NCBI GenBank assembly: GCA_031422435.1
Contig: JANPLU010000007.1
Location: forward strand, 1 to 40,363
Length of the DNA stretch: 40,363 nucleotides
Direction: 5' to 3'
Source: Acaryochloridaceae cyanobacterium VAR_48_metabat_390
GTDB lineage: Bacteria; Cyanobacteriota; Cyanobacteriia; Thermosynechococcales; Thermosynechococcaceae
Shown here: piece after piece, positions 1 to 40,363 of the stretch
Numbering within the stretch: the stretch's first letter is position 1
Layout: each line of letters opens with the position of its first letter
Position numbers and translations under genes: made by a program
Notes under the pieces: generated by a model
The model's input: the letters and a program-made list of their open reading frames with translations, nothing else
Told to the model about the DNA's origin: nothing
The model's database searches: none

Positions 1-57
1 GGCGACAGAATTATTGTGTCAATGCGCGATGCTGAACCGGATGATTCAATTGGGTAA
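1..57 (+). CDS. 3' end of a gene truncated by the window edge (GDRIIVSMRDAEPDDSIG*)
   Basis: Frame +1 is open from base 1 to TAA at 55-57 and converges on the helicase gene; too short to identify. Confidence 0.35.
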   Translation, partial: GDRIIVSMRDAEPDDSIG

Positions 58-177
58 GCCTGTCAGTGTTCCAGTTGCTGCTTAATCCAACCTCAATAAA
101 GGGGGATTTCTGTCCTAGATTCCACTTATGCAACAACGCCCCTAGATTGTGCAATTAAATGCCCTGCTACCGATAGC

Positions 178-1665
178 CTATGGCTCGGGCTTGGTGTCCC
201 AGTCGGCAGGCATTTCGGCGGCGCGGGGCAAAGACTGTGGCTCTTTTTTAGAAGGTGAAGGAACCAGCGCTAAAGTGCGCTGATGGGGCTGTGGCGTTGG
301 CTTGGGCTGTCGTCGCCGCACGGTACCTTCTTCGGTGGTTTCTTCAGCAATAACTTCATAGAGTAACGCCAGTTTGCTGGCATCATTACCCTTGCGCAAC
401 ACCCGCCCCAGGCGCTGCACATACTCTCGCGTAGAGCCTGTGCCAGACAGCACGATCGCAATCCGCGCTTCGGGCACGTCAACGCCTTCATTGAGAACCC
501 GTGAAGCCACAATGCTCGGATACTCACCCGACTTGAACTTATCTAAAATCTCGTGACGCTCTTTAACGGGGGTTTGATGGGTAATCGCCGGAATCAAAAA
601 GTCTTGAGAAATGCGGTAAACCGTGGCGTTATCGTCGGTAAAAATGAGGGTGCGCTCTGGGTGATGCTGCCCCAGCAGATCTGCCAAGACCCGCAGCTTA
701 CCTTCAGTGCCGAATGCGATCGCCCTGGCTTCTCGATGCGCCAACATCGCTCGCCGTCCAGCTTTAGAACGCGCACTTTCTTTAACAAACTGCTGCCATC
801 CGCTCAGGCTACCGAGAAAAATACCGCGCTCTTGCAAAAATGCATTACGGGTTTGGATGAGGGCATCGTAGCGATCACGTTCCGGTTCCGTCAGCTTGAC
901 CCGAATTTGAGTAGCCTCATGTTTCGCTAAGGCAATGCCGGATAGTTCCTCGGAGGACTTGCGATAGACTTCAGGGCCAATCAGATAGTCGAGATCGGCA
1001 TGTTTGCCGTCGCTGCGCTCTGGGGTGGCGGTGAGTCCGAGGCGATAAGGGGCGATCGCATACTCTGCAATGACGCGATTGAAGCCGCTGGGGAGATGGT
1101 GGCACTCGTCAAAAATCAATAGGCCATACAGGTTGCCCAAGCTCTCAGCATGGATGGCGGCGCTGTCGTAAGTGGAGATGAGGATGGGGGTGCGATCGCG
1201 GGAGCCACCGCCCAGCAAGCCAACTTCTGCATCAGGGAACGCCGCTAGAAAATGGGCGTACCACTGGTGCATTAAATCTAGGGTGGGCACCATAATCAAC
1301 GTACTGCGCCCAATAGACTGCATCACAAGCTGTGCGAGGTAGGTTTTACCCGCCGCAGTGGGCAGAACCACCACACCTCGTTTGCCAGATTGTTGCCATT
1401 GCGCAAGCGCCTCCTGCTGATGCAGATAAGGCGTCATGTCAACGCGAGGCACAAGCGTTAATTCTTGATAGGCACGAGCTTTATCGTCAATGGACGTTTG
1501 AGCGCGATACAGGGCGCTCACCAAAGCGCGGTACTGAATGGCTGGGACTCGAAATTTTTCGATGCGGTCATCCCAGGTAGCGTAGTCTAACCAGTCTTTT
1601 CCCTTAGGGGGCGGGTGCAAAATCAGCGTCCCGCGATCATAAGAAAGCTTTGGGTTACGAGCCAT
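178..1665 (-). CDS. XPB/Ssl2/Rad25-like superfamily 2 DEAD/DEAH-box helicase
   Basis: Walker A LPTAAGKT, DECH box, motif III LTATPER, VLNEGVDVP, motif VI YVQRLGRVLR. Confidence 0.9.
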   Translation of the reverse strand: MARNPKLSYDRGTLILHPPPKGKDWLDYATWDDRIEKFRVPAIQYRALVSALYRAQTSIDDKARAYQELTLVPRVDMTPYLHQQEALAQWQQSGKRGVVVLPTAAGKTYLAQLVMQSIGRSTLIMVPTLDLMHQWYAHFLAAFPDAEVGLLGGGSRDRTPILISTYDSAAIHAESLGNLYGLLIFDECHHLPSGFNRVIAEYAIAPYRLGLTATPERSDGKHADLDYLIGPEVYRKSSEELSGIALAKHEATQIRVKLTEPERDRYDALIQTRNAFLQERGIFLGSLSGWQQFVKESARSKAGRRAMLAHREARAIAFGTEGKLRVLADLLGQHHPERTLIFTDDNATVYRISQDFLIPAITHQTPVKERHEILDKFKSGEYPSIVASRVLNEGVDVPEARIAIVLSGTGSTREYVQRLGRVLRKGNDASKLALLYEVIAEETTEEGTVRRRQPKPTPQPHQRTLALVPSPSKKEPQSLPRAAEMPADWDTKPEP

Positions 1666-1741
1666 GCCAAGCCTGAGGGGTAATCTCGTCTATTGTCGCT
1701 GATTGGGGGTTCAAGCTGGGTTTGGATGCAGCATAGATTCT

Positions 1742-1779
1742 AAAAATTTAAGGGTGACAGAAAATCTGCCACCCTTAAA
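1742..1779 (-). terminator. Intrinsic terminator of the rpsO-pam68 unit
   Basis: Minus strand TTTAAGGGTGGCAGA-TTT-TCTGTCACCCTTAAA followed by TTTTT, 28 nt after the pam68 stop. Confidence 0.8.
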
Positions 1780-1806
1780 CCAACGATTGATGAATGAGAT
1801 AAGGTC

Positions 1807-2310
1807 TTAGGAATTCTGGCGATCGCGTCCCGCCCTAAAGTTTTCGGCAAGGCGACCGCAATTGAGCCTAAACTCTTGCCATCCTAGCTTCGTCCCAGGC
1901 AGCGCTTCGTCCCAAGATGCGGACAGAACTCCGTAACTCAACCCAAGTACCCCTAGCCCTAAAAATCCAAGGCTTGCAAGTAAAACGGCGACGTTTGGGA
2001 GTTCAATCCCATTCTGAAAAACAACAAAGTAGCTGATTGGAAACGTAGACAGCCCCAATAATGTCGGCACACCACAAAGAACAGCCATTCGTTTCGCCAT
2101 ACGCTTACTGACCACTTCAGGAATACCCTGAGAAGCTTTAGAACGATTCGTTCGTGAAGACTTAGGTGAGTTAACAGGCGTAGATAAAGTTTTCGGCAGG
2201 CTTTTTTTAGGTGCAGATGTCTTATCTTTTCCCTTAGGTTCGTAGGGCAATGACCCGAAGCCACTGCGTTCATCCTTAGGAGAGTTTGACAGTTTAGATT
2301 TAGCAGCCAT
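1807..2310 (-). CDS. pam68: PAM68 family photosystem II assembly factor
   Basis: IPEVVSKRM...two TM helices...LSYGVLSASWD...LGW signature; conserved position directly downstream of rpsO in cyanobacteria. Confidence 0.9.
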   Translation of the reverse strand: MAAKSKLSNSPKDERSGFGSLPYEPKGKDKTSAPKKSLPKTLSTPVNSPKSSRTNRSKASQGIPEVVSKRMAKRMAVLCGVPTLLGLSTFPISYFVVFQNGIELPNVAVLLASLGFLGLGVLGLSYGVLSASWDEALPGTKLGWQEFRLNCGRLAENFRAGRDRQNS

Positions 2311-2322
2311 AACGGCAACCTG

Positions 2323-2592
2323 TTATCCGCGAATGCCGAGGCGGGTGATTAACTGTCGGTAGTGGTCGTTGTTGTGCTTCTGGATGTAGGCCAGAAGACT
2401 CTTACGTTGCCCAATCATTTTCAAAAGGCCACGACGAGAAGCGTGATCTTTCTTATTGGTCTTAAGGTGGTCGCTCAGGCGTGAAATACGCGCAGACAGC
2501 ATCGCCACTTGGACGTCGGAAGATCCGGTGTCGGTAGGATGAACCTGATATGCGTTGATAATCTCTTGTTTCTTCTCTTGCAGAAGGGTCAT
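2323..2592 (-). CDS. rpsO: 30S ribosomal protein S15
   Basis: [35 protein letters not shown]; 89 aa. Confidence 0.98.
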
Positions 2593-2749
2593 GGGTGTTG
2601 CTTAATTTGTTGATTAATTTGCGGCAAACCTAAATCTTAGCACACCAAGCTAGACCTTTTATTGCTCTATTTCTCAGTGTCAAGCCCGAAAGTGCAGTGC
2701 TAGAATGCGCCCAGGCAGGGGAGTATCGTAATCGCTGTTGAGTAGAAAT

Positions 2750-3568
2750 ATGGTTCAGGACAAGCTATCTCAACTGCAAGCGTTATTTCGAGAGATGGAT
2801 CGGGCTTTGATTGCCTACTCTGGCGGAATTGACAGCACCTTGGTGGCAAAAATTGCTCAGGATGTGTTGAGCGATCGCGCCCTAGCCGTTACTGCCGTCT
2901 CACCCTCTCTGCTGCCAGAAGATTTAGAAGATGCCAAGATTCAGGCTGCCGAGATTGGCATTGCCCATCGGCTGGTAGAAACCCATGAAATGGCAAACCC
3001 TAGCTACACCAGCAACCCCATTAATCGGTGCTATTTCTGCAAAAGCGAGCTGTACGATACCCTTAAACCCCTTGCGCAGTCCTTGGGCTATGCCTATACA
3101 GTAGATGGCGTGAATGCGGATGACTTGCACGACTACCGCCCAGGGATCCAGGCTGCAAAGGAACGAGGCACGCGATCGCCGTTAGCTGAAGTAGGACTCA
3201 CAAAGCTGGAGGTGCGGGAACTGTCAAAGTTTTTGGGACTCTCCTGCTGGGATAAACCTGCTCAGCCCTGCTTAAGCTCAAGGTTCCCCTACGGCGAAGA
3301 AATTACGGTTGAAAAGCTGCGGCGAGTGGGGCAAGCAGAGCGCTATCTGCGAAAGTTGGGGCTGACTACGTTAAGAGTGCGGTCTGAAGGCGCTACGGCA
3401 AAAATTGAGCTGCCTGTGGACGGCATACAAAGCTTTGTGCAGACCACTGATCTACCTCAGCTCGTTGAGGCGTTTCAGAGCTACGGGTTTACCTATGTAA
3501 CCCTTGATCTAGAAGGATTTCGTAGTGGAAAGCTGAATCAAGTTTTAGCTTTAAATGCAAAAATATGA
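2750..3568 (+). CDS. larE: ATP-dependent sacrificial sulfur transferase LarE family (PP-loop)
   Basis: AYSGGIDS PP-loop, NRCYFCK, DYRPG, PCLSSRFPYG, DLEGFRSG; ATG 2750 preferred over TTG 2738. Confidence 0.9.
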   Translation: MVQDKLSQLQALFREMDRALIAYSGGIDSTLVAKIAQDVLSDRALAVTAVSPSLLPEDLEDAKIQAAEIGIAHRLVETHEMANPSYTSNPINRCYFCKSELYDTLKPLAQSLGYAYTVDGVNADDLHDYRPGIQAAKERGTRSPLAEVGLTKLEVRELSKFLGLSCWDKPAQPCLSSRFPYGEEITVEKLRRVGQAERYLRKLGLTTLRVRSEGATAKIELPVDGIQSFVQTTDLPQLVEAFQSYGFTYVTLDLEGFRSGKLNQVLALNAKI

Positions 3569-3575
3569 TGCTACA

Positions 3576-3591
3576 AGTGATGAGAATCACA
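3576..3591 (+). promoter_or_regulatory. Putative CRP (SYCRP1-type) binding site
   Basis: AGTGA-TGAGAA-TCACA matches TGTGA-N6-TCACA at 9/10; lies 85 nt upstream of a small ORF. Confidence 0.55.
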
Positions 3592-3675
3592 GCTCATTTG
3601 GCCTGACATCACAGATTTCTCGATGCGATCGCTGAAGAATACTTATATCGAGTTTTTACTTCAGAGGTCACAGCC

Positions 3676-3804
3676 ATGAAAACAGAATTAACTGCAAAAT
3701 GGGTTCTCGTTGAAGGTCACTTAGAACTACGGTGGATAGCCAAAGACGATAATCGAGTCGTAGTGATGAATCGCTTTGTCTCTCAGCCTCAAAAAGCGGC
3801 TTAA
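3676..3804 (+). CDS. Small hypothetical protein, 42 aa (MKTELTAKWVLVEGHLELRWIAKDDNRVVVMNRFVSQPQKAA), absent from the ORF track
   Basis: ATG 3676 with GAGGT RBS at 3664-3668, TAA 3802-3804; fills the otherwise empty larE-vapC gap. Confidence 0.65.
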   Translation: MKTELTAKWVLVEGHLELRWIAKDDNRVVVMNRFVSQPQKAA

Positions 3805-3913
3805 GAATATCCTACCTTTTGCACTCTAAGGCTTTCAGCGCTTTGTAGAAAGCTATTATAACCCCATGATTAAACCCCAATCTGTCGGTTGCCCCATGAT
3901 TACGCTCACAAAC

Positions 3914-3952
3914 CTAAAATTCCCTGCTGGATAATCTGGGAGGGAATTTTAG
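3914..3952. terminator. Probable bidirectional terminator hairpin
   Basis: Perfect 12-bp inverted repeat CTAAAATTCCCT...AGGGAATTTTAG between convergent genes. Confidence 0.7.
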
Positions 3953-3986
3953 TCAAAAGACAGTGACAAAGCATTCTAAAAATCAC

Positions 3987-4379
3987 TTATTCTAAAAATT
4001 TCACCTGATCTGGAAATTTGGCTGCTAATTTTCGATCAAACGTCACCAATTGAGTCTTTTCTTGAATTGCCGCTGCGACAAATAAGGTGTCATAAAACGA
4101 ATGCCCTTCCTGTGCTGCTAACGCTAAAGCCAGGTCTCGAACAGAAGCACTAGACACAATCTTATCAACCAACGCCTCCGCGTCTGCCAACACTTCTAGT
4201 CCTGTTTGCAGTGGCACTTGCCGAAACTGAATCCATTGCCAAACAACATTTCCTAACTCAGCAAACAGCGAGTCTGGAACAATAATTTGTTCAGCGGCTT
4301 CTAATGCAGCGGCGGCTTGCTCATATTTATTCTCTACCTGCAATAGGGCATAGGCAAACACCATTGTATCAATCACCAT
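3987..4379 (-). CDS. vapC: PIN-domain VapC/FitB family toxin
   Basis: Acidic PIN tetrad: VIDT, FAEL, FYDTL, VTFDRKL; start overlaps the antitoxin stop at 4379. Confidence 0.9.
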   Translation of the reverse strand: MVIDTMVFAYALLQVENKYEQAAAALEAAEQIIVPDSLFAELGNVVWQWIQFRQVPLQTGLEVLADAEALVDKIVSSASVRDLALALAAQEGHSFYDTLFVAAAIQEKTQLVTFDRKLAAKFPDQVKFLE

Positions 4380-4603
4380 TAGGGTCGCCCCTGCGTTTTC
4401 CAGTCCTGCATAGGTTCAGCCGTTTGAGGCGGCAATGTTGCCCAGCGCTGACGGATACGCTCAAGCACAGCTCCACGCTGCTCATAACGACTTTGCAGCA
4501 AATCGCGGATTTCCTGCTCCATCGACACTCCCTTCTGTCCTGCAAGCAATTTAATCCGATTAACTAACTCATCAGGCACATTGCGAATTGTGAGCGTTGC
4601 CAT
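4379..4603 (-). CDS. FitA-like ribbon-helix-helix antitoxin
   Basis: MATLTIRNVPDEL...A...G.SMEQEIRDLL RHH signature; strong AAGGAGG RBS; coupled to the PIN gene. Confidence 0.88.
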   Translation of the reverse strand: MATLTIRNVPDELVNRIKLLAGQKGVSMEQEIRDLLQSRYEQRGAVLERIRQRWATLPPQTAEPMQDWKTQGRP

Positions 4604-4638
4604 TTAGCACTCCTCCTTTTTTAGAGAATTCTTGAGTT

Positions 4639-4668
4639 AATGCTAGCAAAGTGCTGGCATTATTTCAA
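4639..4668 (-). promoter_or_regulatory. Sigma70-type promoter of the TA operon with overlapping inverted-repeat operator
   Basis: Minus strand TTGAAA-17 nt-TAGCAT; overlapped by AATGCTAGCA-AAG-TGCTGGCATT (9/10 inverted repeat, 4639-4661). Confidence 0.65.
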
Positions 4669-4670
4669 AG

Positions 4671-6818
4671 CTACGTTTTCACAATCTCACCGAAGTCAGC
4701 TAGCACCCTGGCATGGTTCCGCAGTAAGCCCAGCAGATTCAGGCGGTTTTGCTTGAGGTTGGGTTCATCTGCCATCACCAGTACACTATCAGGGCCGTCA
4801 AAAAAGGCGCTTACTGCGGGGGCGATCGCCGCTAACCCGCTCACCAATAGCCCATAATCTCTCTGAGCAGAAGCCTGTTGCGTTTGTGGCAATAGCATCA
4901 CCAGCGCATCATAAAACGCCTTTTCAGAAGACTGTTTGAAATGCTCAGGGTTCACCGCTGTGGCTGGGTCAAGGGTTTGAGCTTCTAACGTGCCTTGCTT
5001 GGCTAATCGCGTGGCTCGGTTTACCGTTTCGTAAATATTTGCCAGGGTGCCATCAGAGCGGATCTGCTGCAAAAATAGGGCGCGAGACTGCACATCTAGT
5101 AAATCTTCAAGGGCGCGTTGGGTATAGTCTGGGTCGGCTGCACCTAAGACGGCATTTACAAGGTCGTAATCAACCTGCTGCTCCTCTTGCAGCAGAGTGC
5201 GAATGCGCTGCAAGAAAAACTCCTGAAGCTGTCGCTGAAGGGTTTCTAGTTCCTCCGTTTTGCTGAAGCTTTCGGCAAAAGCGGCTGTGGTGGTTTGCAA
5301 AAGCTGCTTGAGGTTGAGGGGGAGCTTTGCTGACCAGATAATGTTCACAATGGCATTAGCTGATCGCCGCAGTGCAAAGGGATCTGACGAACCCGTGGGC
5401 AACATGCCTAAGCCAAAAATGCACACGAGGGTATCGAGACGGTCGGCGATCGCCACCACCTGCCCTTCTAATGTCTGAGGCAGTCCATCCTCCGCACCAC
5501 GAGGGAGATAGTGTTCTGCGATCGCCGTTGCAACCGCCTTCAGCTCTTTGCTGGCAAGGGCATACTTTTCGCCCATTACGCCCTGAAGCTCAGGGAACTC
5601 GCCCACCATTTGGGTAACAAGATCTGCTTTGCAGAGCAGCGCGGCACGATCAATGGTTGCGGCGGCTGAAGCATCGACCTGAAGCTGCTGGGCAATGCGC
5701 TGGGCATTCTGCTGGATGCGATCAACCTTGGCGCGGACAGAGCCTAAATCGGCCTGAAAGGTGACGGTTTCGAGTTTAGGTAGGTAGTCTGCTAGGGGAA
5801 TTGCCAGATCGGCCTTAAAGAAAAACTGCCCGTCAGCAAGTCGTGCCCGAATGACCCGTTCGTTACCAGCGGCAATCACCTCAGATTTTGCTGGGTCGCC
5901 ATTAGAAATGGTGATGAAATAAGGGAGCAGCTCACCGCTGACGTTGCGGACTGGGAAGTAGCGCTGATGACTCACCATTTCTGTGGTCACGACTTCTGAG
6001 GGTAGCTCCAAAAACGTTTGATCAAAGGTGCCTGCGATCGCCGTCGGCCACTCTACTAAATTCACTACCTCAGCAAGCAACGCCTCCGAGATTTCGGCAA
6101 CGCCATTTACAGACTGAGCGACGGCCTTGACCTGCTCTAAAATTATGACTTTTCGCTGAGCGGGATCAACCTGAACATAGGCTGCTTCCAGCGTTTTGTG
6201 ATAGTCGGCAGCAGTGGCAATCACGACAGGATCGGGGTGCAGAACGCGGTGGCCTGTCGAAATGCGATCGCCCTTTACAACTGTCGGCTCATTTTCAATC
6301 TGGACGGGCAAAATCTGGTCATCCCACAGACTCACCAGCCAACGGATGGGGCGGGAAAAGCGCAAATCTCCATCAGCCCACCGCATGAAGCGCTTACCTT
6401 CGAGTCCAAAAATCCACTGAGGGATCAGTTCTGCTAGCACCTCTGGCGTTTTGCGCCCCTCAATCACCTTACGGATATAGATAAACTCACCTTTATCTGT
6501 GGGGCGCAGCTCAAAATCTGCAACCTCAACCCCCTGTTTTTTGGCAAATCCTAGTGCCGCTGGCGTGGGCTGTCCCTCCTTAAATGCAGATTTGGCGGGT
6601 GGTCCTTTTATTTCTTCGGTTTGTTGGGGCTGCTGATCGGGTAAACCATGAATGAGTATGGCAAGGCGACGGGGGGTGCCAAATATTTCAATATTTTCTG
6701 AGGTCAGCACGTTGGCTTTAAGGTCAGCAGGGATGCGCGATCGCCACTGCGCTAAGGCAGATGCTACAAACTGCGCCGGAAGTTCTTCGGTGCCCACTTC
6801 TAATAAAAATGTCGCCAT
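4671..6818 (-). CDS. glyS: Glycine--tRNA ligase beta subunit
   Basis: [19 protein letters not shown]...[51 protein letters not shown]. Confidence 0.97.
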
Positions 6819-6871
6819 AGCGCGTTACTCTTGCAATTTTGAAAAACTTAAAATAAAAATTTAGTAACTAC

Positions 6872-7612
6872 TCAGGCAGTCCATGCCGGATGGGATAGCA
6901 GCACACTCATCGTCTGTACACCCCGAAGCTGATTGGACAGCGGTAGATGACCTTTGGGTGCACTCAAGTTCCAAATAAACTCGCCAGGGTAGCGGGTCCA
7001 GGTTTTGCCAGACTTCCATTTAATTTTGGGCCACAGCGCCTCCCAGTCTTTGCCCACGCTTAGCCAAAGCTGCCGCTGTACTGAAAACCCAAACTTCCCT
7101 TCAGAATGCACGAGCCATAGGGCGTTGATGGTTTTGAGATCCGTGACGGGGAACCCATCAATTTCTGAAAAATACACCCATTTCCGCTTCATTGCCGCCG
7201 GCCCTGAAAGCTCACACAGCTTCTGGAGCGTCACGCGATCGGCGTCTAAAAAGTTCTGCTGCGATAACAGCTTTTGAAGTGGGGCATAGTCTATGCCAGA
7301 CTCGGAGGTAAGCGGCACCACACCCTGAGGGAAATGCGCCTCCAAAAATATTTCTGTTTCGGGCTTTTCAGCGCACAGCAGCAGCAGCTCATAGCAGCGA
7401 CCGTCAATGGGCGCAATTGCCCTATCCTCAGTGCGGCGCTGGAGTAAAAAAGATTGCAGTACTGCACACCCTTCTTCTCCTGCTTCATAGAGCATCGCAG
7501 CAGCCTGAAGCTGATTCTTCTCTGAACCCGTGGTGAGCTGGGCTTCTAATTCATGCAGATCAAGGTTAGAGTCCCTTGAAATGGGGGCAGATGCATTGAC
7601 AGAATCGGGCAT
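6872..7612 (-). CDS. gun4: GUN4 Mg-chelatase cofactor (N-terminal ARM-like region plus GUN4 core)
   Basis: DYAPLQKLL, DLKTINALWLVHSEGKFGFSVQRQLW, APKGHLPLSNQLRG. Confidence 0.9.
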   Translation of the reverse strand: MPDSVNASAPISRDSNLDLHELEAQLTTGSEKNQLQAAAMLYEAGEEGCAVLQSFLLQRRTEDRAIAPIDGRCYELLLLCAEKPETEIFLEAHFPQGVVPLTSESGIDYAPLQKLLSQQNFLDADRVTLQKLCELSGPAAMKRKWVYFSEIDGFPVTDLKTINALWLVHSEGKFGFSVQRQLWLSVGKDWEALWPKIKWKSGKTWTRYPGEFIWNLSAPKGHLPLSNQLRGVQTMSVLLSHPAWTA

Positions 7613-7808
7613 GAAGATACTCGAAGACGGTTGAGTGGGTGAATTGGATGTATTTCTTCCTCTTTAACCCTATCAAAAAGGGCTTTCCCCTGACGAGGGA
7701 TCGTTCCCAATTTGAACGATTTCTCTCTCTCTTCTCAGCAACGATACAAAACAAACGCGAAGAGGGGCGATCGCTATACTTAAAACAGATCCTTTACGGT
7801 CAACGGCT

Positions 7809-8465
7809 ATGGTCACGCTCCAGCTTCGGCAGCTTGTGGTTCAACCTGGCAAAAACATTCAGCTTCAAAATGTCAACTGGGATGAGTTTGAAGCCATCCT
7901 TGAGGAGCTAGGCGATAAGCGCGCTTCTCGGATTGCCTACAGCGATGGAATTTTGGAGATTCGGATGCCCCTGCCAGAACATGAGGTTGATAAAGAACTG
8001 ATTGGCGATATGCTCAAAATTTTAATGGAAGAGCTTGACATCAGCAATGAATGTTATGGCTCATCAACCTTTAAGCGCAGAGACATGATGAAAGGCATTG
8101 AGCCAGATCAATGCTTTTACATTCATAACTATGCTGCAATGATTGGCAAAAGACGACTTGATTTAACGATTGATCCACCACCAGATTTGGCAATTGAGGT
8201 TGATGTTACTTCAAAGACAGGGCTAGATGCCTACCAAGCCTTGGGAGTGCCAGAACTATGGCGGATTGAAGGTGGAGCACTACAAATCAGTGTTTTGCAG
8301 AGTGGGCAATATGTAGACTCTCCCTTCAGTCCAAATTTTCCAAATTGGCCACTCATTGAAACCATTTCTGAATTTTTAGAACGTAGCCTAACGGAAGGAA
8401 GAAGCATCGCCCTTAAAGCATTTCGTCGTTGGGTGCAGGATCATTTAAGGCGTTTTCCCCTCTAG
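7809..8465 (+). CDS. Uma2 (DUF820) family PD-(D/E)xK endonuclease-fold protein
   Basis: MPLPEHE, EPDQCFYI, PPPDLAIEVD, YQALGVPELWR. Confidence 0.9.
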   Translation: MVTLQLRQLVVQPGKNIQLQNVNWDEFEAILEELGDKRASRIAYSDGILEIRMPLPEHEVDKELIGDMLKILMEELDISNECYGSSTFKRRDMMKGIEPDQCFYIHNYAAMIGKRRLDLTIDPPPDLAIEVDVTSKTGLDAYQALGVPELWRIEGGALQISVLQSGQYVDSPFSPNFPNWPLIETISEFLERSLTEGRSIALKAFRRWVQDHLRRFPL

Positions 8466-8909
8466 GGTTTTAAGAACGTCCTTCACCGCTTGAGGGGACA
8501 CTTTTTTCTGGAGATAGGCGAGGCAATGCCCTTGGGTGCTGCCACCCAAAACTTTTTGGCTTAAGGATTGGTCCTGTAGCTGGCGAAGGGAGCGAATGCA
8601 GGCAGGGCAATCACAGCCAAAAAGCTGCACTGCTGCATCGCTTTCGGCTTCGCTAAAGTCAGTCGCAAAATCATCTCCAGAAATTTTGCCAGCAGATGCC
8701 ACTAAAATACTGCGACCCTGCTTAAACCCTGAGGTGTGAAGGGTTGAAGGCGCAGGTGCATCGCAAGAGGCTTGTGTTGTAACGTTCTGGATGCCTGCCT
8801 TAGAAGATTCCGTAGCCTGGGCAGCAGTGACAGCAATCAAGCAAGGCATTAGCATGGCACCCACGGCGGTAGGGATTGCTAGCAAACTTAATAGAATTTT
8901 CTGATTCAT
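8445..8909 (-). CDS. Hypothetical exported protein with GCDCPAC motif
   Basis: Hydrophobic N-terminus (signal peptide-like); ESDAAVQLFGCDCPACIRSL motif; 3' end overlaps the Uma2 gene by 21 nt. Confidence 0.75.
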   Translation of the reverse strand: MNQKILLSLLAIPTAVGAMLMPCLIAVTAAQATESSKAGIQNVTTQASCDAPAPSTLHTSGFKQGRSILVASAGKISGDDFATDFSEAESDAAVQLFGCDCPACIRSLRQLQDQSLSQKVLGGSTQGHCLAYLQKKVSPQAVKDVLKTLEGKTP

Positions 8910-9155
8910 TTTTAATAGATTCTCCGCTAGACCATGCTGTAAATCATGGTTGGATGGTCTGATTTTAGTCTAAAGATTTTCATCTTGTTGTTTTTGAGGT
9001 CAATGTTTAAGGCTGCTCTGTTGATACGATCGCCGTATCGCCGGAGCTTTAGAAAGTCTGGCAGAATAAAGAAGAAGGCTGCGTGGCTATGCACCTTATC
9101 GACGACAGGTTAAGCAGCCGCATTAACTGATACCCTCCTGGAACTAGAACTTTTT

Positions 9156-9479
9156 ATGGATACAAATAACTTTCTAAAGCAAATGCTGCTGATGGGGATC
9201 GGCACTACCAGCTTTGTCACTGATAAAATCCGTGAAGTCAGTGAGGAATGGGTCAAGGAAGGGCGGCTCAACCCCGATCAGGCAAAGGCGTTTGTCGATG
9301 ACCTAATGCAGCAGTTGCGAACTGACCCCTCAGAATGGGAAAGCCAGTTTCAGCGGCAGTTTCGCAACATTATGCAAGACTTTGGCGTGGCGCGACAGCC
9401 TGAAATAGACGAATTGCGCGGTAGAATTGATCGGCTAGAGCGTCAAGTCCGAGACTTAGAAAATAAATCTTGGCGCTAG
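9156..9479 (+). CDS. Phasin-like (PHA granule-associated family) coiled-coil protein
   Basis: LLMGIG...VKEGRLNPDQAKAFVDDL...EIDELRGRIDRLERQVRDLE pattern. Confidence 0.7.
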   Translation: MDTNNFLKQMLLMGIGTTSFVTDKIREVSEEWVKEGRLNPDQAKAFVDDLMQQLRTDPSEWESQFQRQFRNIMQDFGVARQPEIDELRGRIDRLERQVRDLENKSWR

Positions 9480-9512
9480 GCCGTTTCTGAAATGAAACTT
9501 ATCAGTCACTTT

Positions 9513-9542
9513 GTAGGGGCGCACAAAACCTTGTGCCCTTGC
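9513..9542. repeat. GTAG-type REP-like extragenic hairpin
   Basis: GTAGGGGCGCA-CAAAACCT-TGTGCCCTTGC imperfect palindrome beginning with GTAG. Confidence 0.5.
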
Positions 9543-9577
9543 GGTAACTCAAGCCCATCCAAAAGAGGAGACAGACC

Positions 9578-10114
9578 TTGCAAGGGATTTTAATTAGCGC
9601 AGCAGCCGTGATCATTTGCGTTGTTGCTTTAGTCGTTGTACAGCTAACCTCAAAACCCGCTGATGCCTTAGCATCGCCTTTAGCCGTCGCTTCCCCACCC
9701 ATAGAACGGGTAGTAGCAGCAGCAGCAGTACAACCTAACCCTACGGAAACACTAATAGCTATGACCGATTCAGATTATGTGACAACGCCTTCTGGCCTGA
9801 AGTATAAAGACCTTATGGAAGGTACAGGCGCTTCCCCAACCAAAGGACAGAACGTGACGGTGCACTACACCGGAACCCTTACCGATGGCACTAAATTTGA
9901 CAGCTCTCGCGATCGCGGTCAGCCGTTCTCTTTCCCCATTGGTGCAGGTCGTGTCATTAAGGGTTGGGATGAGGGCGTTGCCACAATGAAAATGGGCGGT
10001 CGCCGTGAGTTGGTGATTCCCCCTGAATTGGGCTATGGCGCACGGGGTGCGGGTGGGGTCATTCCGCCCAATGCAACGCTGGTGTTTGATGTTGAGTTGA
10101 TTTCGGCTCAGTAA
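9578..10114 (+). CDS. FKBP-type peptidyl-prolyl cis-trans isomerase with N-terminal hydrophobic leader
   Basis: [52 protein letters not shown]. Confidence 0.96.
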
Positions 10115-10140
10115 GTCAGATTGTTTGAATTTTGAAGGAG

Positions 10141-10167
10141 GGGGTGTGACGAAAGCACACCCCTTTT
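10141..10167 (+). terminator. Intrinsic terminator after the FKBP gene
   Basis: GGGGTGTG-ACGAAAG-CACACCCC followed by TTTT. Confidence 0.8.
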
Positions 10168-10196
10168 GTTTAGGCGTAAGCGACAGGATAAATGAG

Positions 10197-10898
10197 ATGG
10201 CGACACTTCCCGATACTCTTGAAATGGCGATCGCCCAATCCGTTGAGGCGACCAAGGCGGCTTTGGCGGCTGGACACACCCGGCTCCAGGTTGAAATTTT
10301 GTTCCCTGAACTCAAGCCCATGCCTGTAGTGCAGCAGTACCTGAGCCTATTTCCTGAACTGGGCACACACTTTAAGGTATTTTTTGCGGATGCTGGCGCT
10401 GCGGCCTTAGCCCGTCGAGATTGGGGTGAAACCTCCTACACCATCAAAGGGGTGAATGAGCCACTAGAGCCTGTGCAGCCAGAGGATGAAGCATTTGTAT
10501 TTGTCGCGCCAACCTCTGTTGAGGTGGGGACGGTCGAGAAAATTTGTGGGATGGCGGGCGATCGCCCCTGTATTTTGCTCAACCCCAAGCTTCAAGACGT
10601 GAGCATTGTGGGCATTGGCTACGCAGGGCGACAGCTCCGCGAACGATTTTTAGATTTGCTAGAGACGTGCTATTACCTGCGTCCCCTAGAGAAAGGCGCT
10701 GTGTTTCGAGCCTATCCTTCGGCTTGGCAGGTTTGGTGGGATGAGGCGGATGTGGCCTATCAGATGATTGCCGAAGAAGAGACGCGTCCAGTCGGCGATC
10801 GCCTCGACCAGATTTTGGCGCAGTTTTTACCCGCCCAAGCCAAGAAAACAGGAATACTGCAAGAAATGCAGCGGATGATGAGGGCGCTCACCCAGTAG
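10197..10898 (+). CDS. DUF1995 family protein
   Basis: RLQVEILFPEL, FFADAGAAALARRDW, LLNPKL.D...VGIG, YYLRPL, RAYPSAWQV; ATG 10197 preferred because the TTG 10125 start would run through the terminator. Confidence 0.85.
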   Translation: MATLPDTLEMAIAQSVEATKAALAAGHTRLQVEILFPELKPMPVVQQYLSLFPELGTHFKVFFADAGAAALARRDWGETSYTIKGVNEPLEPVQPEDEAFVFVAPTSVEVGTVEKICGMAGDRPCILLNPKLQDVSIVGIGYAGRQLRERFLDLLETCYYLRPLEKGAVFRAYPSAWQVWWDEADVAYQMIAEEETRPVGDRLDQILAQFLPAQAKKTGILQEMQRMMRALTQ

Positions 10899-10908
10899 TA
10901 TCTAGGGA

Positions 10909-11379
10909 ATGCTTAACCCGCCTCTGGTCATCATGACAGCGCACCAATACCTGTACGAAAAACTAGCCTTACATTGCGGCTATTTGGTCATTCCATTTAA
11001 GTGCGGCATGATTTCTGGGTCTGACCTGTATTCTTATCAGCTCCTGTGCGCTTTTGAGCGTCAGGGGCGTTTTCATAAGGCCGTTAACCCTACAGAAGAC
11101 TATGGGGGTTCTGTGGAGCGAGTGATGGCGATCGCCCAAACGTTTCTGGCACACCACTCAGATTTGCCCTCTGCAATAACCTATGTGCAGCAGCGCTACG
11201 TTTACAAAGGCAATCTCATTTTAATTTCCCAAATTGCAGGGAAGTATTTTTACGACCACTACTCGCCCAGTAGCCTCACCAATCTAGCGGCACCTCGGTT
11301 ATTCGAGGATGAAGCAGACTGCATCGCTTGGGTAAAGCAAGGCATTGACCGCATTCATCCTCATGTCTCGCAAGAATAA
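10909..11379 (+). CDS. Hypothetical protein (aromatic-rich; start may be ATG 10933)
   Basis: 156-aa ORF 10 nt downstream of the DUF1995 gene; no recognisable catalytic motif. Confidence 0.7.
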   Translation: MLNPPLVIMTAHQYLYEKLALHCGYLVIPFKCGMISGSDLYSYQLLCAFERQGRFHKAVNPTEDYGGSVERVMAIAQTFLAHHSDLPSAITYVQQRYVYKGNLILISQIAGKYFYDHYSPSSLTNLAAPRLFEDEADCIAWVKQGIDRIHPHVSQE

Positions 11380-11406
11380 GAGTATGCAAGGATAACCCTC
11401 ATGTAT

Positions 11407-11472
11407 GTAAGGGCGGGTTTAGCTGATACTGCGTTGGAAAATCCCAAATTTACTGGCAAAACCCGCATCTAT
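11407..11472. repeat. REP-like inverted repeat element between convergent genes
   Basis: GTAAGGGCGGGTTT...AAACCCGCATCTAT, a degenerate version of GTAGGGGCGGGTTT/AAACCCGCCCCTAC. Confidence 0.5.
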
Positions 11473-11497
11473 AAAACCTGGATGTTTATTTCCCTTT

Positions 11498-13312
11498 CTA
11501 AGACGGAATACTGCTGGTTCTTTTTTTGGTGTATTTGCCTTCTTTGCCGCGCCCTTCTTTAGGGGGCTTGTCCGTCTTGTCAGCTTTCTTTTCTTTAGGC
11601 TTACTGCCTGTGTCTGAGTCAGAGAATGGGCTAATTTGAAGCTGTTGACTGCAAACCCAGACCTGTTTGAGATGCTTAAAGACGTCCTTGGGCATACCGT
11701 CGGGAAGCGTTACCACGCTAAAGTCATCAAAGATTTGAATTTGATGAATATAGCGACTGTCTAGACCCGCCTCATTGGCGATCGCCCCCACAATATGCTT
11801 CGGCTGCACCCCATGCTCACGACCCACTTCAATGCGAAAGCGCTGCATGGGCAGGTCTGGTACGTCATCTTCGCTACCACGCCGCTTAACTCGGCCTTCG
11901 CCCTGTCGCTCTGGGCGCTCATGTCGTTCTGGTCGGTCATTGCGATCTCTGTCTTTGCTGCTGCTGCCTTTAGGCTGGTCGGCGATCGCCAATGCCTTAG
12001 GCGAAAGGGGACGCTCTTTTTGCACTAGAAAGGCTAATGCAGCGGCAATTTCGCTGAGGCTTAGATCTTGTTCTTCCTGATAGCGCGTAATTAGCTCCTC
12101 AAAAAAGAAGAGATCTTCAGATGCCATCGTGTCGGCAATAACTTTTTTGAATTGGGTAATCCGCCGATCCGAAATATCTTCAGAGCTGGGGAGCTGCATT
12201 GGCTCAATAGACTGACGGGTAGCACGCTCAATCGTCCGCAGCATTCGCCGCTCGCGGGGCGAGATAAACAAAATGGCGTTGCCCTTACGTCCCGCCCGTC
12301 CGGTGCGACCAATCCGGTGAATGTAGGTTTCGGTGTCGTAGGGGATGTCGTAGTTCACCACGTGGCTGATGCGCTCTACATCCAGTCCCCGTGCCGCCAC
12401 GTCTGTTGCTACCACAATATCTAAAGAGCCGCTTTTGAGCCGCTCCACAATTTTTTCTCGCACAGACTGCTTCACGTCGCCACTGAGCGCCGCGCAGGAG
12501 TAGCCCCGCGCCTCTAGCTTTTCCGATAGCTCATCAGTTGCTATTTTGGTGCGTACAAACACCAGCATTGCGTCAAAGTCCTCAATTTCCAGCATTCGGG
12601 TCAGGGCATCGAGCTTATTGACATCCGTGACCTGCCAGTAGCGCTGGCTGATGGTCGAAACCGTGGCGGTTTTGGACTGAATTTTAATTTCAACGGGCTG
12701 TCTAAGATGGCGCTGGGCAATGCGCTTAATGGCCTCTGGCATAGTGGCAGAAAACAAGGCCACCTGCTTTTCTGCTGGGGTGTGCTGTAGAATCTCGTCC
12801 ACGTCATCTATAAAACCCATGCGCAACATTTCATCGGCTTCGTCTAAAACCACCGTTGAGAGTGCGCTCAGCTTTAGGGTTTTACGACGGAGGTGATCTA
12901 AAATCCGTCCTGGTGTCCCAACCACCACATGCACCCCGCGCCGCAGTTGACGAAGCTGGGTATCCATACTTTGTCCGCCGTAAATCGGCACAATGTGAAA
13001 CCCTTTGAGGTGACGGGCATAGGTTTGCATAGCTTCAGCCACCTGGAGCGCTAGCTCCCGCGTGGGGGTTAAGACCAAAACCTGGGGCATATTGAGGTCT
13101 AGGTTCAGTCTGCTCAAGACGGGGAGCGCAAATGCGGCGGTTTTTCCGGTGCCCGTCTGTGCCTGCCCAAGCAGGTCGCGGCCTTCTAGCAGCGGCGGAA
13201 TGCTCTCGGCCTGGATGGGAGATGGAGACTCGTAGCCAATTTCTTCGATGGCCTGGAGGATTTGGGGGGCGATCGCCAACTGCGAAAACTGGGTAATACT
13301 GACTTGAGACAT
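11498..13312 (-). CDS. deaD: DEAD-box RNA helicase, DeaD/CsdA type with C-terminal DbpA-like RNA-binding domain
   Basis: Q motif, AQTGTGKT, PTRELA, DEADEML, SAT, ARGLD, HRIGRTGRAG; RFRIEVGREHGVQPKHIVGAIANE. Confidence 0.93.
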   Translation of the reverse strand: MSQVSITQFSQLAIAPQILQAIEEIGYESPSPIQAESIPPLLEGRDLLGQAQTGTGKTAAFALPVLSRLNLDLNMPQVLVLTPTRELALQVAEAMQTYARHLKGFHIVPIYGGQSMDTQLRQLRRGVHVVVGTPGRILDHLRRKTLKLSALSTVVLDEADEMLRMGFIDDVDEILQHTPAEKQVALFSATMPEAIKRIAQRHLRQPVEIKIQSKTATVSTISQRYWQVTDVNKLDALTRMLEIEDFDAMLVFVRTKIATDELSEKLEARGYSCAALSGDVKQSVREKIVERLKSGSLDIVVATDVAARGLDVERISHVVNYDIPYDTETYIHRIGRTGRAGRKGNAILFISPRERRMLRTIERATRQSIEPMQLPSSEDISDRRITQFKKVIADTMASEDLFFFEELITRYQEEQDLSLSEIAAALAFLVQKERPLSPKALAIADQPKGSSSKDRDRNDRPERHERPERQGEGRVKRRGSEDDVPDLPMQRFRIEVGREHGVQPKHIVGAIANEAGLDSRYIHQIQIFDDFSVVTLPDGMPKDVFKHLKQVWVCSQQLQISPFSDSDTGSKPKEKKADKTDKPPKEGRGKEGKYTKKRTSSIPS

Positions 13313-13513
13313 GCCTGAACCTACAAATGCTGGAAAATGCTGCGTTCAATCCGAGCCGTAACACCGACTCGGTTGAGAGATTGAGTGGTTGTTAGGCCAG
13401 TCCATCACTACGCCCACTATATCGGTATTTCTGATGACAGCGGTTTTTATCCCTGACCCGAATGGTTTCAGCAGCGGCTACCTTGATTGCAGCGGGCAGC
13501 ACCAACACCCCCT

Positions 13514-13558
13514 AAAAACAAGTCATCCAAAGCGTACTTTTGCTGCCTTGGATGACTT
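13514..13558 (-). terminator. Intrinsic terminator of the 13614-14000 gene
   Basis: Minus strand AAGTCATCCAAGGC-11 nt-GCTTTGGATGACTT then GTTTTT. Confidence 0.75.
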
Positions 13559-13613
13559 CACTTAACCCTTCAAGAGCGTGCCTTGCACCATTGACTCCCA
13601 TAAAAACAGGCTT

Positions 13614-14000
13614 TTACCAAAGGCCTCTTACTGGCTCAGAGTTACTCATGGTGCCTGCTGGAGCTTCATTATCCTGATTGCGGGCATCTGCACAGGTTTG
13701 AGCGGGCGCAGATACACTGACCTTAGGAACTGAAATATCAGGCGCTTCAGTATCGGGTGCAGGCACACCAACGCCTTCACGCAAGAGCTTACCAACATTG
13801 GGGACTAATCGGCTGACATTAGGAACCGATACCCCAACCCCTGGTGATGAGACCTTAACATCATCGCAGTTAACGGTTGGCCCATTTACGTTGATATCCG
13901 ACGACTGAGCCGTTTTAACAGGAACTGCGGAAGCACTAACTGCCCCCAAACATAAGAGCGCAACGCTAGAGGTGGTTAGAACACGAGATAAAAGTTTCAT
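13614..14000 (-). CDS. Hypothetical secreted Val/Pro/Ser-rich protein ending in PVRGLW
   Basis: Sec-type signal peptide with ASA cleavage site, low-complexity body, two mature Cys. Confidence 0.75.
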   Translation of the reverse strand: MKLLSRVLTTSSVALLCLGAVSASAVPVKTAQSSDINVNGPTVNCDDVKVSSPGVGVSVPNVSRLVPNVGKLLREGVGVPAPDTEAPDISVPKVSVSAPAQTCADARNQDNEAPAGTMSNSEPVRGLW

Positions 14001-14165
14001 TATTTGAGCTTCCTCACTTTCTTTATCATTTATCTTGAGTGTTTTTTGCCTAAAGCCCTTACCCCTTAGGACTCAACCTTAAGTCTGTTTTTATGTACCG
14101 TCAGAAATAGATTTGGAATCTGTTGTCGTTCTTTTGATCTGATTATCGTTATTTTTGCGGGTCAT

Positions 14166-15165
14166 TTAGAGTGACAGCTCTTGAAGATATCCGGTGAGTT
14201 CTACGTACAGCGGTTTGCATCTTGATAGGGGACAGTAGCAGCAGTGGGCAAACCAGTTACGCAAATGATTAGAATCCATTAAATCCATCGCTGTTTTGAT
14301 GAGGGTATCAACCATTTTCGAGGTTGTTGGCGAGAACTGTCGCAGGAAGGCTTTTAACTGTGACCACCAGTGTTCAATAGGGTTAAATTCTAGAGAGTAA
14401 GGAGACATGTACAAAACTCTCGCTCCAACGGCTTCAATCAAAGGTGCAATGGCTTTTACTTTGTGAGCCGCTAGATTATCCATCATGACTACGGCACCCT
14501 TCCAGAGTTGAGGTACAAGACATTTTGAGACATAGACCTTAAAAACAGCAGCATCCATAGAATCATCTATCGTCATGACAGCCAGTACCTTTGAGACACT
14601 AATCGCGCCAATGACGCTAACCTTGCTCCCCCAATAAAAGGGTTTGAAGTCATAGACTCCCTCTCCAGGGACAGCGCGGCCATGGGTTCTCATCAGTCCC
14701 AGTAAAACACCCATTTCACCAAGGAATACTAAGTCTTTAAGGTCTATCCCTCTCACCTGTGACCAATACTCTGCTCTCAGGAGTTGAACTCGCTCACTCA
14801 GGGCTTGGCTAGAGCGGAGCGTTTTTTTTGCGCGGCAAGCCTAATCGCTGGAATGTTCGGCACAGGGTGCTTTGGCTCACCCATAGCCCAGTCGCATCAA
14901 AGAGTAGCTCACAATATTCTGCTAATGTTGCATCGGTCTGGTTCTCGAAGATCGTCATTAACTGGTCTTTATGTTCCATCACGGTACTCACTGACCCGCC
15001 CTGCTTGCGGGGGACGAGATGACCTGCTGTGCGCTTCTGAATGACCCATCGCTCAACGCAGTTTTTGCTCACACCAAAGCGCTGAGCTACTTTTCGGAAG
15101 GAGCTATCTCCCTTTTCAATCGCACTGACAACCCGCTCTCGTAAGTCTATGGAATACGGCTTCAT
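14166..15165 (-). pseudogene. IS630 transposase split at an A8 run (HTH ORF 14809-15165, DDE ORF in the +1 frame ending at 14166); first catalytic Asp replaced by Gly
   Basis: MKPYSIDLRERVV HTH start; +1 frame continues KKTLRSSQALSERVQ...LVFLGEMG (family DE position)...VMMDNLAAHK...YSLEFNPIEHWWSQLK. Confidence 0.8.
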
Positions 15166-15217
15166 CTCTAACCTATTTTTAATGCTTTATTGTCCTCTAT
15201 TTGACTGCAAACCGCTG
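14208..15217 (-). mobile_element. IS630-family insertion sequence, 1010 bp
   Basis: 27-bp imperfect TIRs CAGCGGTTTGCATCTTGATAGGGGACA / CAGCGGTTTGCAGTCAAATAGAGGACA (first 12 identical, 21/27 overall); TA dinucleotides at 14206-14207 and 15218-15219; no HIP1 seen inside. Confidence 0.95.
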
Positions 15218-15382
15218 TAATGGCCTCCACCCACCAAATACTATTGCTAAAATAAAAATAAACCAAAAAGTCAACCACGCAAGTTTTTTTAGAAATTTCA
15301 TAGGGCTTTAATGTTTTTTAAGTCTGTACTTAGACTATTTGGATCAAAGTCTTGGCAAGAGCCCTGTCTGCCTAACTAAATT

Positions 15383-16207
15383 TTAGGCGGCAGACCGGCG
15401 GCTTACAATACCAGACCACTGCACTTGGCGGCGGCTGTCTCGACGGTAAGAGAAAAATCGTTCTGGGTCTTGGTAGGTGCAGTGAGGGGCGATCGCAATT
15501 TGTCCCTCTGCCAACCCCAACTGTTTCAACTGAATCGCATTTACTTGCCGCACATCAAGTCGAGCATGGCCTTCTTTTTCGTCTGCAAAAATAGGTGGTG
15601 TAGGATGCTGAATTAAAGACTGAACAATCTGCTCAGCGCTAGATTTTTGATCCTGAATATCTAGCGTTTCAAGGTCTAAAATGCTTTGACCCACTTCAGC
15701 CGCCACTGCGGTAGAAACTTGATAGACCTCTCCTGCGATCGCAGGTCCCATCGCAACGCGCAGGTCTTTAATTTTGCTGCCGTTGGCCTGTAGTTTGGCG
15801 ATCGCCATTGGCACAATCTTCGCTGCCGTACCGCGCCATCCGGCATGTACTGCTGCGACTTGGCCTGTTACTGCATCGGCAATGAGTACAGGGGTGCAGT
15901 CTGCGGAACAGACCCAGACCGCTTCGTGGGGGCGATCGCTATAGAGTCCATCTGCATCAGGAAACAGACCTTCTTCTCCTGCTAAAGGCTGAGGATGCTC
16001 AAGAATCTCGCTGGAGCTTAAAACTTGGTTGCCATGCACTTGCTTAACGCGAAATACCTTTGCCTCAGGATGAATGGCAACGGTGAGGTCTTGAGGGACT
16101 TGAGGCCAAGTTTGACGGGTAAAGAAGCCGTGAGGCCAAGGTTCTAGAAGGCTACAGGTCAGGTAGGTCGTTTCTTGCCAAGTTTGCCAAGTCCACGTTG
16201 ATGTCAT
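15383..16207 (-). CDS. pgeF: PgeF/YfiH family peptidoglycan editing factor / purine nucleoside phosphorylase (laccase-like fold)
   Basis: HGFFTR, QVHG, ADGL, SADCTPVL, VHAGWRG, MGPAI, FFSYRR. Confidence 0.93.
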   Translation of the reverse strand: MTSTWTWQTWQETTYLTCSLLEPWPHGFFTRQTWPQVPQDLTVAIHPEAKVFRVKQVHGNQVLSSSEILEHPQPLAGEEGLFPDADGLYSDRPHEAVWVCSADCTPVLIADAVTGQVAAVHAGWRGTAAKIVPMAIAKLQANGSKIKDLRVAMGPAIAGEVYQVSTAVAAEVGQSILDLETLDIQDQKSSAEQIVQSLIQHPTPPIFADEKEGHARLDVRQVNAIQLKQLGLAEGQIAIAPHCTYQDPERFFSYRRDSRRQVQWSGIVSRRSAA

Positions 16208-16310
16208 CTGTAATATATGCCCCCAGAGCCAAATATAACGCCTATAGTAGCGTGGCTGAACTTTTATCGAAACGCATAGGATGGGTTTGGTTAGGTCTGT
16301 CTTGAGTTTT

Positions 16311-17099
16311 CTATCCCCATTGCCATAATGATTGCAGTGTCTTGGTAGATGGGCGATCGCCTAACCCGAACTGCGCCAAAATAACCTGAATAATCACCTG
16401 CGCAAAGTGGCTCGGAAAGCGAAACCGCTCCTGAGCGTGATCTAAAAAGAAGGTGTTGTAGTATTTTCCCAAGCTTTTTTCGAGATTAGCAATGTCTTGC
16501 AGCAAAGGCTCCATCTCCCCTAAACGATGGGAATGCTCCTGCAACAGAACCTGCGCTGCATTCCGAAAATGCATCCCTTCATCCTGTACCAGATAGTGAC
16601 CCACCCGCTGCACCGCAGGCCCAAAATGAACGTAATATTCCCGTAAATCGTGTCGATAAGAATAGACCGAACTCATCTCATCAAACATCAGCGTTACAAG
16701 CATCGTAAATTCATCTCTTAAAACCCGTTCAATGGGCTGTGTTTCATGAACTCGCTCCTCAAAGCAACGATCCATTTCTGCATAGCTAACTCCTGCGATG
16801 CAGTGATAAGTTCGGCGCAGGGCTTCATAGTGCTTCAGCTCATCTGCTAGCCAGAGGTTCAACATCCTCAAAAAAGCATCCGACATTTCCCCTTTACGCG
16901 CCCAAATATAATCATAGAGCGCTTGGGCATCCCCTTCTGAGTAAACATCTCGCGCCAGTAAAACCCGAAAATCGTTCAGAACTGGAGCTGGAACTTTGTC
17001 AAAACATTCGGGGGCAATAACATGATTTAAGCCCATGACCTCATCGAGATCCCAAAGGTTTTGGCGGTGGCTGCGTTGATAGATAGCGGTTGCCTTCAT
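16311..17099 (-). CDS. Ferritin-like diiron-carboxylate protein
   Basis: E...ExxH...E...ExxH pattern: YSEGDA, WLADELKH, FDEMSS, QDEGMH. Confidence 0.75.
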   Translation of the reverse strand: MKATAIYQRSHRQNLWDLDEVMGLNHVIAPECFDKVPAPVLNDFRVLLARDVYSEGDAQALYDYIWARKGEMSDAFLRMLNLWLADELKHYEALRRTYHCIAGVSYAEMDRCFEERVHETQPIERVLRDEFTMLVTLMFDEMSSVYSYRHDLREYYVHFGPAVQRVGHYLVQDEGMHFRNAAQVLLQEHSHRLGEMEPLLQDIANLEKSLGKYYNTFFLDHAQERFRFPSHFAQVIIQVILAQFGLGDRPSTKTLQSLWQWG

Positions 17100-17124
17100 G
17101 AATCTATCTCAACTGGCAACAAAC

Positions 17125-18474
17125 TTAAGCTGGGTCTGAAATATAAAGGCCATCATCAGAAATAATGTGCGGAATAATGAGACAGTGACGACCGGTAATG
17201 CGAGAAGTATCGCCCCGTAAAATGATTCCGGCAGGTTCATCGTTAATGACCCAACTCCCTACCATGTAGTGGTAGCCAAAAGCTTGGGGCAGTTCAATGT
17301 ATTCCTGATGAATATACCCTTCCGTTCCATAGCCCATCGCATCTCGCTGTTCTAAAGCGCCCATCCCCATCTCAATGGAAAGGCCAACCCCCTCCATGCC
17401 GAGCAAGGGCTTCTTAACATGTATGTTTAGCATCAGCTTAGTCGCATCGGGGGACATATCATGGTCAAAGTAGGTGGCAAGTAAGTATTGCTGATAATCT
17501 GTGTTCTTAAACCGCTCCCACATTAGAGCCATTGCACCCTTATTAGAAAGCACCTGTTTCCACAGGGGTTCTAATACCTTCATGTCTCCTTTTTCTAGAC
17601 GCTGGGCTAGAGCTTTTGTACATCCTGCATTCGCCATATCATTTTGGATGTCTGACCAGTCATACATTTTCCAGAGTACCGGAATGCGATCATTGGCATG
17701 ATCGACAAAGTACCCGTCTTCATCTAGTCCTATTCCCCGCTGAATCAGATTTCCAGCATCATCTTTGAGGTCGCGTAGATAGACAATCTGCGTATAGATT
17801 TCAGGGTCAACTTCGTCGTGCAAAATTTGAACGAGCTGCATCGCCATTTCCAGATCTTCTTCTAGCCTTTCATCGACTAAAAATGAAATGCCCGTTTTCT
17901 TGATGGGGTAAGCTTCCGCAAGCCAGCGCCATTGTGCTGCAATCTGCTCCCAAAACTCACTAAACTGGCTGGCATCGCTCGGCAAGGGCAGTGTACTGTT
18001 TTGATAATTCCCATAATAATCGACGAACCAATTCCACTGATAAACCGTCTCTGCGCCCAAGAGAGGTGTCTCGCCATTAATTTCAATGAGCTTGATAGCG
18101 CCCGTTTCGTTCACAACGAGGTCAAATCGAGTCATGAGGGTTAAGTCTTCGTCAGGCTCCACTCGATCCCAACTTTGTTTAATGGCAGGCCAATATTCAG
18201 GCCGGATTTTCAGAAGGGCTAATCGCCGATCTACCGCGTCAGGGTTTTCGTCTGTAAAAAACCAGTCCAAAAACTCTACACACATAGTCCAGAGTTGCTC
18301 AGTCGCTTGAGCAATTGCCGTTTTCTCTTGGTGGTTAAACTGAATGATAAAGGGTTGCGGGAGCGCCTCAATCCAATATTTTTGCAGGGGATCGCTCAAA
18401 ACCTCGGACTGATAGGCATTCTCGCGGATATGCTGTTGCCACTGGGGTCGCCGCAGCACTGGTAGGGCTTTCAT
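17125..18474 (-). CDS. Glutathionylspermidine synthase-family ATP-grasp ligase, stand-alone YgiC/YjfC type (no amidase domain)
   Basis: RFDL, KLIEINGETP, KMYDW, EPLWKQVLSNKG, VKKPLLGMEG, YIHQEY, VGSW. Confidence 0.88.
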   Translation of the reverse strand: MKALPVLRRPQWQQHIRENAYQSEVLSDPLQKYWIEALPQPFIIQFNHQEKTAIAQATEQLWTMCVEFLDWFFTDENPDAVDRRLALLKIRPEYWPAIKQSWDRVEPDEDLTLMTRFDLVVNETGAIKLIEINGETPLLGAETVYQWNWFVDYYGNYQNSTLPLPSDASQFSEFWEQIAAQWRWLAEAYPIKKTGISFLVDERLEEDLEMAMQLVQILHDEVDPEIYTQIVYLRDLKDDAGNLIQRGIGLDEDGYFVDHANDRIPVLWKMYDWSDIQNDMANAGCTKALAQRLEKGDMKVLEPLWKQVLSNKGAMALMWERFKNTDYQQYLLATYFDHDMSPDATKLMLNIHVKKPLLGMEGVGLSIEMGMGALEQRDAMGYGTEGYIHQEYIELPQAFGYHYMVGSWVINDEPAGIILRGDTSRITGRHCLIIPHIISDDGLYISDPA

Positions 18475-18477
18475 ATC

Positions 18478-19254
18478 CTATTTCCCACCACGCCCCGTAC
18501 TTTTGAAGGATGAGCCAAACCCCTGTTTGCCACGTCCTGAAATCGTTCCTCGGGCAGAGGTTCCATCAGGGCGTTGGGGAGCTTGGTTGGCGGTGTATCT
18601 GGGTACTGTTACCCGTCCCGTTGCGGTTTTTGACACTGTTTGACCAAAGGCGGTTACGACCTGTCCAGGGGTATTGCTGGCATAGACTGGACGCGTTTCA
18701 TAAACCCGTCGGTAGTAGCCACCATAGTTGACGTAACTGTACTGCGGAGAGCTGTAGGGATACAAGTAGGTGCCGCCATAGACGGGACGGTAGCCTGAGC
18801 TAGCCGAAGACGTAACTGTCTCGCACTGTACACCTTCAGATTGGCAGTCTTGCAAGTTGGCATAGATAGGAGCCGTTCGTTCATGCTCTTGACGGGCTTC
18901 TAAAAGCTGCGGCGCACAGTCTTCCGGCTTCATGATGGGAGGAGTCGGCGCTTGCTTTAGTTCGCCCCGTTGAGATGCGGCTAACTGAGCCTGATAGTTT
19001 TGGTTCTGTTGTTTAATATCGGCTTTGCACTGCTGCTCTGTTTCATAAAAGACGGCATCAATCGGTTCGTTTTGAGTTTGATCGAGATCTGGCTTATCGC
19101 AGCTCGATACAAGCAGTGCAGCAATGGCGGCGATCGCCAAACTTTGCTGAACACGTTCCCTCTGAATCAGACGGGGTTCTAGAACTTTTCGATTGTGCTT
19201 ATTGTGAGTCATTCCCGTAGTGTGTCGATCAGCTTCTACGTTTAGTTTTCCCAC
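18478..19254 (-). CDS. DUF1190/YgiB-like lipoprotein with Gly/Arg-rich tail (start GTG 19254 or ATG 19212)
   Basis: Lipobox LLVSSC; YETEQQC...DC...AP.Y.NLQDC...QC Cys pattern; C-terminal GRGKQGFGSSFKSTGRGGK; 3 nt upstream of the GspS-type gene. Confidence 0.75.
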   Translation of the reverse strand: MGKLNVEADRHTTGMTHNKHNRKVLEPRLIQRERVQQSLAIAAIAALLVSSCDKPDLDQTQNEPIDAVFYETEQQCKADIKQQNQNYQAQLAASQRGELKQAPTPPIMKPEDCAPQLLEARQEHERTAPIYANLQDCQSEGVQCETVTSSASSGYRPVYGGTYLYPYSSPQYSYVNYGGYYRRVYETRPVYASNTPGQVVTAFGQTVSKTATGRVTVPRYTANQAPQRPDGTSARGTISGRGKQGFGSSFKSTGRGGK

Positions 19255-19262
19255 TCTGTTCT

Positions 19263-19300
19263 ACGATTGCTGCTTTAGGAACTTCTAAAGCAGCAATCGT
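19263..19300. repeat. Perfect 16-bp inverted repeat in the intergenic spacer
   Basis: ACGATTGCTGCTTTAG-GAACTT-CTAAAGCAGCAATCGT. Confidence 0.9.
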
Positions 19301-19330
19301 TCCATCTGTTTCTCCCAAGAGTCATAAGTA

Positions 19331-20362
19331 TTAACTCACTGCAACTCTCACAGCAGAATAGTCCAAAGGAAAAGAGTGAATGGGTGTCCAGTGATTTTGA
19401 TTGAGCGATTGGTAGGCCGCTTCAATGGCCTCAACCGAGGCGATCGCATCTGCCATCGTAATCAGCAGTGGCTCCTGCTTTAAAATCGCTTTTGAGAAGT
19501 TTTCAATTTGGCTGCGGAATGACTGCACTTTGTTATAGCCCTGCCCAAACACTACCCAGTCTTGACTGGCGCTTTGACGATACTTAGATTCCTTCCACCC
19601 CACTGAAATGGTGCCGTTAGATCCGTAAATTCGTAGATAGTAGTCAAGTTCTTTATTAATGCTCCAAGACAGATCAATATTGCCCATCACGCCGCTGCTG
19701 CTTTTTGCAAAAATCCGCACCGTATCTTCTACGGCGAGATTTTGCGTGCGTTTGCCTTCTACAACCTGAATTTCTGCCAAAGGTCCTAAAAAGTAGCGCA
19801 TAATGTCCACCGAATGGGTGCCATTGTCCATCAAAACGCCACCACCACTAATTTCAGGGTTCGCATTCCAGCGGCTAGACATATCGACGCGAGACGTAAA
19901 CGCATTTTCAAACAGCACAATCTCGCCCAAAATGCCCGATTCAACAATGCTTTTCGCCCGAACTACATCCTCGGCATAGCGAAACTTAGAGGCCATGGTG
20001 AGCAGTACGCCCATTTCTTGAGCAGCGGCTTTCATGGCTAAAGCACCTTGACTATTGATGCTAAAAGGCTTTTCGCACAGCACGTGTTTACCCTGCTGCA
20101 CCAGCTCCATACAAATGCTGGGATGAGTGGAGGGCGGTGTACATACCACCACGGCATCAAGCTGCTCTACGCTGGCAAGCATGGCTTGATGGGAGCTAAA
20201 TGCCTCGCACTTAAGTGCTTCTGCCATTGCGGTGGCTGCTTCGGGTCGCAGATCTGCGATCGCCACCAGTTCTGCCCATTCCGTCTGTGCAAAGGCTTGC
20301 CCGTAGGCTTGGGCAATGCCGCCCGCTCCCACTAACCCAAACTTGACTTTTGTTTGACACAT
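19331..20362 (-). CDS. Gfo/Idh/MocA family NAD-dependent oxidoreductase
   Basis: GAGGIA Rossmann motif, HVLCEKP, GGGVLMDNGTHSVD. Confidence 0.92.
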   Translation of the reverse strand: MCQTKVKFGLVGAGGIAQAYGQAFAQTEWAELVAIADLRPEAATAMAEALKCEAFSSHQAMLASVEQLDAVVVCTPPSTHPSICMELVQQGKHVLCEKPFSINSQGALAMKAAAQEMGVLLTMASKFRYAEDVVRAKSIVESGILGEIVLFENAFTSRVDMSSRWNANPEISGGGVLMDNGTHSVDIMRYFLGPLAEIQVVEGKRTQNLAVEDTVRIFAKSSSGVMGNIDLSWSINKELDYYLRIYGSNGTISVGWKESKYRQSASQDWVVFGQGYNKVQSFRSQIENFSKAILKQEPLLITMADAIASVEAIEAAYQSLNQNHWTPIHSFPLDYSAVRVAVS

Positions 20363-20426
20363 TTTTATTCACCCTTTCAATAACAGTTTGATCGCAAGAC
20401 CTACCCTCTTTATTCATTCATCCACA

Positions 20427-21650
20427 TCACATCGACAAATCAGAAATTGCCGTCTTCAGCGCCCGTGCAATGTAGTCAATATGCTCATCGGTATAGGCTT
20501 CATTCCAAGGCAGCACCAGCACCCGCTCTAACCCCTCAAAAGTGCCAGGAAACTTTTGAGGACTGTAATCTACCGCTTCTGGACGTGCCAAGTTAAACGG
20601 AAAACGAGAATTGCCAAAGGTGCGCTGATCTTGAATCACGGCGCACTGAAACGCAGGCTTTTGGATATAGCGCGGGGCTGAAAAAATGCCGAAGTCTTCT
20701 TTAAGGCGCTTTGCCAAACCTACCGCACCCTCGGTAATTTTTCGGGCGTCTACACTCAGGCAATACTTCCAAAAAACGTGGGTGTTTCGAGGGTCTTGCC
20801 AAGGCGTTTCAATACCAGCAATGCCTTGGAGCATAGCCGTCAACTTTTGGGCACTAGCCTGCCGCTTTGCCACAATGTCTTTAAGCTTAGCGAGCTGAGC
20901 AACCGCCACCGCGCCCTGAAGCTCACACATGCGGTAGTTGGGCGCAATAAAGTAGTGGTCGGGGTTGGGATCGCCATAGCCAAAGGCTTTATTGATAAAT
21001 AAGAACATACGGCGGGCTAGTGCATCATCATTGGTGGTAACAATGCCCCCTTCGCCTGTGGTGATGTGTTTGCCCTGCTGCAAGCTAAAGCAGCCAATAG
21101 TTCCAATGCCGCCTACGAACTGACCGCTATGGGTGGCGAGAAATCCTTGTGCGCTGTCTTCAATGACCGGAATGCCGCGCGCATTTGCCAGCGCCATAAT
21201 TTCCGTCATCTCGCAGGGGTTGCCAAACAGATGGGTGACGATGATGGCTTTGGTGCGATCGCTAATGCATTTCTCAATCGTTTCTGCCGTCACGTTCCAG
21301 GTGCGCGGGTCAACATCTGCAAACACAGGGATAGCAGTCTGGTACAAAATGGGCGTTAAGGCTCCCATGTCCGTTATAGAAGTAGTGATAACTTCATCTC
21401 CAGGCTCTGGGTCAATGGCGGCGATCGCCGTATGTACCGCTGCCGAGCCTGAAGCACACGCATAGGCATACTTCACCCCGATCAGATCTGCGAAACTTTG
21501 CTCAAGTTGCTTAACAAATTTCCCCTTAGTGCTGGTTAGTGTCCCGCTATGAACCGCCTCCATGAGAAGCTGAATTTCTTCGGTGCCAAGGGTACGGCCT
21601 GATGCATCTTGATCAGAAGGTAATGTTAAGCAGTGATCTTGAACAAGCAT
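20427..21650 (-). CDS. DegT/DnrJ/EryC1/StrS family PLP-dependent sugar aminotransferase
   Basis: SGSAAVH, PGDEVIT, PVFADVD, IEDSAQ, FSLQQGKHITTGEGG, NYRMCELQGAV. Confidence 0.93.
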   Translation of the reverse strand: MLVQDHCLTLPSDQDASGRTLGTEEIQLLMEAVHSGTLTSTKGKFVKQLEQSFADLIGVKYAYACASGSAAVHTAIAAIDPEPGDEVITTSITDMGALTPILYQTAIPVFADVDPRTWNVTAETIEKCISDRTKAIIVTHLFGNPCEMTEIMALANARGIPVIEDSAQGFLATHSGQFVGGIGTIGCFSLQQGKHITTGEGGIVTTNDDALARRMFLFINKAFGYGDPNPDHYFIAPNYRMCELQGAVAVAQLAKLKDIVAKRQASAQKLTAMLQGIAGIETPWQDPRNTHVFWKYCLSVDARKITEGAVGLAKRLKEDFGIFSAPRYIQKPAFQCAVIQDQRTFGNSRFPFNLARPEAVDYSPQKFPGTFEGLERVLVLPWNEAYTDEHIDYIARALKTAISDLSM

Positions 21651-21744
21651 AGAACTTTCCTATATTTTATAACTATCAAAAATTAAAGAGGATTAAAATC
21701 AAACTTCAGCTATTGTTGGCTTAGATCCATTTTATAGACGCATC

Positions 21745-22914
21745 TTAATCTTTCCTTGATTTTATGTTCTGACGATAAATTGCGCTCGCTAAATAAAATA
21801 TTTCTTCAAAATAGCTCTTACTTTGAACTGCTAAAATGCCAAGGCTAAAAAGCTGGATAGAGAGCATTAAAGACATTCCTCCAATTACAAATGCGTGAGG
21901 TGCCTGCTGAAAGGCTTCAGCGACCGCTACGGTCGGATCTGGGTAGGGGTTTGACTGTAGCAATAATTGATAATTAGACCAGCAGTGAATTAAAACCCAT
22001 CCATTGGCATAGAGCGAAAGCAAAAATAGAATAAGGCTAGGCAGAATAAAAAACATAACGGGTCGAAAAATGAAGCCATAAAAGAGGATGGCCCAAGTGT
22101 GCCGCAATATTTTCATGCTTGAGGCTCTGCCTTTGGGTCTGTGCAGTCTGCGCTGAGTAGACTCCACGCGCTCAGTCGACCAGTTAAGATGGGCGGGAAC
22201 TTCTTCAATCCGTGCACCCAAAAGCTGCGCCTTATGAATAATTTCTGGGTTGATATCCATTCCAGTTGCTTTTAAGTTAAGGCTCTTTAGAAAATTCCCT
22301 TCATAGGCTCGAACCATGCCCGTAAAGGTAGATAGGCTCCGCTTTGCGGTAGCAGCAAGAAAGCGGTTTGCCCAAAGGCTTAGCTCTTTTCTTCCGTAAG
22401 GGACGTTTGAAACTTGTCCACCTTCCATATAGGGAGACGCAACTACAATTTGAGCTTGAGTCTCAAGAATTTTCTCTAATAAAATTTCAATATGATAGGG
22501 TGCATAGCTTAAATCAATATCTAAGGTGACAACGTAGTCCCCACTGGCATAGGCAAAGCCGGATTTTAGAGCCTGCCCTAACCCCTGATTGCGAACATGA
22601 TGAATCAAAGTCACGTTAGGCTTATTTTTAGAAAACTGAGCCGCAATGTGCGCCGTTTCATCTTGGCTACCATCATTTACGATGATGAACTCCCAGGTCA
22701 GTCCAGGATGATCTTGCTGCGTGTACTGCTCAATGCGATGTAGGTTTTCTCCTAGAATTTTAGCTTCGTTATAGGCAGGAATCACTAGAGAAATCAGAAG
22801 GGAAGGCGCTTCAGAGTAAGGTTCCACAAAATTTTGGGTTTCTGTTGTCTTTGTCCAGAAGATATGCCGCTCATAGGGTAATGGCTGAGGGGAGCTTGTC
22901 ATATTCATTCGCAT
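21745..22914 (-). CDS. GT2 family glycosyltransferase, polyprenol-phosphate transferase (DPM1/GtrB-like) with two C-terminal TM helices
   Basis: VIPAYNE, VNDGSQD, NQGLGQAL, TLDIDL (DxD), hydrophobic C-terminal segments. Confidence 0.9.
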   Translation of the reverse strand: MRMNMTSSPQPLPYERHIFWTKTTETQNFVEPYSEAPSLLISLVIPAYNEAKILGENLHRIEQYTQQDHPGLTWEFIIVNDGSQDETAHIAAQFSKNKPNVTLIHHVRNQGLGQALKSGFAYASGDYVVTLDIDLSYAPYHIEILLEKILETQAQIVVASPYMEGGQVSNVPYGRKELSLWANRFLAATAKRSLSTFTGMVRAYEGNFLKSLNLKATGMDINPEIIHKAQLLGARIEEVPAHLNWSTERVESTQRRLHRPKGRASSMKILRHTWAILFYGFIFRPVMFFILPSLILFLLSLYANGWVLIHCWSNYQLLLQSNPYPDPTVAVAEAFQQAPHAFVIGGMSLMLSIQLFSLGILAVQSKSYFEEIFYLASAIYRQNIKSRKD

Positions 22915-23065
22915 CCCTCAATTATCCTGTTCAAACTTTAGGGCACTAAGCTTTAGGTTACCCAAATTGATTGACTCTCAATAACACAGAAACCAGAGTG
23001 TTAAGAAAAGCAAATAAAAGAGGTGAAATCATGGCTTGTTAAATAAAAGCGTAATCGATGACAAA

Positions 23066-23108
23066 CCTCCCTCGGATTCTTGAGGATGGATCATTGTTCT
23101 GAGGGAGG
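23066..23108. repeat. 11-bp inverted repeat in the divergent promoter region
   Basis: CCTCCCTCGGA...TCTGAGGGAGG. Confidence 0.5.
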
Positions 23109-23253
23109 GAGGAAGCCGATGGTTCTAGGAATTGCACTGTGGCCGCAAAAACCAGCAGCTGTCTAACCAGGGACTAGGATGCTATTCCCAACGCCCTTGT
23201 ACTTTGGGACACTATGGCAAAAAATAGTTGTAAGTCCTGTAGAATTTTGCTGA

Positions 23254-24009
23254 ATGCTAAAAGCACTCATTTTTGACGTAGATGGCACCCTAGCCGATAC
23301 CGAGCGCGATGGGCATCGCGTGGCCTTTAACCAAGCGTTTCAAGCTGCCAACCTAGACTGGATCTGGTCTGTAGAACTCTACGGTGAACTGTTAGCCATC
23401 ACAGGCGGCAAAGAACGCATTCGTCATTATCTAAATCAATATAACCCTACCTTTCAACCGCCCACCGACCTCAAAGGCTTTATTGCAGGACTCCACGCCG
23501 CCAAAACCGAACATTATTGCACCCTCCTTGCCGAAGGCCGCATTCCCCTACGGACAGGAGTAGAACGGCTGCTTCAGGAGGCGCGACTGGCTGGGTTAAG
23601 ACTGGCGATCGCCACCACTACTACGCTACCCAATGTAACGGTTTTGCTAGAGCATACCTTAGGTAAAGACAGCCTAGGCTGGTTTGACATTATTGCGGCG
23701 GGAGATATTGTGCCTGCTAAAAAGCCCGCGCCAGATATTTACCTATACGTTCTCGAAAAAATGGGCTGGGCACCGGAAGATTGCCTTGCCCTTGAAGATT
23801 CAGAAAATGGCTTAGTCTCTGCGGTGCAAGCCGATCTCAAGACCGTTATTACTATTAACGACTACACTCGCAATCATTCCTTTGAGGGCGCGGCGTTGGT
23901 TTTAGACTGCTTTGGCGAACCCACTGCGCCCTTTCAGGTTTTAGCAGGAGATGCCGCTGGTTCTGGGTATTTCTCTGTGGATACGGCGCGATCGCTGCTA
24001 TCAACCTAA
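23254..24009 (+). CDS. cbbY: CbbY-like HAD-IA sugar phosphatase
   Basis: FDVDGTLADTERDGHRVAFN, GGKERI, KKPAPDIY, EDSENGL. Confidence 0.88.
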   Translation: MLKALIFDVDGTLADTERDGHRVAFNQAFQAANLDWIWSVELYGELLAITGGKERIRHYLNQYNPTFQPPTDLKGFIAGLHAAKTEHYCTLLAEGRIPLRTGVERLLQEARLAGLRLAIATTTTLPNVTVLLEHTLGKDSLGWFDIIAAGDIVPAKKPAPDIYLYVLEKMGWAPEDCLALEDSENGLVSAVQADLKTVITINDYTRNHSFEGAALVLDCFGEPTAPFQVLAGDAAGSGYFSVDTARSLLST

Positions 24010-24230
24010 AGCAAGTCTCATCATTGTCTTTGTAAAGAACCACAACCCGAGAGGGTGAAAACTTCTGATAAAAAGCTACAACCCAAGCCGTAGAGCCATC
24101 TACGACATATTGTGGTTAGCATTTGGCTCAACAAACCGTGCTGAAAGATTAAAAGAAGTTGGAACCCTGACATCTGCTTGGGTAGAATCAATCCATAGCG
24201 AACTGTATAAAGCGAATTAGGACTACGAGC

Positions 24231-25259
24231 TTGAGTTTCTCACACGATGATTTTTTAAAAGCCCTCGATCAGCACGATTTCTCTTTTGAAGTGAACCAGA
24301 CTGTCGTAGGTAAAGTTGCCAGCTACGGCAATGATGGAGCCTATATAGACATTGGCGGTAAATCTGCTGCGCTTTTGCCCCTACGGGAAGTGTCTCTTGG
24401 AGCCGATCAAAAGTTAGAAGAACTGCTGCCCGTCAATACCGAGCGGGAGTTTTTGATCATTCGTGCTCAGGATGAAAATGGGCAAATTACCCTTTCGCTC
24501 AAACAGCTTGAAATCAAAGCATTTTGGGCGCAGCTTCAGGCTTATGAGCCAGGGCAGGCCCTTAAGGTGCGCGTGAACGGCACCAATAAAGGTGGCTTGA
24601 CGGCCAACATTAAGGGCATCAAGGCATTTATTCCGCGATCGCATGTCGTTCAGCGCGAAAACATCGAAGAGCTAGTCGGTCAGCTTATAACCGTCAGTAT
24701 TTTAGAAGTAGACCCCGACCGCAAAAAGCTTGTGCTGTCTCAACGACAGGCGCAGCGCGCGCAACGCATGACGGAGTTGGTCATTGGGCAGCTTGTGAGC
24801 GGCAAAGTCGCCGATCTGCGACCCTTTGGCGCATTTGTAGACCTAGGCGGCGTGAGTGCCCTGCTGCACATCAATAACATTAGCCAAAAATACGTGGCTT
24901 CGGTTAATTCAGTACTGCCTGTCGGAACCGTTCTTAAAGCCGTCATTCTAGACCTAGATGAGGCGCGTGGACGCATCTCGCTGTCTACCAGCGTGCTAGA
25001 AAACCGTCCTGGGGAAATACTCGACGCGTTTGAAGCGGTCATGGCAGAGGCTGAACAGCGCGTCGCCACACAACAGCAGCAAAAAGTAGAGGAAAAAGTA
25101 GAAACAGAGGAAGAAGTAGAGCCATCCAACACAGAGACACCCAGTACAGCAGAAGTAACCGCTGAATCAGGAGCAAAGGCAGCTCCGGCGGCACCTGCCA
25201 AACCGATTGCGGCACCTGTGATTGTCGAACTGAGAGCGCCCAAGCCTCAGCTCCACTAA
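24231..25259 (+). CDS. S1 RNA-binding domain protein (three S1 domains; ribosomal protein S1 paralog) with acidic Ala/Pro tail
   Basis: GAYIDIGGKSAALLP, GGL...AFIPRSH, PFGAFVDLGGVSALLHI; TTG start. Confidence 0.88.
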   Translation: MSFSHDDFLKALDQHDFSFEVNQTVVGKVASYGNDGAYIDIGGKSAALLPLREVSLGADQKLEELLPVNTEREFLIIRAQDENGQITLSLKQLEIKAFWAQLQAYEPGQALKVRVNGTNKGGLTANIKGIKAFIPRSHVVQRENIEELVGQLITVSILEVDPDRKKLVLSQRQAQRAQRMTELVIGQLVSGKVADLRPFGAFVDLGGVSALLHINNISQKYVASVNSVLPVGTVLKAVILDLDEARGRISLSTSVLENRPGEILDAFEAVMAEAEQRVATQQQQKVEEKVETEEEVEPSNTETPSTAEVTAESGAKAAPAAPAKPIAAPVIVELRAPKPQLH

Positions 25260-25313
25260 AGATTATAGATTTATAACCTTCAGACTCTCACCACCTTTCT
25301 TATAGCCCAAGGC

Positions 25314-25348
25314 TTTACCCCTCTCCCCGAGTGGGAGAGGGAAGTAAA
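25314..25348. repeat. CCCTCTCCC/GGGAGAGGG extragenic hairpin
   Basis: CCCTCTCCC-CGAGT-GGGAGAGGG with flanking TTTAC/GTAAA. Confidence 0.6.
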
Positions 25349-25390
25349 AATCTGTGCCAAGCCCCCGATGCCCAGCCGTTTTGTAGCGCC

Positions 25391-27151
25391 ATGACCACCA
25401 AACCTGATTCGATGCGAGCCTCTGTTCCGTCTTTGACGATGGGCAACATTGTTACAATCGGTTTTCAGGTCTTTCGGCTTAACTTTAATGACCACTTTGT
25501 CCGTAGTCTGCTGTCCCACCTGTGGCTATGGCTAGCAATAGTGGGCGCTATCCTCATTTTTGCTATTGTTTTGGGGATCAGCTTAGGCTTTGGCGGCACG
25601 TTAGGGGACTCCAGTACGGTGGTCAGCGTTGTAGGGAGCCTCTTGGGGACGGCCTTTGCACTGCCGCTGGTGCTATTCACAGGCGCACGGATGGCTGCGG
25701 TCAGTGGGGTAATGACCCGAATGGGGTTTAACACCTTACGCAAACGGGTTGAACCCAATGAGCTATATCGTCAGGGTATCTTGCACCGCCTTTGGTCTTA
25801 TCTATTGGCCTGGGTATTGTACTACCTCATTTTGCTCATCGTATACGGCTGGTTCTTTGGCGTTGGGTTTTACTTATTTGTGCTGCTTTCACCTTCCTGG
25901 CAGGCTTTTGAGTCACAAATCATAAACTCTCAGCTGAGGGGAACGTTTATATTGGTGAGCGTTGCCCTAGCGCTAATCTATGGATTAGGCGGAATATTGG
26001 CAGGGTATTACATCTCAGCACGTCTCTGGTTTTTTGATGCCGTGCTTACTATTGAAGAAAATAAATCTGCCTTAGAGTCATTGGTCAGAAGCTGGAAGCT
26101 AACTCGTGGTAGGGGCTGGAACATCATTACGACTATGTTTGCAGCGGGACTAATTACGCTGCCCATTTTGCTGGTTGCAACGACGATTAACATATTTGTG
26201 CCAATTGTCAGTTTACTGACTGGGGTGATTATGCTGCCGCTTTGGCAAGCAATTAAAGCCGTAAGCTTTTACGAGCTTGCTGCTACAAAAACGGGACTTT
26301 TGTTTGACCTGAATTTGACTTCGGCAGATCCTCGTCGATTTTTGCGCCGTGTTGCCATGCAAACGCCTGAGGGGGTAGAGCTAGACTTTGCCCTTGGGGG
26401 AATTGGTAGCCGTACCATTGCCTGGACAGTCGATCAGCTGATTGTGTATCTGGCGCTATCACTATTTTGGCTGACGGGCGCATGGGTTTATGGCTACGTT
26501 ATTTTGCCTATTGTTTCAGCACAATTTGAAACCCTATCGGTAGATGACCTCAACCTTTGGGCTGTGGCGATCGCCGGAATCTTCAGTTTTGCCCTAACCA
26601 ATGGCTACTTTATTACTTGGGAAACCATCTGGCGGGGGCAAACCCCTGGTAAACGGCTGGCAAAGATTCGAGTCGTGCGCGATGATGGTCAGCCCATTGG
26701 GGTAAAAGAAGCGACCCTGCGCAGTTTTGTCGGCTGGTTTGATTTGGGATTCTTTTTTATTGGCCTGATTTTGGTCTTATTGAGTCGATCTGAAAAGCGC
26801 TTAGGCGATATGGCAGCGGGGACCCTGGTCATTCAGGACGAGAAATCAGCACAACAGGATGAAGGTGCAGCGATTCCAACCGTCTTTAGTACGCTGACCA
26901 AAGATACGGCTGAAGTGCTGATGGCGCAAACCGATCCTGCCCTAATCTCTATAGATCACTATTTTATTTTGCAGAACTTTCTAGGCCATCGCTCTGACTT
27001 GGACATAGCCGATCGCAGTCAGGTGACAGCTAAACTTGCAACTCAACTGCGATCGCTCCTACTCCCCAATAGCCCTAATCAACTCGGCGCTATCCCCGAT
27101 GAAACGCTAGTAGAAGCAGCCTATCTGGTCTACCGCCCAAGGCATGAATAG
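25391..27151 (+). CDS. Integral membrane protein: N-terminal multi-TM domain fused to an RDD domain
   Basis: RDD part: TPEGVELDFALGGIGSRTIAWTVD, GQTPGKRLAKIRVV, KRLGDMAAGTLV; N-terminal half with ALESLVRSWKLTRG; ATG 25391 preferred over GTG 25331, which lies inside the hairpin. Confidence 0.85.
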   Translation: MTTKPDSMRASVPSLTMGNIVTIGFQVFRLNFNDHFVRSLLSHLWLWLAIVGAILIFAIVLGISLGFGGTLGDSSTVVSVVGSLLGTAFALPLVLFTGARMAAVSGVMTRMGFNTLRKRVEPNELYRQGILHRLWSYLLAWVLYYLILLIVYGWFFGVGFYLFVLLSPSWQAFESQIINSQLRGTFILVSVALALIYGLGGILAGYYISARLWFFDAVLTIEENKSALESLVRSWKLTRGRGWNIITTMFAAGLITLPILLVATTINIFVPIVSLLTGVIMLPLWQAIKAVSFYELAATKTGLLFDLNLTSADPRRFLRRVAMQTPEGVELDFALGGIGSRTIAWTVDQLIVYLALSLFWLTGAWVYGYVILPIVSAQFETLSVDDLNLWAVAIAGIFSFALTNGYFITWETIWRGQTPGKRLAKIRVVRDDGQPIGVKEATLRSFVGWFDLGFFFIGLILVLLSRSEKRLGDMAAGTLVIQDEKSAQQDEGAAIPTVFSTLTKDTAEVLMAQTDPALISIDHYFILQNFLGHRSDLDIADRSQVTAKLATQLRSLLLPNSPNQLGAIPDETLVEAAYLVYRPRHE

Positions 27152-27256
27152 ATCGAATAGCAGCTTATAAAGGACGAGACTTGAGGGTTGAGCAAAGCCA
27201 AAACCCGAAGGAGTAGTACCATAGTAAGTTGTAATGATTCTTCTAAGTATTAGTAA

Positions 27257-28318
27257 ATGACCGCAAATACCTCAGAACAAACCTCCCTGGATCTGCTTAT
27301 TACGCTGAAATCTCAGTACGAGTATGCATTGACTGAAGCAAATGCGAAGGCTGTATATCTTAGAGAACAGTTAGCTCATGTTAATGCTTTACTGATCAAT
27401 CAGCTTATTCCTTCTAATGGCGCGCAGCCTTTACAGGCTCACGTTACAAATTCAGCGCCAATGTTAGCCTTCAGTGCCCCAGTAGAGACACTAGGCAGCG
27501 ATCTCTCTACTCAACTATCATCATTGGAAGTTACTGAGTCAATTCCAGTCCCCAGCAATGCGACCGTCTCTGAGCCTTGCACTCAAAAACGAGCCGTTTC
27601 TAAAACTACGCCAAAGCCAGAAAAACCGATTAGAAAGCGTAACTCACTCACCCTGCTGCCTGCCTATCAAGGACTCCAAAAGCTAGATGCGATCGCCCAA
27701 GTTTTAGAGGCACAAGCGGGTCAAGAAGTAAGCATCGACAGCCTTGTCCAAACGCTCTACGGCAACCTCAGCGCCACCGAGCATAAAGCAGAGCGGCTCA
27801 GAATGAAAACCGCCATGTTTCAGGGGGTCAAGAAAGGGTTTTGGCAAAAGGCCCTAACGCCTTCAAGCTATTTGATTGCTGCTCCAAAAGAGGGCAGTGC
27901 AGGTCGCAAAACCGTTAAGACCAGCGTGGCTGCAAAGTCTGAAGAGGCGATCGCCCTCGCGCCAGTATCACAGCCCGCTAAAGGCCCTAAGACAAAACCA
28001 GGGCCAACAGCAGGGGCAAATACACGCAACTCACTGCCGCTATTGCCTGTCTATCAAGACATGAAAAAGCTAGATGCTATTGGCGTAGTGCTTGAAAAAT
28101 ATCGCGGCGAAGTGCTACATCACGACACGATTATTCAAATGCTTTACGGTGACCTTAGCCCCGCAGAGCTAAAGGCAGAGCGAGTGCGAATTAAAACCGC
28201 TCTACTCACAGGGGTTAAAAATAACCGTTGGGAAAAAGCACCTAAACCATCTAGCTATTTTCTCAAATCAGACGCTACCTCTGGGAAAGCTCGTGGTGCC
28301 AAAGCTCCTAAAAAGTAG
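27257..28318 (+). CDS. Hypothetical protein: N-terminal coiled coil plus two tandem ~80-aa winged-helix-like repeats
   Basis: Repeats at 27638-27877 and 28025-28264, 44/80 aa identical by manual alignment; Lys/Pro-rich linkers. Confidence 0.75.
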   Translation: MTANTSEQTSLDLLITLKSQYEYALTEANAKAVYLREQLAHVNALLINQLIPSNGAQPLQAHVTNSAPMLAFSAPVETLGSDLSTQLSSLEVTESIPVPSNATVSEPCTQKRAVSKTTPKPEKPIRKRNSLTLLPAYQGLQKLDAIAQVLEAQAGQEVSIDSLVQTLYGNLSATEHKAERLRMKTAMFQGVKKGFWQKALTPSSYLIAAPKEGSAGRKTVKTSVAAKSEEAIALAPVSQPAKGPKTKPGPTAGANTRNSLPLLPVYQDMKKLDAIGVVLEKYRGEVLHHDTIIQMLYGDLSPAELKAERVRIKTALLTGVKNNRWEKAPKPSSYFLKSDATSGKARGAKAPKK

Positions 28319-28342
28319 CTCAATGGGTCTAAATGGTATTCT

Positions 28343-29506
28343 ATGGCGAGCAAACTTCCAATCTATCTAGACGGGCATGCTTCAACACCAGTAGACCCAC
28401 AGGTATTGGAGGCGATGCTCCTCTATCTCAGTGAGCAATTTGGCAATCCATCCAGCGGGGGGCATTGCTACGGGTGGGAAGCTGCCGCTGCAATTAAGTA
28501 CGCAAGGCAAATGATCGCAGATGCCATTCATGCTGACCCAGAAGAGATTATTTTTACCAGTGGTGCCACTGAAGCCAATAATTTAGCGATTAAAGGCGTT
28601 GCAGAAGCCTATATTCAGCGAGGCCGTCACATTATTACGGTTGAAACCGAGCATCGAGCTGTGCTTGAACCCTGTCGATATCTTGAGCGACTTGGGTTTG
28701 AGGTTACTTATCTGAAGGTACGGTCGGATGGGTTAATTGATCTTCAGGCTTTAGCGCAGGCGTTGCGACCCGATACCGTTTTGGTTTCTGTGATGGCTGC
28801 CAATAGTGAAATTGGGGTTTTGCAGCCGCTGACTGAGGTTGGGGCATTATGCCGTGCCCATCAGGTATTGTTTCATACCGATGCCGCTCAAGCCATTGGC
28901 AAAATTGCTCTAGACGTAGAGGCAATGTCCATTGATTTGATGTCTCTAACCGCCCATAAGCTGTATGGCCCTAAAGGGATTGGGGCACTTTACGTGAGGC
29001 GGCGATCGCCACGGGTACAGCTTGCCCCTCAACTGCACGGCGGGGAGCAGGAGCGAGGGTTCCGCTCTGGCACGTTGGCAACGCATCAAATTGTCGGCTT
29101 TGCCAAGGCGATCACGCTGGGGCTAGCAGAGCAGCCGCAAGAAGGGGAACGGCTGAAGATTTTGCGCGATTGCCTCTATGCCCATCTACAGACCTTAGGA
29201 GACATTCACCTCAACGGACACCCAACCCAAAGGCTCCCTGGCTCCTTGAATGTAAGCATTGAGGGCGTGGATGGCGCTGCGCTGCTGCTGGGACTACGGT
29301 CTTCCATTGCAGTGTCTTCTGGATCTGCCTGTGCATCGGGAGACACAAAGCCCTCCTCTGTGCTGCTGGCGTTGGGACGCGATCGCAGGTTAGCCTCAGC
29401 ATCTTTACGATTTGGCATTGGGCGCTTTAATACCCCGGAAGACATTGAGACGGCTGCGGCTGGCATTATGGCTGTGGTGAAGTCTTTACGCCAGGGCATC
29501 AGCTGA
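28343..29506 (+). CDS. IscS/NifS-type cysteine desulfurase
   Basis: YLDGHASTP, FTSGATEANN, HTDAAQ, TAHKLYGPKGIG, SSGSACASG. Confidence 0.93.
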   Translation: MASKLPIYLDGHASTPVDPQVLEAMLLYLSEQFGNPSSGGHCYGWEAAAAIKYARQMIADAIHADPEEIIFTSGATEANNLAIKGVAEAYIQRGRHIITVETEHRAVLEPCRYLERLGFEVTYLKVRSDGLIDLQALAQALRPDTVLVSVMAANSEIGVLQPLTEVGALCRAHQVLFHTDAAQAIGKIALDVEAMSIDLMSLTAHKLYGPKGIGALYVRRRSPRVQLAPQLHGGEQERGFRSGTLATHQIVGFAKAITLGLAEQPQEGERLKILRDCLYAHLQTLGDIHLNGHPTQRLPGSLNVSIEGVDGAALLLGLRSSIAVSSGSACASGDTKPSSVLLALGRDRRLASASLRFGIGRFNTPEDIETAAAGIMAVVKSLRQGIS

Positions 29507-29510
29507 GCGA

Positions 29511-30602
29511 CTAAATCTGAGAGTGCAACGCTTTCATTAAGGCTTCACCCATCGCCTGACAGCCCAAAACCGTGGTGCCTGGAGATTGAATATCTGTCGT
29601 GCGGTACCCTGCTTCTAACACCTGCTGTACAGATTGTTCAATACGGTTAGCAGCTTCTGGCTGATTGAGTCCATAGCGCAGCAGCATGGCAGCACTTAAG
29701 ACCTGAGCTAAAGGGTTTGCCTTATCTTGTCCGGCAATATCCGGCGCAGAGCCGTGGACTGGCTCAAATAGCCCAGGCCCAGATGCGCCCAAACTGGCGG
29801 AGGGCAACATCCCAATGCTGCCCGTCAGCATGGCAGCAATATCCGACAAAATATCCCCAAACAGATTGCTGGTCACAATGGTGTCAAACTGTTTGGGGGC
29901 GCGCACAAGCTGCATCGCGGCATTATCAACGTACAGGTGGGTCAGCTCCACGTCAGGGTACTCGGCAGAGAGGGCTGTGATGCGATCGCGCCAAAGCTGT
30001 GAGACTTCTAACACGTTTGCTTTATCAACAGAACACAGTTTGCAGGTGCGCTTACGCGCCGTCTCAAACGCAACCCGACCAATGCGATCAATTTCGGAGT
30101 CGCTGTAGGCCATGGTATTGACGCCGCGCTGTTCTCCTGTCTCGGTGGTAAAAATGCCCCTAGGCTTACCAAAGTAGATGCCGCCCGTGAGTTCCCGAAC
30201 GACCATCAGGTCAACACCAGAGATGATTTCTGGTTTGAGGCTTGAGGCATCAATCAGCTGTGGCACAATTTGGGCTGGTCGAAGGTTGGCAAACAGCTCT
30301 AGGCCAGCGCGCAGACCCAACAGCCCCGTCTCTGGGCGCAGTTCACGGGGGAGGGTGTCCCACTTATAGCCGCCGATCGCCGCGAGCAAAACCGCATCAC
30401 TCTTACGGCATTTATCTAGGGTTTCTTCTGGTAGGGGCTGCCCCACGGCATCTACCGCAGCCCCTCCAATCAATGCCTCTTGAAACGTAAAGCTGAAGCT
30501 ATGCCGATCCGCCATGGTCTTGAGGACTTCTACAGCAACAGCCATAATTTCTGGGCCAATGCCGTCACCGGGGAGCAGGGTAATGCGGTATTCCTGAGTC
30601 AT
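29511..30602 (-). CDS. leuB: 3-isopropylmalate dehydrogenase
   Basis: [52 protein letters not shown] 30602 preferred. Confidence 0.97.
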
Positions 30603-30917
30603 GGGTTGAGGTAAGAACGTGGAGTAGGACTGCGATCGCCGTTTTTGCAATTACAGGCAGTTTTTCATCATAGGACGGTTTGCGGTCTGCTGGATCGACA
30701 AATTTCTTAGCACGACGTGCAAACGGCTCAATCACGCGATAGTCTGCCTATTGGGGAATTCAGCCGCAGGGTAGCTTTGGCGCAACCATGCTGTACCCAC
30801 TACCCTTACAGCCAAAGTCAATTCAATTTTTGCAACAGGTCAGTTACAAGATCAATCACCAGGGAGGCGCTTCCCTGTGGTGATTTTGTTACATCGTCAT
30901 AGATAGATGTAATAGAT

Positions 30918-31334
30918 TCATCTCTTTTCGATTTCATCTGACCATTCTCCGCTGGCAATCCGTTTGCCGCTGTACTGCTCAACTTTTTGCAGCGTCATGA
31001 AGTAAGCCCAGGCTAAACCCAGCGATCGTCGTCCTTCCGCCTCAAATACCTCAACTTCCCTCCGCTGATACTCATTTTGAGCTTCAGCACGATGAGGATG
31101 GTAGTCTTCTAGCCTGTCTAAGTCTGCCAAAATGGTTTCGTCTGCCAGCTCCAGTAAATAGCCTTTGACCCAAGTATTACCCAAGGTCATGGCAGGGTAG
31201 CCTAGCAATAGATCAAAAAGTTTACCGCGCACTTGGACTGGCAGCGGAGGGGCTAGCGTGCGATCGCCCCCACAATAGCGCTCAAAATTGACCTGTCCAG
31301 GCTTCAGCGTCCCATAAACGAACGCCCTGATCAT
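30918..31334 (-). CDS. Gamma-glutamylcyclotransferase (AIG2-like) family protein
   Basis: FVYGTLKPG, GYPAM, LDRLEDY, YQRREV, AWAY. Confidence 0.9.
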   Translation of the reverse strand: MIRAFVYGTLKPGQVNFERYCGGDRTLAPPLPVQVRGKLFDLLLGYPAMTLGNTWVKGYLLELADETILADLDRLEDYHPHRAEAQNEYQRREVEVFEAEGRRSLGLAWAYFMTLQKVEQYSGKRIASGEWSDEIEKR

Positions 31335-31336
31335 AT

Positions 31337-32260
31337 CTATTCATAGGTCTTTACAGCATCGACCAGTTCGAGAGTAGACACATTGCGGATATCAAACGTG
31401 ATGACATCGGGATGACCAGGAAGCCTCAGTTCCCCTAAGCCAATCCAGCCTTGATGCTGCAACACATACTCTTCCCGATGAATAAATGCCTGACTTTGAT
31501 CTTTTGCCACAATAAACGTGCCATTTGTACTTTGGTCAATCAGCACAAACTTTCCCTTGCGAAAAATAATTTGCACATGGTGGCGGGACGTATAGTCATC
31601 ACAAATTGACAGATCGTTCTCTGAATTGCGCCCAATCGTAAAACCGCTTTGCTCTGGCCTAAGCTGTACCACCTGATCATGGTGCTTAAGCTGAAGAACG
31701 CTTGTAAAAACCGCCGTTGTCGGGAGATTCGTTCTTGCCGTTGTTAGTTCCCGTCGCTCCCAAATAATTTGATGGACGCTAATGCGCCCAGTCTTGCCAG
31801 GGCTGGGGATGCGCTCCATCGGTCGAGTCTGCATCTGAAGCGAAACCGACAGCGCCTGCACTGTTTCTTGACTCGTCAAAATTTGACCCGATTGTGCAAA
31901 GGCCACGATTCGCGCCGCAGCATTGACCGTGCCGCCAAAGATGTCATCATTTTCTGTAATAACGGAGCCAAAGTTTAGCCCAATTCTTAACCCCAACTGA
32001 AGATCGTTCGTGGCAGCATACTGCGTGATGTTTTCCTGCATTTTGCAAGCCGCCCACACGGTCTTGTCAACTTGAGGGAAAATCGCCATAATCTCATCTC
32101 CAATCACTTTAATGACCTGACCCTCATGCTGCTGCACAATCTCAGTCAGACGCGTTAAGCAATTTTCGATAATGATCTTGGCAGCTTCATCCCCCAGAAC
32201 TTCATAGAGTCTAGAACTACGACTAATGTCAGCAAAGAGAACGGTCTGAAACAAACTCAT
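31337..32260 (-). CDS. Class III adenylate cyclase domain fused to a C-terminal FHA domain
   Basis: VLFADI, VIKVIGDEIM, LRIGL, DIFGGTVNAAARI; FHA motifs IGRNSEND, TSRHH, DQSTNGT. Confidence 0.88.
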   Translation of the reverse strand: MSLFQTVLFADISRSSRLYEVLGDEAAKIIIENCLTRLTEIVQQHEGQVIKVIGDEIMAIFPQVDKTVWAACKMQENITQYAATNDLQLGLRIGLNFGSVITENDDIFGGTVNAAARIVAFAQSGQILTSQETVQALSVSLQMQTRPMERIPSPGKTGRISVHQIIWERRELTTARTNLPTTAVFTSVLQLKHHDQVVQLRPEQSGFTIGRNSENDLSICDDYTSRHHVQIIFRKGKFVLIDQSTNGTFIVAKDQSQAFIHREEYVLQHQGWIGLGELRLPGHPDVITFDIRNVSTLELVDAVKTYE

Positions 32261-32486
32261 AGCCAGGTTACGCGCGAAAGCTGGCGGCCACTAGCGCTTA
32301 ATTCCTCACACCAACCAAACGTCATCTGTAGACGACGGCCATAAAAGAGTTTAATCTTTGGCTTCATTTTAAGCAAAGGCACAGATTTATAGGTGAATCA
32401 TTCAAGTTTTAAAGGAGAAATTCGTCACCGATAGCCTCTAAAACAATAGCCTATTCACCCTGCCTGTGTCAGTAGCTTAGGCCGTT

Positions 32487-33776
32487 TCAGAAGGCTTTTG
32501 TAAGGTCTTGAAAGACCCGCTCAAGAATAGAAAGAGCCTCTTCCACTTCTGCCCCACTCACAATCAATGGCGGTACAAAGCGCACAACTTTTGGCCCTGC
32601 TGGCACCAGCAATAGCCCTTTATCCATTGCCACTTTGACCACTTCTGGAGCGGTCAGAGCCACATCGGCGCTAATCTCCATGCCGTTAATGAGTCCCCAA
32701 CCGCGCACGTCGGTGATGAAAGCTGGGTGCTGATGGGCGGACTCTTGGTGCGCAGCTATCGCCTTTAACCCTTTTCTCAACTGTTCACCGCGCACCCGCA
32801 CGTTTGCCAGCAAATTTTCTTGGGTAAGGGTTTGACAAACTGCCAAAGCTGCCGCGCAGGCAAAGGGGTTGCCGCCAAAAGTGCTGGCGTGATCCCCAGG
32901 GGTAAATACGTTGCAAAATGCTTTGCACAACATTGCGCCAATAGGGATGCCGCCTGCTAAGCCCTTTGCTGACGTGAAAATATCGGGTTCAATCCCTAAG
33001 TTTTCGTAGCCCCAGAGCTGACCGCTCCGGCCAATCCCGACCTGTACTTCATCTAGCATCAGCAAAATGCCCTTGTCGTTACAGAGCTGACGCACCTTCT
33101 GGAAGTAGCTCACCTCTCCAGGCCGCACGCCGCCTTCGCCTTGCAGTGGCTCTAGTAAGATGGCTGCAACCTGACGCTCGGAGGCATCGAGTTGGGCGAT
33201 CGCCGCTTCTAATGCCGCAATATCGTTGTAGGGCACGTAGTGAAACCCTGGCACGAGGGGCGAGAAATTTTGCTGGTACTTCGGCTGCGCTGTGGCAGTC
33301 ACAGTTGCCAGGGTGCGACCGTGGAAACTGGCGTTTGCCGTAATAATGACGGGGTTATGAATCCCTAACACCGTATGGGCGTACTTACGCGCCAACTTAA
33401 TGGCACCTTCGTTGGCCTCAGCGCCAGAGTTACAGAAAAACGCAAAATCTGCGCAGGAGTTTTGGGTGAGCCACTGGGCTAAGTCCCCCTGTTGCGGAAT
33501 GTAGTAAAGGTTTGACACGTGATGCAGGGTCTGAATTTGCTTCGTCACCGCATCTATAAGCGCTGGATGGGCGTGACCTAAGGTGCAGGTGGCGATGCCT
33601 GCCACAAAGTCAAGGTAGCTGTTGCCGTCTGTATCCCAAAGGCGGCATCCCTCTCCACGGGCGATCGCCAACGGAAACCGACCGTAGGTCGGCATAACGC
33701 AGCGGTCAAAAGCAGCAGCGTCAAAGCCTGAATTGGATGACAGAACCGTAGCGGGAGAGAGGGTTTCAAGACTCAC
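32487..33776 (-). CDS. argD: Acetylornithine aminotransferase
   Basis: YLDFVAGIA, NSGAEANE, FHGRT, EPLQGEGG, DEVQVG, AKGLAGG, HASTFGGNP; GTG 33776 with GAGGA RBS preferred over TTG 33815. Confidence 0.95.
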   Translation of the reverse strand: MSLETLSPATVLSSNSGFDAAAFDRCVMPTYGRFPLAIARGEGCRLWDTDGNSYLDFVAGIATCTLGHAHPALIDAVTKQIQTLHHVSNLYYIPQQGDLAQWLTQNSCADFAFFCNSGAEANEGAIKLARKYAHTVLGIHNPVIITANASFHGRTLATVTATAQPKYQQNFSPLVPGFHYVPYNDIAALEAAIAQLDASERQVAAILLEPLQGEGGVRPGEVSYFQKVRQLCNDKGILLMLDEVQVGIGRSGQLWGYENLGIEPDIFTSAKGLAGGIPIGAMLCKAFCNVFTPGDHASTFGGNPFACAAALAVCQTLTQENLLANVRVRGEQLRKGLKAIAAHQESAHQHPAFITDVRGWGLINGMEISADVALTAPEVVKVAMDKGLLLVPAGPKVVRFVPPLIVSGAEVEEALSILERVFQDLTKAF

Positions 33777-33981
33777 AATACTATCCTCGACAGGAATAAT
33801 GGTCATGTGTTTCAAGTTGTATTATTTGTATAAGACAACTTGAACTGCAAACTTTTCTCGATCATGGCACCTTTTTTGAAAATCTCAAGTTGAACATCTC
33901 AGGAGAGAGAGGGTGATCGCGTCCAAAGTCTGAATCGTCAAACATCAGTTCTCACCGGAAACGGCAACAAAACATAGGTTT

Positions 33982-34023
33982 AATGATCTTGATCACATCA
34001 TTTAAGAATAGAAATGATAATCT
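33982..34023 (+). promoter_or_regulatory. Putative CRP-dependent class II promoter
   Basis: AATGATCTTGATCACA (13/16 to TGTGATCTAGATCACA) at 33982-33997, 20 nt before a TG-extended TAATCT -10 at 34018-34023. Confidence 0.55.
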
Positions 34024-34061
34024 AATAGCATCTAAAAAATGATTAAATTTGGACTCGCTAT

Positions 34062-34406
34062 ATGCGTTACCTTAATTCTTTATTTGCGGCAGGTTCGGGT
34101 TTTGCTGTTGCAGCCACCCTCCTGATACCGTTTCAGACTGCCGCTGTCGCTAATGAAATGAAAGGAACTCAGATTGCTGCTGTAGGACGAGAGTCTCAGC
34201 CTACAACAGCAGTATCTCTCAATCAAACAAAAGTCGTTTGCAGCCGCAATAAGCCACTGTCTTTGAATGCCGAAGGGGTCAAGGTCGCCTCAAGTATTGC
34301 CCCTCAAAGTGCAGATGGGGTTCCCAATGTAATTCGGCTTTTTTGTCGAGACGTCCGCATCAACACGATTGTGGTTCGTGACTATTGCGCAGTTATTCGT
34401 AACTAG
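34062..34406 (+). CDS. Small secreted hypothetical protein with C-terminal CRDVRINTIVVRDYC motif
   Basis: Signal peptide ending AVA; 114 aa; motif shared with the downstream protease. Confidence 0.8.
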   Translation: MRYLNSLFAAGSGFAVAATLLIPFQTAAVANEMKGTQIAAVGRESQPTTAVSLNQTKVVCSRNKPLSLNAEGVKVASSIAPQSADGVPNVIRLFCRDVRINTIVVRDYCAVIRN

Positions 34407-34482
34407 CTTTTTGTCAGGCTTTTAAGGAGTCATTCCCTAAGCAGCGCTTTCCATCGTTTTACTACAGACCCAACGCTCAGCC

Positions 34483-36033
34483 ATGAACGCCTCCTCCCGC
34501 CTAACCGCCCTCCTATTGGGAACAACCGTAATGGTGGCTCAGCCTTTCGATTGGGGAAAGGCCGTTGCAGGAACTTCTATTGGCAAACTTGCGCCTGAAG
34601 TGACCGTTTTTATTCAAGGGGTTAATAACCCTGACAACTTTGGCTCTGGCGTGGTGATTGGCCACTCTGGCAAAAGCTATCTTGTTTTAACCGCAGCCCA
34701 CGTCGTTGCAGCAGCAGATCGATACACCATTCAGGCCAGCGACGGCGTACAGTATACGCTACAGAACATTAGACGAATTCCTAATGTTGATATGGCGATC
34801 GTTCAGTTTGAAAGCAGCAGCAGCTATACCGTTGCTCAGATGGGCAACTCCGATGACGTTAGCCTAACGACAGGGGTATACGTTGCGGGCTATCCAAAGC
34901 CGGGACAAAACATTAGAGTGCCCGTGCTAACCATTACAAATGGTGAAATTGCCCAAGTTCTTCCAGCCAATGCTTCCGTTGATGGTTACGGGTTTGCCTA
35001 CACAAATTCAACCCGCGCTGGCATGAGTGGTGGGCCTGTGTTCAACAGTCTTGGAGAAGTGATCGCCATTCACGGACGCAAAGAAGGTGAGGCGGGCGGT
35101 GGAGCAACCAATGGCGCCTGGCTGAATCTTGGGATTCCTATTAATCGCTATAAAGGAGCGGGTGCAGGCGGCGCTCAAATTGCCGCAGCACTACCCAATG
35201 TTGATCTTCAGCAAAAGGCGCGGGAAGCTGCCCAGCGTCAGGCTCAAGAGCAGGCTCAAAGACAAGCCCAAGAGCAGGCAAAGCGAGCTGCTTTAGAGTC
35301 CGAACGTCAGGCTCAAGAGCAGGCTCAAAGACAAGCGCAGCAGCGGCAGGCGGTGGAGGCTCAGCGGCAGGTTCAAGAACAGGCTCAACGGCAGGCGGTA
35401 GAAGCTCAGCGGGAAGCTCAAGCACAGCAACAGGCTGCTTTAGCAGCGCAGCAGCGGCAGGTTCAAGAACAGGCGCAGCAACAAGCAGCGGCAGTTCTAA
35501 AGGCACAGCAGCAAGCTCAACAGAACATCCAGGCGCAGCAGGCCAATGCCCAGCGCCAAGCTCAAATTTCTGCTTCTGCAAAGAATCTTCTGGCGAGTGC
35601 GTCACCCTTTGCAGCCTCAGCGATACCCGCACGATCTTCAACAATCTCTTCTACGCGTGAGGTTTGTAAGGACGTTCGCATTAACACGATTGTGGTTAAG
35701 CGCTGTAATACTGAAGTGGTCAATCAAATTCAGGAGTCAGCCTCTGTGCCCTCCTCTAACAGCTCAGGTAATGCGGTCAATACTGGAAATGCGCGTGCAG
35801 TAGGCGGCAACTATCAAGCGGCTATAGATGACTATACGTCTGCAATTCAAGGGAATTCTGGCCTGGCGATCGCATTTTTTAATCGCGGCCTAGCACACTA
35901 TAACTTGGGCAATAAAGATCGGGCGATCGCAGATTTTTCTAGAGCTGCAGATTTATTTAGATCCCAAGGAGACTCCCAAAAGCTACGGCAAACGCAGGAT
36001 ATTCTTCAGGCGTTGACGCAATCTAACTCTTAG
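34483..36033 (+). CDS. Secreted trypsin-like serine protease with Gln/Ala coiled-coil stalk, CKDVRINTIVVKRC motif and C-terminal TPRs
   Basis: Triad TAAH / VDMAIV / GMSGGP; QRQAQEQA repeats; AIDDYTSAI, FFNRGLAHYNLG...AIADFSRAA TPRs. Confidence 0.9.
   Translation: MNASSRLTALLLGTTVMVAQPFDWGKAVAGTSIGKLAPEVTVFIQGVNNPDNFGSGVVIGHSGKSYLVLTAAHVVAAADRYTIQASDGVQYTLQNIRRIPNVDMAIVQFESSSSYTVAQMGNSDDVSLTTGVYVAGYPKPGQNIRVPVLTITNGEIAQVLPANASVDGYGFAYTNSTRAGMSGGPVFNSLGEVIAIHGRKEGEAGGGATNGAWLNLGIPINRYKGAGAGGAQIAAALPNVDLQQKAREAAQRQAQEQAQRQAQEQAKRAALESERQAQEQAQRQAQQRQAVEAQRQVQEQAQRQAVEAQREAQAQQQAALAAQQRQVQEQAQQQAAAVLKAQQQAQQNIQAQQANAQRQAQISASAKNLLASASPFAASAIPARSSTISSTREVCKDVRINTIVVKRCNTEVVNQIQESASVPSSNSSGNAVNTGNARAVGGNYQAAIDDYTSAIQGNSGLAIAFFNRGLAHYNLGNKDRAIADFSRAADLFRSQGDSQKLRQTQDILQALTQSNS
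35209..35565 (+). repeat. Intragenic Gln/Ala/Arg/Glu repeat region (coiled-coil stalk)
   Basis: Exact 32-bp duplication CGTCAGGCTCAAGAGCAGGCTCAAAGACAAGC at 35236-35267 and 35305-35336 plus further degenerate copies. Confidence 0.85.
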
Positions 36034-36186
36034 CGACTGCCTATTGCCAAGGGTTCGGAATGAAGTAAAACGGACTCCGCATCCATCTTCATACTTTTGT
36101 GATAGATGATCGGTTTCAAAGGAAGTATTCCCATACTAGAAACGTAAGCGTTTGTCTTAATCTGAATAGCAGCTTATCTATAAAAT

Positions 36187-37047
36187 ATGCGTTTAAATGC
36201 TTTAAAGGTTGGGGGGTTATTGTGCGGGAGCTTGCTGACCTTTGCGTGTCGGTCAACTTCGGCAACAGCGCCACATCAAATTCAACCTACTGCTCAGATA
36301 GCGCCATCTCCTTTACGGCATAGCTTTGCTCTAACCCAGAATAAAATGCAGCTTTTACAGCGGAATGCTCGTGCCATTACCGTCAAGGTTCTTTCTGGAG
36401 ATGACTGGGGTTCCGGAATCTTGATTCAGCAGCAGGGACAGCGCCATACCGTATTAACCAATGAGCATGTTCTGTGGATAGGCGATCGCTACACAGTTCA
36501 AACCCATGACGGAAAACAGCACCTTGCACAACGACTATCGTCAGGCAAGTTTGGAAAAAATGACCTAGGGCTGCTGGAATTTAGTAGCGCCCCATCTGTT
36601 ACCTATCCGGTTGCGGTCATAGGCTGCTCCCTGAAGCTATCTGCGGGTACCCCTGTCTATGCAGCAGGATTTCCACTGCCACTCATGGAATCTTCACCGA
36701 AAGGATTCAAATTTACGACAGGCGCGATCTCGCTCATTGTGTCTAAAGCCTTGGAAGGGGGGTATCAGGTGGGTTATTCCAACAACATTGAAAAAGGCAT
36801 GAGCGGCGGACCAGTTCTCAATGCGAAGGGTGAAGTAATTGCCATTAACGGAATGCATCAGGAGCCACTGTGGGGAGACCCCTATATTTACCAAGATGGT
36901 TCTAAACCGAAGTCAAGCTTATTTCCCATGTTTTCGCGCTCAAGCTGGGCGATTCCGATGGAGACTGCTTTGCAAACCAAAGCCCTAACCGCAGCGCATC
37001 TTTCCCGTCAGTGCCCCGCCAACCCTATTAAACAGGCTCAAGGATAA
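36187..37047 (+). CDS. Trypsin-like serine protease, probable lipoprotein
   Basis: LLTFAC lipobox-like; triad TNEH / NDLGLL / GMSGGP; NGMHQEPLWGDPY. Confidence 0.88.
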   Translation: MRLNALKVGGLLCGSLLTFACRSTSATAPHQIQPTAQIAPSPLRHSFALTQNKMQLLQRNARAITVKVLSGDDWGSGILIQQQGQRHTVLTNEHVLWIGDRYTVQTHDGKQHLAQRLSSGKFGKNDLGLLEFSSAPSVTYPVAVIGCSLKLSAGTPVYAAGFPLPLMESSPKGFKFTTGAISLIVSKALEGGYQVGYSNNIEKGMSGGPVLNAKGEVIAINGMHQEPLWGDPYIYQDGSKPKSSLFPMFSRSSWAIPMETALQTKALTAAHLSRQCPANPIKQAQG

Positions 37048-37092
37048 GCCTGTTTTGATGCAAAAAATTTAGGCACGGTCTTCTCCTACAAT

Positions 37093-39285
37093 CTACCAAA
37101 GCGGTTCTGCACCAGAGGAGCCGCTGTTACTACTGGGGGGCGGAGCCGCCTCCTGCGAAGAGCCGCCACCACTGCCGTTACCCCAGAGGGGTTCTTTTGC
37201 AGCGGCTGGAGGAGGTGGATCTTGAGCCACTGAAGAAGACCCAGAATTCCAATTATCTGCGGGAGGCGGAGCCGCGTTAGAGCCGCCGCCTTCACCTAGG
37301 GGTTCTGCACCACTGGAGAAACCACTGGAACCGGAGTAGGCAGGGGCTGTTGCGGCGGCTTCTCGTTGGCGCTGCCATTGGGCCGCTTCTTCAGCGGCGG
37401 CTTGCTTTTGAATCTCTGTATCTAGTTCTTTAGACTTTTTGAGGTAAGCCTGTTTTTGAATTTGCCGCTGTGGCGCGCTTAAGGAGGTGCTTGGAATTGT
37501 ATCAAGGCGCTGAGTGGCCTGCTGGAGCTTTGTTTTATTGTCGGTTAAGGCGGCAAGAGAATTTGGCGCTTTCTTTTGGGTCAACACTGTATTGGCGATC
37601 GCACCAGCCTGCTGAAGATCTTGCTGTGCCTTTGTTTCAAGAATAATTTTCTCCTGAAGATTTTTGAGCTGCTTTTGATAATTGGGCAGTAGCTTTTGGG
37701 CATCACTATAGCGGTCAACTGTCTTTGGCACGGTACCAAGCTGCTGAACAGACTGCTGAAGCTGAGTTTGAGCACCTTTGAGATCGCCAAGAGATTTGGC
37801 GCTGTTAATGATGCCTAGAGCGGTCTCGGCATTATTGCTGGCTTTTTTATAGACAGAAGCAAATTTTACGTTTGCAGAGCAGTTATTGAGCGCATTACAG
37901 ATTGGCTCAATGTTAGGCGATGCAAGGGTGGTGATCGCCCCCAGTGCCACAATTGCCGAGCCTCCAAAGGCAATCACCTTAAGTGGTGACCCTCTATAAA
38001 TGTTGGCGTCTAGATTTGAACTGGGCTTAGAAATTTCAGCAGGTCGAGCACTAGAAATAACGTAGGTGCCCACAGACGTTTGCTCTGATGGGGTCTCCAA
38101 TGTACCAATTGAAGTTGGCTCTGAGGCCGTATTAGATCCCTTTGGAACGCCATTCCCAACGCTAATGCCGCCATTAAATCTAGCAGCCGCATGGATTGAG
38201 CCGATTGAAGTTGGCTCTAGGGCTACACTCCCCGATCCAATGCTGTTGCCTGGTCTAGTATTAACTGTAATACCGCTATTTGAGAAGCCTTGAGACCTCT
38301 TAGAACTGATTTTAGAATCCCAACGCGAAGAATCATTGAAACTGCCGCTATTGGGGGTAGCATCACTGCTGCCCATCAACGAATGTGTCGTAACAGTCGC
38401 TTGATTAAGAATGGTTGGAGAATTATCTTGACGGTACATCGCCAGCGCATTGAGCGCCTCTAGCGCTTCTTTTGCAGAGGGATAGCGCTGACGAAAATCG
38501 TAGGCCACCATTTTGTTAATAATAGAGGCAAGTTCTGGGCTAATAGAGGCACGGTCTTGCCACAGGATCTCGGCCGTTGATTCATCTTCAGGGAGCTGGC
38601 CTAGGGCAGGGTTGAGTCCAGTTAGCGCATAAATGCCAATCATTCCTGTGGCGTATACATCGCTGCTCATCCGAGGACTGCCTCGTAATTGCTCACCTGG
38701 CATGTATCCTGGCGTACCAACAATGACCGTGTGGGCCGCAATGTGGCTATTTTCGTCTGACGCCTGGCTGGCAACCTGTTTGACCGCGCCAAAGTCAATT
38801 AAAACAATTTGACCATCGCTTTCACGACGAATAATATTAGACGGCTTAATGTCTCGATGAATAACCTGCTTTTGATGAACAAAGCTCAGCGCATAAAGGA
38901 TATCTTTGAGCAGCTTGGTGACGTAGCTCTCACTCCACTGCTGCCCTGTGGATAATTCTTGGTAGAGGCTGGTGCCAGCAATATACTCTTCAACCAGATA
39001 AAACTCATTGTGTTCTTCAAAGTGAGCCAGTAACTGCGGAATATTGGGGTGAGAGCCAAGTTGATGAAGGGTTCTTGCTTCTTCGTCAAATAAGCGCTTT
39101 GCAATGTTTAGCTTAGCCTCATCGTCAACAGCCGTTTTTAGCTTTTTGATCACGCACTGGAACGCGTTGGGCAAATGCTCATCTTCAGCCAAGAAAGTTT
39201 CGGCAAAACTTCCTTCGCCAAGCTTTTGAAGAACCCGATAGCGTCCTGCAAGTTTGTTTCCAGATGAAAGGCTGATAACGTCCAT
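37093..39285 (-). CDS. Hanks-type membrane Ser/Thr protein kinase with extracytoplasmic helical domain and Gly/Ser/Pro tail
   Basis: LGEGSFAET, CVIKKL, HRDIKPSN, DFG, GTPGYMPGEQ, SDVYATG; TM VIAFGGSAIVALGAITTLA; ATG 39285 preferred. Confidence 0.93.
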   Translation of the reverse strand: MDVISLSSGNKLAGRYRVLQKLGEGSFAETFLAEDEHLPNAFQCVIKKLKTAVDDEAKLNIAKRLFDEEARTLHQLGSHPNIPQLLAHFEEHNEFYLVEEYIAGTSLYQELSTGQQWSESYVTKLLKDILYALSFVHQKQVIHRDIKPSNIIRRESDGQIVLIDFGAVKQVASQASDENSHIAAHTVIVGTPGYMPGEQLRGSPRMSSDVYATGMIGIYALTGLNPALGQLPEDESTAEILWQDRASISPELASIINKMVAYDFRQRYPSAKEALEALNALAMYRQDNSPTILNQATVTTHSLMGSSDATPNSGSFNDSSRWDSKISSKRSQGFSNSGITVNTRPGNSIGSGSVALEPTSIGSIHAAARFNGGISVGNGVPKGSNTASEPTSIGTLETPSEQTSVGTYVISSARPAEISKPSSNLDANIYRGSPLKVIAFGGSAIVALGAITTLASPNIEPICNALNNCSANVKFASVYKKASNNAETALGIINSAKSLGDLKGAQTQLQQSVQQLGTVPKTVDRYSDAQKLLPNYQKQLKNLQEKIILETKAQQDLQQAGAIANTVLTQKKAPNSLAALTDNKTKLQQATQRLDTIPSTSLSAPQRQIQKQAYLKKSKELDTEIQKQAAAEEAAQWQRQREAAATAPAYSGSSGFSSGAEPLGEGGGSNAAPPPADNWNSGSSSVAQDPPPPAAAKEPLWGNGSGGGSSQEAAPPPSSNSGSSGAEPLW

Positions 39286-39582
39286 GGTGCAGTAGGTTGA
39301 GAATGCAGTTAATTTATATTCTCCCACATTCAATTTTGTGGAAGGTTAGGCTTTAAAAATAGGTGATTTATATTGATCATAAATCTACCCCAGCATAAGC
39401 GACCCAGCCCCTGATCTGACGGACGCAATGTTAAGCTCTGTAACAGATACAGCTTGCTCTCGGTTAAGGGATCTCAGCAACCGCTTATGGACATTCAGCA
39501 GGATAGGACATCAATGACAGAAACGGCTGACTCAAACTCAGAGCATTTCGTGCAGCTTGACGATTTGTGCAAGTCTTCTGAT

Positions 39583-39726
39583 CTGTCACTTTTGCTAGAG
39601 CTGACCCACAGTGCTAACAAGACGTTGATTATGGCAACTTATAGTGGGGCGATCGCCCAGCTAGCGGATCGAATCGTGCGGATGCAGGATGGTCAATTAC
39701 AGGATGAACATCTGATACACAGTTAG
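39583..39726 (+). pseudogene. Remnant of the C-terminal end of a LolD/MacB-type ABC ATPase
   Basis: LLLELTHSANKTLIMATYSGAIAQLADRIVRMQDGQL resembles the H-loop-to-end segment (Tyr in place of the TH His); no Walker A/B or signature motif upstream. Confidence 0.55.
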
Positions 39727-39838
39727 GTTGACACGATAAACTCCGTTGGTTTGCGTGCGATTCGCTCAACCTTTTTAGAAAGGTATACTGCTAGTCAGAG
39801 CTTAGGAGTAGTAACAATGACTCTCAAAATTTTAATAT

Positions 39839-40186
39839 ATGCCGGATAAGCCAGCCGCTCACGCTTCGACTCATACCCATGCAAAGGATTCACCCACGGC
39901 AAGTGAGCATACGCATGTGCATAGCAAAGAGTCTCGCAAAGGCATCATCAACCGTCTATCGCGGGTGGAGGGGCATGTGCGCGGCATTAAGACAATGGTG
40001 CAAGAGAGCCGCCCTTGCCCAGATGTGCTGGTGCAAATTGCAGCGGTGCGCGGTGCCCTGGATCGAGTAGCGCGAATTATTCTGGATGAGCATTTGACAG
40101 AATGTGTGGCAAGGGCTGCGGAAGCAGGCAATATTGACGTAGAAATTGCTCAGCTTAAGGCAGCACTAGATCGTTTTTTAGATTGA
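39839..40186 (+). CDS. CsoR/RcnR family metal-sensing repressor, InrS-like with His-rich N-terminus
   Basis: NRLSRVEGHVRGI, RPCPDVLVQIAAVRGAL, EHLTECV; N-terminal HTHAK...HTHVH. Confidence 0.9.
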   Translation: MPDKPAAHASTHTHAKDSPTASEHTHVHSKESRKGIINRLSRVEGHVRGIKTMVQESRPCPDVLVQIAAVRGALDRVARIILDEHLTECVARAAEAGNIDVEIAQLKAALDRFLD

Positions 40187-40363
40187 TCTAACTTTAGGAA
40201 TGATTGACTGGAGGTTAACTTGATGGAATTACTTCTAAAGTAGGCTCAACTAATATGGCTTTACTGCTGCTCAGCAGTGAATATCAAATTGAAGGGCGTG
40301 CGTCTACAGTATTTCTATTGAATTCAGGCTGCTGCTGAGTAATACAGTGAAAAGCGCCTCCAG

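What the first reader, a model, noticed from the sequence alone, without database searches (positions are those of the whole stretch)
34062..37047. Small secreted protein and adjacent protease share a Cys-flanked DVRINTIVV motif: candidate peptide-protease system
Seen: the 114-aa secreted protein ends in C-R-DVRINTIVV-R-D-Y-C (34344-34388). The next gene's protease carries C-K-DVRINTIVV-K-R-C (35665-35706) between its Gln/Ala stalk and its TPRs. The 9-aa core is identical, and its two nucleotide differences are both synonymous (GTC/GTT, ATC/ATT). The rest of the two proteins is unrelated. A second trypsin-like lipoprotein follows. Inference: a disulfide-closed beta-hairpin kept in two co-expressed exported proteins could be a co-assembly or strand-swap tag, a tethered auto-regulatory ligand mimicked in trans by the small protein, or a peptide released by proteolysis as a signal. 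I do not recognise this motif from any described family.
Basis: partly seen in the sequence, partly recalled or inferred. Interest (0 to 1): 0.85.

Follow-up and report, generated by a model that had tools for sequence, protein, structure and literature searches.

The report
Shared hairpin links protease and partner
A small exported protein and the neighbouring periplasmic protease of a narrow group of cyanobacteria carry the same tiny cysteine-framed hairpin, kept almost unchanged and changed together once, so the two very likely work as a pair by a mechanism not yet described.

Summary
The 114-aa exported protein (34062-34406) ends in C-R-DVRINTIVV-R-D-Y-C. The next gene is an HtrA-like serine protease (34483-36033) with a helical Q/A stalk and a TPR end, and it carries C-K-DVRINTIVV-K-R-C. 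These are the only two copies in the 3.7-Mb genome.

In relatives, the small protein's 18-residue hairpin region is identical in 10 genomes, although all 18 of its codons vary at the third position. The core C-x2-[VIL]-R-I-N-T-I...C is present in 54 of 56 protease clusters. The two genes are adjacent in all 12 genomes that have either one (12 of 48 in the family). In one derived lineage the tip Thr is Met in both proteins.

AlphaFold2 predicts a beta-hairpin with the N-T turn at its tip in both proteins, at moderate confidence.

The best reading is that the hairpin tip is a shared recognition element. The protease carries a tethered copy and the small protein a free copy, which acts as a trans mimic or partner that regulates the protease. 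Binding, the disulfide and co-expression are untested. The second protease is not specific to the pair. I found no described family.

The parts
34062..34406 (+). Gene for the small exported hairpin protein (114 aa). By eye it has an N-terminal hydrophobic signal-like segment, cleavage probably after ..AAVA near residue 30. The middle is variable and the C-terminus is invariant.
   Evidence: ORF. Family of 78 clusters. Only 10 representatives at 50% identity among 1.84 billion proteins. No Pfam or NCBIfam family.
34227..34259 (+). Conserved block TKVVCSRNKPL (aa 56-66) with the third conserved cysteine, C60. It is predicted as a strand next to the hairpin.
   Evidence: C60 is invariant; V58, S61, N63 and P65 are at least 90% conserved. 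AF2 strand 56-62, pLDDT about 69.
34338..34391 (+). Small-protein hairpin region LFCRDVRINTIVVRDYCA (aa 93-110; Cys95 to Cys109 = 34344-34388). The turn is at N101-T102.
   Evidence: 73 of 78 clusters have exactly CRDVRINTIVVRDYC. Position table. In 10 genomes the 18 aa are identical while 19 of 54 nt vary, 18 of them at third codon positions. AF2 strands 89-100 and 103-113, pLDDT 77-84.
34407..34482 (.). 76-nt spacer between the two genes, same strand. No terminator-like site was found on the + strand.
   Evidence: In 10 related loci the gap between the ORFs as called is 44-217 nt, same strand.
34483..36033 (+). Gene for the stalked HtrA-like serine protease (516 aa). By eye it has a signal-like N-terminus.
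   Evidence: The nearest solved relatives are HtrA/DegP/DegQ proteases (best E 6.9e-11). 56 orthologous clusters are aligned in A4.
34642..35154 (+). Catalytic domain (Pfam Trypsin_2 aa 54-196, extended to the conserved ..LGIPINRYK at aa 224). Triad H73, D103, S182.
   Evidence: H73, D103 and S182 are invariant in 56 sequences.
35206..35598 (+). Q/A/E/R-rich helical stalk (aa 242-372).
   Evidence: AF2 helices 242-297 and 301-372. Stalk plus linker is 112-202 aa (median 155) with 63-77% Q/A/E/R/K in 56 orthologues. A sub-threshold compositional match to tolA_full (27.5 bits against a cut-off of 59.45).
35653..35718 (+). Protease hairpin (aa 391-412; Cys395 to Cys408 = 35665-35706), TREVCKDVRINTIVVKRCNTEV. 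The turn is at N401-T402.
   Evidence: AF2 strands 391-400 and 403-412, pLDDT about 70. 54 of 56 clusters match C..[VIL][RK][IVL]N[TS][IVL].{3,7}C. Among the 53 with a 12-residue loop, V394, C395, R399, I400 and C408 are invariant, and N401, T402, I403 and R407 are present in 52 of 53.
35758..36027 (+). C-terminal TPR domain: two repeats plus a capping helix (aa 426-515).
   Evidence: Pfam TPR_1/TPR_2/TPR_11. AF2 helices 426-515, pLDDT 81-91.
36187..37047 (+). Second trypsin-like protease (286 aa). It is a neighbour and not specific to the hairpin pair.
   Evidence: Trypsin_2, 73 bits. Relatives at E <= 1e-30 in 25 of 48 family genomes, including genera without the small gene.

Best explanation
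This is a clade-restricted two-gene periplasmic module. One partner is an HtrA-like serine protease built as: protease head, long helical stalk of variable length, Cys-framed beta-hairpin, small TPR domain. The other is a small exported protein whose only strongly conserved part is the same Cys-framed hairpin. The shared tip (R-I-N-T-I-V around the N-T turn) is a recognition element. I propose that it is a ligand for one binding site belonging to the module. My favoured candidate site is the concave face of the protease's own C-terminal TPR domain; the protease head is the second candidate. On this model the protease carries a tethered (cis) copy and the small protein supplies a free (trans) copy that mimics or displaces it. 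That would switch the protease between a self-engaged and an open state, controlling activity, oligomerisation or docking.

Shown here: the motif, its uniqueness in the genome, protein-level purifying selection, strict co-occurrence and adjacency of the two genes, one joint T->M change, and a predicted hairpin in both proteins.

Inferred: export, the disulfide, any binding, the identity of the site, competition, and whether the effect is activating or inhibiting.
For: (1) There are only two copies in the 3.7-Mb genome, in adjacent same-strand genes.

(2) Selection acts on the protein and not on the DNA. In 10 genomes the 18-aa LFCRDVRINTIVVRDYCA is identical, while all 18 third codon positions vary and there are 10 distinct DNA versions. 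Over the RINTI codons, small-versus-protease differences within a genome (2.8 of 15 nt) are about the same as between genomes (3.0), so there is no sign of ongoing gene conversion.

(3) 77 of 78 small-protein clusters and 54 of 56 protease clusters keep the core. The two protease exceptions are variants of the same loop. The most distant small proteins (E 3.7e-5 to the profile) still read FCRDVRINTIVV.

(4) Co-occurrence: the small gene is found in 12 of 48 genomes of the family, one copy each. Both hairpins are seen in all 12. The nearest protease outside this set (G272, 52% identity in the head) has no stalk, no such hairpin and no small gene. Two paralogous trypsin-TPR genes of the same genome were not found to carry the motif, and the one inspected has no small gene upstream.

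(5) Co-variation: in G312 the small protein reads RINMI and the protease reads RINMI. A diverged sister group shows the same: 5 small-protein sequences and 7 protease sequences all have M, and four small/protease pairs sit on contigs of equal length. G312 is nested among T/T lineages. No mixed T/M pair was seen in the 12 genomes.

(6) AF2 predicts a hairpin with the N-T turn in both proteins.

(7) Conservation shared by the two proteins is centred on the tip (R, I, N, T, I, V and the Cys) and does not run along one strand. This fits a finger-in-pocket ligand.

(8) Weak lead for the TPR as the site: L470 in the TPR 'FNRGLA' helix is invariant in 56 T-lineage proteases and is I/F only in the M lineage.
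Against: No result here shows binding of anything to anything. The co-variation is a single evolutionary event. In G312 the two hairpins share an identical 12-nt tract, ATTAATATGATC, so a short gene conversion cannot be excluded. The L470 lead is one of 17 lineage-specific positions, and I218V and R222F in the protease head changed too, so the binding site is not identified. The small protein's hairpin is much more constrained than the protease's (15 of 15 positions against about 9 of 14). It also has a third conserved Cys (C60), which a simple 'free copy of the same ligand' model does not explain. Its Cys pair is offset by one residue relative to the symmetric pair in the protease (5+2+6 against 5+2+5 around the turn). 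Both AF2 models are of modest confidence (mean pLDDT 55 and 63).
Confidence: 0.45

Rival explanations
1. Direct hairpin-to-hairpin pairing (co-assembly tag). The two hairpins bind each other in a pseudo-symmetric beta-sheet or tip-to-tip contact. The small protein would then become a stoichiometric subunit, or a cap, of the (probably oligomeric) stalked protease.
For: The same residue changed at the same position in both partners (T->M). A contact across a pseudo-twofold axis predicts exactly this without needing a third change elsewhere. The core sequences are identical and are predicted as hairpins in both. The genes strictly co-occur and are adjacent.
Against: Shared conservation is concentrated at the tip and on both faces, not along one edge strand. 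The small protein's hairpin is far more constrained than the protease's, which is unexpected for a symmetric contact. There is no experimental or predicted contact.
Confidence: 0.2
2. Substrate-like loop. The Cys-closed hairpin occupies the protease's active-site cleft, as a tethered pseudo-substrate in the protease and as a free canonical-type inhibitor (or preferred substrate) in the small protein. It would work like Bowman-Birk or sunflower trypsin-inhibitor loops, or like periplasmic ecotin (all recalled, not tested).
For: The loop is Cys-framed, with an invariant Arg just before the turn followed by beta-branched residues. Both proteins are apparently exported to the same compartment (N-termini read by eye). 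The catalytic triad is intact, so there is an active site to regulate.
Against: The loop is 12-13 residues long and has no proline, unlike the 9-residue Bowman-Birk loop (recalled). No inhibitor family matched. A stalk of 112-202 residues between head and hairpin is an odd way to tether a pseudo-substrate. Reactive loops of inhibitors usually vary, whereas this one is invariant. The nearest solved relatives are HtrA proteases, which I recall as preferring aliphatic residues rather than Arg at P1.
Confidence: 0.12
3. Released peptide signal. The invariant C-terminal ~22 residues of the small protein are cut off by the adjacent protease(s) and act as a disulfide-cyclised extracellular or periplasmic signal, sensed for example by the neighbouring membrane Ser/Thr kinase. 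It would work like exported Phr-type propeptides (recalled).
For: The pattern is a variable pro-region with an invariant C-terminal peptide. There are proteases next door. In the window and some relatives a Ser/Thr kinase with a transmembrane segment and a long extracytoplasmic tail lies adjacent.
Against: It does not explain why the same hairpin sits inside the protease. The second conserved block with C60 is predicted to pair with the hairpin as a small sheet, which suggests a folded domain and not a released peptide. No conserved cleavage site is evident. In one search a kinase ORF is evident only in L004 and L010, and in L007 and L008 the downstream genes are others, so it is not a constant neighbour (judged by eye from the ORF lists). 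No transporter or modifying enzyme is in the window.
Confidence: 0.08
4. No interaction. The hairpin is an independently useful structural or stability element (or a tag for a general machinery) that the small gene acquired by partial duplication of the protease gene. The similarity is kept by parallel constraint or occasional gene conversion.
For: The similarity is limited to about 14 residues. An identical 12-nt tract in G312 is compatible with a conversion. There is a faint extra resemblance between T[KR]xVC before the protease hairpin and TKVVC in the small protein.
Against: Synonymous sites are saturated and within-genome similarity is no higher than between genomes. There are only two copies per genome, which argues against a general sorting tag. 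Strict co-occurrence and adjacency and the joint T->M change maintained in a diverged sub-clade are hard to explain without coupling.
Confidence: 0.1

Closest known systems
HtrA/DegP/DegS family (S1C) periplasmic serine proteases regulated through an appended peptide-binding domain
   Same: The head is Trypsin_2 with an intact H-D-S triad. The nearest solved relatives are HtrA/DegP/DegQ. It appears to be exported, and a C-terminal protein-protein interaction domain is attached. The idea that a short peptide ligand controls the protease parallels activation of DegS by peptides bound to its PDZ domain (recalled).
   Different: There is no PDZ domain; a two-repeat TPR stands in its place. A helical stalk of 112-202 residues and a Cys-framed hairpin lie between head and TPR. 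Scores are far below every NCBIfam HtrA/DegP cut-off (47 against 416 bits). A dedicated small partner carries a copy of the protease's own hairpin.
Periplasmic proteases that use TPR modules: BepA (protease fused to a TPR domain) and NlpI-Prc (TPR adaptor plus protease). Recalled, not tested.
   Same: A TPR module is combined with an envelope protease, presumably to bind partners or substrates.
   Different: The catalytic classes differ (metalloprotease and tail-specific protease). I know of no shared hairpin or small mimic protein in those systems.
Disulfide-closed beta-hairpin protease inhibitors (Bowman-Birk loop, sunflower trypsin inhibitor-1). Recalled.
   Same: A short Cys-framed hairpin with a basic residue just before the turn, encoded next to a serine protease.
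   Different: The loop is longer (12-13 against 9 residues) and has no proline. It is invariant where inhibitor loops are usually hypervariable. It is also present inside the protease itself. No family match. Inhibition was not tested.
Exported propeptides processed to C-terminal signalling peptides (Phr type). Recalled.
   Same: Signal peptide, variable middle and invariant C-terminal stretch, with secreted serine proteases at hand.
   Different: The protein is much longer, with a second conserved block and three cysteines predicted to form a small sheet. The 'peptide' also occurs inside the protease.

Membership tests
HtrA/DegP (S1C) proteases | Chymotrypsin-fold protease domain with a His-Asp-Ser triad | tested here: met
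   Pfam Trypsin_2, 90.3 bits against a cut-off of 27.6. H73, D103 and S182 are invariant in 56 orthologues. The best PDB matches are HtrA/DegP/DegQ.
HtrA/DegP (S1C) proteases | One or two C-terminal PDZ domains | tested here: not met
   No PDZ family appears among the Pfam hits at E <= 0.01. The C-terminus is TPR.
HtrA/DegP (S1C) proteases | Score above the NCBIfam equivalog or subfamily cut-offs (degP_htrA_DO, HhoA_HhoB_HtrA and others) | tested here: not met
   47.4 bits against 416.2, and 27.7 against 450.
TPR repeat proteins | TPR repeats above the Pfam gathering score | tested here: met
   TPR_1 38.9 against 27.8, and TPR_2 34.9 against 27. AF2 helical pairs 426-515, pLDDT 81-91.
Bowman-Birk / canonical hairpin inhibitors | Match to an inhibitor family model; 9-residue Cys-closed loop with cis-proline (consensus recalled) | tested here: not met
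   The small protein matched 0 Pfam and 0 NCBIfam families. The loop is 12-13 residues without Pro.
Bowman-Birk / canonical hairpin inhibitors | Tight, substrate-like inhibition of a serine protease | not testable with these tools
   Needs an enzyme assay.
C-terminal sorting tags with a dedicated processing enzyme (PEP-CTERM, GlyGly-CTERM and similar; recalled) | The tag is carried by several to many proteins per genome and ends in a transmembrane helix plus a basic tail | tested here: not met
   There are only two copies in the genome, one of them internal. The sequence is charged and beta-branched, not a transmembrane helix.
RiPP or pheromone precursors | Precursor with a conserved recognition region plus dedicated modifying or export genes nearby | tested here: inconclusive
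   The pattern is an invariant C-terminus with a variable N-terminal part. No modifying enzyme or transporter is among the 32 other ORFs of the window. Processing was not testable.
COP23 domain proteins (neighbours in related loci) | Pfam COP23 domain | tested here: not met
   The small protein has no COP23 hit. The conserved COP23 motif RC..VS..FQ differs from the hairpin.

The most novel reading that the evidence does not exclude
A previously undescribed way of regulating a periplasmic HtrA-like protease. A 14-residue disulfide-framed hairpin built into the protease, between a periplasm-spanning stalk and a TPR domain, serves as a tethered ligand. A dedicated small exported protein presents an even more constrained copy of the same hairpin in trans, to switch the enzyme's state. 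In this role a hairpin/TPR pair would replace the PDZ/C-terminal-peptide logic of classical HtrA proteases. The two tips co-evolve (T->M in both).
Probability: 0.3. Interest if true: 0.75.

Novelty: new variant of a known kind. Interest (0 to 1): 0.6.

Why it matters
HtrA-type proteases are the main quality-control and signalling proteases of bacterial envelopes. Their regulation by PDZ domains and C-terminal peptides is a textbook case.

Here a cyanobacterial lineage has replaced the PDZ with a stalk, a Cys-framed hairpin and a TPR domain. It has also added a small partner that copies the hairpin. If the cis/trans hairpin model or the co-assembly model holds, this gives a new and very compact recognition element (about 14 residues) with a natural matched variant (T/T against M/M). 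That variant makes the hypothesis directly testable by swap experiments.

It would also assign a role to a protein family that currently has no annotation. If no interaction exists, it remains an unusually clear example of extreme purifying selection on a mini-motif in two unrelated proteins.

Tried and rejected
- **Complex prediction**: protease residues 362-516 against small-protein residues 45-114 gave 'no answer' (ipSAE 0.00 and 0.00; controls not run). This is neither support nor evidence against. The protease head was not tested because the cap is one job.
- **Expression**: no RNA holder was listed among 5 runs, all DNA metagenomes, so co-transcription could not be examined.
- **Metagenome scan for other tip variants**: the pattern F-C-R-[DE]-[VIM]-R-I-N-x-I, with x not T/S/P/A, gave 35 loci. 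None of the 35 showed the family's hairpin context: 14 gave an unrelated frame to a looser check and 21 none. The M-lineage contigs are therefore not in that collection in this form.
- **Locus of P0200**: the search for its own locus in genome contigs returned only an already known T-lineage locus.
- **ESM Atlas**: best score 0.77, below the level of a lead.
- **Structure search with the small-protein model**: best Z 4.2 among 48,161 chains, within noise, and the model is of low confidence.
- **RNA families**: Rfam gave 0 matches over the window. No terminator-like site lies between the two genes on the + strand, but the scan is a simple consensus and its counts are at chance level.
- **Literature:** full-text search for 'RINTIVV' found 0 papers. 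'COP23 + cyanobacteria + protease' found 1 irrelevant paper (listing only). A five-term search for cyanobacterial trypsin-like TPR periplasmic proteases listed 12 of 47 papers, none on this system by title or abstract. In PMC2605481 I read only the passages found, and 'TPR' occurs 0 times. No supplements were read.
- **Earlier findings of this scan**: nothing.
- **COP23 idea, rejected**: I considered that the hairpin derives from or mimics a COP23 segment, because one COP23 neighbour reads EVRCNTVSNRF. Eight COP23 sequences show that the conserved motif is RC..VS..FQ, with the N-T not conserved.
- **TonB-box / TolB idea, not pursued:** a resemblance of NTIVV to TonB-box-like or TolB-N-terminus-like strand-augmentation motifs is recalled only. 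No TonB- or TolA-type domain was seen in the window, and the stalk's tolA_full hit is compositional and below the cut-off.
- **Second protease as part of the system:** its phyletic range is wider.


Full report
**1. The observation**

The ORF list shows a 114-aa ORF at 34062-34406 (+) ending ...NVIRLFCRDVRINTIVVRDYCAVIRN. After a 76-nt gap comes a 516-aa ORF at 34483-36033 (+) containing ...SSTREVCKDVRINTIVVKRCNTEVVN....

A degenerate DNA pattern for DVRINTIVV hits only these two places in the window, and none of 100 dinucleotide-preserving shuffles gave even one match. The two 27-nt cores differ at two synonymous third positions, and the DNA on either side is unrelated. In the whole 3.70-Mb assembly (136 contigs) these are the only two copies, both by DNA pattern and by six-frame regex, including looser versions.

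Pfam finds Trypsin_2 (aa 54-196) and TPR repeats (aa 435-492) in the large protein, Trypsin_2 in the next gene (36187-37047), and nothing in the small protein. NCBIfam also has nothing for the small protein.

**2. Anatomy**

*The protease.* Its nearest solved relatives are HtrA/DegP/DegQ (best E 6.9e-11). The triad H73/D103/S182 is invariant in 56 orthologous clusters. There is no PDZ domain, and it scores far below the NCBIfam HtrA cut-offs.

AlphaFold2 with a 56-sequence alignment (mean pLDDT 63) predicts the following:
- a head, whose second barrel is poorly modelled;
- one long helix over aa 242-372;
- a beta-hairpin, 391-400 and 403-412, with the turn at N401-T402 (pLDDT about 70);
- a confident helical TPR domain, 426-515 (pLDDT 81-91).

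The stalk plus linker varies from 112 to 202 residues among orthologues and is 63-77% Q/A/E/R/K.

*The small protein.* By eye it has a hydrophobic, signal-like N-terminus. After that come a variable region, a conserved block TKVVCSRN.PL with C60, a variable loop, and the hairpin. AlphaFold2 (78-cluster family, 35 sequences used; mean pLDDT 55) is only confident for strands 56-62, 89-100 and 103-113 (pLDDT 69-84), again with the turn at N101-T102.

In the protease the two cysteines are symmetric about the turn (5+2+5), as expected for a cross-strand disulfide. In the small protein they are offset by one (5+2+6), and there is a third conserved cysteine. The disulfides themselves are inferred.

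**3. Conservation**

The small protein belongs to a small family: 78 clusters at 90% identity, and only 10 representatives at 50% identity among 1.84 billion proteins, all 90-121 aa long. Overall identity falls to about 37%. The most distant member reaches only E 3.7e-5 to the family profile. Yet FCRDVRINTIVV is kept in every one, except for variants described below. 73 of 78 clusters read exactly CRDVRINTIVVRDYC.

In 10 genomes with an identical 18-aa LFCRDVRINTIVVRDYCA, 19 of 54 nucleotide positions vary. 18 of these are the third positions of all 18 codons, and all 10 DNA versions differ. Selection therefore acts on the protein.

In the protease family, 54 of 56 clusters match C..[VIL][RK][IVL]N[TS][IVL].{3,7}C. 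The two exceptions are recognisable variants, VCENIRIGSVTVPRC and VCEDKDVRVNTIVVKRKEC. The position table shows what the two proteins share: the cysteines and the tip, [VIL]-R-I-N-T-I-[VI]. The outer positions of the protease hairpin vary (K/E, D/N/E, S/V/T/I, K/P).

Over the RINTI codons, the two copies within a genome differ as much (2.8 of 15 nt) as copies from different genomes (3.0). There is thus no sign of continuing gene conversion.

**4. Distribution and linkage**

- A pattern for C-x2-[VIM]-R-I-N-T-I was run over 401 genomes of the class. It found paired hits in 9 genomes, all in the window's family. In eight the two hits lie on one strand about 1.2-1.6 kb apart. In the ninth they lie on two contigs. 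It also found 6 single hits elsewhere, two of them with in-frame stops, against 2 hits of the reversed control pattern.
- A profile of the small protein found one copy each in 12 of 48 genomes of the family: all 10 of the window's genus including the window's genome, and 2 single-genome genera.
- Both hairpins are seen in all 12 (with for the two fragmented assemblies). In all 10 related loci from named records the small gene is followed directly, on the same strand, by the protease gene.
- The nearest protease outside this set (G272, 52% identity in the head) has no stalk, no small gene, and a short CQLPGDQSC loop at the corresponding place.
- Two paralogous trypsin-TPR genes in the window's own genome were not found to carry the motif. 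The one inspected has a glycosyltransferase-like gene upstream instead of a small gene.
- The second protease (36187-37047) has relatives at E <= 1e-30 in 25 of 48 genomes, including genera without the pair. It is a frequent neighbour and not a specific component.

**5. Co-variation**

One genome of the window's genus (G312) was missed by the T-specific pattern. Its small protein reads FCREVRINMILVKDYC and its protease reads VCEDLRINMIVTKRC. The otherwise invariant tip Thr is Met in both.

A search with that protease region found three further protease clusters, all reading VCEDIRINMIVTKRC. The cluster of a small protein reading FCRDVRINMIVVKDYC has 5 members. Four of them sit on contigs of exactly the same lengths (66222, 6523, 12098 and 4049 bases) as members of the M-type protease clusters. 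I take this to mean the same contigs, which is an inference.

The G312 small protein and that cluster share only 68 of 109 residues, so the M/M state has been kept through considerable divergence. In a tree of the protease heads, G312 is nested inside the hairpin clade (node support 94/97), with T/T lineages both basal and sister to it. M/M is therefore derived. No mixed pair was seen.

This is one evolutionary event. In G312 the two genes share an identical 12-nt tract around the ATG codon, so a short conversion cannot be excluded. Even so, its retention in both genes fits a requirement that the tips match.

Sites that are invariant in 56 T-lineage proteases but changed in the M lineage are I218V, T402M and L470I/F; L470 lies in the TPR 'FNRGLA' helix. 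This is a weak pointer to where the tip might bind.

**6. Mechanism**

Two facts need explaining together. First, the same hairpin tip is under near-absolute selection in two otherwise unrelated, co-inherited, apparently exported proteins. Second, the tips changed together.

*Preferred model (0.45).* The tip is a ligand for one site of the module. The protease carries it tethered next to its TPR domain, and the small protein offers it in trans as a mimic or competitor that switches the protease's state. Three points favour this model:
- The shared conservation is centred on the tip and not on one edge strand.
- The free copy is more constrained than the tethered one, as expected if it must compete without the advantage of tethering.
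- The 17-residue flexible linker between hairpin and TPR would allow folding back.

*Main rival (0.2).* The two hairpins pair directly and pseudo-symmetrically. This explains same-position co-variation most economically.

*Other rivals.*
- A substrate-like or inhibitor loop in the active site (0.12).
- A released peptide signal (0.08).
- No interaction at all (0.1).

None of these is excluded by data. The one complex prediction allowed gave no answer, and no RNA data exist for co-expression.

**7. Comparison with what is known, and novelty**

The protease works like, and is distantly related to, HtrA proteases. It fails two membership features: it has no PDZ domain and it scores below the family cut-offs. 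The TPR-plus-protease combination recalls BepA and NlpI-Prc. The Cys-framed hairpin with a basic residue before the turn recalls Bowman-Birk-type loops. Both comparisons are from recall and no model matched.

The small protein matched no family (Pfam, NCBIfam), no Atlas lead and no fold above noise. The motif string is in none of the 8.4 million full texts searched, and two broader searches found nothing on this system.

I rate it a new variant of a known kind: an HtrA-like envelope protease with a new appended module and a new dedicated partner. The interest is moderate to high because nature has provided a matched T/T against M/M pair that makes the hypothesis cleanly testable.

**8. Surroundings**

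The window otherwise holds ordinary chromosomal genes and no Rfam match. Upstream of the pair lie argD-like and adenylate-cyclase/FHA genes on the other strand. Downstream lie the second protease and a convergent membrane Ser/Thr kinase.

In more distant loci the arrangement differs. A porin-like gene precedes the small gene; Pfam OprB plus SLH was confirmed for one of these. A COP23 gene lies between the two proteases; Pfam COP23 was confirmed for three.

Noticed in passing
window 13614-14000 (-), and own-genome contigs C1, C14, C27, C29, C109: 10 of 2918 ATG-ORFs of at least 120 aa in the genome end in ..LW, against about 4.9 expected from composition. Seven of these end in GLW, five of them as [VI]RGLW. 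Most have signal-like N-termini, and two of them match COP23. This may be an undescribed C-terminal tag.
   Followed up: partly
window 37093-39333 (-): A Ser/Thr protein kinase (Pkinase, 141 bits) with a mid-protein hydrophobic segment and a long low-complexity tail. The tail carries EPLW twice, once as the very C-terminus. Kinase ORFs in L004 and L010 end the same way.
   Followed up: no
L008:8097-8756, L010:8386-9021, L012:8263-8862; L048:4352-5164 (-): A COP23-domain gene lies between the hairpin protease and the second protease in three distant loci; these end ..ALW or ..SLW. A COP23-like gene (by eye) also lies directly upstream of the hairpin-less nearest protease in G272. The window's locus has no COP23 gene, although the genome has four elsewhere.
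   Followed up: partly
L006:4111-5832, L008:4007-5734, L010:4069-5814, L012:3237-5105, L049:2-1465: A large porin-like gene ending ..TTF[TS]F directly precedes the small gene in five related loci. L011 has the same in two pieces. Pfam OprB plus SLH was confirmed only for L008. In the window an argD-like gene on the opposite strand stands there instead.
   Followed up: partly
L009:3829-5028: In one relative the hairpin protease is followed by a tandem paralogue without the stalk. Its loop is a degenerate copy, CATVKINTISTPSPFC.
   Followed up: partly
window 34227-34259 versus 35653-35676: TKVVCSRN in the small protein faintly resembles TREVCKDV, the strand leading into the protease hairpin. T-[KR]-x-V-C is conserved in both families. 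This may be a trace of a partial duplication.
   Followed up: no
L042:1435-2796 (own genome, contig C58): A paralogous trypsin-TPR protein without stalk or hairpin ends in another Cys-framed loop, ..KDCQQSIRTLCDR.
   Followed up: no
window 14166-15165 (-): Two adjacent ORFs match the DDE_3 and HTH_Tnp_IS630 transposase families. This looks like an IS630-type element whose transposase is in two frames.
   Followed up: no
window 34092-34094 (small protein residue 11): Most family members have Cys in ..AACSG.. within the signal-like segment. This is lipobox-like, but only about 10 residues from the start. The window's protein and its closest relatives have Gly there.
   Followed up: no
window 31337-32260 (-): An adenylate/guanylate cyclase catalytic domain fused to an FHA domain lies two genes upstream. 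It is conserved in the closest related loci.
   Followed up: no
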